A stretch of 64,000 nt of DNA, taken from the NCBI GenBank assembly GCA_963682135.1, contig OY821645.1, forward strand, positions 2,912,001 to 2,976,000, written 5' to 3'. A program made the position numbers and the translations under genes. The notes beneath the pieces are model-generated. The model was not told the origin of the DNA and made no database searches. It saw only the letters and a list, made by a program, of their open reading frames with translations. This document shows positions 1 to 64,000 of the stretch, piece by piece (positions within the stretch are counted from its first letter, which is position 1; each line of letters begins with the position of its first letter). This DNA is from Methanothrix sp. (lineage in GTDB: Archaea > Halobacteriota > Methanosarcinia > Methanotrichales > Methanotrichaceae).

Positions 1-1143
1 TCTGCCTCCGCCTGTGATATTGAGAAGGATGATATCTCGGGGCACAACGCTGCCGGCGCTTATCGCCTGCTCGAGCGCTGCCACGGCTATTGCCGGAGCA
101 TTAAGAATATCGATTTCCTCCGACTGCTCAAAGAGCTTCTTGGCCTCTGCTGCCTGGCGATCGGTTATGCCGTAGACCTCGCCCCGGGTATCTTGCAGGG
201 CGTCTCTTACGCCGCCCGGCATGTCGTAGGGAGGTCTGCGATTGAAGAGAACATCATCGAACATGTCGCTACATACGGGCTCTGCCTCTTTTCCCTTCCA
301 GGCACAGTAAATGGGCGCATTGGGAAGATTCTGGGCCAAATGTAGCATTGGAAGGTAAGAGCCGAAGCGTCCGTCTGCCTTGAGGCGAAGTGCCGCCTCC
401 CAGGCTGATATGCCGCCCGTGCCGCTTCCTACTGCCTGGAAGTAGTGCTTGGGAATCTGTCCAAGCGCCAGAGCGGCGTCGAGCATCACCGTGCCCATCC
501 CGTCCCGCCTGGCAATGTTTCTCGCTCCGCCCTCCGGCGCAAAGCCGGGCAGGGATTGCACCTTTTCAGCTATTTGAATGGCATCGTAGTAATCGCCCTG
601 CACGGCTATCAACCTCACCTGCCCGGTGCCTCTGCTTTCCGCTGAGCCTGCCTTCGCAGCAGTCCACATTCTGCCCAGGGCTTTTTCCGGCACAAAGAGA
701 ATCAGCGGCTGGCCGGTGATTATGGATACATGGGCAAAGGCGCGAGCGGTGTTGCCGGCAGAAGCCACTACCAGTGTGGGGTTGTCGCCTCGTTCCTTCA
801 GCCTTTGCATGGTGGGTGCAGCCTCCAGATCCTTGAAGCTGCAGGTGGGCATCTTTGCGCCACGCTCCGGCCAGTAGCCGTTGAAGCTGATGTAAAGGTT
901 TTCCAGGCCCAGTTCCCTGGCCAGGCCTCGGCTCTTGTAGGTCACTGGTGCGCCTTCCGCCTCTGCGATGATCCCCTGTACAGGAAGCCAGTCAAGGAAG
1001 CGCCAGATGCCGGGCAGGCTCTTGGGCTTAATTTGCCTGGCCTGGTAATCGGCGCGCAGAAGTGAACTGTCATGGGGACAGCTCAAGGAATAGGCAGGCT
1101 GCACTGATCCGTCGCTCACACATAAAAGCCGATATTCGCCCAT
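1..1143 (-). CDS. Cysteate synthase (PLP, threonine-synthase-like; coenzyme M biosynthesis), 3' end outside window
   Basis: Manual minus-strand translation from ATG at 1143: MGEYRLLC...FNGYWPERGAKMPTCSFKDLEA...EGGARNIARRDGMGTVMLDA...HYFQAVGSGTGGI...LLNITGGG. Absent from the ORF track because it runs off the window edge. Confidence 0.85.
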   Translation of the reverse strand, partial: MGEYRLLCVSDGSVQPAYSLSCPHDSSLLRADYQARQIKPKSLPGIWRFLDWLPVQGIIAEAEGAPVTYKSRGLARELGLENLYISFNGYWPERGAKMPTCSFKDLEAAPTMQRLKERGDNPTLVVASAGNTARAFAHVSIITGQPLILFVPEKALGRMWTAAKAGSAESRGTGQVRLIAVQGDYYDAIQIAEKVQSLPGFAPEGGARNIARRDGMGTVMLDAALALGQIPKHYFQAVGSGTGGISAWEAALRLKADGRFGSYLPMLHLAQNLPNAPIYCAWKGKEAEPVCSDMFDDVLFNRRPPYDMPGGVRDALQDTRGEVYGITDRQAAEAKKLFEQSEEIDILNAPAIAVAALEQAISAGSVVPRDIILLNITGGGR

Positions 1144-1333
1144 AGAGGCCACTTCTCCAAATGGAGAATATAATGTTTTCTATTTAGGGACAAAATTTGT
1201 CCTAATTGTGAAAATAGATGGCTGGAAGAGTACCATTGGTCTAAATGTGGGCCATCCTGGATATTAATGTTTTGCCGTAGAGATGGTCCTTCTACCCAAA
1301 AGTAGAAATAATTGGTCTGCATTGTCCAATAGT

Positions 1334-1849
1334 ATGCCAAATGTGGAGCGGGTGATGAGGGCCGCCTTCCAGTCGGACGAGAGGCTGCGGGAAACCTTGA
1401 GAGAGGTCTTCAGGGAACTGGGGCTTTCAGCTCGGGAGTTTTCCAAGGTATCAACAATTCCACAAAGCACCCTCTACAAGATTCTCTCCGGTCACAGAGA
1501 CCCGAATATCACCACGCTGCGCCAGATTGTGAAGACGATTCGCCAGCTGGAAGGCTCGGAAGGTAATTTCATCGCCATAATTGCCGCCCGGCCAGTCCTC
1601 GACAAGATCAGCGAGAAGAAGATGAAGATAGGAGACAAGATGCTAACCTTGCGAGAGTATTCGGCTACCACCATCGAGGAGGCCATCATCGCTGCCATAA
1701 GAGCAGAGAGAGATGGAGCCTCGGCCCTGGTCTGCGCCCCCATCGTCAGCCCAACGGTTGAGAAGCTGCTCTCCATTCCGGTGGCCACCATAATTCCCAG
1801 AGACAGTGTCATCCGGGCCATTGAGGTTGCGGCCAGAAAGATTGAATGA
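1334..1849 (+). CDS. XRE-type HTH transcriptional regulator (archaeal)
   Basis: HTH LSAREFSKVSTIPQSTLYKILSGHRDPNITTL plus a C-terminal alpha/beta domain; ATG 1334 preferred over 1283. Confidence 0.8.
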   Translation: MPNVERVMRAAFQSDERLRETLREVFRELGLSAREFSKVSTIPQSTLYKILSGHRDPNITTLRQIVKTIRQLEGSEGNFIAIIAARPVLDKISEKKMKIGDKMLTLREYSATTIEEAIIAAIRAERDGASALVCAPIVSPTVEKLLSIPVATIIPRDSVIRAIEVAARKIE

Positions 1850-2466
1850 GGAATTGTATGAGAATTACATCTGTAGCTACTATGATACTGACTGTGTCAT
1901 TGGTATCATGTCTTTTCTTGGCGGTCGCGAGCAGCCAGAGCACTCCTCCTCAATTCCAGAGCGTGAGTGGAGAATTTGCTCAGAAGTGGATAAAGGATTT
2001 CAAGGAAGAGAATGCACAGTCGGCCCCCGTGATCGAGGATAACCCGCAAGATAAGAATGGCAGCGACTTATGGAACTGGGGCAATGCGCCTCAGGGCAGC
2101 AAGATAGTTGATGGCAATCTGGTAACCGATCCCTATTATCTCCGGCCGCTTTTAAATCTGTCCAGCAACTGGCTGGGCGAGACCTACACCGATTCCGCTA
2201 CCGGTCTTCCCATGGAGACCTACTCCGATCCTTTGACCGGGAAAAAGATCTACCGTTTCCTCAATCCCACCAATTCAAAGCCCTTCTTTACCTATTCTAC
2301 TTATCCCGATGCCAAGACCGGCAATCTGGTTTACGCCTATATTGACCCCATGACGGGAAATGAGGTCCATGCCAGCGCGGCCCCCATTGATCTCATCAAC
2401 CTTCTGGCGGGCAAGATGGCAGGTCAAACGGCCTACAGTCAGAATGAGCCGTGGACCAGGCTGTAG
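1846..2466 (+). CDS. Secreted protein, FQSVxG/LWxWG/YxDPxTG-repeat family (paralog 1)
   Basis: Signal peptide; motifs shared with 7143..7685 and 7794..8270. Confidence 0.75.
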   Translation: MRNCMRITSVATMILTVSLVSCLFLAVASSQSTPPQFQSVSGEFAQKWIKDFKEENAQSAPVIEDNPQDKNGSDLWNWGNAPQGSKIVDGNLVTDPYYLRPLLNLSSNWLGETYTDSATGLPMETYSDPLTGKKIYRFLNPTNSKPFFTYSTYPDAKTGNLVYAYIDPMTGNEVHASAAPIDLINLLAGKMAGQTAYSQNEPWTRL

Positions 2467-2651
2467 TTGAGAGCTGATAATTATGGTCTAATATCATATT
2501 TTTGGCGAATATTCCATAATCATTATCACTGTTGAGGATTCAGAGACGATATGAAAGCTAAATTTTTTCATTGTCTAACATAAAACTATCTTTCTAAAAA
2601 AAGTCTTTTATAGTTAAATGATATAATTTTGGATAGAGGGGTAATGGATTC

Positions 2652-4382
2652 ATGAGGTTATTGATCGAGATCTTCATTGTAATTATCCTATTGGCATCGG
2701 CTCAAGCATACGATTTTAATGGCAGCGTCAAATATGGCATCGGGAATAAATCATTCTCTATGAATTTGACAAACCCCTCAAATTCATCACTACCCCATGA
2801 AACGTACGATCTTAAGAATTTGGAAGCTTCGACGGCAAGAATGAATTCTCGGTTTGCTGAACGATCAGGAATGTTTCTCTTAAATCAGTCCGCTGCCATC
2901 AATTACAGCGATTGGCATGGAAATGGTCAGACGAATATTGGCCTGAATCTTAAAAACGGCTCAAATCGATCGATAAAGTCTGAGACCATTAAATTCAATA
3001 TATCGGACGATCTGGCATACAACCCAATAAAGTTCGTCATAAAGCGGGAAGATCTGCACGATAAAAGCAGATCTCAAAATTCAACAATCATTGTGCATGG
3101 GGGACAGAGTATCCAGGATGCTATCGACGCCGCCGCCTCGGGAGATACCATCGAAATAAACAGCGGAACATACATTGAAAATCTCCGCATCAACAAGCCT
3201 CTCACTATTCGGGGAGTGGATGTAGGAAGTGGTCTTCCTGTCATTGATGCCAACAGCAAAGGAAACGCCATTGAGATCTCTGCAGATCAGGTTATTTTGG
3301 AGAACATCGTTTCTACAAACGCTTCCAGGTCCAGCATGAGGCCAGGGGCAGGTATTAGATTCAGCTCTTCAAACAATTGTTCCATTGGACGCATAGAATC
3401 ATATAATAATTATTATGGCATAAACTTAGCAGACTCCAATAATAATACCATATCTGAGTGCAATATAAGCAACAGCCAGTATGGTGTCAGAATCTACTTC
3501 TCAAATAACAATAGGATACAGAATTGCGATGTAAGGGATAACGACATTCCCTTGAATATTGTTTCATCAGTTGGAAACCTGATTTCAGGCAATATTTTTA
3601 AAGACAACTTGCATGAGATTGAGACAAATAATGATAACAAAATCATAAACAATGAAGAGATCTCGGCCTCTGTAAAAGAACTTAATTCAAGCAAGGAGGT
3701 CGTGGAACTAAATGCCAAACCCAGGCCACAACCACCTCAATCCAATTATGGCGGAAAGGCTAAATCATCTCATTCATCTGGAAATCATGGTAATGGTGCA
3801 CAATGGCGTCCCGCTTTGATGAATGATGACGAAGGAAAAGAATACAATAATTTGGCTCAGAAGGCTGCAGGAACTCTCGTTTTTAATCCTCCCAATGTTA
3901 TGACAAGTGGGGAGAGCGAGTGGATTGATGCTCGTATTGGTCTGGAAAATACTTCAACATTGGTCCAGGGACTCCTTGGAAAAGGTGAAGTCCAATTTAG
4001 AGATGTCAGCACAGAGACGAATATGACTTATGTTGTCAAGCTGGAAGGTGACAGTGGTTTTGAGATCCAGGCAAAAAGACCCGACGCCCAGATATTAGGG
4101 ATTGACCCTGCAGTATGGCTCTGGTCGGTTACCCCCTTAAAAGATGGCAACCATACACTTATACTTAGCGTGGATCTTCAATTGGAAAAACCACCTTTTA
4201 ACTGCAGATGCATAAATGTGACTTACTGGCCGGTGTCTGTAAGAGTGCTGGAACCAGGCCCAGAGCAGCGAGTAATGAATTTCATGAGTTCCTCTTACTC
4301 TTTGACCACAGGGGCAATAGCCTTCCTGGCCAGCCTATTCTCTTTGATCGTCTTGTTCAGGCAACTTAAAAAAAGGAATTGA
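2652..4382 (+). CDS. Secreted, membrane-anchored right-handed beta-helix (NosD/pectin-lyase-like) protein
   Basis: Signal peptide, SIQDAIDAAASGDTIEINSGTYIENL, Asn-rich beta-helix repeats, C-terminal TM helix and basic tail. Confidence 0.8.
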   Translation: MRLLIEIFIVIILLASAQAYDFNGSVKYGIGNKSFSMNLTNPSNSSLPHETYDLKNLEASTARMNSRFAERSGMFLLNQSAAINYSDWHGNGQTNIGLNLKNGSNRSIKSETIKFNISDDLAYNPIKFVIKREDLHDKSRSQNSTIIVHGGQSIQDAIDAAASGDTIEINSGTYIENLRINKPLTIRGVDVGSGLPVIDANSKGNAIEISADQVILENIVSTNASRSSMRPGAGIRFSSSNNCSIGRIESYNNYYGINLADSNNNTISECNISNSQYGVRIYFSNNNRIQNCDVRDNDIPLNIVSSVGNLISGNIFKDNLHEIETNNDNKIINNEEISASVKELNSSKEVVELNAKPRPQPPQSNYGGKAKSSHSSGNHGNGAQWRPALMNDDEGKEYNNLAQKAAGTLVFNPPNVMTSGESEWIDARIGLENTSTLVQGLLGKGEVQFRDVSTETNMTYVVKLEGDSGFEIQAKRPDAQILGIDPAVWLWSVTPLKDGNHTLILSVDLQLEKPPFNCRCINVTYWPVSVRVLEPGPEQRVMNFMSSSYSLTTGAIAFLASLFSLIVLFRQLKKRN

Positions 4383-4412
4383 TGGAAATTAAAGAGGCGG
4401 AAAAGGCCGCGA

Positions 4413-6050
4413 TCAGGTCACCGCCTCCGTAGAGTTTCTTATATTGGATATCACCTCTAAAACAGCAAGGTCTGTGGCAAGTATGCCACCTCCAACTTCA
4501 TCTGGAGCAGGAACCTGCTTGCCCCCTATATCGATACTCTTGCGAGCCGTCCTCACCAGTAAAGATTTAATCCCGGAAGCATCAAGACTTGGGTCCAGAG
4601 AGCGAACTAAGGCGGCAGTAGCTGTAACAAAAGGTACAGACATACTGGTCTCACCTCCCGAGTCTTCGATTCTCCCCTTATCATCTTTACCCCAGATTGC
4701 TTGATCTCCAGGAACGCCAATTGTCACTTCGAAGTTGTCGCTGATCCGGTTGCTGTCTGCTTGAATGGTTCCATCGTTATTTATGCAGCCTACGACTATA
4801 ACGTTAGGCAAATGATATGCATAAGGAAAACGACGCGATCCGTCAAGGGCTTTTCCATCATTTCCGGCGGAACATACAAAGAGATGATCTGGATATGCAT
4901 CTGCCCATTCTTTGAAGAATTCTTCCGACTCTGTGACTGCACCTGGGTCAGCCTCGCTGTTTCCCCAGGAGAAGCTCAGTATATCAGATCCTATGCCTGC
5001 CTGGCTGAGGGCAAGCATGTAGCCCATATACCAGGCGTCCCCGGACTTGGAATAAATTGGAGATTGCATATTGATCATGCTAACACTCAGGTTATCTCTG
5101 AGCGGCTCTGAAGCAATTCCAACCAGGCCCCCATTATCCGGATCAGCTGCCAGGATATTCATGATTCCTGTACCATGACTGCCTGCGATCGGATAATCGG
5201 ATGACGGATTTTTCAGCAATGAGCCGTTACTTTTGGTATTGATTCTAACTGCGCCATCGAATTCACCATACCCTTTATAAAGGCCATCATCAATTACTCC
5301 GATCTTTGCTTTAGAGAGGGGGAGCCCAGAGGAGCTGATAGCATCCCAAGATTGCTGTACGCCAACGATCTGATAGCTTCTACTTCTGTCTTTTGAGTAA
5401 ATTGGATCGTCCAATGGAGATTTATCTGGGAATATCTCCTGATGGGGAAATGCCAGCAGTATGTCAGGATCGCTATTTGCAACAGATAGAGCATCTCTTA
5501 AGTCTTCTTCATTCTTGCCAAGGGTTTCTATCTGATACAGGCTTATGAAATCAATATAGCCCACTACTTTAGCTCCTAGATGGCTCGCCAGCTCTTGCAC
5601 GATGCAGTGGCTGCAGCCTTTCCTTGTAACCACCAGGATCTGATTGGCCGGAACTTCACCCCATTGGGATGTGGAAATGAGGCTTTCCGGTTCGGGCGGC
5701 TTGAAGGTGACCGAGCCTAATTTCGGTATTACGACCATTGGATCCGGCAGAGGTGGGCATTCAACCTGTTCGCTCTGGGGCAGGGGCTGATCGGAATAGA
5801 TTGTCGTTTCGCAAGAAAGCCAACAACCGGGCGTCTCAGAGGATCCGCTGGACATGGGTAAAGAACTGGGTAAACAATAGGGTGCTGCGGCGCAAAAATA
5901 TGCCTCATTGCAATCAGGTGGTGGCGAGCACAATATACTATTATATACATAAGTGCTCTGCGTCTGGCCGCTCTCTTGTATCAGTCCAACTTCTATTGCA
6001 TCAACTTCCTGAGCAATAAAGATCAAAGCCAGTATCAATATAATCTTCAT
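4413..6050 (-). CDS. Secreted S8 (subtilase) serine peptidase
   Basis: Triad motifs VIDDG, SHGTG, GETSMSVP and oxyanion SAGN; signal peptide; Cys/Pro-rich N-terminus. Confidence 0.85.
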   Translation of the reverse strand: MKIILILALIFIAQEVDAIEVGLIQESGQTQSTYVYNSILCSPPPDCNEAYFCAAAPYCLPSSLPMSSGSSETPGCWLSCETTIYSDQPLPQSEQVECPPLPDPMVVIPKLGSVTFKPPEPESLISTSQWGEVPANQILVVTRKGCSHCIVQELASHLGAKVVGYIDFISLYQIETLGKNEEDLRDALSVANSDPDILLAFPHQEIFPDKSPLDDPIYSKDRSRSYQIVGVQQSWDAISSSGLPLSKAKIGVIDDGLYKGYGEFDGAVRINTKSNGSLLKNPSSDYPIAGSHGTGIMNILAADPDNGGLVGIASEPLRDNLSVSMINMQSPIYSKSGDAWYMGYMLALSQAGIGSDILSFSWGNSEADPGAVTESEEFFKEWADAYPDHLFVCSAGNDGKALDGSRRFPYAYHLPNVIVVGCINNDGTIQADSNRISDNFEVTIGVPGDQAIWGKDDKGRIEDSGGETSMSVPFVTATAALVRSLDPSLDASGIKSLLVRTARKSIDIGGKQVPAPDEVGGGILATDLAVLEVISNIRNSTEAVT

Positions 6051-6988
6051 TGAATCTCACCCTGCACACCGGAACATGCGCAACTGAAAATCTCTTCAGC
6101 ATTCAGCGTTCTTCTATCAAGTATATTCATATCCTTCCAGCCCTGATAGCAGCAAGGCAGCCATTGGTCAGATTCCTTTGAATCAGGGAACCGGGATTTC
6201 ATGTTGAGTTTCTTTGTTATATTGAAGGACCCATAGTATCTTTCGTCACCTTTATTGAGAATCTCGTAGCCGGTCAATGGAGCTTGCTCTAATTCGGACC
6301 CCGATTGTTGATACTTCAGGTCTGCTATGCCGGTTGTGCTTGTCGAGATCTGGTAATTCAATTCTCTGGTGGGCTTTCGCTCTATTTGAATTATATTATC
6401 CTCCGTGGCAAGAACTGTAGCATTCATCCTGTCCAATCTCATTTCGATAATCCTGTCCTTCGATAAGTTCTTGTTAAACAGCAGATTAGCTCCCACAAAG
6501 TCGAAATTGTTGCCTGCAAAATCGCGATTATTGATATTTTTTCCAGAATATTCCAGCTTCTGGCTGGAGGATATATTTGCCTGCCACCGCTCAATAAATT
6601 TTATTGCATATGTATCCGAAGAAGTGGATTTAACTATATCCAATCCCACAGGCATTCTAATCTGTGCCCAGGCATCTATATGTTCTTGAGAGCTGTAGTT
6701 GCCCTCCGAGGCAGCAGTTCTCTCATTGAGCCTAACATCAATGAGGTTCATGTCCTGGAAATGAGAGGAATAAGGGCTCAAGACTCTGCCTCGAGGACCA
6801 ACGAAAGCCTTGATCTTTCCTTCAATATATTGGTCTGACTCAAAGCTCATATTATTGCCGTGCCTGTAAACACTCCAGAAATCATCTGTGGTTTTCACAT
6901 AGCCAAACCAGCTATCCGAGGAAGCTATTCCAGGAAGCATGATCAAGATAATTAGAATTAGACGCAATGAGACATAATGTAAAGCCAT
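6047..6988 (-). CDS. Secreted hypothetical protein with WLPC motif near the C-terminus
   Basis: 313-aa ORF with signal peptide; overlaps the S8 gene start (ATGA). Confidence 0.7.
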   Translation of the reverse strand: MALHYVSLRLILIILIMLPGIASSDSWFGYVKTTDDFWSVYRHGNNMSFESDQYIEGKIKAFVGPRGRVLSPYSSHFQDMNLIDVRLNERTAASEGNYSSQEHIDAWAQIRMPVGLDIVKSTSSDTYAIKFIERWQANISSSQKLEYSGKNINNRDFAGNNFDFVGANLLFNKNLSKDRIIEMRLDRMNATVLATEDNIIQIERKPTRELNYQISTSTTGIADLKYQQSGSELEQAPLTGYEILNKGDERYYGSFNITKKLNMKSRFPDSKESDQWLPCCYQGWKDMNILDRRTLNAEEIFSCACSGVQGEIQ

Positions 6989-7142
6989 TATTATTCCCTC
7001 CCGCCATCAAATAATTTTTCATAATCGTTCATCTAGCTTGTATAAATATCTTTTTTAGGGCATAGCGCGAATAAGCTTATAGAATGAATGGTGCGAAAGG
7101 CTTTTATTTCTCCGCGGCCTTTTTTTGTTCGTGGGGTTTCGT

Positions 7143-7685
7143 ATGAAGACTGCATTAGCCGTAGTAGTGCTAGTAGCATGCCTACTGGCCGCGGGCGGCT
7201 TAGCTCAGGATGCGAGCCGTTTCCAGAGTGTGGGTGGGGATTTCGGCAAGAAGATGATCAGCACCATAAAATCCAGTGATACAAAGCCGGCGGCTGCAAG
7301 CGGCAATAATGGCAGCCTGTGGAGCTGGGGAAGTTCGCCCAAGGGAACCCTGGTGGTTGACGGTAACCTTATCGGCGATCCTGCATATACAATGAAAACG
7401 CTGAACGTTGTCAAGAATTGGCTGGGCGACTCTTTCGTGGACCCATACGGTACTGCATCTCCTGCTTATTCCTACACAGATCCTCAAACGGGTGAGCCGG
7501 TTACAACTTATGTTGATCCGGTCAATGGCCAGTCCTACTATACGTACACGGATTCCAAGTCTGGAAAGACGATTTACGTCTACTTTAATCCTGATACCGG
7601 AGTGCCGATCTATGCTAGCTATGCGCCTGTTTCCGGCCAATACGTGGAGCAAAAGAAATCTTCTCTGCCGCCGATCTTCAGTTAG
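7143..7685 (+). CDS. Secreted YxDPxTG-repeat protein (paralog 2)
   Basis: MKTALAVVVL signal peptide, RFQSVGGDFG, SLWSWGSSPKG. Confidence 0.75.
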   Translation: MKTALAVVVLVACLLAAGGLAQDASRFQSVGGDFGKKMISTIKSSDTKPAAASGNNGSLWSWGSSPKGTLVVDGNLIGDPAYTMKTLNVVKNWLGDSFVDPYGTASPAYSYTDPQTGEPVTTYVDPVNGQSYYTYTDSKSGKTIYVYFNPDTGVPIYASYAPVSGQYVEQKKSSLPPIFS

Positions 7686-7793
7686 AGCGAACGGAAAAAT
7701 CGGAAAAATTTGCCTGGTGCCGGCTGAAAAAAGGCTCTGACACTCGAAAGCCTTTTATGGTTCTGGATTAATGCCATGAAAGTGGGGTTTGGT

Positions 7794-8270
7794 ATGAAGA
7801 CTGCATTGGCAGTAATGGTATTACTGATAGCTTGTCTCTTGGCAGTGGCTTGTCATGCCCAGGACACGAGCCGTTTCCAGAGTGTTGGTGGAGACTATGG
7901 CAGAAGTGTGATTGGCACCTTTGAGGCCAATGCTACCGCGCCGTCTTCCGTCGCCAATACTAGTGGCAATAACAGCCTGTGGAACTGGGGAAATGCGCCC
8001 AAGGGAAGCTTGATTAAGAATGGAAAGCTGGTGGATGATCCATTTGCTACCTGGAAGTCCTTCAATTATTCGGATGGCTGGATGGGCGAGGTTGAGACGG
8101 ATCCCTTTACAGGAAGATCGATCTATGCCTACAAGATTCCCACTACCGGGGAAATCAAGTATTTCTACATTGATCCTTACACTGGAAAGCCCGTCTATGT
8201 AGACAAAGGTAATGCGATTGCAAATGACGCCAGCAGTGATAACTACGTACTGCCGCGGCTATTCCGCTAG
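7794..8270 (+). CDS. Secreted YxDPxTG-repeat protein (paralog 3)
   Basis: MKTALAVMVL signal peptide, RFQSVGGDYG, SLWNWGNAPKG; tandem duplicate of paralog 2. Confidence 0.75.
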   Translation: MKTALAVMVLLIACLLAVACHAQDTSRFQSVGGDYGRSVIGTFEANATAPSSVANTSGNNSLWNWGNAPKGSLIKNGKLVDDPFATWKSFNYSDGWMGEVETDPFTGRSIYAYKIPTTGEIKYFYIDPYTGKPVYVDKGNAIANDASSDNYVLPRLFR

Positions 8271-8326
8271 GGTGTTCACGGGATTTAGTTTAATGATTTG
8301 ATGAGATATTGGAGAGTGATGGATAA

Positions 8327-8770
8327 ATGAAATATATTGCTATATTTTTATGCATAGTGGGCCTGACAGTGGCCGCAGACTATACCGCCCAGCAGCAGAC
8401 CATCATGGAAGGCCTGCGCCTGTCCTACCAGCTCGGCGAGGCGCATGAGAAGTACACGCAAGGCGGAGATGCCACAACCTTCAACGCCATAATAGATCAG
8501 TGGAACGCCTGGGTGCAGACCAACTTCGGGCAGGATGCCAATTTGCTCATGCAAAAGGTGACAGGCCCGGTAGATCTTAGCAAGCCCTACCTGCTCGCCA
8601 ACAACACCACCCAGGGTGGCATGGTCCATGCGATTGATGGATCTAACAAGGCAGGCGGGTCAAAGTACACCACGAATGATATCAATCTGCTGCCGAGTGG
8701 CGCAATCAAATCGTATCAAGATAGCGATGCAGGAAAAATTACAGGCGATGGTTACCTGGGCGGGGTCTAG
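8327..8770 (+). CDS. Secreted hypothetical protein
   Basis: 147-aa ORF with signal peptide, followed by a T-rich tract. Confidence 0.7.
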   Translation: MKYIAIFLCIVGLTVAADYTAQQQTIMEGLRLSYQLGEAHEKYTQGGDATTFNAIIDQWNAWVQTNFGQDANLLMQKVTGPVDLSKPYLLANNTTQGGMVHAIDGSNKAGGSKYTTNDINLLPSGAIKSYQDSDAGKITGDGYLGGV

Positions 8771-8897
8771 GGCCTTAGCGTACCTATATTCCTTTTCTAC
8801 ATTTTTTAATATATCACATCCGTTCTGATACGTTGGACCCGCTGCTTATTGATATCCAGGCGACTTTGGTATTCCTCCAAAGGATTTCATACTTTCA

Positions 8898-8916
8898 TGC
8901 TATCAATATGCTATCA
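8898..8916 (+). promoter_or_regulatory. Two direct TGCTATCA boxes upstream of the FitA-like gene (putative RHH operator)
   Basis: TGCTATCA at 8898-8905 and 8909-8916, directly before the AGGAGG RBS. Confidence 0.5.
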
Positions 8917-8926
8917 AGGAGGCGTT

Positions 8927-9202
8927 ATGGCCCAGATCATCGTGCGAAATCTCGACGACGACGTTGTGACTCGATTGAAAATGCGCGCTCGAGATAATGA
9001 TCGTTCCCTGGAGGCGGAGGTTCGGCATATCCTGGAGCAATCGGCCAAAATAGATGTGGCTTTGGCTCGTCAAATTGCCCTCAATATTCGAGAGAGACTG
9101 AAGGGCAGGACGTTTCCAGATTCTGCTGTGCTTATCCGCGAGGACCGTTATTGGGGAAATACTATGAGCTTCATGCGATCTTCTGTTCATGGAAGTAAAT
9201 AA
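8927..9202 (+). CDS. FitA-like ribbon-helix-helix antitoxin (no toxin downstream)
   Basis: MAQIIVRNLDDDVVTRLKMRARDNDRSLEAEVRHILE; RBS AGGAGG. Confidence 0.8.
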   Translation: MAQIIVRNLDDDVVTRLKMRARDNDRSLEAEVRHILEQSAKIDVALARQIALNIRERLKGRTFPDSAVLIREDRYWGNTMSFMRSSVHGSK

Positions 9203-9667
9203 CGTTCTTTGTAAGTTGATTCGTAGGGGGTTTTTATCTGAGGATGAAGGATTCGATATCCATAATAAACTCTCATATCCGGAAAACTATATATTCTAGA
9301 TCTGCTTAGCGGATGGCCCGTGCATAATCCTGAGATAAACACGGAGACGATAATCACCATCATAGGCTTTTTAGGGGCAATTCTGCTTCTCCTGGATGTC
9401 GTGATAATTAGATAATTTTTAAAATTTTCCAGAAAAATATGTTCAAGGGGTCTTCTATCATTTTATACTGATATAATGAGGTGGGAGAGGTTCAGGAAGG
9501 AGGAATCAGGACCTGAACTCTCCTAATTTGGCAGAATATTTATCAACATTATTGTTTATGATAATACACTTTTCTAAGATCTATTCTTCCTTCATTGGAT
9601 TTAACACTTTCGGTATTTTAACTAAGTTAAAGGAAAAAGTCGAAAATTTTTTGCACTGCTGGCCTTA

Positions 9668-11818
9668 TTGAGATGGGCGAAGATTAGAAGTAGCGGCGGT
9701 GCCCATCTGTATTTGTATCCACTTGAATTCATCTGGAAAACCAAAAAGGAGGAGAATTCGCCATTGCAGAGCAAAAAAGACCATCTCAATAGGGAAAATG
9801 AAAAGGCACTGATCGTGTACGAGAAGATGCTGGCCTTCGAGATGGACCAGGTGCAGCGCGCCAATATACAAAAAAGGATAGGCGATAATTACCTGGAGAT
9901 TATCAGGCAAAAAAATGATTTTTCAAGTTGCGAGCGCGCCATTGCCGCCTATGAAGAAGCTCTGCTCGTATTTATGCCAGAGATCCATCCACTTCCTCGT
10001 GCCAGAGTCATGAGTGGCCTGGGCTTTGCCTATGCGGCTCTTGCAGACTATGAAAATCGAGCTAAAAACCTCAAGCAGGCTACCCTCTGCTGGGAAGAAT
10101 CCCTGCACTTCTTTTCTCTGACTGCTGCTCCTAATGAACATGCCTCCCTTCAAAATGAGCTGGGAAGTGCCTATCGAAAGCTGGCGGAGCTGGAAAGCCG
10201 ACAGGAAAACGGCAAAAAGGCAGCAGAGGCCTGCAAAGCAGCGCTTCGCGTCTATAACCTGAAAGATAGCCCCCAGCAATTTGCAGCAGCCATGGCCAAC
10301 CTGGGCAGCAGCTATCTGACCCTGGCCCAGTCTGCAAGTGCAGCTGATCATGCAAAAAGCTGCCAGGAAGCCGTTTCAGCTTACCGGGAAGCCATCCAGG
10401 TCTATTCCCTGGAGCGAAGCCCCATGCAGTACGCAGCCATGAAGAACAATCTGGCCATAGCTTATCTCTCTCTCTCCGAGGCCGAAGATAAAGCAGGAAA
10501 CTGCCGTCTGGCTCTTGCTGCTTGCAAGGAGGCGCTGATCTACAGAACCGAGACGGAGCATCCACTGGCCTACGCCGCTACGCAGAACAATCTGGGAAAT
10601 GCATACCTCGCCTTAGCCGAAGAAGATGAAGCAGTGAACGAGGGGTGGAAAGCGAAAAGGAAAGAGGAAGAAGAAGAGGGCAAGCATGGCTGCCTGGAAT
10701 ACTGCCGGCTTGCACAGGCGGCTTACAGCAATGCTCTGCGAATCTATTCTCCAGAAGAGTACCCCAGGCTTTATGCAACGGCTCAAAATAACCTCGCCAA
10801 TGTCCATCTCACCATGAGCCAGAAGGTGGACAAAACCGGCAATTGCATGAAGGCCATCCTGGCGGCTCAAAAGGCTCTGGAGGTTTTTTCCCTGGAAGAC
10901 TCTCCTGAGGATTACGGCGAAGCCAAAGGCAGCCTCTGGCTGGCCTATCTAACCTTGGCTGATATCGAGTATCGGGCTGAGAACTGTGCTCTTGCCCTGC
11001 AGGCCTGTGAGGAGAGGCTGCATTCTTACAGGGTTTGGGCGGCTCATCCGCTACAGATTGCTTCCTGCTGCAAGGATCTGGCCATGACGGCTATAGTCCT
11101 GGCGGATAATGAAATCTCGATCCAGGCCAAAGTGGAAGACTGCAAGAAGGCCATATCTGCCGGCAACGAAGCTCTGCAGATCTATGATGTGTCCAGACAC
11201 GCAGAGGAGTATGCAGAGGCGCAGATCTTGCTTTGGGCGGCTTATTCGGCTCTGGCCGAGGTTCAGGATCGCGAGGAGAACTGCCGGCGGGCAATAGAGG
11301 CCTGCCAGGATGCCATCGTAATCTATGAGAGGACAAGTCCGGCTGAGCACGCCGATGCTCTGAAGAATCTGGGCTACAGCTTCATCACAATGGCTGAGAT
11401 GGAGAACAAAGCGGACAACTGCCAGAGAGCAATCGATGCCTGCGAGCAGGCCATGCAATATTACACACTGGAGACGGCACCTTTGGACCATGCCGATATT
11501 CTCAGGGATCTGGCCTTTGATTATGTGACTTTGTCTGAGATGAGGGATAAAGAGGAGTGCAGCAAGAAGGCGCTCAAGGCTTACGAGAATGCCTTTAAAA
11601 TCTATCGGACCAGGTCGGAGGAGCTGGAGATGGCGGGAGAGTCGGGCGCTTCTGAGATGAGAGAGATGGCGGAAAGATGCCACCTTTCCATGCAGTCCTG
11701 CAAGGCCATCTTGAAGGCAGGGCGAAAGGCCGGAGCGGCGGCAGTGGCAGCTCCGCTACAGAAGAAGAAGTTGAAGAAGAAGGAGAAGGAGAAGACGGAG
11801 GCGAGGAAGGGAGCATGA
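9668..11818 (+). CDS. Tetratricopeptide-repeat protein (start uncertain)
   Basis: Repeated YAATQNNLGNAYL...A..AY.EAL units. Confidence 0.8.
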   Translation: MRWAKIRSSGGAHLYLYPLEFIWKTKKEENSPLQSKKDHLNRENEKALIVYEKMLAFEMDQVQRANIQKRIGDNYLEIIRQKNDFSSCERAIAAYEEALLVFMPEIHPLPRARVMSGLGFAYAALADYENRAKNLKQATLCWEESLHFFSLTAAPNEHASLQNELGSAYRKLAELESRQENGKKAAEACKAALRVYNLKDSPQQFAAAMANLGSSYLTLAQSASAADHAKSCQEAVSAYREAIQVYSLERSPMQYAAMKNNLAIAYLSLSEAEDKAGNCRLALAACKEALIYRTETEHPLAYAATQNNLGNAYLALAEEDEAVNEGWKAKRKEEEEEGKHGCLEYCRLAQAAYSNALRIYSPEEYPRLYATAQNNLANVHLTMSQKVDKTGNCMKAILAAQKALEVFSLEDSPEDYGEAKGSLWLAYLTLADIEYRAENCALALQACEERLHSYRVWAAHPLQIASCCKDLAMTAIVLADNEISIQAKVEDCKKAISAGNEALQIYDVSRHAEEYAEAQILLWAAYSALAEVQDREENCRRAIEACQDAIVIYERTSPAEHADALKNLGYSFITMAEMENKADNCQRAIDACEQAMQYYTLETAPLDHADILRDLAFDYVTLSEMRDKEECSKKALKAYENAFKIYRTRSEELEMAGESGASEMREMAERCHLSMQSCKAILKAGRKAGAAAVAAPLQKKKLKKKEKEKTEARKGA

Positions 11819-12360
11819 GCGGCTTGACGGACGAGCAGAAGACGGAGTACTTCCGGCGATCCTACACGGCAGTGGATGGGCTGTGGTTCATGAAGATCGA
11901 GGAGAAGCTGGGATTCGAGGAAGCCTTGCGGCTGGACGAGGCCGTCTGGAAGGTTCTGCCCAAGATTCAGGCCCGCACCCTTAAGGGCATGATGCATCTG
12001 CATGGCGGCCTGCCGGGGCTCTGGCAGGCGCTCTCTGTCCGCCTGACCCTGGAGGGCTTTGAGTTTGAGATAGAGCCGCGGGAGGATGGCTTTGTCGTGA
12101 TCGTCAAGAGGTGCCCCTGGCATGATATGATGATAAAGTCGGGGCGCGGGGAGTTATCGGAGCGGGTAAGCGATCTGATCTGCCGGGTGGAAAACTCAGT
12201 CTGGGCGAGCGAGTTTTCCGGGGAAAATGGCAAACCGGATGAGGGAGAGATTCGATATGACGAAGGCCGGGAGGGCAAGGGCCAAGGCCAGGAGATCGAC
12301 TTTCTGAGGGAGGAGAGGATTTGCCGGGGAGAAGGAAGATGCATGCTGAGATTTACCTGA
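11815..12360 (+). CDS. DUF6125-like (V4R/sensor-like) protein
   Basis: SYTAVDGLWF, CPWH, IC...ERICRGEGRC; ATG overlaps the TPR stop. Confidence 0.6.
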   Translation: MSGLTDEQKTEYFRRSYTAVDGLWFMKIEEKLGFEEALRLDEAVWKVLPKIQARTLKGMMHLHGGLPGLWQALSVRLTLEGFEFEIEPREDGFVVIVKRCPWHDMMIKSGRGELSERVSDLICRVENSVWASEFSGENGKPDEGEIRYDEGREGKGQGQEIDFLREERICRGEGRCMLRFT

Positions 12361-12449
12361 TTTAGGCAAATGAAGATGCGATCATAATACAAAATAAAAT
12401 GCCCGCTTTTGCAGCGGGCTGAGAAATTCGACTCATGCCGAAACAAAGG

Positions 12450-13802
12450 TCATCCTTTAATCGCTTTAACCCTCTTAAATATCTGCTCCATGGTATCCGC
12501 ATTGCTCGCTGTAAAGCTGAAGGGCGATTTTGTGAATGGCTGGAAATAGATGGGAACATCGTCCAAACGGTAGAAGGTTCCATCACACTCCATGGCATCG
12601 ATCACACCCGGCAATACCACATCTGATATCATAGTAGTCGGACATGGAGAAATATCGATACAGGCCACCGGGATCTCGGCTAAATACTCAGCACAGGCAG
12701 CCGGAAAGTGCGAGACCGGATCGGCAGAGACAATTAATGCAGCATCTACATCTCTCTCTCTGAGCAGGTCCACCGATGTGTACTCACCCGGGTTATAGCG
12801 CGGATATCCGCGGGAGAAATCCAGGCCGAAAGGAAAACCGTAGAGATAAGAGGCAACCTGGTTGAAGCCGGCCACATTGCAGTGCCCCCTCAGGGCTCCG
12901 ATTACGAATTTGGTGTGGGCATTCAGCTCTTTAACCAGATTGAATGCCGCCTGAGCATTGCGGTGCTTGCCATAAGATGATGCAATCCCCAGGCCCACAT
13001 AAATGGACCCGAATTTGCACTTCTTCATCAGATCGAGCATCTCTTCCATCTGGGCGATGGAGACGCCGGTTACCTCTTCAACCGAGGCGTGCGGCCTCTT
13101 GCCATGCAGAAGCGTTAAGAGTGCAGATAGAAGCTCATGGTCGGTGTTGGGTCGAAGCTGGATATGCAGATCCGAATTCTCAGCAGTTACGCTCCTTCTC
13201 GGATCAACGGTGATAACGGTGCGATCAAACCTTCCCCGCCGTGTCCAATAGCCCCGCGGATAGACTGCATAGCGGGACATGTGCCTGGGCATGGACTCCA
13301 GGGGATTGGAGCCCCAATAGACAGCCAGGTCGGATCGTGATTTGCTCTGTCCGGCAGTAGCCCCCACGCGCCCCGCTTCCTGAATGCCCATAGCAGTGGG
13401 CCCGTGGCAGACGGTGGCATTGGAATCAACCACCGCACCCAGGAACTCGCCTAAATGAAGCCCCACCTCCATGGCCTCACAGGAGGTCTCGCTTCCCATA
13501 AAGAGCAGAGGGCGCTTGGCTCTTGCCAGAATCTCTGCCGTCCTCTCTATGGCTTCCTCCCATTGAGCAGTCCTGACGGTATCCTTCTCTCGCAAGGTAG
13601 GCAGACGGATTCTGTGGCTGCTTACAATCTCCTGGAACTTGGCATTGCCCATCTTGCAGGCATTCTTAACGGTAATACCCTCGCCGGAAAGCTCCACCTG
13701 AATATCGTCACAGGATCCCCCGCAGACCGGGCAGACAATGTTCTTTGATCTCTCTGATGCCTCAGGTACCTCTGATATCTCTGACGCCATCGTTATCTTC
13801 AC
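12450..13802 (-). CDS. fwdB: Formylmethanofuran dehydrogenase subunit B
   Basis: CPVCGGSCDD, ATVCHGPT, LRGHCNVAGF. Confidence 0.92.
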   Translation of the reverse strand: MKITMASEISEVPEASERSKNIVCPVCGGSCDDIQVELSGEGITVKNACKMGNAKFQEIVSSHRIRLPTLREKDTVRTAQWEEAIERTAEILARAKRPLLFMGSETSCEAMEVGLHLGEFLGAVVDSNATVCHGPTAMGIQEAGRVGATAGQSKSRSDLAVYWGSNPLESMPRHMSRYAVYPRGYWTRRGRFDRTVITVDPRRSVTAENSDLHIQLRPNTDHELLSALLTLLHGKRPHASVEEVTGVSIAQMEEMLDLMKKCKFGSIYVGLGIASSYGKHRNAQAAFNLVKELNAHTKFVIGALRGHCNVAGFNQVASYLYGFPFGLDFSRGYPRYNPGEYTSVDLLRERDVDAALIVSADPVSHFPAACAEYLAEIPVACIDISPCPTTMISDVVLPGVIDAMECDGTFYRLDDVPIYFQPFTKSPFSFTASNADTMEQIFKRVKAIKG

Positions 13803-14191
13803 CTGCCCCTTGCATACAGCTTCATTGTCAAGTCTATTGCATCCAATACATCATCCAATGTGGGCTGCACCCTCACGGGAGAGCCTTTGTAGAGTGGCGA
13901 GCCGGTGGAGAATGTTTCCGGGTCCACCACCACATTGGCCCAAATCGCCCTGGGCATGAAGATCTGGCCCGGCTCCACAGAGTCTGCAGCGTAGGCATAA
14001 ACCGCCACGGTGCGCCGGCCATCCATGGTGGATATCAATACCCTTTGCGGAGTGCCCATGGCCTGAAAATCCCGGGGATTCATCTCGCAAACGGCGCATT
14101 CCTGGGTGTACTCCTCGGTGAGCTTGCTTCCCCCTTTGGCCAGCCTGCCCTCCTCAATGGTGCTTCCCGTATTAAGCAGAAATTCTATCAT
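13799..14191 (-). CDS. fwdD: Formylmethanofuran dehydrogenase subunit D
   Basis: LNTGSTIEEG...IFMPRAIWAN...TGSPLYKG; start at MIEFLL preferred. Confidence 0.88.
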   Translation of the reverse strand: MIEFLLNTGSTIEEGRLAKGGSKLTEEYTQECAVCEMNPRDFQAMGTPQRVLISTMDGRRTVAVYAYAADSVEPGQIFMPRAIWANVVVDPETFSTGSPLYKGSPVRVQPTLDDVLDAIDLTMKLYARGR

Positions 14192-14242
14192 ACTGTCTGC
14201 CACTCCTGAAAAATCAGCGAAATTGAGCATTGCCTGCATCCT

Positions 14243-15052
14243 CTAGCCCTCCTTGCAATAAAGAGAGCCTTTGGGATTCTTGCCCAGAGAATAGTCGCCG
14301 GTGAACCTGGCATACCATCCATCAATCCGGATGTCTCCCAGCACCACATTCTCTTCCCGGCCAATCTCTACAAAACCAGGGGATGGCTGCTTGATAGCAC
14401 CGCATACGGCAATAGTGCCTCCATTCATCTCCGCACCCACGCCGCGCACAGCCGAGCCCTTCACCAGGATGAGACCCCCGTTCTGCCGAATGCCGCAAAA
14501 GTTCTCCACATTGCCGGCTACTATTATCCGCCCGCCTACCAATCCTCCGCCCAGCTGGCTCCTGGCGTTGCCGTCTATCAAAATCTCGCCGCCGGTCATT
14601 CCCCGCCAGCTCCCCCGGTAGCTAGAGCCTATATGATCCGCTCCATTTCCCTGAATGTGAATCTGTCCGCCTTTCATCTCCATGCCCGTCCAGGACCCGG
14701 CATCGCCCTGCACCAGGATACTGCCTCCCGTCATCTCACAGCCCAAGTGCATGCCAGCTGAACCGTGGATTTCTATCCTGCCTGCCTTCATGCCCTGGCC
14801 GATGCGCTTGACCCGGGAGACATCCCCTTCGATGATGATGCTGGTCTCTTCGGGCTTTGCCTCCTCAGGAAGCCTCGCTTGGCTCACATCCACCTCGAAG
14901 AATTCGGCTAAAGGAAGCTGCATAGCTCCCTGCCAGACAATCAGCCCCTCAATCTCTTCCTTCTTTTTTTCTGCAAAAATATCGGGCCTGATAACCTCTG
15001 CCTCGACCGTGATTCCTATGCAGCCCTTGGATCTTAGAAGAATTTCTGCCAT
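14243..15052 (-). CDS. fwdC: Formylmethanofuran dehydrogenase subunit C
   Basis: GxxMxGG beta-helix repeats, GSSYRGSWRGMTGG. Confidence 0.92.
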   Translation of the reverse strand: MAEILLRSKGCIGITVEAEVIRPDIFAEKKKEEIEGLIVWQGAMQLPLAEFFEVDVSQARLPEEAKPEETSIIIEGDVSRVKRIGQGMKAGRIEIHGSAGMHLGCEMTGGSILVQGDAGSWTGMEMKGGQIHIQGNGADHIGSSYRGSWRGMTGGEILIDGNARSQLGGGLVGGRIIVAGNVENFCGIRQNGGLILVKGSAVRGVGAEMNGGTIAVCGAIKQPSPGFVEIGREENVVLGDIRIDGWYARFTGDYSLGKNPKGSLYCKEG

Positions 15053-15056
15053 ACCT

Positions 15057-16844
15057 TTACCTCCTCACTAGGGCCATAGCCTCTTGGGGCTTGTTGACCG
15101 GGATGGCAACAGGATTTTTCAGATACTTATCCGGCACAGGATAGTTGGCATAGCCTACTGTGTAGTACTTGAACCAGTCCTTGAGATCGCAGTGCATCTC
15201 CTTTTCCAGGGTTTCGTCAACATAAGGCCGGCAGTAGTACCTCCTGCCATCCGGCACAGCCACGATCTCACCCTGCCTGGCCACTATTTGGCCGTCCTTG
15301 ATAGTGTAATCGGGCCGGGCCAGCTTGGCTGTCAATGCTGCCGTCTCGCTTAAGTTCAGCTTCTCGGGATTGATGTCGTAGACGGTAACATCTCCGTCTG
15401 CACCCACCCCCAGGTGGCCTTTCCGGTAGGCCATGCCGATGGTGCGGGCAGGGTTGGCGCGGGTGACTACGGCTATCTCGTAAAGGCTCATCTCCCGGTC
15501 CACCCCGCCAAGACTTGATTTGTCGTAAGCCCATTTGTGACATTCTTTGGCTGTGTCGTCCCTGGCTTTTTTGGACATGAGCCAGGTGATCAGTTGCGGA
15601 TAGGAGGTGAAGATGCCGCCGTTGGGATGATCGGTGGTCATAATGGTCTTCCAGGGATCGTCAATAAGCAGCATAACCTCAAGGCCAATAGCCCACTGCA
15701 CGCTGTGCACCGGACTGCTCTTCAAATAAACCAGCGAGAGCACCCCTGAGCCGCATTCCATTTCAACATCGCAGTTGGACCATTTCTGGCCGGTGAGCAT
15801 GTAGAGATCATGCTGGGCCGGGCCGTCGCCGGTCATTGTTGTGGCCGGGCCGAAGGGAACACTTCCGCTGTCGATCACTACACCATCGACCTGGTTTATG
15901 TATTTGGCCAGCTGTGGTGCGCCGGAGCAAAAGTCTCTCCATGATGTGCCGCCGTAGGCGCTGAACTGGGCGTGGGCCAGGTAGACGGTCTGCCTTCTTC
16001 TGGCGCTCTCTTTTGTCTCTGCCCACTCCAGCTCCGATCTGTTCTTGGGGTCCAGTCCGGAGGTGATCATCAGCGAGTCCCTGGCAATCTCCCAGTTGCC
16101 GGGGTGGCCCAGGTTATTGGCATGCAGATGCAAAGACATAGGCAGGCCCAGCATCTCATTGACCTCAGCCAGTCCCCGGATGAGCTCTCTGGGCGTCACC
16201 TCAAAATGAATATTGGGCTCGTCCAGGCCGTGCACATTTTTGGCCCAGCCCCAGTTCTCGACGCCCGCAGGATTAACGCATTTGATGCCGTAGGCCTTGT
16301 GGGTCCTCATCATCCAGGCCACATAAGCGGCTGCCTTCTCCAGATCTCCTTCCTTGAGATAGCGCATGATAAACCAGTTGTTGCCCAAAACCATGTAGGC
16401 ACCCATATCCAGAATGGGAGTGGAGCGCATCTCCTCGTGGGTGTGGCGGGCCTCCAGAGGTGGCATGGCTGCTTCAAAGACTGTGGTGTAGCCCATAGCA
16501 GCGTAATCGTAACCCTGCTTGTAAACGGATGGAACGGTGTAGCCGCTGCCGCAGTGGGTTATCTGGGTCTTTCCCCTCGTTGATTTATAGTGATCCTCGG
16601 GGCGCATGAGACGGCCGGCATTGACCTTGGCTCCGGCTACATGCGAATGGGAGTCCACGCCACCGGGCATGACCGTCTTTCCCGTGGCGTCTATGATGGT
16701 GGCATCTCTCTCTTGTGCGCTGCTGAGGCTGGAGACCACCTTTCCGTCCTTTACGAAAATATCAGTGACATCGCCGTTTATTCCATTAAGTGGATCGAAT
16801 AAGTAGCCGTTTCTGATGATCGTAATATTAGTAATAGCCGCCAT
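15057..16844 (-). CDS. fwdA: Formylmethanofuran dehydrogenase subunit A
   Basis: Amidohydrolase DSHSH, HLHANNLG, TTDHPNGG. Confidence 0.93.
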   Translation of the reverse strand: MAAITNITIIRNGYLFDPLNGINGDVTDIFVKDGKVVSSLSSAQERDATIIDATGKTVMPGGVDSHSHVAGAKVNAGRLMRPEDHYKSTRGKTQITHCGSGYTVPSVYKQGYDYAAMGYTTVFEAAMPPLEARHTHEEMRSTPILDMGAYMVLGNNWFIMRYLKEGDLEKAAAYVAWMMRTHKAYGIKCVNPAGVENWGWAKNVHGLDEPNIHFEVTPRELIRGLAEVNEMLGLPMSLHLHANNLGHPGNWEIARDSLMITSGLDPKNRSELEWAETKESARRRQTVYLAHAQFSAYGGTSWRDFCSGAPQLAKYINQVDGVVIDSGSVPFGPATTMTGDGPAQHDLYMLTGQKWSNCDVEMECGSGVLSLVYLKSSPVHSVQWAIGLEVMLLIDDPWKTIMTTDHPNGGIFTSYPQLITWLMSKKARDDTAKECHKWAYDKSSLGGVDREMSLYEIAVVTRANPARTIGMAYRKGHLGVGADGDVTVYDINPEKLNLSETAALTAKLARPDYTIKDGQIVARQGEIVAVPDGRRYYCRPYVDETLEKEMHCDLKDWFKYYTVGYANYPVPDKYLKNPVAIPVNKPQEAMALVRR

Positions 16845-16845
16845 T

Positions 16846-17874
16846 TTAAGCCACCTCCTTTCTCTCTAACCATATTGCCTGGACCGGGCAGATCATGCTG
16901 CAAGTGGCGCAGCTGCCGCAGACCTCCTGATCTACCACCCGGACAGTGCCGTTCAGGACTTCCAGCAGCGGTTTTTCGTCCAGCTCATTGAGGTGGCCGG
17001 CGGCCAGATAGGGATCAAAGAGGGCATTGACCGGACAGACGATGACGCAGTTCCCGCAGCCAAGACAGGCATCCACGTCTGTCTTGAGAATTGAGCTTAA
17101 AGTGGGTCTTTTCGCAGGGGCACTCAATTTCTTCTCCAGAGCCTTCTTTCCCTTCATATCCGGGACTATGGCACTCTTGGAAACGGTGATGGCTCTAACC
17201 GGGCAGGCCTCCTGGCATGCTCCGCAGTAGATGCAAGCATCCTTTCTGTGGGTCACCTTCTCCACCATCTCTGCGGCTTTCCCTTCTTTATTGAAGAGAG
17301 CATTTGCAGGACAGGTGTGAACACAGGTTCGGCAAGCCTGGCAGACGTTATCGTCCCGGAAGAACTGGCCGGCAAATGGCTTTTGGTATGTTATGGCTCC
17401 GACCGGGCAGACCTGAGCGCACCAGCCGCAGTGCACGCAACGGTTCAGGTCGATGATGGTCTTTCCTTCCATCCTCAGGCTGCCGTCTTCCGCCAGTTGG
17501 CGATCCGACACTTCTATGCAGGACTGCGGGCAGACATCAACGCACAGGCCGCAGTGCACGCATTTATCGTTTACAGCCGTAGGCTCCAATGCCGCGCTGA
17601 GATAGGACTCATCCTTTTCGGCCTTGCCTGATGTGCGTAGTTCCAGAGCCCCGGTGGGGCAGACGCGAGCGCACAGAGCGCATAAGACACAGGCCCCGCT
17701 CCTTTTCTTCTCGATGAAATCTTTATCAATCAGACCGCGGGCCACAGCACCCACCGAGCCGATGACCAGTTCCCCCTTGGGGCAGATCTGGACGCAGGTT
17801 CCACAGCCGATGCACTTTTCCGGCAGATAGACATGCTGCCTATCATCTCGGGATTCCAGCAATACCTCTCTCAT
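16846..17874 (-). CDS. fwdF: Polyferredoxin subunit F
   Basis: Eight CxxCxxCxxxCP motifs; first gene of the operon. Confidence 0.85.
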   Translation of the reverse strand: MREVLLESRDDRQHVYLPEKCIGCGTCVQICPKGELVIGSVGAVARGLIDKDFIEKKRSGACVLCALCARVCPTGALELRTSGKAEKDESYLSAALEPTAVNDKCVHCGLCVDVCPQSCIEVSDRQLAEDGSLRMEGKTIIDLNRCVHCGWCAQVCPVGAITYQKPFAGQFFRDDNVCQACRTCVHTCPANALFNKEGKAAEMVEKVTHRKDACIYCGACQEACPVRAITVSKSAIVPDMKGKKALEKKLSAPAKRPTLSSILKTDVDACLGCGNCVIVCPVNALFDPYLAAGHLNELDEKPLLEVLNGTVRVVDQEVCGSCATCSMICPVQAIWLERKEVA

Positions 17875-18040
17875 CCGATACCCTGCCTCGATTAGTATGG
17901 GTGGAGAAGACATAAAGAGGTTTTGCATGGATGCTCATGAAATAATGCATAGTTAGCATTTATGTTTATATCATAACTTAGATGATCGAGGAAGAAGAGC
18001 TGATAGAACCTATTTAAGCCAGCAGATATTATCCATTCTC

Positions 18041-18910
18041 ATGTTCTTACTTGGGGAATACTATGAGGATGAGGCCAGGGATATCGTCGATCGGCTTAAA
18101 AAAGTGGGAATGAAGGTGGATATCAGAACCTTCACAGCCGGCGAAATGGAAATCTCCCATCATCTGGAAGGCCGCATGAGTGTGCTCAAAGGGAAACTAA
18201 AGGAAGCTGATTATGCAAGGAACGAGCGATACCTAGATGCCCTGCGAAAGGTTCTGGCGGCGGGAGCCGGACCCGAAGATTTCGGCGAAAAATTTACTCT
18301 GGAGCTTGACCCGCAGATAAACGAGAAGAGAGCCCAGTTCGCTGAGATTTTGAAAGCTGATCTGCCTGAGGAAGAGAGAGAAGCGAAAATGAAGGCCTTT
18401 GCAGGTATAAAGGCTGATCTGCTGGATGTGTACCATGCCGAGGCCTTCATCGACACAGTTCTGGACCGAAATGATATCGGGATCGGAGAATATGTAGGCA
18501 GCAAACTGGACGATCCTATTCTGCGCGTCATTGATGAGAGGGAGGATCTGGAGGAAGAAAGTGATCTGGCCAGGACGACCACGGTCTTCACGGTTGAGCC
18601 GAGGGCCCAGGTCTTTATCGATGAATTTTATGCGGTTCTGGCGGAAGAGCTGGACGAGGAGTTTGAAGATGAATATGAACGGGAGTATCTGTCTCTTGTC
18701 TTTTTAGGAAAACTGATCTCCGACATTAAAGAGCCGTCACAGGGAAAGGTGGATATGGAAGCTTTCCGGGAGAGATGCCGATTTGATATGGAAAAGAAAG
18801 GAGATCTGCTGGAGATAGATGGCAGCGGCGCAGCTCTAGAGCTGGCCAGGTCGCTCGAGAAAAACGGGATAATAAAGGTCAAGGGCGATAGCGTCAAGTG
18901 GAAACGGTAA
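18041..18910 (+). CDS. Acidic hypothetical protein
   Basis: 289-aa ORF preceded by TATA-like CTATTTAAG. Confidence 0.7.
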   Translation: MFLLGEYYEDEARDIVDRLKKVGMKVDIRTFTAGEMEISHHLEGRMSVLKGKLKEADYARNERYLDALRKVLAAGAGPEDFGEKFTLELDPQINEKRAQFAEILKADLPEEEREAKMKAFAGIKADLLDVYHAEAFIDTVLDRNDIGIGEYVGSKLDDPILRVIDEREDLEEESDLARTTTVFTVEPRAQVFIDEFYAVLAEELDEEFEDEYEREYLSLVFLGKLISDIKEPSQGKVDMEAFRERCRFDMEKKGDLLEIDGSGAALELARSLEKNGIIKVKGDSVKWKR

Positions 18911-19002
18911 GGAGAGATATGGCAACTCATCTGATCGGCTCGATTCAAAAACTATTTCGTGGAAAATGCTAATTAGCCAGAGACGGATAAAGGAGGTGTA
19001 TC

Positions 19003-20571
19003 ATGGCTAGAGGAAAAGGCAATAATTCGGCGAACAGCAAAGGTGCGGATTTAGGTTTTGAAGCCATTCTATGGGCGGCTGCCGATAGGCTGCGAAACAA
19101 TATGGATGCAGCGGAGTACAAGCACGTCGTTCTTGGGCTTATTTTCCTCAAGTACATCTCCGATGCCTTCCAAGAAAGGCATGATCAATTGATCAACGAA
19201 AAAGAGCAGGGAGCCGATCCAGAGGACCCGGATGAGTATCTTTCAGAAAACGTCTTCTGGGTGCCCAAGGAAGCCCGTTGGTCCTTTTTGAAAGCCAATG
19301 CCCGGCAGCCAAAGATAGGAAAAGCAGTAGATGATGCCATGATTGCCATCGAGAGAGATAACAAATCACTCAGAGGTGTCCTGCCCAAGGACTATGCCCG
19401 TCCTGCTCTGGATACTCATAGCATTGGTGATCTGATCGATCTCATCAGCGGGATTGAGATGATAGACAAGAAGGACCGATCAAAAGATGTTCTGGGCGAT
19501 GTCTATCAGTATTTTCTATCTCAGTTTGCATCTTCCGAAGGAAGAAAGGGTGGGCAGTTTTATACACCGCAATGCGTGGTTCAAATTTTGGTTGAGATGC
19601 TAGCGCCCTACAAAGGCCGTGTCTTTGATCCCTGCTGCGGCTCTGGGGGCATGTTTGTTCAGAGCAAAAAGTTCGTGAAGGCGCATGAAGGACGCAGGGA
19701 TGACATCAGCGTTTATGGGCAAGAGTCCAATCCCACGACCTGGAAGCTAGCCAAGATGAACCTGGCCATCCGGGGCATCGACGGAAATTTAGGCCCGGAG
19801 CACGCCGACAGCTTTCACAGGGATCTGCACAAAGATTTAAAGGCGGACTACATCCTGGCCAATCCGCCTTTCAACAGCAGTGACTGGGGTGGGGAACGCC
19901 TGCGCGAGGACGTGCGCTGGAAGTATGGCATCCCGCCGGCGGGCAATGCCAACTTCGCCTGGGTGCAGCATTTCATTTACCATTTAGCCCCTTCGGGCAT
20001 CGCGGGTTTCGTCCTGGCCAATGGCTCCATGTCCTCCAATCAGTCCGGCGAGGGCGAGATCCGCCGGGCCATCATTGAGGCTGATCTGGTAGACTGCATG
20101 GTGGCTCTGCCAGGCCAGCTATTCTACTCCACGCAGATTCCGGCCTGCCTGTGGTTCATAGCACGTGATAGGAAGAATGGAAGATTCAGGGACCGGCGGG
20201 GCCAGACGCTCTTTATCGACGCCCGGAAGATGGGAGTTTTGACCGATCGGGTGCATCGGGACCTGACACCGGAGGAGATCACAAGGATTGCCAGCGTCTA
20301 TCACGCCTGGCGGGGCGATGCAGGTGCTGGTCAGTACGAGGACGTGCCGGGATTTTGCAGGAGCGCAACGCTTGAGGAGATCAGGAAGAACGGCGGCTAC
20401 GTGCTCACGCCCGGTCGCTACGTTGGTGCAGAGGAAGTGGAGGCGGACGGCGAGCTGTTTGAAGAGAAGATGCAGCGACTGACTGCAAAGCTCGGCGAGC
20501 AGTTTCAGGAATCGGCGCGGCTGGAGACAGAGATTCGTGCTAATCTGAAGGGGCTGGGATATGATGTCTGA
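19003..20571 (+). CDS. hsdM: Type I R-M methyltransferase subunit
   Basis: [41 protein letters not shown]. Confidence 0.95.
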
Positions 20572-21607
20572 GGAGCGGTTGTTGGATCTGCCCGTTGGCT
20601 ACGCTGCGATTCTGGCAGACTTGAAGGATCAGATTAAAGGTGCCAGGCTAAAAGCAGGGCTGGAAGTAAACCGCGAGCTGGTGCTCTTGTACTGGAGAAT
20701 TGGAAAGCAGATTAGGACGCAGCAGCATGAAGAGGGATGGGGCTCTAAGGTTATTGAACGACTATCTCTAGATCTCCTACGAGAGTTTCCGGAGATGAAG
20801 GGTCTGTCGTCTCGGAATTTGAAGTACATGAGAGCATTTTACGAGGCTTACCCTGATGAAGCAATTGTGCAGCAGCTTGCTGCACAAATTCCATGGTTTC
20901 ATAATTGTGTATTGTTAGATAAAGTTAAACGCCCTGAAGAACGCGTTTGGTATATCCGCCAGAACATCTCCCACGGTTGGAGCAGAAATGTACTGGTCCA
21001 CCAGATCGAGAGCGGCCTGTTCGAGCGACAGGGGCGAGCGCTGGTTAACTTCAACAGAACGCTGCCTGCACCCCAATCTGAGTTGGCCAGGCAGATTCTC
21101 AAAGACCCGTACAACTTCGATTTCCTGACTCTGGGCAAAGAGGCGCAGGAGCGGGATCTGGAAGAGGCACTGCTCAGTCATCTACGGGAGTTCTTGCTGG
21201 AGCTTGGCGTGGGATTTGCCTTTGTGGGAAGCCAGTATCACCTAGAAGTTGGAGATCAGGACTATTATATTGACCTTCTATTTTACCATCTGAATCTGCG
21301 CTGCTATGTGGTTATCGACCTGAAGATCTCAGAGTTTCAGCCTGAGTTTGCGGGGAAGATGAACTTCTATCTCTCTGCCGTGGACGATATCTTGAGGCAT
21401 GCAGAGGATGAGCCATCGATTGGGATTGTGCTCTGCAAGGAAAAGAACCGGGTTATCGTGGAGTATGCATTGAAGGGCATCAATAAACCAATGGGCGTAG
21501 CGGATTATCAGCTCTCCACGGCACTGCCGGAGAATCTCAAAGGAAGCCTGCCAACGATTGAAGAGCTGGAAGCAGAACTGGAAGGGGCAAGGGGAGACGA
21601 AATATGA
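20561..21607 (+). CDS. YhcG/DUF1016 PD-(D/E)XK nuclease-domain protein
   Basis: [34 protein letters not shown]...VIDLK. Confidence 0.9.
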
Positions 21608-21823
21608 GAAGAACGATCGGGCATGGAATCTCTTGGGCTTATGTGATGGGCGACATCAACGTATTCAAACTACTTCGTTTCTCTAATGTTTTTGGATTCA
21701 AGATAATCCAGACACTGTCTGGACTACTATTTTGGCTGCACTTGTTTTTGGCCAAATTGAACCAAGCCATACGATTCAGGAGAGAGATTATATCGATTGG
21801 TGAAGTATCAGGGAGAAACAGAG

Positions 21824-22294
21824 ATGACTCATTTTATTGAATGGCTTGGCATTCCTGGTAATGCCGCTTTTGCTGCATCAGTTCTTTCTTTGGTTTCCAT
21901 TGGCATTGCTAGTGCAGCGATGTACACAAGTTGGAGAACCCAGAAACGGCAAGTTGAGATCGAGGAGATACGAGAAAGAGACAGACAAAGGGGGATGCGT
22001 AAAGCAGATCTCGTAGCAAGACTAAAGGATGACGATGGAAGGGATCTTTTGGTCATTGAGAACAAAGGACCTGCGGAGGCTAGTGAGATAGTAATACTTC
22101 TCAATGGCAAACCACTATCTGAATACCAGGGGTTTGTGGGTGGCCAACCGGATATTCGAAGGGTGGGACCATATTCATCTTATCACTACCTCATGGCACT
22201 TACTATGGGTATGGACCTTTCCTTTGAGATTACTATTGCATGGGTTGACGATTCAGGAGAAGCTGGGCGTTATCTGACAACCTTAACTTACTAG
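21824..22294 (+). CDS. Hypothetical protein with N-terminal TM helix
   Basis: Hydrophobic AAFAASVLSLVSIGIASAAM segment followed by a beta-rich domain (IENKGPAEA). Confidence 0.6.
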   Translation: MTHFIEWLGIPGNAAFAASVLSLVSIGIASAAMYTSWRTQKRQVEIEEIRERDRQRGMRKADLVARLKDDDGRDLLVIENKGPAEASEIVILLNGKPLSEYQGFVGGQPDIRRVGPYSSYHYLMALTMGMDLSFEITIAWVDDSGEAGRYLTTLTY

Positions 22295-22363
22295 AGATAG
22301 CAGAAATGAACCATACACAAGTACTTTGGATAACTAGGTCTAAGAACCTTCGAGGTCTGGGCA

Positions 22364-23731
22364 ATGGTTCTTGAAAAAACCTCTCCGTTGGGACCACTTC
22401 CATATGGCTGGAAATTGGTCCCCTTAGCTGACCTTACTCTAAAAATTGGGAGCGGAGCTACACCGCTCGGCGGAGATGCAGTATATTTGGAAGCCAGAGA
22501 CAAGTATGCGTTGATCCACAGTCAGAATGTCTATGATCGAAGATTTGACTCACAGAACCTTGCTTTCATATCGGACCAAGATGCACATCGCTTGGATGGA
22601 GTTAAGGTACGGCCAAGAGATATTCTGCTAAATATAACTGGAGATGGAATTACATTTGCTAGAGCCTGTATGGTAGAAGAAACGATACTTCCTGCGAGAG
22701 TTAACCAACATGTCTCTATCATCAGAGCCAAAGAAGACTTGCTGGATCCAGGATTTCTATTTTCCTATTTAACTCACCCCCAAATAAAATATTATATGGA
22801 GAGTTTTAATGCAGGAGGAAGCCGTCGTGCGCTGACCAAAGGACATATTGAGTCTTTCCAGATACCGCTTCCACCAATTAATGAACAGCGCGCCATCGCT
22901 CACATACTCGGCTCTCTGGATGACAAGATCGAGGCCAACCGCCGCATGAACGAGACCCTGGAGGCCATGGCCCGCACGCTCTTCAAGTCCTGGTTCGTTG
23001 ACTTCGACCCTGTGCGCGCGCGGGCGGAGGGGCGGGCACCCGCTGGCATGGGCGCAGAGACGGCGGCGCTGTTTCCCGATAGCTTCGAGGAGCAGGAGGG
23101 GCGGATTGTGCCGAGGGGATGGAGGGTTGGAAGGGTAAGCGACCTTTGCAGCGCGATCTATAGTGGAGGAACACCAAGTACAGATAGACCTGAGTATTGG
23201 AATGGTGAGATCTCGTGGCTTTCATCTGGCGAGACAAGAGAGAAGTTCATTATCGGCACAAAGAGACAAATCACAACTGCTGGTGTGTCGAACTCTAGTG
23301 CGCGGCTGGCACTCTCTCGATCGACCGTGATAGCAAGCGCAGGGCAGGGAAATACTCGTGGTCAAACATCTATGCTTACGATAGATTGTTACATTAATCA
23401 GTCAGTGGTAGCGCTCGTTGCGAAACCAGAAATTAGTTCTCAATATCACCTTTTCTTTGATCTCGAACGACGCTATGAAGAGTTCAGGAGGATTTCTGAT
23501 GCACACAGTTCTCGCGGAAGTTTGACGACGAAATTGCTGGCTGGATTAAATGCAATGATGCCAGAGCACTCAGTCATTCATTGTTTTGATGATGTTGTCG
23601 GGGCAATGATAGAGCGAGTTATAGGAAACCTTCAGGAATCCCATACACTTGCAGCTTTGCGGGATTCGTTGTTGCCCAAATTCATTAGTGGAGAGATGTG
23701 CATTAATGATGCAAAGACTTTATTATTGTGA
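22364..23731 (+). CDS. hsdS: Type I R-M specificity subunit
   Basis: Two TRDs, PPINEQRAIAHILGSLDDKIE, LAALRDSLLPKFISGE. Confidence 0.92.
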   Translation: MVLEKTSPLGPLPYGWKLVPLADLTLKIGSGATPLGGDAVYLEARDKYALIHSQNVYDRRFDSQNLAFISDQDAHRLDGVKVRPRDILLNITGDGITFARACMVEETILPARVNQHVSIIRAKEDLLDPGFLFSYLTHPQIKYYMESFNAGGSRRALTKGHIESFQIPLPPINEQRAIAHILGSLDDKIEANRRMNETLEAMARTLFKSWFVDFDPVRARAEGRAPAGMGAETAALFPDSFEEQEGRIVPRGWRVGRVSDLCSAIYSGGTPSTDRPEYWNGEISWLSSGETREKFIIGTKRQITTAGVSNSSARLALSRSTVIASAGQGNTRGQTSMLTIDCYINQSVVALVAKPEISSQYHLFFDLERRYEEFRRISDAHSSRGSLTTKLLAGLNAMMPEHSVIHCFDDVVGAMIERVIGNLQESHTLAALRDSLLPKFISGEMCINDAKTLLL

Positions 23732-23770
23732 CTATAAACGGAATATTAATGCAAAAAAATAAAGAGGAAT

Positions 23771-24163
23771 TTGATGTCACCTAAACGAGTATTCATTAGT
23801 TTTGATTTTGACCATGATGAAGCCCTTCGTAGTCTCTTGGTAGGTCAAGCAAAGAATCCTGAATCTCCATTTAGCATTTCAGATTGGTCCGTTAAGGAAC
23901 CTATGACAGGCAATTGGAAGGAGAAGGTGCGTGAGCGTATTCGCAGAACGGATTTGACTATTGTCATATGTGGCGAGTGGACTCATACGGCCACAGGCGT
24001 AGCAGAAGAGTTGAAGATTACTCGCGAAGAAAGCAAACCATATTTCTTGCTCAGTGGATACGGTGATAAAACCTGCACCAAACCAACTTCTGCATTATCG
24101 TCTGATGGGATTTACAAATGGACATGGGATAATCTGAAATTACTTATCGACGGTAGGAGGTAA
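23771..24163 (+). CDS. Stand-alone TIR-domain protein (ThsB/DUF1863-like)
   Basis: RVFISFDFDHD...LTIVICGEWTHTATGVAEEL...KPYFLL...WTWDNL. Confidence 0.8.
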   Translation: MMSPKRVFISFDFDHDEALRSLLVGQAKNPESPFSISDWSVKEPMTGNWKEKVRERIRRTDLTIVICGEWTHTATGVAEELKITREESKPYFLLSGYGDKTCTKPTSALSSDGIYKWTWDNLKLLIDGRR

Positions 24164-24166
24164 TAA

Positions 24167-24658
24167 ATGGTCGGTGAGCCTCCATCCCAACTGATTCGGC
24201 AGACGAAGGAAAGCTATGGTGAATCCTTCAAGACGGACCTCTTCGAGCAGTACAAGCTTTATATTGCGTCATCTGAGAAGATAAGCGAGCGACGGGTATC
24301 GTCGAACAATTACCTGCTTACTGTCAACGCATTTCTTGTAACTTCGTATGGGTTGCTCGCTGCAAGCCAATACAAAAGCTACTGGATAATTTTGGTGCCA
24401 ATTGCTGGCGTTCTCGTCTCTTTGACGTGGTATCGAATCATTACCTCATATCGTAATCTTAACCGTGTAAAATTTAAAGTAATCAATGAGATCGAGAAAC
24501 AGATGCCTGCTGCGCTTTACGAGTATGAGTGGAAAATAGCGGAAGAGGGAAAAGGCAAGACATACCGACCATTATCACATTTGGAGCAATGGATTCCGAT
24601 TATTTTTATAATACTCTATGGTTCAGTTACGCTAATTAATTTAGTGTGTGTGATCTGA
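24167..24658 (+). CDS. Small membrane protein (SLATT/RipA-like), putative effector
   Basis: LFEQYKLY...SERRVSSNNYLLTVN, hydrophobic hairpin, SYRNLNRVKFKVINEIE, hydrophobic C-terminus. Confidence 0.7.
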   Translation: MVGEPPSQLIRQTKESYGESFKTDLFEQYKLYIASSEKISERRVSSNNYLLTVNAFLVTSYGLLAASQYKSYWIILVPIAGVLVSLTWYRIITSYRNLNRVKFKVINEIEKQMPAALYEYEWKIAEEGKGKTYRPLSHLEQWIPIIFIILYGSVTLINLVCVI

Positions 24659-24708
24659 TGATGTCGATTATCGAATCAGATGTTGAGCCCGCCGCCTTCT
24701 ATCTCGGC
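24658..24708 (+). pseudogene. Probable 5' stub of hsdR
   Basis: TGATG-coupled MMSIIESDVEPAAFYLG resembles HsdR N-termini (ESxVExAA); the frame ends shortly after. Confidence 0.4.
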
Positions 24709-24773
24709 CCACTGCCAAAGTTTATTCCCTATGAGATTATGATAGATATGAAGAATCCGTTGGAGACCAAAAC

Positions 24774-26033
24774 ATGACTAAAGGCGACCGCGTCAAGCAA
24801 TCGGTTCCAAGAATCGAGTATTTGAAAATAAAAAACTATAGAGCCCTACATAACCTTGAGCTGAGAGGCATCACTCCTCTAACGGTTTTTCTTGGGCCAA
24901 ACGGCAGCGGAAAATCTACCATCTTCGATGTTTTTGCCTTCCTATCGGAATGCTTTTCAGTGGGCCTTAGAAAAGCACTTGATAAACGGGGTCGGTTCAA
25001 GGAGCTTCGTACTCGTGGCTCCAGCGGTCCTATTGAGATCGAGCTGAAATATCGCGAGAGAAGTGACATGCCTCTCATCACCTATCATCTCTCCCTTGAC
25101 GAAGGCATCACAGGCCCTTATGTCGTGGAGGAATGGCTGCAATGGAGGAGAGGTCAGCAAGGAAAACCCTTTAGGTTTCTCGATTTTAAGAATGGAGAGG
25201 GACAGGTAATTGCTGGAGAAAATCCGGTTGAAATCGGCGATCGGATCCATGAGATGCTCACGTCTTCGGATATGCTTGCGGTGAATGCTCTTGGCCAGCT
25301 TGCTAAAAATCCCAGAGTCAGTGCTCTGCGCCAGTTCGTAACCGGATGGTACCTTTCATATCTTACTGCAGATAGCACGCGAGGATTCTCTGAGCCAGGT
25401 CCTGAGGAGCGACTGTCTGCAACCGGCGATAACCTGCCCAATGTTATTCAGTATTTAAAAGAACAGCATAAGGATCGTTTGAACCTGATTTTGGATACAT
25501 TATCACATCGTGTTCCTAGACTTGAGAAAGTTGACTCCGAATTTATGCCCGACGGTAGGCTTCTTTTGCAGATTAAGGACGCTCCTTTTGAGCAGCCGAT
25601 ACTGGCGAAATTCGCATCTGACGGCACCCTTAAAATGCTGGCCTACCTCACTTTGCTCTATGATCCACATCCACCTCAGCTCATAGGAATTGAAGAGCCG
25701 GAAAATCAGCTTCACCCCAGGCTCTTGCCGGAACTCGCAGAAGAGTGCAGACAGGCAACAGCCCGAACCCAGCTTATGGTCACTTCCCATTCACCTTTCT
25801 TTGTAAATGGCCTGAGGCCAGAGGAGCTTTGGGTACTCTACAGAGATGAACAGGGTTACACACAGGCACGTCGTTCTGCAGATATGCGAGGCATTAAAGA
25901 GTTCATGGATGAGGGCGCACAGCTTGGTTACCTCTGGATGGAGGGTTACTTTGAGGTGGGCGATCCATTGACGGCGTCAGGTGGTCCAAAACACCCATCA
26001 TTAAGCCAAAATGCAAGGCTCCAAGCGGAGTAA
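24774..26033 (+). CDS. ABC/AAA_21-type ATPase (COG4637-like)
   Basis: Walker [14 protein letters not shown] signature, Walker [14 protein letters not shown]. Confidence 0.88.
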
Positions 26034-26039
26034 TGATCC

Positions 26040-26669
26040 ATGCATATTATATTTTTAGTGGAAGAACTCTCTGCAGAGGCCGCCCTCCTCAACATAGTGC
26101 CCAAGATTCTGGGTGCAAGTGCATCTTTCGAGATCCATCCTTATCAGTGCAAAGACGATCTTCTCTCAAAATTGCCACGTGTTATGCGAGCCTACGCTAA
26201 ATGGTTGCCTGACGACTGGCGCATCGTGGTCCTGGTTGACGAAGATCGATCCGATTGTGATGCACTCAAGGAAAGAATGGAGCAGTCAGCAGTTGCTGCA
26301 AGACTGATAACCAAAACGATGGCTGGCAGCTCAAACCGCCATGCAAAGTTCCAGGTCTTGAACCGAATTTCCATAGAAGAGCTTGAAGCATGGTTTTTCG
26401 GGGATGTTCATGCACTCAATCAGGCTTATACGAGGGTTCCCAAGACACTTGGAGGCAGATCAAGATATAAAGATCCAGATTCAATTAAGGGAGGAACATG
26501 GGAGTCACTGGAACGTGAGCTAAAAAAGTCCGGGTATTTTCCCGGCGGTCTGCGCAAAATAGAAGCGGCAAAGACTATTTCCGCATTCATGGAACCGGAA
26601 ATAAATAATTCAAAAAGTTTTCAAGTATTCAGAGACGGCCTGAGAGAGATGGTTAGATGGGGGATATAA
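26040..26669 (+). CDS. DUF4276-like (TOPRIM-like) protein
   Basis: IFLVEELS, VLVDED, EELEAWFFGD, SKSFQVF. Confidence 0.75.
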   Translation: MHIIFLVEELSAEAALLNIVPKILGASASFEIHPYQCKDDLLSKLPRVMRAYAKWLPDDWRIVVLVDEDRSDCDALKERMEQSAVAARLITKTMAGSSNRHAKFQVLNRISIEELEAWFFGDVHALNQAYTRVPKTLGGRSRYKDPDSIKGGTWESLERELKKSGYFPGGLRKIEAAKTISAFMEPEINNSKSFQVFRDGLREMVRWGI

Positions 26670-26720
26670 CTGAAATCGATATGATCTGCTATGAAAAAAG
26701 AGATAGAGGCCTTCAGCCTC

Positions 26721-28760
26721 TCACCCCATCGCATCTATCCGGCAGGCTGCCATCTTGTACTCCGGTATCTTGGCCACCGGATCGAGGGCATCGGAGGTTA
26801 TGATGTTGGTCCCCTGCCAGTGGAAGGGCATAAAGACCATTCCTGGACTTACCTTTTCCGTCACTCGGGCCCGAGCCTCTGTCTCTCCCCGAATCGTTTT
26901 CACCTTAACCATGCCATCATGGAGCACATTCAGCTCTGTTGCATCCTTTGGATTTATCTCAACATAAAGCTCAAAGTCCCTTTCCAGAAGCGAGGGACTG
27001 CGGCGCGTCATGGAGCCGCTGTTATAGTGAACAACAATTCTGCCGGTAGAGAGAAGCAGAGGATATTTCTCGCTGGTCTGCTCGGCTGCAGGTTTGTTCA
27101 CCACTGAGGCGATATTTGCCTTTCCATTTGGGTGGGCGAATCTCTCCCTGTGCAGGATATCCGTTCCGGGATGCTGCTCATCCGGACAGGGCCAGCGTAG
27201 TCCTCCGATCTTTGATATCCGCTCAAGGGTCATGCCGCCATACTGAGGCACAGTCCGGTTGATCTCCTCAAGCACCTGTGCGGCTGAAGGGCTGCCCAGA
27301 TCCAGTCCCATCCGTTTGCCGATCTCATTGATGATCCAGAGTCCCTCCTTCGCTTCGCCTACGGGAGGAACGGCCTGATTGATCCACTGCACCCGCCGCT
27401 CCATGGAGGTGTAGCTGCCATCTTTTTCCGCCCAGGCTGCTGCCGGCAGGACGAGATCTGCCATTCTTGCCGTGGCGGTCATGAATATCTCCTGCACAAT
27501 CAGATAGTCCAGGCTGTCCAGGGCAGCTCTTGTCTTGTTGATATTAGCATCGCAGATGACTGGATCTTCTCCAACGAGGTATAGGGCTTTGATGCGGCCT
27601 TCCAGAGCCGCTTCTGTCATCTCCGTGGAGGTCAATCCCGGCCCCAGGGGTAGATCGTCTGCATTCCAGGCAGCCTTAAAAAATTCCACGGACTTCGGGT
27701 CCGAGGCCTTCTTGTAGCCGGGATAGAACTCGGCCATGCCGCCCATATCGCAATTTCCCTGGACGTTGTTCTGTCCGCGCATGGGCCAGACACCAGCACC
27801 GGGCCGACCCATCTGGCCGCAGATTAGCGATAATGTGGCGCAGGCCTTGACGTTGTCTGTGCCGCAGATGTGCTGGGTTATGCCCATGGAGTAAAGCAGA
27901 GCGGACGCAGGAGATTTGGCGTAAATTCTGGCTGCTTTGATAATCTGCCCAGCCGAGACTCCGGTCAGCTCTGCTGTCTTCTCTATGGTAACTTCGCTGA
28001 GATTGGCCAGAAGCTGTGCAAATCCCTCTGTTCTCTCGTTGATGAACTTTTTATCAATCAAGCCCTCATCCACTATCACCTTCATCATGCCTCTCAAGAG
28101 GTCAATGTCACTGCCGGGCTTGATTCTCAGGTGCATATCCGCCATCCAGGAGGTGGAGGTGATGCGCGGGTCGGCCACGATCACCACTGCCCCATTGTCT
28201 TTGGCTTTTTGCGCCCAGCGAGAGACGATGGGATGGGCCTCGGTGAAGTTTGTGCCTATGGCAAAGATGCACTGGGAGTTTTGCAGGTCGATAAGATTGT
28301 TAGTCATAGCTCCCGTTCCCAGGACCGCGCCAAGCCCTACCACGGTAGGCGAATGGCAGAGGCGAGCGCAATTGTCTACATTCGGTGATCCTAAGAGGCG
28401 GGCCAGCTTTTGCATCTGATAGTCCTCTTCATTATTGCAGCGAGATGAGACCAAAAATCCCAGAGATTTGGCCCCGTGATTCCTGATATTTCGGGCCAAT
28501 CCGCCGGCAGCCAGGTCCAGGGCCTCTTCCCAGGAGATTCTGACAAAATCTTCACCCATTCTCTTCATGGGATACTTGAGTCTCTCCTCGTGATTCAGGA
28601 CCTCCAGAACAGCGTTGCCTTTGGGACAGAGTGCGCCCTCACAGGCTGGGTGGTCGGCCATATACTCAATGCCGATAGCTTTGTCCTTCTCTACTACCAG
28701 ATACATACCGCAACCCACTGCACAGTAGGGGCAAAGAGATGGCACTAATTTTGTAGACAA
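26721..28760 (-). CDS. fdhA: Formate dehydrogenase alpha subunit (Cys-type molybdopterin enzyme)
   Basis: CPYCAVGC, CPKG, NCARLCHSPT, RGQNNVQG; no beta subunit gene adjacent. Confidence 0.88.
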   Translation of the reverse strand: MSTKLVPSLCPYCAVGCGMYLVVEKDKAIGIEYMADHPACEGALCPKGNAVLEVLNHEERLKYPMKRMGEDFVRISWEEALDLAAGGLARNIRNHGAKSLGFLVSSRCNNEEDYQMQKLARLLGSPNVDNCARLCHSPTVVGLGAVLGTGAMTNNLIDLQNSQCIFAIGTNFTEAHPIVSRWAQKAKDNGAVVIVADPRITSTSWMADMHLRIKPGSDIDLLRGMMKVIVDEGLIDKKFINERTEGFAQLLANLSEVTIEKTAELTGVSAGQIIKAARIYAKSPASALLYSMGITQHICGTDNVKACATLSLICGQMGRPGAGVWPMRGQNNVQGNCDMGGMAEFYPGYKKASDPKSVEFFKAAWNADDLPLGPGLTSTEMTEAALEGRIKALYLVGEDPVICDANINKTRAALDSLDYLIVQEIFMTATARMADLVLPAAAWAEKDGSYTSMERRVQWINQAVPPVGEAKEGLWIINEIGKRMGLDLGSPSAAQVLEEINRTVPQYGGMTLERISKIGGLRWPCPDEQHPGTDILHRERFAHPNGKANIASVVNKPAAEQTSEKYPLLLSTGRIVVHYNSGSMTRRSPSLLERDFELYVEINPKDATELNVLHDGMVKVKTIRGETEARARVTEKVSPGMVFMPFHWQGTNIITSDALDPVAKIPEYKMAACRIDAMG

Positions 28761-29069
28761 TTAAAATCCTCCGAAAGTAAGAGACAGGCTTCAGGGCAGA
28801 ACGAAATCATCGGGTCTTGTCGCCAATGGCTACCCCGAATATATTCTATTGCGATATAATGAATCGTACCCGGCATATCGTCCCTGCCGCCATACTCATT
28901 CCGCCATGGGTTTAATAACGTTTGCATTGTGGCTTACTTTCTGTAAAATGGTAAATAAAAAGCGAGGCCAATTTCGTACAAATTCGCTCTATTATCATCA
29001 AACATAACATTCAAATACGATAAATATATAGAACTATCTAGTCGCTATCTTGGCCAGGGAGGGAATGAA

Positions 29070-29927
29070 ATGAAGAGATTGCTTATTTTGGCAGCGCTTG
29101 CTACTCTGTTAATTAGCATGGCAGGTGCGGCCAACTACATGTACGAAAAGGGATCCGTCAAGGGTGTTGGCTACAAGAATGTGGAGATGATCATCTCTAC
29201 CCAGACTGGCTTTAATGGCCAGAAGCTGGTGGAGAAGGAATCTGGTTCCGGCAACGTCATCACTGAGAGAACTGAGCTTGAGGCTGAAAGACAGCTCAAA
29301 AGGGACTACATGCCAATTAGCTGGGAGATAGTGAGAAATGGCTATATAATCCAAATCACAGGTAGTTGTGTATGGCCCACCGGCATTCATTGTCCCATGG
29401 ACTACATCAACTTCACCAAGGAAGCTGAGTTTGAGTACATGCCAGTCTCTTACCAGACTGGTTCATATGACCAGAAGTGGATTGAGAAGCTGTGTGTGCA
29501 GAATTACAGGATCGGTGCAGTTCTCACTGAGATGTACACCCATGCAGAGCATTTGCAGAAGAGCACCGAAGTCAAAACCAGAGGATACTCCAATCTCAAT
29601 TTAAGCCAGAAAGCAGATGATGCATCAATTCAATGGCCTCAATGGCCCAAGCCGCCGATTATATGGCCTGTAACAATGCTATCACCCTGCCCTGCATGCT
29701 GTACTGGCGTCCTTGAGGCCAACTTGAACAGCAACGTCATTGGCGTTGCCCACATCGGCTGGATTTCCAGAGATCCTGATGCGGATGATCAGCTCAAGGG
29801 TCGCCATGCCGAGTATGGCAGGTCAGTCGAAGACCTGACTGGTGTATTCTCCATAGAGAAGTTCATCCAGCTCTGGGGAAACTCAACATGCGGAGCCATA
29901 AGCGTTGACTGGCTGCCGTGCGTTTGA
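29070..29927 (+). CDS. Secreted hypothetical protein ending DWLPCV
   Basis: Signal peptide, GSVKGVG, C-terminal DWLPC. Confidence 0.75.
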   Translation: MKRLLILAALATLLISMAGAANYMYEKGSVKGVGYKNVEMIISTQTGFNGQKLVEKESGSGNVITERTELEAERQLKRDYMPISWEIVRNGYIIQITGSCVWPTGIHCPMDYINFTKEAEFEYMPVSYQTGSYDQKWIEKLCVQNYRIGAVLTEMYTHAEHLQKSTEVKTRGYSNLNLSQKADDASIQWPQWPKPPIIWPVTMLSPCPACCTGVLEANLNSNVIGVAHIGWISRDPDADDQLKGRHAEYGRSVEDLTGVFSIEKFIQLWGNSTCGAISVDWLPCV

Positions 29928-29975
29928 TTGTTGCGGATATCCTGCTACCTTTTTTCCAAAATCGTAGACAAATCG

Positions 29976-30569
29976 CTAGATCACACCCTTGGTGCTGGGA
30001 ACACCCGTTCCCTCTTTCCTGACCGCCTCACGAATAGCAAAGCCCAGAGCCTTAAAGATGCTTTCTATTTTGTGGTGATCGTTCTCGCCGTAAAAGCGCA
30101 CGTTCAAAGTGAGCCTGGCACCGACACAGATCGCCTCCAGAAATGGCTGCAAGAGCTGGGCCTCTAAGTCGCCAATCCTATCGCTCTGAAACTCTCCAGT
30201 CATGACCAGATAGGGCCGGCCGCTGAAATCAAGAGCTACATCGGCCAGGGCCTCGTCCATGGGCACAGAAGAGGAGCCATAGCGGCGAATTCCGATGCGC
30301 TCCCCCAGGCTCGCATCCAGAGCCAGGCCGATGGCCTCGCCCAGGGCCTGCGTTTTGTAAAAGCCCGGCTCCGCCTGGGCCGTCAGGTCCAAGAGAGCCG
30401 TCCGGGCCAGAGCTGTAAGCATGTGATCCAGAAATCCTGATCCCGTGTTGACCGTCGCCTTGCCGGAGCCATCCAGGTCCAGACAGGCTCTGGCCTTGCA
30501 CTCGCGAAACAATCCCTGTGCTTCTCCTTTTCTCATAATCTTCAATCCTCCTTTAAGTCGCTTCATCAA
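29976..30569 (-). CDS. hisB: Imidazoleglycerol-phosphate dehydratase
   Basis: GFLDHML, VPMDEAL, NDHHKIESIFKA, VPSTKG. Confidence 0.88.
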   Translation of the reverse strand: MMKRLKGGLKIMRKGEAQGLFRECKARACLDLDGSGKATVNTGSGFLDHMLTALARTALLDLTAQAEPGFYKTQALGEAIGLALDASLGERIGIRRYGSSSVPMDEALADVALDFSGRPYLVMTGEFQSDRIGDLEAQLLQPFLEAICVGARLTLNVRFYGENDHHKIESIFKALGFAIREAVRKEGTGVPSTKGVI

Positions 30570-31293
30570 GTGCCCGCAGGGCCCTTAGAGTGCGGCGTAC
30601 GGAGAGCTTGCCGGTGTAGATGGCAGTTCCCGCCACAGCGCCGCCGGTTCCAGCCTCTCGCAGTGCCAGGACGTCTTCAACGGATGTAACTCCGCCTGCT
30701 GCCACTACCGGGATCTGCAGGGCTTGCACCAGGTCGCGCGTCGGCTCCAGATCGATGCCTTTTTGCTGTCCTTCCACATCGATATTGGTAAAGAGAATAG
30801 AGCCGGCTCCCTTCTCCTCAAAGAGCCGGCCCAGTTCTACTGCCTTCTTTCCCAGCGTCCTCTGCCAGCCCTCCGTGGTCACATCACCACGCCGCACATC
30901 CAGGGCCACCATAATTCTCTCCCGACCGTGGCGATCGGCCAGGCGAGAGACCATATCCGGATCTTTCAGGGCGGCAGTTCCCAGTATGGCCCGATCCACG
31001 CCTAGATCGAGGATAGTCGAGACATCCTCCTCTGTGCGGATGCCGCCTCCTACTTGAATAAACAGGTCCAGCTCTTTCACAATCTGGCTTAGGATGGATG
31101 CGTTGACTCGTTTTCCCAAGATCGCTCCGTCCAGATCGATGATATGCAGATGGTCCGCGCCCTCTGCCACCCAGCGTTCTGCCTGGGCCAGTGGATTGTC
31201 CAGGGCCACGACCTCGGTGCCAGGCACGCCGCCGATGAGCTGTACGCACTTGCCGCCACGCAGATCCACCGCAGGAAAGAATGAAAAAGTCAT
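30553..31293 (-). CDS. hisA: ProFAR isomerase
   Basis: PAVDLRGGKCVQL, HIIDLDGA, QVGGGIR. Confidence 0.92.
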   Translation of the reverse strand: MTFSFFPAVDLRGGKCVQLIGGVPGTEVVALDNPLAQAERWVAEGADHLHIIDLDGAILGKRVNASILSQIVKELDLFIQVGGGIRTEEDVSTILDLGVDRAILGTAALKDPDMVSRLADRHGRERIMVALDVRRGDVTTEGWQRTLGKKAVELGRLFEEKGAGSILFTNIDVEGQQKGIDLEPTRDLVQALQIPVVAAGGVTSVEDVLALREAGTGGAVAGTAIYTGKLSVRRTLRALRALDEAT

Positions 31294-31414
31294 GCCAACT
31301 GTTTTGCAGCAAATAGACCTTAACAGTTTCGATTCTTCTTAGAAAAAAAGGGTGTTGGGATTTTAGATTGCCTTCAGATTGCTTATGCCAGGTTTCGGAT
31401 TATCAAGTCCGCAG

Positions 31415-31642
31415 TTATGCCAGGCGACCCCTGAGGAATCGCGCTGCAGCAATTAGCGCGCCGCCGGCAAATGCAAATTCGAAGCCCGGCACGCTATTTT
31501 CTTTTTCTTCATCATCTGAATTGCCTTCGCCAGCTTCATTCTCATCGGCCTCTTTGCCCTCATCGTCATCGGCATAAACCGGTACCGAGCATGCCATGAT
31601 CATGAAGATGGCAGCGAGCAGAATTATGAGAGTCTTTTTCAT
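31415..31642 (-). CDS. Small acidic PGF-CTERM (archaeosortase substrate) protein
   Basis: Signal peptide, acidic linker, VPGFE + TM helix + basic tail. Confidence 0.75.
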   Translation of the reverse strand: MKKTLIILLAAIFMIMACSVPVYADDDEGKEADENEAGEGNSDDEEKENSVPGFEFAFAGGALIAAARFLRGRLA

Positions 31643-31743
31643 TTCTTTCACCCAACTGTAGTTCCTATTCATTGTATATTTGATTTTAGGTCCGCGAAAG
31701 AGTGAGCCAATAAGATGTCTAGCATAATATTATATATGTTTAG

Positions 31744-32988
31744 GACGGAATCAGGGCTAATCTCCGCCTTTTCAAAGGCGGGATACAGCCCGTACCTATC
31801 GAAAGATATGTAAACTAATTGAACTAATAGCAAAGCAGAAAGGTGAAGTAAACCATTGAGAGTGTTTCGATATAGACTTAAGCCAACAAAAGCTCAAGTA
31901 ACCAAGCTGAATGAGCAACTAGAGCTTTGCCGATGGGTCTATAACGAAACGTTGGCTATGCGAAAGAATGCCTTTGAACAAGATGGGAAGTCTGTAAGCT
32001 ACTTTGAATCCAAGAGGATGCTACCGATCTGGAAAGAGATGAAGCAGGAACTGAAAACCGTTCATTCTCAGGTATTGCAGGACGTGGTTCTGAGGGTTAA
32101 CCTCGCATTCAGAGCCTTCTTCAAACGGGTTCAATCTGGCGAAGAAGAAGTTGGTTATCCTCGCTTCAAGGGAAAGAACAGATACGATAGCATCAGTTAT
32201 CCACAGAGTGGCTTCTACATAGATGGCAACGTGATTTGGTTATCCAAGATTGGTGATATCAAATTCAAGTTGCATCGCCCCATTGATGGATGCATTAAGA
32301 GACTGACCATCCGAAGATCATCAACCAAAAAATGGTATGGATCTTTCCTGGTTGAAGATGCCCAAAATCACATTCTGCAACCCTCTGATGAGATGGTCGG
32401 CGTGGACATGGGTATCAAGAACTTCGCTGTGCTTTCCAATGGCGAGTTCATCGAGAATCCTAAATTCCTCCTAGCTGATGAAGAAAGACTCAAGAAGGCT
32501 CAAAGCAAACGTGACAAGCTGCCAAAAGGATCTGCCAATAGAAGGAAAGCAAGCAAAATTGTAAGTCATCTGCACGAAAGGGTAACCAATCATAGAGAGA
32601 ACTTTGCCCAACAACTGAGCCGAGAATGGATCAACAAATATGGAATAATAGCATTTGAAGACCTGAATATAATCAAAATGGTTCATAATCACAACCTAGC
32701 GAAGAGCATATTGGATGCTGCTTGGAATAAACTGGTACAATATACTTCATACAAAGCGGAAGATGCTGGTAGGAAAGTAGTATTGGTTAATCCTGCAAAT
32801 ACATCTCAGATATGCTCAAGCTGTGGTCAAATAGTCAAAAAGGATCTATCTATCAGAGTCCATAATTGTCCTTATTGTGGATTATCGATAGATAGAGATC
32901 TCAATGCTGCTCTTAATATCGCAAGACTGGGGCTACAGTCTTTGGCATCAGCCTAGATGCCCGCCAATTCATTTGCGGGAGTGGTCAC
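31744..32988 (+). mobile_element. tnpB-only IS200/IS605 (IS1341-type) element
   Basis: Left hairpin TCCGCCTT-TTCA-AAGGCGGG (31763-31782), right hairpin CCCGCCAA-TTCA-TTTGCGGG (32960-32979), terminal TCAC at 32985-32988, TTAG immediately 5' of 31744. Confidence 0.8.
31856..32956 (+). CDS. tnpB: TnpB RNA-guided endonuclease
   Basis: RuvC D/E/D intact (GVDMG, AFEDL, DRDLNAA); CxxC..CxxC zinc finger. Confidence 0.93.
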   Translation: MRVFRYRLKPTKAQVTKLNEQLELCRWVYNETLAMRKNAFEQDGKSVSYFESKRMLPIWKEMKQELKTVHSQVLQDVVLRVNLAFRAFFKRVQSGEEEVGYPRFKGKNRYDSISYPQSGFYIDGNVIWLSKIGDIKFKLHRPIDGCIKRLTIRRSSTKKWYGSFLVEDAQNHILQPSDEMVGVDMGIKNFAVLSNGEFIENPKFLLADEERLKKAQSKRDKLPKGSANRRKASKIVSHLHERVTNHRENFAQQLSREWINKYGIIAFEDLNIIKMVHNHNLAKSILDAAWNKLVQYTSYKAEDAGRKVVLVNPANTSQICSSCGQIVKKDLSIRVHNCPYCGLSIDRDLNAALNIARLGLQSLASA

Positions 32989-32993
32989 TTGAT

Positions 32994-34895
32994 ATGAAAG
33001 ACAAAAAGCTATTAGAAGAGTTTAGGAAGATTCATCCTGAAAAGTTCGCATCAGAGGATGAGATCTTCTCTCACATCCATGCCGGCGACCGCATCTTCAT
33101 CGGCACGGGCTGCGGCGAGCCGCAGTATCTGGTCTTAGCCTTGGTAAATTACGTCAAGAACCATCCCAAGGCCTTCTTCGATGCCGAGTTGATTCACGTT
33201 TGGACGCTGGGGGTCGCGCCTTACACCGATGAGAAGCTTCAGGAGAACTTCCGGCTCGACTCCTTCTTTGTGGGCGACAGCACCAGAAATTCCGTCAACC
33301 GCGGCGCTGCCGACTACACACCTGTCTTCCTCTCCCAGGTTCCCGACCTCTTCCGCTCAGAGCTCATACCGGTGGATGTGGCCCTCATCCAGACCTCTCT
33401 GCCCGACAAGCACGGCTATTTGAGCCTGGGAATCAGCGTGGATGTGGTCCAATCAGCCGTCGAGATGGCTGAGCTGGTGGTGGCTCAGGTCAATACGAAT
33501 ATGCCTCGCACCCACGGTGACGGTTTCATAAATATTAAAGACATTGATTACATTCTGCCTCATGACGAGCCTCTGCTGGAATATTCGGTCAAAGCGCCAA
33601 ATGACATTGTGCAGAGCATCGGAAGATATGTAGCCCGCATCATCGAAGACGGCTCGACCATCCAGGTGGGCTACGGGCTGATCCCGGATGCAGTAGTTCC
33701 CAATTTGATGGATAAAAAGGATCTGGGAGTTCATACCGAGCTGCTCAGCGACGGCATTGTCAATCTCATGAAGAGAGGGGTTGTCACCAATCGCAAGAAG
33801 ACCCACAACCCCGGCAAGACCATCGCCTCCTTTTGTATGGGAAGCCGTGACACCTACGATTTCCTGGACGAGAATCCCGCTGTGGAATTCAAACGGATCG
33901 ATTACACCAACCATCCCCTCATCATTGCCCGCAACCGGCTCATGACTGCTATCAACAGCGCTATGGAGTTGGATCTGACCGGTCAGGCCACGGCAGAGTC
34001 GCTGGGCGGAACCTTCTACAGCGGCATCGGCGGACAGGCGGATTTCATGCGGGGAGCAGTTCTGGCTCCGGGAGGAAAGACCATCCTGGCTCTGCCCTCC
34101 ACTGCTTTGAATGAGAGCGTCTCTCGAATTGTTCCCACGCTTCAGGATGGGGCGGGAGCCACCCTGAACCGGGGAGATATTCGCTATGTAGTAACTGAAT
34201 ATGGCATTGCCTATCTGCACGGCAAGAACATTCGGGAGAGAGCCATGGATCTCATCGCCATCGCTCATCCTAAATTTCGGCCCTGGCTTATGGAGACAGC
34301 CCGCAAGAGGGCTCTCATCTACAAAGATCAGGTCTTCATTCCCGGAGAGAAGGGAATCTATCCAGAGGAGCTGGAGATCTACAGGACCACCCGCAAAGGA
34401 CTCAATCTGCTTATGCGGCCTGCCAAGATCACGGACGAGTCGCTGCTAAAAGACTTCTTTTATGATCTATCAGAGGATAGCCTTTACAAGCGTTTCTTCT
34501 CGGTTCGAAAAGACATGCCTCACAAGAGGCTGCAGGATTTCGTGGCTGTGGACTACAGCAAAAAGATGGAGATATTAGCCACGATTGTGGAGAAGGAAAA
34601 AGAGATCATTATCGGCCTGGGTCAGTATGAGCTTAATTCGGATATGCATTCGGCAGAGGTCGCCATGGTGGTAAGCGACAAGTTCCAGGGGCTGGGCATA
34701 GGCAGAGAGCTTCTTTCCTATCTAATCTATCTGGCAAAAAGGCAGGGATTGCTCGGGTTTACAGGAGAGGTGCTGGTGGAAAATAGATCTATGGTGGGCC
34801 TCTTCGAGAAGATGGGATTTGATACCGAGAAGAGGAGCGAAGAGGAGGTTTATGAGATGCGCATGTGGTTTAGCAGAAGAGGGGAGCGGGAATAG
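32994..34895 (+). CDS. Acetyl-CoA hydrolase/transferase fused to a C-terminal GNAT domain
   Basis: IFIGTGCGEPQ, LGVHTELLSDG, SGIGGQADF, YVVTEYG; GNAT motif FQGLGIG. Confidence 0.88.
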   Translation: MKDKKLLEEFRKIHPEKFASEDEIFSHIHAGDRIFIGTGCGEPQYLVLALVNYVKNHPKAFFDAELIHVWTLGVAPYTDEKLQENFRLDSFFVGDSTRNSVNRGAADYTPVFLSQVPDLFRSELIPVDVALIQTSLPDKHGYLSLGISVDVVQSAVEMAELVVAQVNTNMPRTHGDGFINIKDIDYILPHDEPLLEYSVKAPNDIVQSIGRYVARIIEDGSTIQVGYGLIPDAVVPNLMDKKDLGVHTELLSDGIVNLMKRGVVTNRKKTHNPGKTIASFCMGSRDTYDFLDENPAVEFKRIDYTNHPLIIARNRLMTAINSAMELDLTGQATAESLGGTFYSGIGGQADFMRGAVLAPGGKTILALPSTALNESVSRIVPTLQDGAGATLNRGDIRYVVTEYGIAYLHGKNIRERAMDLIAIAHPKFRPWLMETARKRALIYKDQVFIPGEKGIYPEELEIYRTTRKGLNLLMRPAKITDESLLKDFFYDLSEDSLYKRFFSVRKDMPHKRLQDFVAVDYSKKMEILATIVEKEKEIIIGLGQYELNSDMHSAEVAMVVSDKFQGLGIGRELLSYLIYLAKRQGLLGFTGEVLVENRSMVGLFEKMGFDTEKRSEEEVYEMRMWFSRRGERE

Positions 34896-34910
34896 CGGAG
34901 TGGACGGAAT

Positions 34911-35495
34911 ATGAGAAAGCTCATAATAATAAGAATCGTGCATGCTCCTACTGACATGGGCTCTGCAGGAGCAGGGCTGGAAAAGGCAGGCATATCAACT
35001 CTGGGAAAGCAGCGCTGGCTGGAAAACCAGAAGAAGATCGAGAACTTCTGGCTGGAACTGGAAAAAGAGGTGGACGATATGGGCCTGGATATGGAGAAGC
35101 TGCGCATCTACCAGGACGGCCTGCCCTGCGCCGGGGCTCTCGGGGAGCGAATTGTGCGGGAGACGGCAGCCAAAGGCAGCAAAAACTATCAGATTGTGCA
35201 AAAGCTGATGGAGAGGGGCGCCAGTATCGAGGCGACGGAGAGCCCTGATCTGCTTCGCCGGGAGTACGGCTACATCAAAGCGCTCCTGGAAGCCAAGAGC
35301 AATGAAGAGAGACGGGCGGCTGAGGAGCGATACAACCAGGTTAAAGATAAGCTTCTGGAGGAGAGAGATCAATTCATCGCTCGGGCCATTGATGCCACTC
35401 TGGCGGAGGGAGAGACGGGTCTGCTCTTCATCGGAGCCTCGCATAACGTGCTCCCCAAGATAGCTGGTGATATTGAGGTGAAGTGCCTGGATTAG
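34911..35495 (+). CDS. Conserved hypothetical protein
   Basis: 194 aa, HAPTDMGS, IYQDGLP, LFIGASH. Confidence 0.75.
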   Translation: MRKLIIIRIVHAPTDMGSAGAGLEKAGISTLGKQRWLENQKKIENFWLELEKEVDDMGLDMEKLRIYQDGLPCAGALGERIVRETAAKGSKNYQIVQKLMERGASIEATESPDLLRREYGYIKALLEAKSNEERRAAEERYNQVKDKLLEERDQFIARAIDATLAEGETGLLFIGASHNVLPKIAGDIEVKCLD

Positions 35496-35516
35496 GCGGA
35501 TTGGAATGGAATACGA

Positions 35517-35590
35517 GTCAACTACTCGCCAATGAATTGGCGAGCTTGCCTCTACGCAAAAAGTCGCGAGGCGTAAGGGTGGCTGACTCT
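35517..35590 (-). mobile_element. Orphan right end / omegaRNA remnant of a second IS200/IS605 element
   Basis: Minus strand: GTCAGC...CAAG-CTCGCCAA-TTCA-TTGGCGAG-TAGTTGAC; same TTCA-loop hairpin style as 32960. Confidence 0.7.
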
Positions 35591-35831
35591 TCATGCTGAC
35601 TGCATTGTGGCGGGCTCTACCGCTGGCACCCCACCTATCCAGAGAAGCATCCTCTGTCATACTATCAGCTAGACCAGTTACCCGGTCTCATGCTCTGGAA
35701 AGGCTGTTTTGTCCCCCAGCGTCTGAGCGATTTGGTGATGAAGCTGTTTTATCCCTACAAAATGAGGGTGCCCTACCGTTTCAGGTACCGCTCTGCCTGA
35801 TCATGCAAAACACACATCGGGAGGTAGATTT

Positions 35832-36698
35832 GTGAGCATAAATAACTTACGGCGGGGTACGCTCCTCCTGCCACTGAAGAGACAGGAATCCGCTACCCCT
35901 GCATCCCAACGAGTCTTGAAGCCCACTACTGCCAGATATGCCATAGCTGCCTGGAGGCCGGTGCACCTCACCGATACCATAATGCTGGCGGACAGAGTCC
36001 ATGAGGCTCTGGTCAGCCTCTCCGATGGCTCAAGCGTCTTTACCGGTTGCGACAGTCACCGAGATCCGCTGCACGGGAACAGGCATGCCTATATCTTTTG
36101 CGAATCGAATAGCGGGCCGGAAAAGGGCGATGGCGGGGAGATCACTCACATCGTCGTTTACGCACCAATGGGCTTTGAGTTGGGTGATCTGAAGGCCCTG
36201 GAGGATCTGAAGGAGATCTGGGGAGAGAATGATCTCCGTGGTTTAGTGACTTTGCAGGGATTTGGCCGGCCTGAGGATTTTGCCGGAAAGGATGCAGAGC
36301 ATGCTTTCTGCCCTCTGCTGTCCAGGTCGCAGGTCTGGGTATCTCGCACTCCATTCATCCCCACCCGGCATCCCAAGGTCACCAGAGCTGGCGCTCTCAA
36401 GCTGGATGCGACAGGCCTGCAGATAGGGTCTCCTGAGCACGAAGTCAGAAGGCTTCTCGAGCTGGAGCAGCTGCCTGAGATCACATCGGTCGAGCCGATT
36501 GCAGATACCCTTCTGGGAAAATCGCAGACTGGATGGTCAAGCTTCAGATTGCTGAGAGACAAAGGCCGGGGCAGGCGGGCAGGATGCTGGGGTTATGGAT
36601 TTAGAATTGTTTTTTCTCAGCCGGTGCAGGGGCCTGTGGCAGTCGGGTATGGCGCACATTTCGGCATGGGGCTGTTTGTGCCTGAGGTAGTCAGGTGA
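35832..36698 (+). CDS. csb2: Stand-alone Cas6-like C-terminal half of type I-G (I-U) Csb2
   Basis: HRDPLHGNRHAYI, WVSRTPFIPTRH, G-loop GPVAVGYGAHFGMGLF; 288 aa, no Cas5 half; own RBS GGGAGG. Confidence 0.8.
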   Translation: MSINNLRRGTLLLPLKRQESATPASQRVLKPTTARYAIAAWRPVHLTDTIMLADRVHEALVSLSDGSSVFTGCDSHRDPLHGNRHAYIFCESNSGPEKGDGGEITHIVVYAPMGFELGDLKALEDLKEIWGENDLRGLVTLQGFGRPEDFAGKDAEHAFCPLLSRSQVWVSRTPFIPTRHPKVTRAGALKLDATGLQIGSPEHEVRRLLELEQLPEITSVEPIADTLLGKSQTGWSSFRLLRDKGRGRRAGCWGYGFRIVFSQPVQGPVAVGYGAHFGMGLFVPEVVR

Positions 36699-36807
36699 AC
36701 CAGATAGTGGATGCAGCTTTAGAGCAGTCCGGGCAGGGAGGAGAGAAGAATGAACTGGATTGAGATAGTCTCTTTGCTGGCCAGCTTTGCTTCAATTTTG
36801 TGAGACC

Positions 36808-36924
36808 ACTCACCCGCTCTTTGGATACAAAATTAGCTACAGGAGAGTCCTGGAGGTGTCGCGACTTTTAGCCAGAGTTCTCTCCGGGGAGATTGAGGAG
36901 TATCCGGCATTCTGCACAAGGTGA
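36808..36924 (+). pseudogene. cas1: 3' remnant of type I-G cas1 (cas4-cas1)
   Basis: Translates [38 protein letters not shown], the characteristic I-G Cas1 C-terminus; no upstream ORF. Confidence 0.8.
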
Positions 36925-36949
36925 TCGGCATAAACATAAAGTGATTTGC

Positions 36950-37246
36950 ATGAGTGGGCTGCAGAGCTATGTGATAAGCTATGATATAATGGAGCCGAGA
37001 AGGCTCGTAGAGGTGCATAAGACCATGATGGGCTACGGCCAGCCGCTTCACTATTCCGTCTTCCGCTGCGACCTGAATTCAAAGGGCATGAATGCTATGG
37101 TTGCTGATCTGGATAGAATAATCAATCACAAGGAGGACAGGATAATGATCATTGACATGGGGCCGGCTGAAGGCCGGGTGGATGAGAAGATCAGGTTCTT
37201 GGGAATAAAGCAGAAGTGGGAGAATCACAGGGCCAGGATCTTCTAA
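36950..37246 (+). CDS. cas2: CRISPR-associated Cas2
   Basis: YVISYDI...R...HYSVFRCDL...EDRIMIIDMG. Confidence 0.9.
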   Translation: MSGLQSYVISYDIMEPRRLVEVHKTMMGYGQPLHYSVFRCDLNSKGMNAMVADLDRIINHKEDRIMIIDMGPAEGRVDEKIRFLGIKQKWENHRARIF

Positions 37247-37369
37247 TCAGTTGGAGGCAAAGAATAAATAGAAAGAGAGCGAAACAAATGCAAAGCTCTG
37301 CAAATTAAAAACCCTGCCAAGCCGGGGCCGTCCAACAGAGGGATGGATCTGAGCCTTAATCCCATTAGA

Positions 37370-37564
37370 AGCTAAAGCTTTTATATGAGATCTTTTGCGA
37401 GCGCCTCATTTATCCCCAAGACCCCAGGGGGTGCTCGCAGAGCCCATGCATATTGAAAGTGACCCTAAAATACAAAAATTTTAGAAGTATTTTGGGGCAA
37501 AAAGGGGAGGTGCTCGCAAATCGAGGAGAAATCCAATGCAGGCACAGTCCCGAAATGATACCCT
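37370..37564 (+). promoter_or_regulatory. CRISPR leader
   Basis: TATA-like TTTTATAT near 37379; motifs TGCGAGCGCC (37396) and GGTGCTCGCA (37430, 37509). Confidence 0.65.
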
Positions 37565-38450
37565 ATTTCCATTTCTGAAAAGAAGTGGCTCCATTGAAAC
37601 TGGCTTCAATCGGCCTTAAGTGTTTTCCCTGCAGCCACATTTCCATTTCTGAAAAGAAGTGGCTCCATTGAAACCCCTGTGGAGACAATGTAGTGGCCAA
37701 CGCAAATCGATTAATTTCCATTTCTGAAAAGAAGTGGCTCCATTGAAACCAGATAGCTGGAAACCGTAATTTACTGCCCCGGCTGGCATTTCCATTTCTG
37801 AAAAGAAGTGGCTCCATTGAAACCAGATAGCTGGAAACCGTAATTTACTGCCCCGGCTGGCATTTCCATTTCTGAAAAGAAGTGGCTCCATTGAAACCGC
37901 ACAAAAAGATAATGTATGAGATATAACAGTTGGTACAGTTGATTTCCATTTCTGAAAAGAAGTGGCTCCATTGAAACTCATTCTATTTTCATCATCGTTC
38001 CAAACAATGGACTCATACCATTTCCATTTCTGAAAAGAAGTGGCTCCATTGAAACGCTGTTTCATCGCTCTCTCCATTTTTTCGCAAGGAATACCAAATA
38101 TTTCCATTTCTAAAAAGAAGTGGCTCCATTGAAACACCTCTTTGATTGTATTTTCTCCACCACCCCTTAAATGCTCATTTCCATTTCTGAAAAGAAGTGG
38201 CTCCATTGAAACGCGCGAACAGCAGAATCAAAATCTTATATTCGTCTCTCACATTTCCATTTCTGAAAAGAAGTGGCTCCATTGAAACTCAATTGCGTCC
38301 TTGTTTTTTGTTGTGGTCATAACATCCTCTCCAATTTCCATTTCTGAAAAGAAGTGGCACCATTGAAACAAGCAAAGCTCTTCTCGCGGCTCATCAACTT
38401 TTTCTTTAGCCTAATTTCCATTTCTGAAAAGACGTGGCTCAAATTGAGAC
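37565..38450 (+). CRISPR. CRISPR array, 12 repeats / 11 spacers
   Basis: 36-bp repeat ATTTCCATTTCTGAAAAGAAGTGGCTCCATTGAAAC; spacers 38-45 nt; degenerate last repeat at 38414 sets orientation +. Confidence 0.97.
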
Positions 38451-38585
38451 GCCATAGATACTCGCAGCAACCCAGAACGGCCCAGCCCACAGGCGGCAGG
38501 CCTGGGGCGAGAGCCGAAAGACGGGCAAAGCCGCCATTCACTCATAGCCGATACATTTTTAGCTTTGGTGTACCATGGTTAACTC

Positions 38586-38930
38586 ATGAGTGCTTCCGAT
38601 AAGACGATTTCTTCTCCTGCAACGGTATCGATTGGAGCAAAAATAACTCCCGTGCAGGCCAGGCAAATCAGAGAGTTGATTGAAGCTGGGGCTTTTATTA
38701 ACGAGTCGGACTTCGTAAGAGATGCCATTCGCCACAGGCTGACGGAAATAAAGGTCATCAAGTGCCGGGATATCGACTACGATACCGCCAGAAAGGAAGT
38801 CGAAGGCTATTTCAAGCGTCGTGGAGAGGCATTTCCGGATGAAGCTGCTGAAGATCTGGAGCTTGACTTCGATCTTGTGATGAGAATCACACAGGAGCTG
38901 AGAAAAGAAGGCACATTGGAGGAAGCCTGA
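38586..38930 (+). CDS. RHH/CopG-like DNA-binding protein with C-terminal wHTH-like part
   Basis: IRELIEAGAFINESDFVRDAIR. Confidence 0.75.
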   Translation: MSASDKTISSPATVSIGAKITPVQARQIRELIEAGAFINESDFVRDAIRHRLTEIKVIKCRDIDYDTARKEVEGYFKRRGEAFPDEAAEDLELDFDLVMRITQELRKEGTLEEA

Positions 38931-39121
38931 TGGACTATTACGAAATTGGAGATACCATTCATGGGTCTAAGATCTATGTAGAGGCCAGGAAGATCGAAGG
39001 CTACAGAGTAATAGTAAAAACAGGGAGACATAAGGCTCAGAGCGTTACGCTTATCGAAAATGCTAAGGCAGTCGTTGTTAAAAAATTAAAGTATGCTGCA
39101 AAGAAGCCAAACGAGCCTTAA
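38930..39121 (+). CDS. Small basic hypothetical protein (possible toxin fragment)
   Basis: TGATG-coupled to the RHH gene. Confidence 0.45.
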   Translation: MDYYEIGDTIHGSKIYVEARKIEGYRVIVKTGRHKAQSVTLIENAKAVVVKKLKYAAKKPNEP

Positions 39122-39173
39122 GATTGAGATGGTAACTTCATTTACTATGTGCACTTATTAACCATAGAAACAA

Positions 39174-39398
39174 ATGCTAGGAACCAGGAGATTAGATAAT
39201 CAAATGTTCTCAGATAGTCTAAAGGCAAAAGAGGCTGTAACTGTTGATGAGGACGAAGTGTTGCTGAACCTTGAAGAAGCCAAAAAGCTCAAGGAATTTG
39301 AGGCCCATATTAAAAAATCGATTCAGCAGTTTGAGTCAGGCCTTGGCAGAACCTTTGACGATAAAGATGATTTTCTCAACTATCTTAGAAATCTCTAG
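39174..39398 (+). CDS. Small antitoxin-like protein
   Basis: C-terminus SIQQFESGLGRTFDDKDDFLNYLRNL resembles RelB-type antitoxins. Confidence 0.5.
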   Translation: MLGTRRLDNQMFSDSLKAKEAVTVDEDEVLLNLEEAKKLKEFEAHIKKSIQQFESGLGRTFDDKDDFLNYLRNL

Positions 39399-39509
39399 CT
39401 CTTCTAATTCAGTTCCAGAAGCTGCAAGTGGAGGATACGAAGGTGAGCGGAAGAAAATATAAAACTATGAAAAAATTATGAGTCTGACGACTCTGCTCAA
39501 AAAATGCGG

Positions 39510-39770
39510 CTATCTGCCGCAGCAGGGCGCAGTGTTTATCGTGCAGGAACCCTGGCCTGTGCAAGATGAGCCGCAGCCGGACTGGGGGCAGCTGGCCGCG
39601 CAGGAGGATGCTCCTTCAGCTCCAAGCGCGCATGGTCCGGTGCAGTTCTCCTGGCACCCCGTCTGCCCGCATGATTCATTGCTGGGGCAAACGCATGATC
39701 CAGCTTGTCCGAGAGACAATCCAATTCCTGCAAGCAGCAGGATAATTGATACAATTGCGAGTTTCTTCAT
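39510..39770 (-). CDS. Small secreted Cys-rich protein (13 Cys)
   Basis: Signal peptide followed by a metallothionein-like composition. Confidence 0.7.
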   Translation of the reverse strand: MKKLAIVSIILLLAGIGLSLGQAGSCVCPSNESCGQTGCQENCTGPCALGAEGASSCAASCPQSGCGSSCTGQGSCTINTAPCCGR

Positions 39771-40091
39771 TTAAACCACTCTGCTAATCCTTTGAACGTC
39801 GCACGTTCACAACAGTCAGTTATCGCTATAGCATATGACGATTTGTATTTGGGCAAGACTCTTTTGGTTACTGGGTAATAGTGCGCTACAAATCGAAAAT
39901 GAATGCTTACTACATTTTATCAATTGATGCTAAAATCTCATTTCAATGAACATTTTCTGCCAGCCGGATGGACGATAAATGAATCTTGGAAATTGATTTG
40001 TCTATCTGGGGGGCAGAAAACTCTTTATAGTTCGACGATTGTCTTATATTATCAAGTTCACAATTGTGATAAAAGAGATCAAGGAGGAGCT

Positions 40092-40682
40092 ATGAAGATT
40101 ATTAGCCTGCTTCGTGCATTGGTCATTTTCAGTCTCATCGTCCTGCCTGCATGCTCGCAGCCGAGCCACAAGGACTGTTCCTGCATTCTCGGCAACTGCC
40201 CTGAAAAGACTGTGGACAGCTGCTGCAGCCAATCTTCCGATAGCTGCATCTCCATGAGCTGCAACTGTTCAGGCCAATTTGCATCTTATCAAGGGATGGA
40301 ATATTACGATCCCAGCGATTCGCATTTCAGGAAAGCAGGCTCGCGTTTGCCTGACAGGCAGGGGTTTGCTGGCCCGCAAAGCTGCAGCAACGCCGGTGCG
40401 TTATGCCCTGTGCCTCCAGCTTCACATAATAATAACCACGTCGGACCGCCGGATCCGGATGTAGTGGAATTTCTGCCCTCGTCAGCCAGGCAGGTATTCC
40501 AGGTGCTAGTTTCTGATGGACCTCTGACTCAAAAGGACATCATAAGCAAGACCGATCTCCCGCCAAGGACGGTGAGATATGCCCTGGGCAGGCTCAGGGG
40601 AGAGGATATGCTGGAAGAGCGCTTCTGCTTTCGCGATGCCCGGCAAAGCCTCTACGGCCTGAATGGAATGAATGCGAGGTGA
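40092..40682 (+). CDS. Hydrophobic N-terminus + Cys-rich region + wHTH regulator
   Basis: RBS AGGAGG; C-terminal LPSSARQVF...LTQKDI...RTVRYAL...DARQSLY. Confidence 0.7.
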   Translation: MKIISLLRALVIFSLIVLPACSQPSHKDCSCILGNCPEKTVDSCCSQSSDSCISMSCNCSGQFASYQGMEYYDPSDSHFRKAGSRLPDRQGFAGPQSCSNAGALCPVPPASHNNNHVGPPDPDVVEFLPSSARQVFQVLVSDGPLTQKDIISKTDLPPRTVRYALGRLRGEDMLEERFCFRDARQSLYGLNGMNAR

Positions 40683-40843
40683 AGCCACCTCTCCGTTTTT
40701 CATGGCCTATGTATTTCAATTGCGGATGCTCGAAGCTAAATTGCCTCAGCACAAAGATATAAATAACTCCTTGGTTAACAATTGTGATCGGTGATATTAA
40801 ATGAGGGATCGCCTTTGCTGACGCGGAAATACAGCCGCATAGT

Positions 40844-41080
40844 TTGAACCTGGACCGTTTGCCGCCATCGGCCAAGCTGGTTATCAAGGTGCTTGAATCG
40901 GGAAGCCTTCTAACCCAAAAAGAGATCATAGACAAGACCTACCTTCCTGCCAGAACCGTCAGATACGCTTTAACCAGGCTGAAGGAAGAGAATCTTCTCT
41001 TAAAGAAATTCTATTTCCCGGATGCACGCCAGAGCCTCTACGGCCTTAGCGCCGAATCCTCGGAGGTGATGACTGCATAA
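40844..41080 (+). CDS. Archaeal wHTH (MarR/Lrs14-like) regulator
   Basis: LPPSAKLVIKVL...LTQKEI...RTVRYAL...DARQSLY; the likely ATG at 40801 is out of frame. Confidence 0.75.
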   Translation: MNLDRLPPSAKLVIKVLESGSLLTQKEIIDKTYLPARTVRYALTRLKEENLLLKKFYFPDARQSLYGLSAESSEVMTA

Positions 41081-41193
41081 CCCTATTTTTTAACCATTAA
41101 ATTTTTTTAATTACACAAAAAATGTCTAGAATGTCATGGACAATCTTATCAATCATGGTGTCCTGATATTGATCCGATAATGGGAGAAATGAT

Positions 41194-41493
41194 ATGGAAC
41201 ACGTAAAATTGCAGCTAGCTGGAAAGCAGGCAGATGGATATGTGATCGCTTTGGGTCCGGTAAATCTCGTCAACGTTGTCACCGATGTGGGAATGGTGGG
41301 CTGCGGAGCATTTGATGTCGCTGCCCTAAACAACTTCGGCTACCCGGCAGCCAGGGTCAGGCCCGCTCAGGGAGTCTCCATTGCCACCATCGAGGATCTC
41401 TTGCAGGGCATAGTCAAGGAAGTGAATCCTGCTGCAGAGATGCTGGGATTGAAGGTTGGCCAGACCGGAAAAGAGGCACTCGAATTGCTATAG
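41194..41493 (+). CDS. YunC/DUF1805 family protein
   Basis: GMVGCGAFDV...TIEDLL...LGLKVGQTGKEAL. Confidence 0.8.
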   Translation: MEHVKLQLAGKQADGYVIALGPVNLVNVVTDVGMVGCGAFDVAALNNFGYPAARVRPAQGVSIATIEDLLQGIVKEVNPAAEMLGLKVGQTGKEALELL

Positions 41494-41505
41494 CTCAAAT
41501 GTGAT

Positions 41506-42072
41506 TCATCCAGTGATCAATAGTTCAGCTTCTTTCTCGGATGCTGTTGCTCTCGCAGCGTCGGCCAGTGCCTCTTCGAACTCATTTCTCTCTGATAGGG
41601 ATATCCGTGCGCTGCCCTCCGGATAAATCAATTCCAGTTCCTTCCTAACATCGTGAGAGGCAGGCACCCTCAATACGCGCAGATTTTCCAGCGACGTCTC
41701 GAAGAGAACTTTGCCAGGTGTCTTGACCCAGAGAATGACTCTTTGGCTGGTAATATTCCAGATGCCTGGCACCCAGCATTTTATCAGACCCTCATCCTCT
41801 CGCAGATATCCGAAGGTCTTGTAGAGGATCTCCTCGCCCGGGAAGAGCGGCAGGTGCGTCTCCTGGCTGGCATACAATTCCCGGCTGCTCTTATCCCAGT
41901 CTTCCATTATGCCGTACTCCAGCATGGTCTCCATGCCGGCGATCATGGCCCTCAGTGTCACGCCAATCAGGGGTATGCCGGCCACGGAGATGATTAGATC
42001 GGCGTTTAGAACTGCTCCCTTGTTGAGAAGCCGATCCAAAACCTCGACCAGACAGCTCTCTCTCTCCGGATT
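41506..42072 (-). CDS. gvpM: Gas vesicle protein GvpM-like with an extra C-terminal domain
   Basis: LVEVLDRLLNKGAVLNADLIISVAGIPLIGV. Confidence 0.75.
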   Translation of the reverse strand, partial: NPERESCLVEVLDRLLNKGAVLNADLIISVAGIPLIGVTLRAMIAGMETMLEYGIMEDWDKSSRELYASQETHLPLFPGEEILYKTFGYLREDEGLIKCWVPGIWNITSQRVILWVKTPGKVLFETSLENLRVLRVPASHDVRKELELIYPEGSARISLSERNEFEEALADAARATASEKEAELLITG

Positions 42073-42887
42073 CATCCTACCCCCGAGAGGCATACAAAGC
42101 TGAAGGGAGCCCAGGGGCCGGTGAACCTTACATAGAATCCTTCTTTGCCGTTTATCTCTTCAAGGACCTCGCCCAGCTTTTTCACGGCCTCATCCGAGAC
42201 CCTGCAGCAAAAGGCAGCGAGAAGCTTCTTGTCCTTGTATTTGTCCGCAGTCCAGGAGCTCTTGCCTGCGGCCTTCAGCTCTTCCGCCAAAGGCTTGATT
42301 TCTAAAAAAAACTGATCTGCCAGCCCGCCGGCTTCTGCGTAAGTCAGGTCTTTCAGCTTTATGTCAAGATTGCGCTTGAGAAGATAGGCCTTTCCTTTCG
42401 GCTCATTTTCGATGCGGCTTTTGAGATCCACCAGCTCCTGATTATGGGCTAATACCAGATTTTCCAAACAAGCATGATCGCAATATATCTGGATTGAATA
42501 CTCTGCCGTTCCCTGCATGCGCAGCAGCTCGCTTGCAAGTTTTTCGTAGTCCCGGCAAAGCCAGTCTAAAACCGCATCATCATCACCCCTGATGATGACA
42601 TCGAAAGAGAAAGGAAGCACGGTTCCGAACATCTTCGTCGCCTGGTCTATTACATAGCTATGCTCCAAGACCCAATCCTCGGCCAGCTTTTTGTCCTCGG
42701 TATGATATGGTTTTGCCTCGCAGGCATGTACTATTGCTGCGATGTCCTTGTAGGGTACTATGTAGACGTCATTCTCCTGGATGCCTATGCTGCCCAACCG
42801 GGCTTCCTGTCCGGTCATGGCAACTGAGTAAAGGTATCTGGCCTCGTTTACCATTATCTCAGGACTCCTCTTCCTGGCTTTCTTCAT
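42072..42887 (-). CDS. gvpL: Gas vesicle protein GvpL
   Basis: GTVLPFSF, FTGPWAPFSFV; late position in the cluster. Confidence 0.8.
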   Translation of the reverse strand: MKKARKRSPEIMVNEARYLYSVAMTGQEARLGSIGIQENDVYIVPYKDIAAIVHACEAKPYHTEDKKLAEDWVLEHSYVIDQATKMFGTVLPFSFDVIIRGDDDAVLDWLCRDYEKLASELLRMQGTAEYSIQIYCDHACLENLVLAHNQELVDLKSRIENEPKGKAYLLKRNLDIKLKDLTYAEAGGLADQFFLEIKPLAEELKAAGKSSWTADKYKDKKLLAAFCCRVSDEAVKKLGEVLEEINGKEGFYVRFTGPWAPFSFVCLSGVG

Positions 42888-43182
42888 TCCAGCTTGCAGG
42901 ATTCAGGAACTTGTCTATCAGGTCTTCTGCGGCCAGATCCAGATCAGTCCGAACCAATTGCACAGCATCTTCTATGTTGTTGTCAGACTTTATCTTGGCG
43001 AGGGCCTCGGTTAATTCAGAGAGGGCTTCGCCCAGTCGCTCTATTTCGCCGTCGCTGAGACTTCCACTCTCCATTCTCCTCAAAGCCTGTCGTTCTAAAA
43101 GCTCCTGGATGATCTCCACCAGGGCCACCACCAGGCCCAAAAGCCCATCCTTCAGGTTTCCTTCATCCAGGTTGATCGACAT
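42859..43182 (-). CDS. gvpK: Gas vesicle protein GvpK
   Basis: LLERQALRRMESGSLSDGEIERLG. Confidence 0.88.
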   Translation of the reverse strand: MSINLDEGNLKDGLLGLVVALVEIIQELLERQALRRMESGSLSDGEIERLGEALSELTEALAKIKSDNNIEDAVQLVRTDLDLAAEDLIDKFLNPASWNEESQEEES

Positions 43183-43190
43183 TTCGGGTC

Positions 43191-43838
43191 CTAGTCTAGC
43201 CGCAGGTGAAGTATGCCGTTCTTGAAGCTCTTCTCGATGATGGATTTTGCCTGCCTGGGCATTACTATTTTCTTGCTGAATTGACCGGCAGTTATTTCCA
43301 GAGAATCTCCCTCCAGATTCATCAGCAGCTCCTCCTCAGAGACCCCGGGCAGTTCGGCAATAATAGTGATACCGTCCTTTCCTTCCATCACATCCACTAT
43401 CGGCTGCCTTTGGGGTGCGGCCTCGGGCATTCTGACGCTTTCTGTTCGGGGAGCCGCCCGCCTCGCTGCATGGCCTGGGCCCCGGCCTAGCGGCCTGGTA
43501 GAGACATGATAGTCGACGACAGGCTTGCTGGACCAGCCAACATCGATCCTGTGTTTTATTTCTGCGTCCGTGTCGGCAATCCTCTGCCGAAATTCGGGTG
43601 AGGACTCTTCCAGGGACTTGATTATGCCTCCCAGACCGGGGATAAACTGGCTCACCACGTTATGCACTATCCCACCCATTTGAATATCGCCGCTTTGCTT
43701 ATGGGACCCCTTTTCCAGTTCTTCGATTCTTTTTTCCAGGCGCGCTATCTTCTCAGCATCCTCTTTATTCTTGCTTGCATCCTTATCTTTTGAGTCCTCG
43801 ACCATAAGTATCCCTCCAAGATCAATCGTAATTTCCAA
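43191..43838 (-). CDS. Hsp20/GvpH-like protein
   Basis: C-terminal alpha-crystallin domain IIAELPGV...FKNGILHLRL. Confidence 0.7.
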   Translation of the reverse strand: MEITIDLGGILMVEDSKDKDASKNKEDAEKIARLEKRIEELEKGSHKQSGDIQMGGIVHNVVSQFIPGLGGIIKSLEESSPEFRQRIADTDAEIKHRIDVGWSSKPVVDYHVSTRPLGRGPGHAARRAAPRTESVRMPEAAPQRQPIVDVMEGKDGITIIAELPGVSEEELLMNLEGDSLEITAGQFSKKIVMPRQAKSIIEKSFKNGILHLRLD

Positions 43839-44187
43839 CGCCGGGCCGGATGATGGGCAGAGGTGCTGGGCTGGACCAACCGCAGATATGACAGCCCTCC
43901 CGGATCAACTCATCTTCATCTCTTTTATTACCGCATTCCGGGCAGCAGGCCTTGGGTTTGACTGCATCTTTCCAGCCTGGTGCTTTAAGATTGGTTCCTG
44001 CGGGCATCTCCAGGCCGTACTTGGCTGCGGTCTCAAAAGAGGCTAATACTGCCCGAATCTTGATGCCCAAAAGCTCTGTGCCAGCTATTGATACGGCTAT
44101 ATCAGCATTGATCACCAGGCCCTTGTCAAGAATTCTTTCCACAATATCGGCAAGATTCTGGCTTTTTGTCGGCGCCAAAGAATTCAT
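43822..44187 (-). CDS. gvpJ: Gas vesicle protein GvpJ with C-terminal Zn-ribbon
   Basis: LADIVERILDKGLVINADIAVS...ASFETAAKYGL; CPEC..CHIC. Confidence 0.85.
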   Translation of the reverse strand: MNSLAPTKSQNLADIVERILDKGLVINADIAVSIAGTELLGIKIRAVLASFETAAKYGLEMPAGTNLKAPGWKDAVKPKACCPECGNKRDEDELIREGCHICGWSSPAPLPIIRPGVGNYD

Positions 44188-44199
44188 TTATACCCCCAC

Positions 44200-44481
44200 T
44201 TACCCTCGGTTGGCCATCTCGTTACGGATTCTCCTCTTATGAGCCAGTATCTTTGCCTTATGAATGAGCCTTTGCGTGCGCTGGATCATTCTGACCGTTG
44301 TCCTTTGAGTATGCCATCTCTCTTTGATCTTACGATTATTATTCCTGGAACTCACATACCAGGTTCTTTTCGTCTGCATAAGTGCAGGGAGGACCTCGTC
44401 TCTTATCCTTCTCTTATGAGCAGTTACCAGGGCGTGCTGACGTCTCCGGTTGTCCAGAACCTTTTGACTTAGAAGGGCCAT
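44200..44481 (-). CDS. Very basic small protein (GvpI-like position)
   Basis: Arg-rich, repeated AHKRRIR(D/N)E. Confidence 0.6.
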   Translation of the reverse strand: MALLSQKVLDNRRRQHALVTAHKRRIRDEVLPALMQTKRTWYVSSRNNNRKIKERWHTQRTTVRMIQRTQRLIHKAKILAHKRRIRNEMANRG

Positions 44482-44501
44482 TGTTTCATATCTCCACAAG
44501 A

Positions 44502-44693
44502 TTATTCATTTTCATCCTTAAATCCTATCTGCACTCTACCATGGTAAATTGCTCGAATGAAGCCGGGATATCCCAATGACCCTGAAAAAGGCCGTTTATG
44601 TTCATTGTTTTCATCCATTTCCTGGATTATCTGCCAAAATTCCCCAACTTTCTTTGCGGGCGTTTTTTTGGCATCTCCCGATTCATCGGCCAT
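44502..44693 (-). CDS. Small hypothetical protein in the gvp operon
   Basis: 63-aa ORF packed between gvpG and the basic protein. Confidence 0.5.
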   Translation of the reverse strand: MADESGDAKKTPAKKVGEFWQIIQEMDENNEHKRPFSGSLGYPGFIRAIYHGRVQIGFKDENE

Positions 44694-44696
44694 ATC

Positions 44697-44978
44697 TTAT
44701 CCCAGTATATCCATCCTTGAACCGAGATCCATTTCCAAAACTTTCATAGCTACATCCAGCTTATGCAGGAGCTGTGAGTTCATCTGTTCGTATTCCTGGC
44801 GATCAAGCTCTCCAAATTCATAGAGCAGACGGGTCTCTTTTATCTGGTCTCTAATCTTTTCCGGATTGTAATATCCTTTCAAGGCAAATTTTTGGATCTG
44901 CTCCAGCGTCCAAATCATATCCAGCCCAGGCAGGGTGATTCCAATGGATCGCAGCACAATATCATCAATTATGAACAA
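44697..44978 (-). CDS. gvpG: Gas vesicle protein GvpG
   Basis: MFIIDD...YNPEKIRDQIKETRLLYEFGEL. Confidence 0.82.
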   Translation of the reverse strand: MFIIDDIVLRSIGITLPGLDMIWTLEQIQKFALKGYYNPEKIRDQIKETRLLYEFGELDRQEYEQMNSQLLHKLDVAMKVLEMDLGSRMDILG

Positions 44979-44979
44979 T

Positions 44980-45669
44980 CTATCGAAACCCCCTTCGTTT
45001 GCCTCCCAGGATATGAATGTCTACGAAGTTATAGGCAGGCCAGGGACCGGAGTATTGCACCTTCATCTCGTGATATCGTTCTTTAAGCCTGCCCACCTGC
45101 ACAGAGAACTCATCCATAGTGGACTTATCTACCAAAAAGGTGCTGTTTAAAATCAAGCGGTCAGAAAAGAGCTTGAGCTTTTTATTATCAGAGGAAACTG
45201 CTAAGAGGCTTTGCAGAAAATCGGCGCTGCATTCCTCTTTTTGGGCGCTGTTCATGGGTTCTAGATCTTTAGGAAGAAATACCTTGATGCCCAGTTCCAC
45301 CTTGCCGTCTACAATCGGCAGTGCCTTCTGCATGGCCTGATAGCCGGCGCTCATGGCAATTTGCAGTAGCTTCTTGCTCTTAAATGCCATGCCATAGGCC
45401 ACAGGAATCACACTGTACTCTCGCATTACCTGTTCAACTACATTCCTGTGGATCTCGACTTCCTGCTCAATAGCAGCATAATCCCTGTAGGTCACGTCAC
45501 TCACGACAGGGCTTAAGTCCCGATAGTCCATCGTATAGACCTCGCTGGCATCAAAGCCGATATTCCCAAAGCTCTCTCTCTCCTTAAATGGGAAAGGAAT
45601 GACGCAATAGACATACTTTCCTAGAGTCTCGGGGACATCCTTCTCAGCTTTGCGAATCCTCCTTAACAA
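44980..45669 (-). CDS. gvpF: Gas vesicle protein GvpF
   Basis: GKYVYCVI, VIPVAYGMAF, YSGPWPAYNFV. Confidence 0.85.
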   Translation of the reverse strand: MLRRIRKAEKDVPETLGKYVYCVIPFPFKERESFGNIGFDASEVYTMDYRDLSPVVSDVTYRDYAAIEQEVEIHRNVVEQVMREYSVIPVAYGMAFKSKKLLQIAMSAGYQAMQKALPIVDGKVELGIKVFLPKDLEPMNSAQKEECSADFLQSLLAVSSDNKKLKLFSDRLILNSTFLVDKSTMDEFSVQVGRLKERYHEMKVQYSGPWPAYNFVDIHILGGKRRGFR

Positions 45670-45673
45670 GAAG

Positions 45674-45952
45674 CTACACCTCTTCCTCGACCATCTCCAT
45701 GTCCGATCTTCTGCGCAGCATTATCCTCTTGTAGCCAAGAAGCTCCCCATCAAGATCGAATTTCATCTCGTACCTCCCCATAATATCCTGTGTGTCGGGC
45801 ACGGATCTTCTTTCCAAAACCTCGATCTCAGCCACCCAGCCTTCTGTATCCTTGTTAAGGCTGATGATGCTGTCAAGCTTCTTCTTCAACATGGTTTCTG
45901 CAGCTTGGGTTGCTATCCCAAGAATATCCTGAATCTTTGGCTTACCGCTCAT
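45674..45952 (-). CDS. gvpO: Gas vesicle protein GvpO
   Basis: GWVAEIEVLERRSVPDTQDIMGRYE. Confidence 0.88.
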   Translation of the reverse strand: MSGKPKIQDILGIATQAAETMLKKKLDSIISLNKDTEGWVAEIEVLERRSVPDTQDIMGRYEMKFDLDGELLGYKRIMLRRRSDMEMVEEEV

Positions 45953-46331
45953 GCATGGTCACCTGAGGAGTGTAGATAGAGAGCTCTCCATGAATGGGAA
46001 TTATTTCCACGTCCCTTCCCTTTAATTCATGAATTCTCTCTTTCAATTTATATTTATCTACTTCGTCAGCCAATCTATAGTAGCGAAGAAATGAGGCAAG
46101 CTTATGTCTCCTGGATTTGACGGCATCTCTGCCCAAGGCTTCTTCCTCAAAAGTTCCATCAGGTTTGAGGGTGAAATAGAATGTTGCCCCTATCTGTCTT
46201 CCGTCCTGCATTCTGGCTTTGATGACCAGAGCATCGGTCTCATTGAATGCGAGGCCAGGAGGCTTCTTGTGGAAGAGCTGGCTTATTTTATAAACCTCCG
46301 CCTCTTCGACTACCGCAGTTATTGGTTGCAT
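45942..46331 (-). CDS. Hypothetical protein between gvpN and gvpO
   Basis: 129-aa ORF overlapping the gvpO start. Confidence 0.65.
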   Translation of the reverse strand: MQPITAVVEEAEVYKISQLFHKKPPGLAFNETDALVIKARMQDGRQIGATFYFTLKPDGTFEEEALGRDAVKSRRHKLASFLRYYRLADEVDKYKLKERIHELKGRDVEIIPIHGELSIYTPQVTMHER

Positions 46332-46353
46332 ATTCGCTTCCCTTAGGCTGAAC

Positions 46354-47430
46354 TCAAGCTGCCGACTCTCTAACCAGTCTCTTCTTCTCTTCCATATCCT
46401 TGGGAGAACAGGTCTTGTTGGCTATGACATCGATGCACATTTGCTGGAAATCTATGGTTAAATCTTCTCGGTCTTTTAGGGTTTGCAGTCCTTTGGCGAT
46501 CATGATGCAAGCCCTGGTTCCGGGTTTCTGGGCATCAGGAAGCTTTTCTCTTATCGATCTTATTGTCTGTACAATCTTCTCGGCTTTGTCCTGAGAGATT
46601 CCCGTGTGCTCCATCACGATTCGCACTTCAGTCTCGTGGCCGTAGTAGTCGGCATATATGCCCACCATACGATCGAGCAGCGCATCTTGCGGCCTGTGAA
46701 TTCCTGCATATTCAATGGAGTTGCTGGTGAGGATGGCTTTGAAATCCGGATGAACTTTTATGTACCTTTCTTCTCCAAATTTAGTTGGAAGTTCCAGGAT
46801 GCCTTCTTCAAAGACGGACAGGAGAACGTTATTCGATGCAGGCTTGGTTCTGGAGAACTCGTTGTAGATGAGGGTATAACCATATTTGCAAGCCAGAGAG
46901 AGGGGATTGTCAACCCACTCGATCTTCATGGTATCTCTTGTCTTGAAGACGTTGTGGACGTAATTATCTCGCACACTTTCGCTCTGCATCTGAGAGTAGC
47001 CGCCGATTAAATCGGATGTAGTTATAGCTTCATCTCCGTTTATCCAGACCACAGGCCGCCCAAGTCTTTTGGCCACATGTACGGCCATGCTGGTCTTGCC
47101 GCAGCCTGTAGGCCCAATCAGATGTACAGGATATCCAGCTTGAAGCCACAGAGAGAGGCGGCTTTCCATCTCCATTACCTCCGGGGTGCTGATGAAATGA
47201 TTTGCCTCGGGCGTGAGGAAAGCCTCTTCAATGGCCTTATGCCTGGCTTCTTCAGATATCAATTCATAGCTGCAGTCCATATTAGCCGGAGATTTGATTC
47301 TCACTTGAATGCTGGGATCATTTAATCCTGCCTTAGAATTGTGAGCCATCTCGCTAGCCTTTTTCTCAGAAGCGGTCATGTGAACTGCTTCCCCTCTCAC
47401 CCTTCTGGGATGTGACTCAATATACGGCAT
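46354..47430 (-). CDS. gvpN: Gas vesicle AAA+ ATPase GvpN
   Basis: HLIGPTGCGKT, YNEFSR, EYAGIHRPQDALLDR. Confidence 0.92.
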   Translation of the reverse strand: MPYIESHPRRVRGEAVHMTASEKKASEMAHNSKAGLNDPSIQVRIKSPANMDCSYELISEEARHKAIEEAFLTPEANHFISTPEVMEMESRLSLWLQAGYPVHLIGPTGCGKTSMAVHVAKRLGRPVVWINGDEAITTSDLIGGYSQMQSESVRDNYVHNVFKTRDTMKIEWVDNPLSLACKYGYTLIYNEFSRTKPASNNVLLSVFEEGILELPTKFGEERYIKVHPDFKAILTSNSIEYAGIHRPQDALLDRMVGIYADYYGHETEVRIVMEHTGISQDKAEKIVQTIRSIREKLPDAQKPGTRACIMIAKGLQTLKDREDLTIDFQQMCIDVIANKTCSPKDMEEKKRLVRESAA

Positions 47431-47482
47431 CGCTTAGCACCTTCATGGAATTATGATAATAATAAAAAGTTCTACTAAGGAT

Positions 47483-48295
47483 TTACCCATAGTAGAAATC
47501 ACGGACATAGTTCTTGAGATCTTGCTCTTGATATCTGTAGATCTCATTTTGGAAAGACGCTGCTCTTCCTTGAAGCTCCCTTGCTCCGGAATACAGCCTG
47601 GAGACAGCTTCGCGGTTCTCTTTTATCTGTGAGTTAAGATTGCTTTGGAACTTTGCCAGACCAGTCTGCAAATTTCTGTAGCCCTCATCTCTGATGTTCT
47701 TTCCAGCTTTCGAAAATTCACGAGCCATCTTTTCCTGAGAGGACATAATCTCTCTGGCTCCTGAGTGCATTCTTGCGGTAGCGTCCGAATTTTCCTTGAT
47801 TTGGGCATCAATTGACCGCTTGAATTGCATTTGAGCCTGATCGAATCTCTTCTGACCGTCCTCTACCATTTTTTGGGCTTCGGAGTGCATATTTCTAGAT
47901 AATGTGTTGCTGGCAGCGTGGAACTCTTTCACCGATTTGGTCATCTCTCGGATACCTTCATCACGGATATCTTTACCAGCTTTCTTGATTTCAGCTGCTT
48001 TGTTATCGATTGCATTGGCCTTTGCCAAAACACCCTTCTTGCCAAAGCCAGCCGGTTTCGCTGCACTTTTCGGTTTTTCGATCATTGAAGCCTCTTTAGG
48101 ACTCACATGTGGTATGGGCTTGGGAGGCTCTTTCTGCTTCTTCATAGCCTCCAGGATATACTCAGCTAACTGAGACTTTGTTCCTCCCAAATTCTCCAAA
48201 CCATACTTCAGAGCCAATTCTTCCAGATCTCGCCGAGTGTGCTTAGTTACCAGCTCGTCGAAGGTCTCAACTTTGTTGGTTGCGTATTCTTCCAT
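47483..48295 (-). CDS. GvpC-like helical repeat protein with N-terminal HeH (SAP/Rho-N-like) motif
   Basis: Position between gvpA and gvpN; repeats KAGK(D/N)IRDEG and QIKEN...SGARE. Confidence 0.6.
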   Translation of the reverse strand: MEEYATNKVETFDELVTKHTRRDLEELALKYGLENLGGTKSQLAEYILEAMKKQKEPPKPIPHVSPKEASMIEKPKSAAKPAGFGKKGVLAKANAIDNKAAEIKKAGKDIRDEGIREMTKSVKEFHAASNTLSRNMHSEAQKMVEDGQKRFDQAQMQFKRSIDAQIKENSDATARMHSGAREIMSSQEKMAREFSKAGKNIRDEGYRNLQTGLAKFQSNLNSQIKENREAVSRLYSGARELQGRAASFQNEIYRYQEQDLKNYVRDFYYG

Positions 48296-48331
48296 GGCTC
48301 TTCCTCCTAAAATAATTAGAAGAAATCAGCA

Positions 48332-48562
48332 CTAAGCAGGAACCCCAGGAGTAGCGCCGATGGCCGCTTGTTCGATCTTGGCCATCTCCTCAGAGTAGTG
48401 CAGATAGGTGTCCACCGATGCTACGACAACACGTGCCTCGACGGTCAGAATCTCAATACCCACCAGGCTGATCCTGGCCCAAACATCGACTACGATACCC
48501 TTGTCGAGAATCCTATCCAGAACCTCGGCAAGACTTGATGCGTCCGGTGTAGCGGTTACCAT
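48332..48562 (-). CDS. gvpA: GvpA copy 6 (variant C-terminus GATPGVPA)
   Basis: [18 protein letters not shown]...[13 protein letters not shown]. Confidence 0.95.
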
Positions 48563-48597
48563 TTTTATTCACTCCTTTAGATATTGCATTAACAGAT

Positions 48598-48828
48598 TTA
48601 AGCTGGGACTTTGGGGCTTGCTCCGATGGCCGCCTGCTCTATTTTGGCCATCTCTTCAGAGTAGTGCAGGTAGGTGTCCACCGATGCAACGACAACGCGT
48701 GCCTCGACGGTCAGAATCTCAATACCCACCAGGCTGATCCTGGCCCAAACATCGACTACGATACCCTTGTCGAGAATCCTATCCAGAACCTCGGCAAGAC
48801 TTGATGCGTCCGGTGTAGCGGTTACCAT
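48598..48828 (-). CDS. gvpA: GvpA copy 5
   Basis: 76 aa, canonical GvpA motif. Confidence 0.95.
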
Positions 48829-48863
48829 TTTTATTCACTCCTTTAGATATTGCATTAACAGAT

Positions 48864-49094
48864 TTAAGCTGGGACTTTGGGGCTTGCTCCGATGGCCGCC
48901 TGCTCTATTTTGGCCATCTCTTCAGAGTAGTGCAGGTAGGTGTCCACCGATGCAACGACAACGCGTGCCTCGACGGTCAGAATCTCAATACCCACCAGGC
49001 TGATCCTGGCCCAAACATCGACTACGATTCCCTTGTCGAGAATCCTATCCAGAACCTCGGCAAGACTTGATGCGTCCGGTGTAGCGGTTACCAT
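48864..49094 (-). CDS. gvpA: GvpA copy 4
   Basis: Protein identical to copy 5. Confidence 0.95.
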
Positions 49095-49129
49095 TTTTAT
49101 TCACTCCTTTAGATATTGCATTAACAGAT

Positions 49130-49360
49130 TTAAGCTGGGACTTTGGGGCTTGCTCCGATGGCTGCCTGCTCTATTTTGGCCATCTCTTCAGAGTAGTGCA
49201 GGTAGGTGTCCACCGATGCAACGACAACGCGTGCCTCGACGGTCAGAATCTCAATACCCACCAGGCTGATCCTGGCCCAAACATCGACTACGATACCCTT
49301 GTCGAGAATCCTATCCAGAACCTCGGCAAGACTTGATGCGTCCGGTGTAGCGGTTACCAT
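49130..49360 (-). CDS. gvpA: GvpA copy 3
   Basis: Protein identical to copy 5. Confidence 0.95.
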
Positions 49361-49395
49361 TTTTATTCACTCCTTTAGATATTGCATTTACAGAT

Positions 49396-49626
49396 TTAAG
49401 CTGGGACTTTGGGGCTTGCTCCGATGGCTGCCTGCTCAATCTTTGCCATCTCTTCAGAGTAGTGCAGGTAGGTGTCCACCGATGCAACGACAACGCGTGC
49501 CTCGACGGTCAGAATCTCAATACCTACCAGGCTGATCCTGGCCCAAACATCGACTACGATACCCTTGTCGAGAATCCTATCCAGAACCTCGGCAAGACTT
49601 GATGCGTCCGGTGTAGCGGTTACCAT
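49396..49626 (-). CDS. gvpA: GvpA copy 2
   Basis: Protein identical to copy 5. Confidence 0.95.
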
Positions 49627-49660
49627 TTTTATTCACTCCTCTTAATATGTAAATACAAAT

Positions 49661-49891
49661 TTAAGCTGGGACTTTGGGGCTTGCTCCGATGGCTGCCTGC
49701 TCAATCTTTGCCATCTCTTCAGAGTAGTGCAGGTAGGTGTCCACCGATGCAACGACAACGCGTGCCTCGACGGTCAGAATCTCAATACCTACCAGGCTGA
49801 TCCTGGCCCAAACATCGACTACGATTCCCTTGTCGAGAATCCTATCCAGAACCTCGGCAAGACTTGATGCGTCCGGTGTAGCGGTTACCAT
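49661..49891 (-). CDS. gvpA: GvpA copy 1
   Basis: Protein identical to copy 5; ATG at 49891. Confidence 0.95.
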
Positions 49892-50285
49892 TTTTCTCTT
49901 CTCCCTCTGACTTATCCTGAGCAATCTCAAGGATTATTATTTGTCTGGGATTATTTCTAAAGCATTTTTTTATGCAAAGGACTGGAGGCGGATAGTTGGA
50001 GGCCGCTGCCTATCCTTCCCTCCTCCTGTCCTCTGTGTCTGACACTCCACTTTGGCTGAGTTCATCTGTACGAATTTTCTCCCAGAGCCCTTCGTACAAT
50101 ACCATAGAGAGTACGGTTGGGACTAAATAGTCTTTCATCTTCTGTATTTTGTCTCAAGTGTTGTTTCTAAATTTGTTTCAAAAATTGAGAGTTAACAAGC
50201 TATATGTTTTAGAAAAATAGATAATAATCATCGGTATCATGGGATCAAGCAGATTATAATAGATGTCATGGTCTGGAGGTAAATT

Positions 50286-50654
50286 ATGAAACTACTTATA
50301 ATTGATGACGCTCCGGAGATGCTTAAAGCATTCAGGGACATACTCGAAGCCTATGGATGCGAGGTATACGTAGCGGAAAACGGTGAAGAAGGCCTGACCA
50401 GATATACAGAAGTTATGCCGGATGTCGTTCTAATGGATATATTGATGCCCAAGCTTGATGGCATAAGTGCTACTAAAAAAATTCTGGAGATGGACCCATC
50501 CGCGAAAATTATTGTTATCTCTGCTGTGGGAAAGAGTGGACTTGATAATGAATGCCTCCTTGCCGGCGCTAAGAAATTTATTATAAAACCATTTAAGATA
50601 AAAGAACTAATGAGCTCAATCAACTCGCTGGTGTCAATGAATGAAAGGAATTGA
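50286..50654 (+). CDS. Stand-alone response regulator receiver (CheY-like)
   Basis: IIDD, VLMDILMP, KPF. Confidence 0.92.
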   Translation: MKLLIIDDAPEMLKAFRDILEAYGCEVYVAENGEEGLTRYTEVMPDVVLMDILMPKLDGISATKKILEMDPSAKIIVISAVGKSGLDNECLLAGAKKFIIKPFKIKELMSSINSLVSMNERN

Positions 50655-51774
50655 ATCGGTAAGGGGGTATCAGGAAGAAATAATTGAGGCGATCCCCAGC
50701 ACCATCATTGTCGTAAATAGGAGCCTGGAGGTGCTTTACGCCAATAGGAATTATTATGCTAAATCAGTCGCGAAGCGGGAGAGGGATGTCTTGGGAGAGA
50801 GACTGTCCAGGGTAATTCCGTCTATGCTCATAGAAAAAACAGGAATTATTGATAAAATTCGAGAGGTTTTTCTTACCGGTGTTCCTTTTGATGGTGATCA
50901 GATCAGATATCCGGGCGGGATGTTCTATTTCTATAAAATATATCCTTTGAAGGAGGATGAAGAGTGCATAAGCAAGGTTGTAATCTTCATGGAGAACATC
51001 ACCGAGCTTACCCGACTGGAAGAGGAGCTTCGGGAATCTTATGTCAAGCTGGAGAATGCTTTTGCCGAGCTGAAAGAGAATGACGAAATCAAGTCTGAGT
51101 TCATCTCTACTGCCTCTCACGAACTCAGAACTCCCATAACCGTGATCAACAGTTACGTTGAGATGTTCGAGGGAGGGATGCTCGGCGAGCTTACTGGAGT
51201 TCAGCGGGAAAAGGTGGCGATCATAAGCTCGCAGATTGAGCATATGATTCGACTGGTAGAAGACATGCTTGATGTCTCTCGATTGGAGTCAAAGGCTCTC
51301 AAGATCAATAAATATCTTATCCGGGTCGATGATATAGCCAGAAAAGCTCTCGATGATCTGAGTCGTCTGGCCGGGCTAAAAGAGCAGTCTGTGTCTTTGA
51401 CCATAGAGGGAGAACCCCCTCTGGTGGAAGGCGATGATCGGAGAATCAAGCAGGTCTTCAATAACCTTCTTACGAATGCCATCAAGTACACTCCCAAAAA
51501 AGGAAAGATTGACGTAATAATTACCGATGAGCCGGAGGATATCTGTGTATCGATAATTGATAATGGTATGGGAGTTGCCAAGAAGGATCAACAGAGAATC
51601 TTTGAAAAATTCTATACAGGCAGCGGCAGCTCGCTGACCAGAGAATCAGGTCGTATGGGCCTTGGCCTGGCCATAGCCAAGGGAATAATTGAGGCTCATG
51701 AAGGACGCATTTGGGTAGCGAGCGAGGTTGGCAAGGGAAGCACATTTGTTTTCACATTGCCCAAAAAGCTATGA
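50641..51774 (+). CDS. Cytoplasmic PAS sensor histidine kinase
   Basis: N-terminal PAS; SHELRTP, NLLTNAIKY, DNGMG, GLGLAI; no TM helix. Confidence 0.92.
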   Translation: MKGIESVRGYQEEIIEAIPSTIIVVNRSLEVLYANRNYYAKSVAKRERDVLGERLSRVIPSMLIEKTGIIDKIREVFLTGVPFDGDQIRYPGGMFYFYKIYPLKEDEECISKVVIFMENITELTRLEEELRESYVKLENAFAELKENDEIKSEFISTASHELRTPITVINSYVEMFEGGMLGELTGVQREKVAIISSQIEHMIRLVEDMLDVSRLESKALKINKYLIRVDDIARKALDDLSRLAGLKEQSVSLTIEGEPPLVEGDDRRIKQVFNNLLTNAIKYTPKKGKIDVIITDEPEDICVSIIDNGMGVAKKDQQRIFEKFYTGSGSSLTRESGRMGLGLAIAKGIIEAHEGRIWVASEVGKGSTFVFTLPKKL

Positions 51775-52421
51775 TCAAAAATATTCTTGCCAGGCTCAAG
51801 ATCGCGCATGCAGTTGTGCCCACGACTGAACCCTTAAATAGTCATGTATGTCGCGATTTGACCAAAGGCTCCAGCTACCTGGTCAAGGAGCAAAAGGCAG
51901 AGGTTGGCTTCGAACTCTTTGTCTCTTTGGTAAAGGGAAGGTGCAAAGATTGCGATTATCTTGATTCTTTCCCCTGCGAGAGCATCGGTTGTGAAAAGTG
52001 CAAGTTGCCGTGCACCTGCAAAGTATGCAAGCATTCAAGGGCGCAGGGATTATGCTTTACAATGCATTCACCTCAGGATATCCGTTTGAGGTATGCTCTG
52101 CAAACTACTCCTATTTTCTGGATAAGCAATCATGGGACCCAGAGCATCAGCCCAATGGGCCTTGAGGTAATTGCTGATATTGTCATCAAGTTCTTGAAGC
52201 AAAGCAAGAATCCGGTAATTCTTCTGGACGGAATAGAGCATTTGATCTTCGAAAATGGCTCAGCGCCTGTGTTGAGGTTGCTGAGGGATATACAAGAGTT
52301 GATCATAATGCAGAGGGCCATTCTAATCGTGCCGGTAAATCCTGAGGCGATCGAGAAGAAAGAGCTGGCATTGATGGAACGAAATATGAGCGAGCTAAGG
52401 CAAAACACAATTGATGACTGA
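51771..52421 (+). CDS. DUF835 (inactive KaiC-like) protein with Cys-rich insertion
   Basis: GSSYLVKE, TTPIFWIS, VILLDGIEHLIFENG, KELALMER. Confidence 0.8.
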   Translation: MIKNILARLKIAHAVVPTTEPLNSHVCRDLTKGSSYLVKEQKAEVGFELFVSLVKGRCKDCDYLDSFPCESIGCEKCKLPCTCKVCKHSRAQGLCFTMHSPQDIRLRYALQTTPIFWISNHGTQSISPMGLEVIADIVIKFLKQSKNPVILLDGIEHLIFENGSAPVLRLLRDIQELIIMQRAILIVPVNPEAIEKKELALMERNMSELRQNTIDD

Positions 52422-52496
52422 AAGCCAGCGCTTAAGTGGACGAAAAAATTCTTATAGTTTGTACTGCTACGATTAATTGGAGTCATCATTAATCAC

Positions 52497-52868
52497 ATGA
52501 AAACATCGATCCAGAACTTCGAGGACCTCGGTGAATTCCAGGAGGATAACTGCAAAAAGTTCGTTGATAGAATCATCAAGACGAATCGCGAAGTTTTTAT
52601 GATGTCTTCCCTTATTGAAAAGCAAATGTGTGGTTATGATCTGATTAAAGAAATATTCTCGAAGTGTGATGTTTTTCTCAGCCAGGGAACCGTTTATCCC
52701 GTCTTATATACTCTCGAGGGAGAGGGATTGCTGCATGCCGAATATAGCAAGGGTGATATGAGAAGCAAAAATTACAGCCTTACGCTCAAGGGCAGAAAAA
52801 TCGCTGAAAAGGACATTGATGATTTCTCAAAAGCATTGGAGCAGGTATGCTTATTACTCAAGAGATGA
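52497..52868 (+). CDS. PadR-family regulator (GvpE-like)
   Basis: MCGYDLIKEI...LSQGTVYPVLYTLE...YSLTLKG. Confidence 0.85.
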   Translation: MKTSIQNFEDLGEFQEDNCKKFVDRIIKTNREVFMMSSLIEKQMCGYDLIKEIFSKCDVFLSQGTVYPVLYTLEGEGLLHAEYSKGDMRSKNYSLTLKGRKIAEKDIDDFSKALEQVCLLLKR

Positions 52869-52872
52869 GTTG

Positions 52873-53565
52873 ATGCTGAAGAACACAATCAATGGCCTCG
52901 ATAAAATTCTCTTTGATGAAATCCCTAAGGGTTCAGTGATCCTTGTAACCGGTGCAGAAGGTACTCTGAAATCAGGCCTGGTATTCAGCATGATGGCCAA
53001 CTATTTTTCGGCGAATGATGAACATGGCCTCTATGTAACTTTAGAGCAAAATATAGAAAGTCATCTTAGAAACATGAATAGTCTGGGGATTAGAGAAGAG
53101 CCTGGTTTACATATATTTGACTACCGGGATATGCGGTTGGAGTGGATGGACAGCGAATTGGATCTCATAAGAACTACTGAGGAAGTCATCGATTCTTACA
53201 AAGAAAAGTATAACAACCTGACGTTATTTGCACTTGATTCTCTAAATGCCCTCTATTCCATCTCAGATCCTGGAAATATGAGGACGAAAATCTATAATTT
53301 CTTTTCGCATCTTCGAGATGAAGAGCTTACATCTTTCTTGATAATGGAGTCTGCCCAGTCGAGAATCTCTGGACAATTCTCCCAATTTCATCAAGTAGAG
53401 CATTTCCTGGCGGACGGAACAATTGAGCTCGGCATGATTGAAGGGAAAGGCGGCGTGAAAAGGTACATTCAAATCTTGAAAATGAGAGCCACAAAACACG
53501 CGATGGAAAAGCATCAGCTTATCATCGGCGATAATGGGCTGAATATTCTCGGTCCTATCTATTAA
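52873..53565 (+). CDS. KaiC/RAD55-family ATPase (GvpD-like)
   Basis: GAEGTLKS, LYVTLEQ, ALDSLN, HFLADG, ILKMRATKH. Confidence 0.85.
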   Translation: MLKNTINGLDKILFDEIPKGSVILVTGAEGTLKSGLVFSMMANYFSANDEHGLYVTLEQNIESHLRNMNSLGIREEPGLHIFDYRDMRLEWMDSELDLIRTTEEVIDSYKEKYNNLTLFALDSLNALYSISDPGNMRTKIYNFFSHLRDEELTSFLIMESAQSRISGQFSQFHQVEHFLADGTIELGMIEGKGGVKRYIQILKMRATKHAMEKHQLIIGDNGLNILGPIY

Positions 53566-53570
53566 AAATT

Positions 53571-54011
53571 CTAGCGTTTCTCCTGCCGGGCTATGTTAGA
53601 TGCCAGATAATGAACTCTGAGCCTCGATTTCTTAAGCTGGAGCTCGGATGCCATTTTTTTATTGTACCATGCCCTGACAAATAGCGGCTCAATTTCTATT
53701 GCTCTATTATAGCAATCTATGGCATCTTTGTATTTTCCCTGTTTATATAATATATTGCCTTTTGTATTGTAGACATGTGCATTATTTGGATTGAGGCTGA
53801 TGGATCTATCGCAACACTGCATACTCATATCATGTTTTTTCTGGAAGTAAAGAATTTCTGCCTTTGCAGACCATGCTTCCCAGTTTTCCGGATCCTTCTC
53901 CAGTTCCCGTTCAACTACCATCAAGGCGCCGTCGATTCCTTCCGTGGACAATAGACGTAATGCTTTTTTGAAGGAATCATTTCCTTTTGCCCCATCGCAA
54001 GACATTACCAT
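53571..54011 (-). CDS. TPR protein
   Basis: Repeats AWSAKA..L / VYNTKGNIL / AWYNK. Confidence 0.8.
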   Translation of the reverse strand: MVMSCDGAKGNDSFKKALRLLSTEGIDGALMVVERELEKDPENWEAWSAKAEILYFQKKHDMSMQCCDRSISLNPNNAHVYNTKGNILYKQGKYKDAIDCYNRAIEIEPLFVRAWYNKKMASELQLKKSRLRVHYLASNIARQEKR

Positions 54012-54151
54012 CGAATGACTCCTTTTTTTAGTTGAATCTCCAAAAGGAAAATGTCTTTGGCCATATTAATAGACGATTGCGTCTCATATGTGCAAATCAA
54101 GCTACAAATCGATCACGATCGTTCATAGAAAATCTTGAAGGATAGGTTAGC

Positions 54152-54814
54152 TTACTTGAACACCTCTCCCGCTTCCTTATACCAGAGGAGAAGGTCAAGG
54201 TGACCCATGGGTATCTTCGCCTCCTGGGAAAAGGCGGTCATCTTTCTCTCAATCTCCAGGTAGATTCTTTTGGTTAGGGATGGAGGAACTTCATCTATCA
54301 CGCCCAGGAGAACAAGATTCTTAAGAATATGCCGATCTAATATGGCTAGATTCTCGCCCAGGCCAATGTTTCTCAGGAAATGGCTGGCTTCTTTGTATCC
54401 CAGGCCTTTGATATTTTGCACCAGCCATTCCCGGGCCGCTCTGGGATCGGAAAATCCTGCCAGCGTGGCTCTTAGAGATCTGGCGCAAAACATATTCCTG
54501 GCCAGGCAGATATACTCCCCTTTTCGCTGATGGAATCTGACGCCCCCCAGCTCCTGGGAAATTTGTGCCGGATCTGAGCTATTAATCATGCACTTCTCGC
54601 TGAGTCGTTCTACAGCCTTCCAGCAGGTCTTGGCCTTGGATTGAGGCGTGAGCAGGCAGAAGGCCAGCTCCAAGAAGAGCTCTTCATCCGTGGCCGTCTC
54701 CCAGATACGGCGGAAATCCATGAGTCTGGCCTCGATTTGCGGCTTTACGGGATTGTAATGCTTCATCAACTCCTCAACGGTGAGGGGGAAATTCTCTGTT
54801 TGCCGGTCCATCAT
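54152..54814 (-). CDS. ogg: 8-oxoguanine DNA glycosylase/AP lyase
   Basis: ELAFCLLTPQS, KGLGYKEASHFLRNIG, AILDRH. Confidence 0.9.
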   Translation of the reverse strand: MMDRQTENFPLTVEELMKHYNPVKPQIEARLMDFRRIWETATDEELFLELAFCLLTPQSKAKTCWKAVERLSEKCMINSSDPAQISQELGGVRFHQRKGEYICLARNMFCARSLRATLAGFSDPRAAREWLVQNIKGLGYKEASHFLRNIGLGENLAILDRHILKNLVLLGVIDEVPPSLTKRIYLEIERKMTAFSQEAKIPMGHLDLLLWYKEAGEVFK

Positions 54815-54897
54815 CCTTTCTAGTTCCTGGGAATATTAGGGCTTTTTGATCAGCAAAAAGCTCATAGCTTTTGGCATTCTAGCTGCTATCACCTTCC

Positions 54898-56901
54898 ATG
54901 ACGATACACTCATCAAATGCCGCAGGATCAGAACAGCGATTTCATCTTGTCTCTGCCTTTGCGCCCACCGGCTCACAGCCCCAGGCCATCGAAAAGCTCA
55001 TATCCGGCCTGCAGTCGGAAGAGCGGGCGAGCGAACATGCTGGCGCTGGCGTTGGCGGCAATTTTCAGACCCTTCTGGGTGTCACCGGCTCGGGCAAGAC
55101 CTACACCGTAGCCAATGTCATCGAAAAAGAGCAGCGTCCCACGTTGGTCATCGCCCACAACAAGACCCTGGCCGCCCAGCTCTATAACGAGTTTCGGGAG
55201 TTTTTTCCGGAAAACCGGGTGGAGTACTTTGTCTCTTACTACGATTACTACCAACCGGAATCCTACATCCCTTCCAAGGATCAGTACATCGAAAAGGACT
55301 CTCATATCAACCCCAAGATAGAGCAGATGAGGCTGGCAGCCACCGCTTCACTACTCTCGCGCAGAGATGTCATTGTCGTTGCCTCCGTCTCCTGCATCTA
55401 TGGTCTGGGCAACCCCGAAAACTTCCAGAAGATGGGCTTTGAGGTGAAGGTGGGAGAGCATATCTCCAGAAGAGAGATCCTGGGAAAGCTGGTAGACATT
55501 CTCTTTGAGAGAAACGACCTGGACCTCTCTCCCGGACGCTTCCGGTCGAAGGGCGATACCATCGATCTGGTCCCCGGATATATTAACAACATAATTAGAA
55601 TCGAGCTGTTCGGGGATCTGGTAGAGAGGATCTCTGAGGTTGACCGGCAGACAGGCCTTCTCGTTGAGGAAATGAATTATTTCTTCATCTATCCGGCACG
55701 CCATTATGTGATCCCTGAAGAGGAGCAGAATGCGGCCATAGAGACCATCCTGGCGGAACTGGAGGAGCGACTACCACAGCTCGGCATGATCGAAGCCCAT
55801 CGGCTCAAGCAACGCACTCTGCACGACATGGAGATGATCTCGGAGACGGGCAGCTGCAAGGGCATCGAGAACTATTCCCGCCACTTCGACCGCCGCCAGC
55901 CTGGCGAGGCACCCTACTGTTTGGTTGACTATTTTCCGGATGATTTTCTGCTGGTAATCGATGAGAGCCACCAGACCCTGCCACAGCTTCGGGCCATGTA
56001 CAACGGCGATCGCGCCCGAAAGAAGAGCCTGGTGGATTATGGCTTTCGCCTGCCCAGCAGCTACGACAACCGGCCATTGCGCTTTGAGGAGTTTGAGCAG
56101 CACATGAAGAATGTGATCTTTGTGTCTGCGACGCCGGCAGCTTACGAGCTGGAGCATTCCGCCCAGGTAGTGGAGCAGATCATCCGGCCCACCGGCCTGC
56201 TCGATCCCCTGGTGGAGATTCGGCCCATCGAGGGGCAGGTGAGGGATGTGATGACAAATATCCGCCTGGTAGTGGAGAAGGGCGACCGGGCGCTGGTGAC
56301 GACGCTTACCAAGCGCCTGGCGGAGGAACTCACTGACTTTCTGGCCCAAAATGAGATCAAGGCCCGCTACCTGCACTCCGATATCGACACCATGGAGAGA
56401 ACTGAGATCATCCGCGAGCTGCGCCTGGGCAAGTTCGATGTGCTGGTGGGAATCAACCTTCTCCGGGAGGGCCTAGACATCCCAGAGGTGGGCTTCATAG
56501 GCATTCTTGATGCCGACAAAGAGGGCTTTTTGCGAGACGAGAAGAGCCTCATCCAGACTATAGGAAGAGCATCGCGCAATGCCAACTCAAGGGTAGTTCT
56601 TTATGCGGACAGGATGACCGGATCCATCAGAGCCGCAATGCAGAAGACTGAGCAGAGGCGGGCCATGCAGATGGCCTACAACCAGGAGCACGGCCTTGTT
56701 CCTCGGACTATCAAGAAGCCCATCCGGGAGAAGGTGGTGGAGATTACCGATACCAGGCATATTCCAAAAGCAGACATCCCCAATGTGATCATCGAGCTGG
56801 AGGCGGAGATGCGGGCGGCGGCGGAGCGGCTGGAGTTTGAGAGGGCGATACAACTGCGGGATACGGCGAGAAGGCTGGAGAGGGAGATGAAATCAGAATA
56901 A
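54898..56901 (+). CDS. uvrB: Excinuclease ABC subunit B
   Basis: GVTGSGKT, YYDYYQPE, DESH, C-terminal UVR domain. Confidence 0.96.
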   Translation: MTIHSSNAAGSEQRFHLVSAFAPTGSQPQAIEKLISGLQSEERASEHAGAGVGGNFQTLLGVTGSGKTYTVANVIEKEQRPTLVIAHNKTLAAQLYNEFREFFPENRVEYFVSYYDYYQPESYIPSKDQYIEKDSHINPKIEQMRLAATASLLSRRDVIVVASVSCIYGLGNPENFQKMGFEVKVGEHISRREILGKLVDILFERNDLDLSPGRFRSKGDTIDLVPGYINNIIRIELFGDLVERISEVDRQTGLLVEEMNYFFIYPARHYVIPEEEQNAAIETILAELEERLPQLGMIEAHRLKQRTLHDMEMISETGSCKGIENYSRHFDRRQPGEAPYCLVDYFPDDFLLVIDESHQTLPQLRAMYNGDRARKKSLVDYGFRLPSSYDNRPLRFEEFEQHMKNVIFVSATPAAYELEHSAQVVEQIIRPTGLLDPLVEIRPIEGQVRDVMTNIRLVVEKGDRALVTTLTKRLAEELTDFLAQNEIKARYLHSDIDTMERTEIIRELRLGKFDVLVGINLLREGLDIPEVGFIGILDADKEGFLRDEKSLIQTIGRASRNANSRVVLYADRMTGSIRAAMQKTEQRRAMQMAYNQEHGLVPRTIKKPIREKVVEITDTRHIPKADIPNVIIELEAEMRAAAERLEFERAIQLRDTARRLEREMKSE

Positions 56902-58323
56902 ATGGACGTCACCGAAAAATCAGGCGTTGAACTAGATCAAAAAGATCTGACCCGTGGCGTTTCCTTATTGATCGGAGACCCAAAAAAAGCCGTTTTGAAG
57001 CTCTCCGGCCCGATGATCGTAGCCATGCTGATTCTTGCTGCTTATAATCTGGTAAACGCCGTCTGGGTTTCAGGCCTGGGATCGGATGCCTTGGCAGCAG
57101 TAGGGTTCGTGAGCCCCATTTTCATGGTGGTGGTGGGCCTTTCCAATGGCCTGGGCGCTGGCGTATCTTCCTCCATATCTCGCAGAATTGGGGCTGCAGA
57201 TAAAAGTGGCGCCGACAATACGACCATGCATGCCATGCTCTTAATGATCATCGTATCCGTAATATTAACTGTCACCCTCCTTTATTTCTTAGAGCCGATG
57301 CTCCTGGTTATAGGTGCAGGGACGGCTCTTGACCTTGCCGTCCAATACGGCAACATAGTTTTTGCGGGAAGCATATTGATAGTCTTCACGAACACAGCAT
57401 ATGCGATTTTAAGGGGTGAGGGGGACGCAAAACGCACCATGTATGCCATGGGCGCGGGATCGTTGATCAATGCCATTTTAGACCCTATTCTGATATATTG
57501 GGCGGGCCTTGGAATCGCAGGAGCGGCATGGGGCACGATCATCTCCCTTTTTCTGGTTTCGGCAGTTCAAATTTACTGGCTGCTCATAAAGAAAGACACC
57601 TATGTTTCGCTCTCCAGGAAAGCCTTTGTCCCGAGCAGGGGCGTGATGTTGGATATTCTCAAGGTGGGAATTCCGGCAAGTATTGAGTTCCTCTTCTATT
57701 CCATAGATGCAGTCATCATCAATGCCATGCTGGTGAGAGTATCGGGAACTGATGCCGTGGCAGTCTACACCGCCGGATGGCGGGTGATCTTCGTGGCCCT
57801 GGTTCCCCTGATCGCCATCGCCACTGCGGAGATATCGGTTGCCGGGGCAGCCTTTGGAGCCAGGAGATACGACAGCCTGGCCATAATTCACAGCTATTCC
57901 ACCAAACTGGGGCTGGCCATTGGGCTGGCAACGGCCCTCATCACCGGGCTATTTGCTCCGCAGATAACGGCTCTCTTCACCTTCGGCCCGGAGAGCGCGC
58001 ACCTGGCGCCGACCATGGTGGCATTCATGCATGTCATGTGCCTCTTTTATCCCTTCGTCTCTCCGGGAATCATGTCCTCCAGCTTCTTCCAGGGGGCGGG
58101 CAAAGGTATGACCTCGCTCTTTCTAAATTTGCTAAGAGATGTGATCCTGGTAACCATGATGGCCTACTTGCTGGGAATGGTCCTGGGACTGGGCCAGGAG
58201 GGCATCTGGTGGGGGATAGTCTTCGGCAACATCAGCGGGAGCCTTTTAAGCTACTTGTGGGCCAAATTGTACATATCGCGGCTGATGAAGGATAAGGGGC
58301 TCTTCTCAGTGCGAAGAGATTAA
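56902..58323 (+). CDS. MATE family efflux transporter
   Basis: About 12 TM helices, LGSDALAAVG, RGEGDAK, LDPILI. Confidence 0.9.
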   Translation: MDVTEKSGVELDQKDLTRGVSLLIGDPKKAVLKLSGPMIVAMLILAAYNLVNAVWVSGLGSDALAAVGFVSPIFMVVVGLSNGLGAGVSSSISRRIGAADKSGADNTTMHAMLLMIIVSVILTVTLLYFLEPMLLVIGAGTALDLAVQYGNIVFAGSILIVFTNTAYAILRGEGDAKRTMYAMGAGSLINAILDPILIYWAGLGIAGAAWGTIISLFLVSAVQIYWLLIKKDTYVSLSRKAFVPSRGVMLDILKVGIPASIEFLFYSIDAVIINAMLVRVSGTDAVAVYTAGWRVIFVALVPLIAIATAEISVAGAAFGARRYDSLAIIHSYSTKLGLAIGLATALITGLFAPQITALFTFGPESAHLAPTMVAFMHVMCLFYPFVSPGIMSSSFFQGAGKGMTSLFLNLLRDVILVTMMAYLLGMVLGLGQEGIWWGIVFGNISGSLLSYLWAKLYISRLMKDKGLFSVRRD

Positions 58324-58374
58324 TATCATAATGATGGGATAAGATTGCAGAATTCATGGAGATGTGATGCGGGC

Positions 58375-59703
58375 ATGATTACATCATTTTCCTTAAAGAA
58401 CTTCAAGAGCTACCGTGGGGCGGAGATGCCTTTAGCCACGCTTACCCTTTTTACAGGCCCGAATGCATCCGGCAAGAGCAATGCCTTGGAGGCAATTCGT
58501 CTCTTGTCTTTGCTCTCCAAAGGAACTCGTCTGGATGACATTGAAAAGGGAATTCATGGGGCAGGTGCCATCTTTCGTGGAGATCCGGAAAATTTCTTCC
58601 GCGATACTGGAATGGGATTTGAGATCGGCTGCCAGATCGATGGCATTGAAGGGGATTGGAATCGTCTCTCACTCCAAGTCGGCTTGATCTCAGATCATTT
58701 GGTCATCACAGATGAGTTTGTCTGGAAGATGTCCGAGCCTCTTCCTTTGTATCGTTTGGATGGACTGCCGTTTAATGAATGCATGGATGAGATCACTTCT
58801 GTACAGTATAATAATTTTAAACCTGAAAATAAGCCAAGAATTCCCTGCTCAAATCGACAGGCAATTTTTTTCCAGTTGGATACTCCGGCGCGTTTTTATG
58901 AAAAGGATATGGACTCCCAGAGGATTATTCCAGAGGTAGTTAGTGAAATTAGAAAGAACCTTCAGAATGTGATGTTCCTGGAGCCCCGGCCCGAGACGAT
59001 GCGTGATTACTCCTACTTCAAGGATGATGTAATGCAGGTGGGTGGAAGAAATCTCTCCAGCGTTCTGTTTAAGATTTGTAATGATCCATTCGGCAGAGAT
59101 GAGATGCTACAATTCGTTCTGTCCCTCCCGGAACAAGACATCACTGATATTAGATTCATCAGGACGGAGAAAAATGATGTCATGGTTCGGCTGGTGGAGT
59201 CCTTCGGCGGAAAGGAGGGCGTTTTTGATGCTCCGGTCCTCTCCGACGGTACACTGCGGGTCTTGGCGGTCGGGGCGACGCTGCTCTCTGCTCCCCATGG
59301 GTCTTTGGTCATCATCGAAGAGATCGACAATGGCGTTCATCCCAGCCGAGCTGAAAGCCTTATTTTGCAGATTAAAGGGATTGCTGAGGCTCGCAGTCTT
59401 CGAGTTCTTCTAACCTCCCACAATCCCGCCCTTCTCGATGCTCTTCCTGATGAATCTCTGGGCGATGTGCTCTGTTGCTACAGAGATCCGGAATTGGGAG
59501 ACAGCCGCATAGTGAGGCTTGGAGATCTCGATCGTTTCCCCGAGCTTATGGCTCAAGGCACATTAGGGGAATTGGTGACTCGGCAGATCCTGGATCGCTT
59601 CTTGAAGGATAAGACCACTCCAGAGGAGAGAAAGCAAGCGGCATTGTCCTGGCTTAAGGAACTCAAGAACGGGGTGAAGGATGAGTGCCATTTGCCTGAT
59701 TGA
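58375..59703 (+). CDS. ABC/AAA_21-type ATPase
   Basis: GPNASGKS, LSDGTLR, IIEEIDNGVHP, TSHNP. Confidence 0.88.
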   Translation: MITSFSLKNFKSYRGAEMPLATLTLFTGPNASGKSNALEAIRLLSLLSKGTRLDDIEKGIHGAGAIFRGDPENFFRDTGMGFEIGCQIDGIEGDWNRLSLQVGLISDHLVITDEFVWKMSEPLPLYRLDGLPFNECMDEITSVQYNNFKPENKPRIPCSNRQAIFFQLDTPARFYEKDMDSQRIIPEVVSEIRKNLQNVMFLEPRPETMRDYSYFKDDVMQVGGRNLSSVLFKICNDPFGRDEMLQFVLSLPEQDITDIRFIRTEKNDVMVRLVESFGGKEGVFDAPVLSDGTLRVLAVGATLLSAPHGSLVIIEEIDNGVHPSRAESLILQIKGIAEARSLRVLLTSHNPALLDALPDESLGDVLCCYRDPELGDSRIVRLGDLDRFPELMAQGTLGELVTRQILDRFLKDKTTPEERKQAALSWLKELKNGVKDECHLPD

Positions 59704-60141
59704 CACCTCCATTTTTTCGAGATTCTTGATGTTCCCAGAAAGGCTTGCGATCATGATCACGTGATCTCAGAGCTTCAGTCGAAGATAGAGAATGGCGAGT
59801 CGTTGTTTTTGCCAATGGCAACCATTCTGGAGACAGGAAATCATATCGCTCAAAATGGGGATGGAGGGCAGCGGCGATCTTGCGCTCATAAATTTGTCGT
59901 GCAAGTTCAGCAAGCACTCAACGGGCAGTCTCCTTTCAAGCCTATCAGCTTTCCTGAAAAGGAGCAGCTGTATCAATGGCTGATCGAATTTCCCGATTCC
60001 GTCATTCAAGGAAAAAGCCTGGGAGATTTATCTATAATCCACGATTTTAACAGGTTTAGCAGGCAAAATCCTAGGCGGGAGATTTACATCTGGTCCATGG
60101 ACGGCCATCTTTCATCCTTCCGCCAGCAAGCCAGATATTAA
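59681..60141 (+). pseudogene. PIN-like protein split by a 1-nt frameshift
   Basis: ATG 59681 gives MSAICLIDTSIF, then the frame switches at the T6 run 59712-59717 to EILDVP...ATILETGNHI...LGDLSII...IWSMDGHL. Confidence 0.7.
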
Positions 60142-60202
60142 TATTATACATCGACATTTATTATTGTGATTAGGTCTTTTTGTGCAAGCACCTCTTGCAC
60201 AA

Positions 60203-60412
60203 TTATGCGATCGGGCCGGAAGACGCAAACGCGCGCATGTACTTCAGGTTGCGAGGTGAAAGCCCCTGCATCTCCGGGAAGTCCACCCAAAGTTCTGTGG
60301 ATAGTCGGTCGATCACCTTAGCTCCCCATCCTTCGCTCTGCCGTCTCTCAAAGATCATGCACCCAATATTCCAGAAAAGCCGCGCTTTCAAGGAGTTGGC
60401 GACTATGACCAC
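60203..60412 (-). pseudogene. Fragment of YhcG/DUF1016 N-terminal domain
   Basis: EGWGAKVIDRLS...[13 protein letters not shown], matching 20561..21607. Confidence 0.8.
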
Positions 60413-60505
60413 ATGTAGGAAGCCTAATTGGATCCGCTATTTGATCTGATGGAAAAGATGCAACAGAACGGCTTTCTGTTTTCAGGCAAAACCGACGAAG
60501 ACATC

Positions 60506-61063
60506 TCAGCATATCGTCGAGCTGTCCTGTCGCGGGATGCTTTTGTTCAGTTTGGCATACAAGTACTGGTCGAGGATTCTCCCATCCTTGAAGACGGAAG
60601 CCCTGATAATCCCCTCAAGGGTAAAACCAGCTTTTTCAAGCACCCTGGCTGAAGCGGCATTTGTGGTGTATGGTTCTGCGAAGATTCGGTGAAAGCCAAG
60701 CTCTGCAAAGGCATATTCGCTCAGTGCTCCTATCGCGGCTGTCATGATTCCATTGCCCCAGAAAGGCTCTGCAAGCCAATATCCCAGCTGCGCAGTGAAT
60801 CGATGAACATCAATCCCAGGCATCAGACCGATGCTGCCAATGGCCTCATGATCGGATGCAATTACAAAATAGGTTCTGGGCTCCATTTGCATAACTCTGG
60901 ATAGAAACGCTTCTGCATCTGCCAGCCTGTAAGGATGAGCAAACTTATCTCGAAGGTAAATCCAGATCTTTCTGTTGTTGGCATAATGAGCTATTGATGC
61001 AGCATCGTCCTCGCGCCAATCTCGAATCACGTACTTGTCGATCTTGATATGCACGATGGGCAT
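60506..61063 (-). CDS. RimJ/RimL-type GNAT N-acetyltransferase
   Basis: LGYWLAEPFWGNGIMT, NAASARVLEKAGF. Confidence 0.9.
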   Translation of the reverse strand: MPIVHIKIDKYVIRDWREDDAASIAHYANNRKIWIYLRDKFAHPYRLADAEAFLSRVMQMEPRTYFVIASDHEAIGSIGLMPGIDVHRFTAQLGYWLAEPFWGNGIMTAAIGALSEYAFAELGFHRIFAEPYTTNAASARVLEKAGFTLEGIIRASVFKDGRILDQYLYAKLNKSIPRQDSSTIC

Positions 61064-61121
61064 CCTGCACCTGCCAGCTCCAATCCGGCGAGCCAGATAT
61101 TAGTATTAGTTGATAATTGTT

Positions 61122-61429
61122 GCGAGTGAGGAGAGTAAGCCCCCTTCTGTTCTTTGACGGCATTCAGCTTAGCGCCATACCCGAGCTTGGCTGGACGTCC
61201 GTGATTTCAGCTCTATTTTGGCTTGCACCCACAGGGTTTCGCCGTTTCATCCGCTTCCCGCGCGACCTTCAGCCTTGCGGCATCATCGCTTTAACGCGGA
61301 GCGGTCTCGTTTCTGTGCCAGAGCCGGAGCTCTCGCCCCACATCATTTGAGATGTCTGTGTGTCCAGTGGTGGAGGGACTTTCCACACCGGCCGGAATTG
61401 GCCAGCGGCAGCCGCCCTTCCTCTCTCGC
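61122..61429 (-). ncRNA. rnpB: Archaeal RNase P RNA
   Basis: Minus strand: GGAAAGTCCCTCC near the 5' end, ACAGAAAC, GATGAAACGG, AACAGAAGGGGGCTTA near the 3' end; complementary termini GCGAG...CTCGC. Confidence 0.9.
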
Positions 61430-61530
61430 TGCAACATAGGTCCATGGCGCGGTTTATAACGCCTTCGCTTCTCATGGCCGCAAGTCCTCGGGGGCAAATC
61501 TTTATCACAGGACCGATCTTTTAACCACAA

Positions 61531-62301
61531 ATGGCCCGAGATCAAAAAGACTACTATTATCGACTGGCAAAACAGGAGGGCTACAGAGCCCGATCCGCCT
61601 ATAAGCTGCTACAGATCAATGAGAAGTTTAACGTCATCAAGCGAGGGGACAGCGTGGTTGATCTGGGAGCTGCGCCCGGCGGCTGGCTGCAGGTGGCTGC
61701 CAAGCTTTCCGGCGGTAGCATAGTGGGCGTAGACCTGGAGGGCATTGCGCCCATCCCAGGTGTGAAGACCTTTGTGGCGGACATAACCCATGAGAGCACC
61801 GTAGATCTGGTGAAGGATGCCCTGGGAGGGGAAGCGGATGTGGTGATCTGCGATGCTGCGCCTAATCTCACCGGAGCCTGGCACAGAGATCATGCCGTCT
61901 CCGTCGACTTAGCCCGATCGGCGCTCAAAATCGCCAAGAAGCTTCTGCGGCCCCGGGGAAATTTCGTGGTCAAGGTCTTTCAGGGTGACCTGTTCCTGGA
62001 CTATCTGAACGAGGTTCGAAAAGAGTTCTCATCTGTCCATGCCCACTCGCCGCTTGCATCCAGAAAGGAGAGCGCTGAGACCTATGTCGTGGCCAAAAAG
62101 CTGCTCACAAGCCCAGTGAGGAGAGGCGATATGCTGGACGTGGAGATCGAGTATTTGGGTAAATCGGGAGACGGTGTAGCCATAGTGGAAGGCTTCGCGA
62201 TCATTGTGCGCAAAGCACAGAAGGGCGAGAGGCTGCGGGTGAAAATCGATGCTGTGAAGCCCAATTTTGCCTTCGCCGATATATTGGAGAGAAAGGGTTA
62301 A
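61531..62301 (+). CDS. rlmE: 23S rRNA Um2552 methyltransferase with TRAM domain
   Basis: YRARSAYKL, VVDLGAAPGGW, ASRKESAE. Confidence 0.93.
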   Translation: MARDQKDYYYRLAKQEGYRARSAYKLLQINEKFNVIKRGDSVVDLGAAPGGWLQVAAKLSGGSIVGVDLEGIAPIPGVKTFVADITHESTVDLVKDALGGEADVVICDAAPNLTGAWHRDHAVSVDLARSALKIAKKLLRPRGNFVVKVFQGDLFLDYLNEVRKEFSSVHAHSPLASRKESAETYVVAKKLLTSPVRRGDMLDVEIEYLGKSGDGVAIVEGFAIIVRKAQKGERLRVKIDAVKPNFAFADILERKG

Positions 62302-62343
62302 TAACCTGCCCAAGAAAAACAGAGGGAAGGCAGGGGCGATGCT

Positions 62344-62619
62344 ATGGAAGACAATGCCGTGATTTTCGTTGGTGACAAACCAGTCATGAACTATGTTCTC
62401 GCCGTAATGACCCAGTTCAACAAGCCGGTCTCCACAGTAACGCTGAAGGCCAGGGGACGAGCCATCTCCCGGGCAGTGGATGCGGCAGAGATCACACGGA
62501 ATCGATTTATGCTCAACGTAGTTGTCAAAAACATAACCATCGGCACGGAGTCCATCCCCAGCGAGGATGGCAAGACGGTGAATGTATCTTCAATGGAGAT
62601 CTTGCTGGCCAAGACCTGA
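62344..62619 (+). CDS. albA: DNA/RNA-binding protein Alba
   Basis: [21 protein letters not shown]. Confidence 0.95.
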
Positions 62620-62631
62620 TTTAGATTAATA

Positions 62632-63369
62632 TTATTTCACAATCACGCAGGCATTCTCATCAAACGGATTAGTTCTCATTGCCAGGGAGAATAGATAGGG
62701 ATAATTCGAATTGAGATATCTCATGTATGCCATCCACTCCATAACCAGCAGGAAATATGCTCTTTCAATGTCGCCGGCAAGATGCCGGTAATCGGAATCC
62801 GGTTGACCTTGAAAGTCCCGGCGAAGCTCCAGTTCCTCCGTCAAGTGGAATACAGATCGAAGCAAATTGGTGAAGCTCTCATTCTCCAGCAATAGGGGGT
62901 TTTCCAGCAGTCTCAGGGAAAAGCTCCTCTTGGAACTCAAATAAGCGGAGAGAGCCTTCATATCTATCTTTTTTATATCGATGCTGTAATTGTGATTTCT
63001 AAATTTGTCCTGCACCCGAATAAATTCCTCTTCGGACCACTGGTCGATCTTCACAAGATCCCCGCTAAGTTTGCATAGGTTAGGATCATTATCGGAAAAA
63101 TAGGTCAGGAGCCAGGTTCCGATCTCGCTAAAAAAAACGCCCACTACTATGTTCATCTTCTCCAGTCTATTCTGTCTGGATCGATTGGCAAGCAGCCTAT
63201 TGAGAATTATGGTTACCAGCAGTACATTTAGGGGCAAATATCCCAGAGAGTTGAAGAGATAATTGAAGATATTTTGAGCATCACCACTAATCAGGTATTT
63301 TGCGCTGTAGATTGCAATGGACAGCAGAATCAAGATTGTACCAAGGCGCGCTTCCCAGCTCAGCTTCAT
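62632..63369 (-). CDS. Conserved membrane hypothetical protein
   Basis: Two N-terminal TM helices; GVFFSEIG, YPYLFSLAMRTNPF. Confidence 0.75.
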   Translation of the reverse strand: MKLSWEARLGTILILLSIAIYSAKYLISGDAQNIFNYLFNSLGYLPLNVLLVTIILNRLLANRSRQNRLEKMNIVVGVFFSEIGTWLLTYFSDNDPNLCKLSGDLVKIDQWSEEEFIRVQDKFRNHNYSIDIKKIDMKALSAYLSSKRSFSLRLLENPLLLENESFTNLLRSVFHLTEELELRRDFQGQPDSDYRHLAGDIERAYFLLVMEWMAYMRYLNSNYPYLFSLAMRTNPFDENACVIVK

Positions 63370-63490
63370 TTCCTTCGCTCTTCTCCAAGGGTTAATGTTC
63401 CCAATTTATTGTCAAAAGCTAAGAACGTATCGATATAGAGCATCGATATCTTTACCTACAATAAATCACCACTGGAAAATTGGTGATTAT

Positions 63491-63889
63491 ATGTTTCCAG
63501 GACTTGGAGGATTAGGCGGAAGGGGCGGCATGAGCCCCAAGAAGATGAAAGGCATGTTGAAGAACATGGGCATCAATATCGAGGAGCTGGAGAACGTCTC
63601 CGAGGTTGTCATTCACATGCCCGACAGGGAGATTGTCATATCCAATCCTTCTGTCGCGATCATGGACTCACATGGCACACGAAGCTATCAGATATCCGGC
63701 GACGAGTCTGAGCGCGCGCCATCTGGGGTGGCACCGCAAACTGTAGCCGAGCCTCCAGTTGAGATTTTGGACTCGGACGTGCAGCTGGTAGCAGCTCAAA
63801 CGGGCGCGAGTCTGCCGGAGGCAAAAGCTGCCTTGCAGGAGGCCAAAGGAGACCTGGCGGCTTCCATAATAAAGCTCTCATCAAAATAG
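63491..63889 (+). CDS. nac: Nascent polypeptide-associated complex protein
   Basis: MFPG...PKKMKGMLKNMGI; UBA-like DVQLVAAQTG...GDLA. Confidence 0.9.
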   Translation: MFPGLGGLGGRGGMSPKKMKGMLKNMGINIEELENVSEVVIHMPDREIVISNPSVAIMDSHGTRSYQISGDESERAPSGVAPQTVAEPPVEILDSDVQLVAAQTGASLPEAKAALQEAKGDLAASIIKLSSK

Positions 63890-63892
63890 GTT

Positions 63893-64000
63893 ATGTCCTG
63901 CACCATTCGCGACCCAGTTCATGGTGCCATTCAGATCGATGAGCTTGAGCGCCTTCTCATCCTGTCCCGACCGCTGCAGCGACTGAAGGGGATTAAGCAG
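63893..64000 (+). CDS. HD-domain phosphohydrolase, 5' part
   Basis: MSCTIRDPVHGAI...LQRLKGIKQ. Confidence 0.75.
   Translation, partial: MSCTIRDPVHGAIQIDELERLLILSRPLQRLKGIKQ

Follow-up and report, generated by a model that had tools for sequence, protein, structure and literature searches.

A probable buoyancy-control module divergent from the gas-vesicle genes of Methanothrix

For haloarchaea, some cyanobacteria and Serratia, it is understood how gas vesicles are regulated. In the case of methanogens, the accessible part of one review describes gas-vesicle clusters without gvpDE and names no methanogen regulator (PMC9501494). In the window (the whole 64,000-nt stretch of Methanothrix sp. DNA analysed here), five plus-strand genes at 50286-53565 encode, by Pfam and ORF analysis, a CheY-like receiver, a PAS kinase, a DUF835 protein, a PadR regulator and a KaiC-like protein and, as a preliminary description of this DNA had it, these signalling genes are divergent from minus-strand gvpA. 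Do they control the neighbouring gas-vesicle genes, and by what arrangement? The question bears on Methanothrix and Methanoperedens, major players in methane release and oxidation for which position in the water or sediment column matters. The analyses below indicate that the five-gene module is probably a buoyancy-control circuit. In agreement with the earlier claim of novelty, literature searches found no description of the five-gene module; a lone match to 'gas vesicle' and PadR was false, arising from the author name Padron.

Organisation of the divergent locus

The first of the five plus-strand genes (50286..50654) encodes a stand-alone CheY-like receiver (REC) of 122 aa (PF00072, E 4e-27), and the second (50641..51774) a 377-aa histidine kinase (HK) with PAS, HisKA and HATPase_c domains (Pfam). 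These are followed by genes for a DUF835 protein of 216 aa (51771..52421; PF05763, E about 2e-26), a PadR-family winged-helix regulator of 123 aa (52497..52868; PF03551, E 2.4e-10) and a single-domain KaiC-like protein of 230 aa (52873..53565; PF06745, E about 3e-35). The long versions of the third and fifth ORFs start with TTG, and the internal ATGs at 51771 and 52873 are most likely the true starts of the DUF835 and KaiC-like genes. With these starts, overlaps are limited to REC/HK (14 nt) and HK/DUF835 (4 nt), the latter formed as ATGA where the start at 51771 meets the kinase stop; of the five co-oriented, partly overlapping genes described previously, the orientation and domains thus stand, while the overlaps shrink to these two junctions.

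The same spacing recurs elsewhere. REC and HK overlap by 14 or 4 nt in 26/33 loci and the HK and DUF835 genes overlap in most, so that DUF835 is coupled translationally to the kinase and not to KaiC, while PadR and KaiC, 4 nt apart here, are spaced by -29 to +7 nt in 34/34 loci. The DUF835-PadR gap, by comparison, measures 75 nt here and at least 43 nt in 27/27 loci. Inside it, ~45 nt before the PadR start codon, lies a conserved promoter-like box, GACGAAAAAATTCTTATAGTTTG (52439..52462, plus strand), which is kept upstream of PadR in the genus and also at relocated PadR-KaiC pairs (L051, L055). The genes appear to form two units, REC-HK-DUF835 and PadR-KaiC, of which the second has a promoter-like box of its own.

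On the minus strand, six tandem gvpA copies of 76 aa each, identified as ORFs and by PF00741, repeat with a period of ~266 nt (48332..49891), the copy nearest the promoter starting with an ATG at 49891; PF00741 gives six matches in this genome (G000). The rest of the gvp cluster (41506..48295, minus strand, Pfam) comprises a repeat-bearing 270-aa protein (47483-48295), gvpN (46354-47430), a 129-aa ORF with no function assigned (45942-46331), gvpO (45674-45952), gvpF (44980-45669), gvpG (44697-44978), a 99-aa ORF likewise without assignment (44200-44499), a gvpJ-like gene (43822-44187), an Hsp20/gvpH-like gene (43191-43838), gvpK (42859-43182), gvpL (42072-42887) and an M-like gene for a 195-aa GvpA-family protein (41506-42093). 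This gene order is kept in related loci.

Between the divergent genes lies a conserved, repeat-bearing control block of ~95 nt (50112..50206), captured by an nhmmer profile of 27 loci. The block includes TTAACAAG, a TATA-like CTAAATAG directed toward gvpA (50123-50130), TGTCTC/TGTTTC repeats ~12 nt apart (at 50150, 50162 and 50174), an inverted TTGAGAG (50185-50191) and a TATA-like CTATATG directed toward REC (50200-50206). Its profile has a single match in the 3.04-Mb genome (E 1.7e-20), and also matches the PadR-gvpA interval of two PadR-only loci (L062, L063) and the stretch preceding a second PadR-KaiC pair (L070). No match was obtained in Methanosarcinaceae PadR-only loci or in front of the PadR-KaiC pairs that have moved away (L051, L053 and L055); the relocated pairs of G057, G012 and G042 are preceded only by single or double TGTTTC words. 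An exact GTTTC-N2-9-GAAAC search of the Methanothrix genome missed the intergenic region, since the right arm at that site reads GAGAG.

In the gvpA leader a hairpin or palindrome is conserved: ATCCTTGAG..CTCAGGAT, read in the gvpA sense (49914..49934, minus strand), lies 23-43 nt before the gvpA ATG and directly 5' of a GGAG-type ribosome-binding site. A hairpin is predicted in the same relative position in 21/21 loci with differing stem sequences, and single-sequence folds score modestly (median z -1.9; below -2 in 7/21). With the gvpA leaders aligned by MAFFT, RNAalifold found no consensus structure, and an Rfam search of 49600-50320 gave nothing credible (best match E 0.86).

The module's proteins and their relatives

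The two-component hallmarks are complete. All 37 receiver orthologs keep D7, D8, the phospho-acceptor Asp D51 and K101, and all 34 kinase orthologs keep the H box (H160), N box (N275/N279), G1 (DxGxG) and G2 (GxG). Pfam shows no membrane domain in the kinase which, together with the conserved catalytic motifs, bears out the earlier proposal that it is cytoplasmic.

The AlphaFold2 model of the DUF835 protein (pLDDT 77.6) gives FlaH 4yds as its best Foldseek match (E 1.3e-5, TM 0.49), followed by PH0250, KaiC and RecA, and lacks GK[ST] between strand 1 and helix 1, that is, a P-loop. On this model, DUF835 has a predicted KaiC/RecA-like fold without a P-loop, as expected of an inactivated KaiC domain. 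Its alignment shows an insert, absent from non-gvp DUF835 paralogs and probably metal-binding, in which eight cysteines are invariant (C58, C61, C69, C74, C77, C81, C83 and C86). A search of a protein atlas returned DUF835 clusters and nothing further.

The KaiC-like protein matches PF06745 over the whole domain (residues 3-226) and, among PDB entries, KaiC chains (E about 2e-39) and PH0186 (3e-25). Its Walker A motif reads GAEGTLKS, within an invariant GxEGxLK[ST] pattern in which Leu replaces the canonical Gly before Lys in all orthologs; more distant KaiC relatives have L or M at the same place. Among 23 orthologs, G27, E29, G30, L32, K33 and D122 never vary, and Lys33, Ser/Thr34, Asp122 and Glu/Asp58 are retained. 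The mean column identity of 65% and the many invariant residues indicate strong constraint. Judged from the motif, the deviant Walker A may leave the protein without ATPase activity, and the locus marks out a KaiC subfamily in which a non-canonical P-loop is fixed.

How do these proteins compare with haloarchaeal GvpD and GvpE? In the p-vac, c-vac and mc-vac systems a KaiC-family and a PadR-family gene are likewise neighbours divergent from gvpA, and both there and here a short control region separates two divergent promoters; in haloarchaea it holds overlapping GvpE-responsive elements beside BRE/TATA, according to the accessible part of the review (PMC9501494). The order, however, is PadR then KaiC here and gvpD then gvpE in haloarchaea, and the haloarchaeal regions contain no kinase, receiver or DUF835 gene, as had been stated earlier of two-component genes. 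GvpD, at 536 aa, has two domains and a canonical GxxGxGKT, and its function needs the canonical P-loop, as far as the available text of the review goes (PMC9501494), whereas the single-domain protein here carries GAEGTLKS, with Leu32 in 23/23 orthologs. In a whole-genome scan at E<=10, the GvpD_P-loop model PF07088 did not match the KaiC-like protein and PF20440 (GvpD basic region 2, bR2) matched nothing in the genome. Profile comparison of the KaiC-like protein with GvpD gives E 1.6e-4 over 191 columns; GvpD itself matches the KaiC Pfam model and its own models, in line with the earlier view of it as KaiC-like, and its predicted structure aligns over both KaiC halves (~380 residues, at high rmsd).

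For the DNA-binding partner the picture is similar. GvpE, called a PadR-family protein by sources and PadR-like in the preliminary description, matches PF03551 when the pNRC100 protein is used (5.3e-7; 30 bits, cut-off 27), and hhalign aligns the PadR protein with GvpE at 96.6% (E 6e-10, 83 columns). The PadR gene is the sole PF03551 match in its genome and the only one found there by a GvpE query. A GvpE search returned 62 proteins, 62/62 haloarchaeal by their names where named, and the GvpE clade, at ~190 aa with a long N-terminal region, differs from the 123-aa PadR protein, which falls outside it. The best plasmid matches of PadR are bacterial PadRs, GvpE not being among the matches at E<=0.01, and PadR stands no nearer to GvpE than to bacterial PadRs. 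Because GvpE is a Pfam PadR and GvpD belongs to the KaiC family, the analogy is, on these sequence comparisons, real at the family level but not one of orthology, and the KaiC-family/PadR-family pairing extends beyond haloarchaea.

It had been suggested that GvpD is split here into an active ATPase and an inactive DUF835. This idea fared poorly: PF07088 does not match the KaiC-like protein, BLASTP, hhalign and profile comparisons found no similarity of DUF835 to GvpD or its bR2 half, and the coupling of DUF835 to the kinase rather than to KaiC also speaks against it, as do trios without gvp. Such REC-DUF835-KaiC trios, lacking both gvp and PadR, occur in Methanomethylovorans and Methanococcoides, so the module looks more like a KaiC-hub cassette that was recruited than like a GvpD divided in two. 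Archaeal KaiC-like signalling hubs that combine an inactivated KaiC domain (DUF835) with a receiver were reportedly described by Makarova, Galperin and Koonin in 2017; DUF835 is classed as an inactivated KaiC domain, with which the fold modelled here agrees, and the trios of other Methanosarcinaceae share this make-up with the present locus. The present locus adds a dedicated PAS kinase, a PadR output, a fixed gvp neighbourhood and the eight-cysteine insert, which the non-gvp paralogs lack. REC-DUF835 fusions are known from Methanomicrobia and Thermoplasmata (Galperin et al. 2018), and the accessible part of that paper contains 0 occurrences of gas vesicles (PMC5847659). The Serratia sp. ATCC 39006 gas-vesicle cluster, whose layout is listed in the available portion of the review (PMC9501494), likewise holds signal-transduction-type regulators, gvrA, gvrB and gvrC. 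The gvr system is set apart by being bacterial and sigma-54-type, without PadR, KaiC or DUF835. Serratia GvrA is an NtrC-type response regulator.

Linkage to gas-vesicle genes and competing readings

The preliminary description had called for a check of linkage to gvp, and linkage was indeed found. Across 105 genomes of the order, KaiC orthologs occur in 39 and gvpA in 46 (both in 36, KaiC only in 3, gvpA only in 10, neither in 56), and the two lie on one contig, 2.3-5.3 kb apart, in 26/39. A collection scan for orthologs at ~49% identity or more yielded 53 loci, with gvp at 36, contig ends cutting 13 and no linkage at 4, i.e. gvp at 36/40 informative loci, against 0/27 for more distant relatives; related genomes are non-independent samples in these counts, and a block-moving gvp island could bring neighbours along. 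The full module faces gvpA in Methanotrichaceae, in Ca. Methanoperedens and in one Methanolobus MAG, and since the five-gene arrangement recurs in many genomes across three families it is not due to chance. Genus g14, moreover, has all five inside the gvp cluster, between gvpH..gvpA and gvpGJMKL.

Published expression data agree. In Methanothrix thermoacetophila, Mthe_0064 to Mthe_0068 (receiver, PAS kinase, DUF835, PadR and KaiC/GvpD/RAD55 ATPase) are up 2.03-2.79-fold with acetate vs DIET, and the flanking gvp genes are up 2.19-2.94-fold (PMC10470525, supplementary file 5). Wetland metatranscriptome contigs (X1-X3) cover gvpA heavily and the regulator genes by few low-depth contigs; such contigs cannot rank expression and may include DNA carry-over, and uncovered parts were not counted as evidence.

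We favour, with some confidence, a gas-vesicle control locus of two coupled cassettes, with PadR-KaiC as output and REC-HK-DUF835 as input. The domains, the conserved catalytic residues and cysteines, the gene coupling, the gvp linkage and the cis-element are computed features, to which the published co-expression adds. From there we infer the binding steps, the sign of regulation, the signal and any nucleotide binding by the KaiC-like protein. PadR would bind the TGTTTC-repeat element between the two divergent TATA-like boxes and set transcription of the gvpA operon and the regulator genes jointly, and its KaiC-like partner would, by analogy with GvpD acting on GvpE, modulate PadR activity or stability by protein contact. 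In favour of PadR as the DNA-binding component are its status as the genome's sole PadR gene, the genomes in which only PadR faces gvpA, and the control block, which has one match in the genome and is retained in L062 and L063 and ahead of the second PadR-KaiC pair of L070. On the input side, the soluble PAS kinase would sense an intracellular cue and phosphorylate the stand-alone receiver, which might act on DUF835; this inactivated KaiC-like domain, with its eight-cysteine insert, might in turn influence the KaiC-like protein. That the cue is redox or energy is a guess, for which the eight invariant cysteines are the one structural hint. The locus thus offers a candidate circuit, with a DNA-binding protein and candidate operator, a partner, a kinase/receiver input and a cysteine-rich sensor candidate, and could yield control parts for engineered gas-vesicle reporters.

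A bolder extension, which we regard as doubtful, holds that PadR-KaiC and GvpE-GvpD descend from one ancestral gas-vesicle switch, GvpD being a fusion of a KaiC-like and an inactivated domain, and that the methanogen switch is a pseudo-ATPase hetero-assembly of the L-for-G KaiC with DUF835, whose eight-cysteine centre would read redox or metal state under phosphorelay gating. If true, there would be a direct link from energy status to flotation in organisms that are major producers and oxidisers of methane.

We judge it rather unlikely that PadR alone is a ligand-responsive, autoregulated gvpA regulator, with the KaiC-like, DUF835, REC and HK proteins acting after transcription (in assembly, turnover or another output) and not via PadR. 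Such a reading accords with PadR alone facing gvpA in seven genomes (G020, G034, G098, G227, G228, G346 and G340), only PadR and the control block standing beside gvpA in several lineages, and with the 10 gvpA-bearing genomes from which KaiC is absent and in which it is therefore dispensable. REC-HK-DUF835, moreover, remains with gvpA where PadR-KaiC has relocated and in G008 (99% complete; gvp present, PadR and KaiC orthologs not found), and the deviant P-loop speaks against a classical ATPase-driven switch. Against it, PadR and KaiC stay adjacent in all loci compared and relocate jointly, and GvpD-GvpE provides a precedent for a KaiC-family and PadR-family pair, as presented in the accessible text of the review (PMC9501494). 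Further departures from the full set are the missing kinase in G097 and L136 and the Methanosarcina-type clusters G327 and G381, near which no PadR was found.

More improbable is that the five genes are passengers: they would be a general KaiC-hub and two-component cassette acting on other parts of the cell and would adjoin gvp only because a gvp island, spreading as one block, had taken them up. The gvp-free trios would fit this, as would the PadR-KaiC pairs lying away from gvp in G057, G012, G042 and G052 and the insertion elements that flank methanogen gvp clusters, mentioned in the available part of the Pfeifer review (PMC9501494). So would G087 (91% complete), which retains all five genes and no gvp gene, with a carB-like gene in the gvpA position and a control block reduced to its right part. 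Independence from gvp had been named at the outset as what would overturn a role in buoyancy; G087 points that way, but the linkage at informative loci points the other, with none among more distant relatives. The g14 embedding, the lack of orthologs in order genomes without gvpA (apart from three cases), the uniqueness of the shared control block in the genome and the co-expression with gvp likewise speak against passenger genes.

Finally, it is very improbable that the true GvpD counterpart and PadR partner is a 461-aa GvpD_P-loop protein whose gene lies at another place in the genome, a protein which one source calls a GvpD P-loop domain protein and which, unlike the gvp-linked gene, combines PF07088 (E about 3e-22 to 5.4e-22) with a canonical KaiC-type match, since that gene is a core gene of 99/105 order genomes with or without gvp, adjoins CO-dehydrogenase, ferredoxin and mtr genes and has no bR2 match, and since the gvp-linked KaiC-like protein, which would then be an inert relic, is under strong constraint.

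Two cassettes opposite gvpA

The five genes described in the preliminary description as facing gvpA proved to be real and coherent in function, their domains, order and strand being recovered by ORF and Pfam analysis. All lie on the plus strand at 50286-53565, and they comprise a stand-alone receiver of 122 aa (REC; PF00072, E 4e-27), which comes first, a PAS/HisKA/HATPase_c histidine kinase of 377 aa (HK; Pfam), in which a domain search detected no membrane domain, a DUF835 protein with a likely ATG start at 51771 (PF05763, E 2e-26), a PadR regulator of 123 aa (PF03551, E 2.4e-10) and a single-domain KaiC-like protein with a likely ATG start at 52873 (PF06745, E about 3e-35). Most likely, this module is a gas-vesicle control circuit, in which the two-component pair and an inactivated KaiC (DUF835) would form the input and the PadR and KaiC-like proteins the output; that the module has a regulatory role for gas vesicles seems to us reasonably probable, while its individual mechanistic steps are ones we infer.

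The spacing of the genes falls into two patterns. Across the fetched loci, REC and HK share 14 or 4 nt in 26 of 33, HK and DUF835 overlap or lie at most 1 nt apart in 30 of 33 (in the window, the kinase stop and the ATG at 51771 overlap as ATGA), and PadR-KaiC spacing is -29 to +7 nt in 34 of 34. The gap between DUF835 and PadR is at least 43 nt in all 27 loci and 75 nt in the window, where it contains GACGAAAAAATTCTTATAGTTTG, ~45 nt 5' of the PadR start. This box is kept across the genus, also where the PadR-KaiC pair has been relocated in the genome. In the complete genome G057, and likewise in G012 and G042, REC-HK-DUF835 still stands opposite gvpA with PadR-KaiC elsewhere, and a second PadR-KaiC pair is present in G052. 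The locus thus looks less like a single operon than like two cassettes, REC-HK-DUF835 and PadR-KaiC, which are separable in nature.

The receiver and kinase retain every catalytic residue, and conservation is high in the PAS domain. The DUF835 protein, which is without a P-loop, was modelled with a RecA/KaiC-like fold (pLDDT 77.6; top structural matches FlaH, PH0250, KaiC and RecA), in agreement with the listing of DUF835 as an inactivated KaiC domain by Galperin et al. 2018 (PMC5847659), who also reported REC-DUF835 fusions and who, in the available portion of that paper, leave gas vesicles unmentioned. Its insert between helix 1 and strand 2, modelled at low confidence, carries eight invariant cysteines plus C95, and is missing from the DUF835 genes of trios unlinked to gvp. 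The KaiC-like protein is a clear KaiC homologue by sequence (PDB KaiC, E 2e-39) and a putative ATPase. Its Walker A motif, GxEGxLK[ST], is invariant in 23 of 23 orthologues, with Leu replacing the usual second glycine and with Lys33, Ser/Thr34, Asp122 and Glu/Asp58 retained; since L or M occupies the same place in more distant relatives too, the deviation is a subfamily trait. Loci L145-L153 (Methanomethylovorans, Methanococcoides and related genomes) carry REC-DUF835-KaiC trios without gvp genes and without PadR, in which KaiC shares the L-for-G Walker A; the gvp-linked module may descend from such a cassette.

Linkage to gas-vesicle genes

The linkage of module and gvp genes was borne out when archaeal genomes were surveyed more widely, in sets that overlap and contain related genomes, so that the counts are not independent trials. 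Among the 105 genomes of the order (Methanotrichales; one family, 16 genera), 39 have a KaiC orthologue (at least 53% identity) and 46 have gvpA; 36 have the two together, 3 have only KaiC (G051, G087 and G016), 10 have only gvpA, three of these with PadR orthologues, and 56 have neither. In 26 of the 39, gvpA lies on the same contig, 2.3-5.3 kb away, the remainder being cut by a contig end (9), split (3) or without any gvp gene (G087). According to tblastn maps of 40 fetched regions, many genomes have all five genes facing gvpA. The module of genus g14 even lies inside the cluster, in the order gvpH..gvpN-gvpA, then divergently REC-HK-DUF835-PadR-KaiC-gvpG-J-M-K-L, and in G093 PadR-KaiC is flanked by gvpH and gvpG.

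Twenty gvpA loci were sampled from other orders of the class. The full module was found in seven (six from the Ca. Methanoperedens family, one from Methanolobus), the contig was cut within the module in three, PadR alone stood opposite gvpA in four Methanosarcinaceae loci (Pfam-confirmed for two), and one had a PadR-like gene at the far cluster end; two, from Methanosarcina-type genomes, had no PadR near gvpA. Same-contig linkage extends over seven genera of the family and two further families. When the whole collection was scanned with the KaiC alignment, 80 loci were recovered, of which 53 are at ~49% identity or more: 36 with gvp, 13 cut and 4 unlinked, the last being G087 and three PadR-KaiC-only pairs. 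The other 27 are distant relatives (38-47% identity; Methanomethylovorans, Methanococcoides, Methanomassiliicoccales and Thermoplasmatota), and gvp genes were found in 0 of these 27.

The exceptions indicate that the circuit is modular and partly dispensable, because G087 has all five genes and no gvp in its genome, G008 has gvp and REC-HK-DUF835 with neither a PadR nor a KaiC orthologue found, the kinase is absent from G097 and from locus L136, and further KaiC-less and PadR-less cases exist. Among the module genes, PadR is kept beside gvp in the widest range of genomes.

Relation to GvpD and GvpE

According to the Pfeifer review (PMC9501494), GvpD and GvpE are specific to haloarchaea, and gvpDE does not occur in methanogen clusters; the portion of Makarova et al. 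2016 (PMC4858521) available says of gas vesicles only that KaiC-family ATPases regulate them in halobacteria. We found no methanogen gvp regulator module described in the literature, though the 2017 KaiC-hub paper may mention one.

Reference sequences of gvpD and gvpE were taken from pNRC100. GvpE, whose homologues are named "PadR family" in the sources, scores 30 bits against the Pfam PadR model (cut-off 27). The window PadR aligns with it at 28% identity over 72 residues (BLASTP, E 2e-7), scores 94.5% when its profile is compared with the single sequence and 96.6% when profiles are compared with each other (E 6e-10), and is the only match of a GvpE search of its own genome, in which it is the sole PF03551 gene. 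The GvpE search returned 62 proteins, haloarchaeal in every named case, and the best plasmid matches of the window PadR are bacterial PadRs. On these sequence comparisons, the relation of PadR to GvpE is limited to the family level.

GvpD matches the GvpD_P-loop, GvpD_bR2 and KaiC models. The KaiC-like protein aligns with it at 21% identity over the whole domain (BLASTP, E 6e-5) and by profile-profile comparison at E 1.6e-4 (50% probability). The proposal that GvpD had been split, leaving an active ATPase, found no support: PF07088 gave no match to the KaiC-like protein at E<=10, DUF835 resembled neither GvpD as a whole nor the C-terminal half of GvpD, and Leu stands in the Walker A motif. PF20440 had zero matches in the genome, and the PF07088 match there is a 461-aa protein encoded outside the window (G000:C1:2563978-2565363, also L172:5979-7364; E 3e-22), without a bR2 match, whose gene adjoins CO-dehydrogenase/prismane, ferredoxin and mtrA/mtrH genes and is found in 99 of the 105 genomes of the order, with or without gvp. 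Several matches to this gene are flagged with one in-frame stop. The AlphaFold2 model of GvpD (pLDDT 69) superposes on full-length KaiC over ~380 residues across both halves, with an rmsd of ~17 Å and a Z of ~19 that does not exceed the value for the N-domain by itself, and the model therefore only suggests that GvpD has a second, degenerate KaiC-like domain. The broader likening of the module to GvpD/GvpE stood in part: in its PadR/KaiC output the module has an analogue of GvpE/GvpD, with homology at the family level only, and the likeness does not extend to membership of the GvpE clade or to matches with the GvpD models.

Control region, expression and neighbouring genes

The gvpA-REC spacer (window, 394 nt; other loci, 144-1076 nt) contains a block of ~95 nt common to three families, with identity of 80% or more at 42 of 107 alignment columns (27 loci). 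In the window (50112-50206) it reads CTAAATAG-TCTTTCATCTT..TGTCTC..TGTTTC..TTTGTTTCAAAAATTGAGAG-TTAACAAG-CTATATG, and its identity is 57-67% to the blocks of Methanoperedens and further distant loci and 47% to that of L045. Three or four TGTYTC words ~12 nt apart are followed by an inverted half, and outward-pointing TATA-like boxes frame the whole. The layout is similar to that of the haloarchaeal GvpE-responsive elements, which overlap between divergent promoters according to the Pfeifer review (PMC9501494). The block profile matches the genome, a 3.04-Mb single contig, at one place only (E 1.7e-20), and G087, which has lost gvp, keeps the right part only. As the profile also matches the PadR-gvpA interval of the PadR-only loci L062 (E 7e-8) and L063 (E 2.5e-6), and the region 5' of an additional PadR-KaiC pair of L070 (E 1.5e-7), PadR is the best candidate for binding this putative operator.

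Supplementary file 5 of a Methanothrix thermoacetophila expression study (sheet "up acetate vs DIET"; PMC10470525) lists the receiver Mthe_0064, the PAS kinase Mthe_0065, the DUF835 gene Mthe_0066, the PadR gene Mthe_0067 and the KaiC/GvpD/RAD55 ATPase Mthe_0068 with fold changes of 2.79, 2.55, 2.05, 2.04 and 2.03, respectively, in the gene order of the g14 loci and between gvp genes that rise 2.19-2.94-fold; its main text has zero mentions of PadR, DUF835, KaiC, response regulator or histidine kinase. In contigs of the wetland metatranscriptome runs X1-X3, the gvpA repeats (48300-50069) are covered with very high word depth. A single contig, nearly identical to the window, spans to 49911-50002, 5' of the proximal TATA-like run at ~49962-49975, which hints that the gvpA transcript start may be further upstream, at a depth of only 2 and with DNA carry-over possible. 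A hairpin or palindrome at 49914-49934 (minus strand), just 5' of the gvpA ribosome-binding site, recurs at that position in all 21 loci, with stems that vary in sequence; it could act on RNA stability or on translation, or be an operator for a protein, and pairing of its 5' arm (UCCU/CUCC) with the GGAGG site is in principle possible too.

The gvp cluster runs on the minus strand from gvpA down to 41506. Six tandem gvpA copies (48332-49891, period ~266 nt) include five that encode identical proteins, the promoter-distal copy (48332-48562) having GATPGVPA versus GASPKVPA near its C-terminus; relatives have 1-7 copies, and MAG assemblies often break at these repeats. Directly 3' of gvpA, at the place of gvpC in other clusters, a 270-aa protein (47483-48295, minus strand) with no Pfam match carries the repeats AGKDIRDEG.. 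/ AGKNIRDEG.. and, twice, IKENxxAxxRxxSGAREL. Its position is kept across related loci at 26-93% identity and it may be a GvpC analogue, although methanogen clusters are without gvpC according to the Pfeifer review (PMC9501494). Two further minus-strand ORFs, of 129 aa between gvpN and gvpO (45942-46331) and of 99 aa between gvpG and gvpJ (44200-44499; basic, AHKRRIRxE repeated), had no match in Pfam or NCBIfam and occur in most related clusters.

In the Ca. Methanoperedens loci L071-L080 and L120-L143, a second PadR-like gene (28-37% identity to the window PadR) lies between gvpO and gvpF, in several a small Hsp20-like ORF separates gvpA from the receiver gene, and L071 has a third PadR farther downstream. 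Finally, at the distal end of the gvp cluster (39903-41493, plus strand), two small winged-helix proteins sharing a ..LPxRTVRYAL.RL...ARQSLYGL motif may be further regulators; one, of 259 aa, has a cysteine-rich middle and a homologue that also borders the cluster in L034, and a DUF1805 protein follows the two genes.
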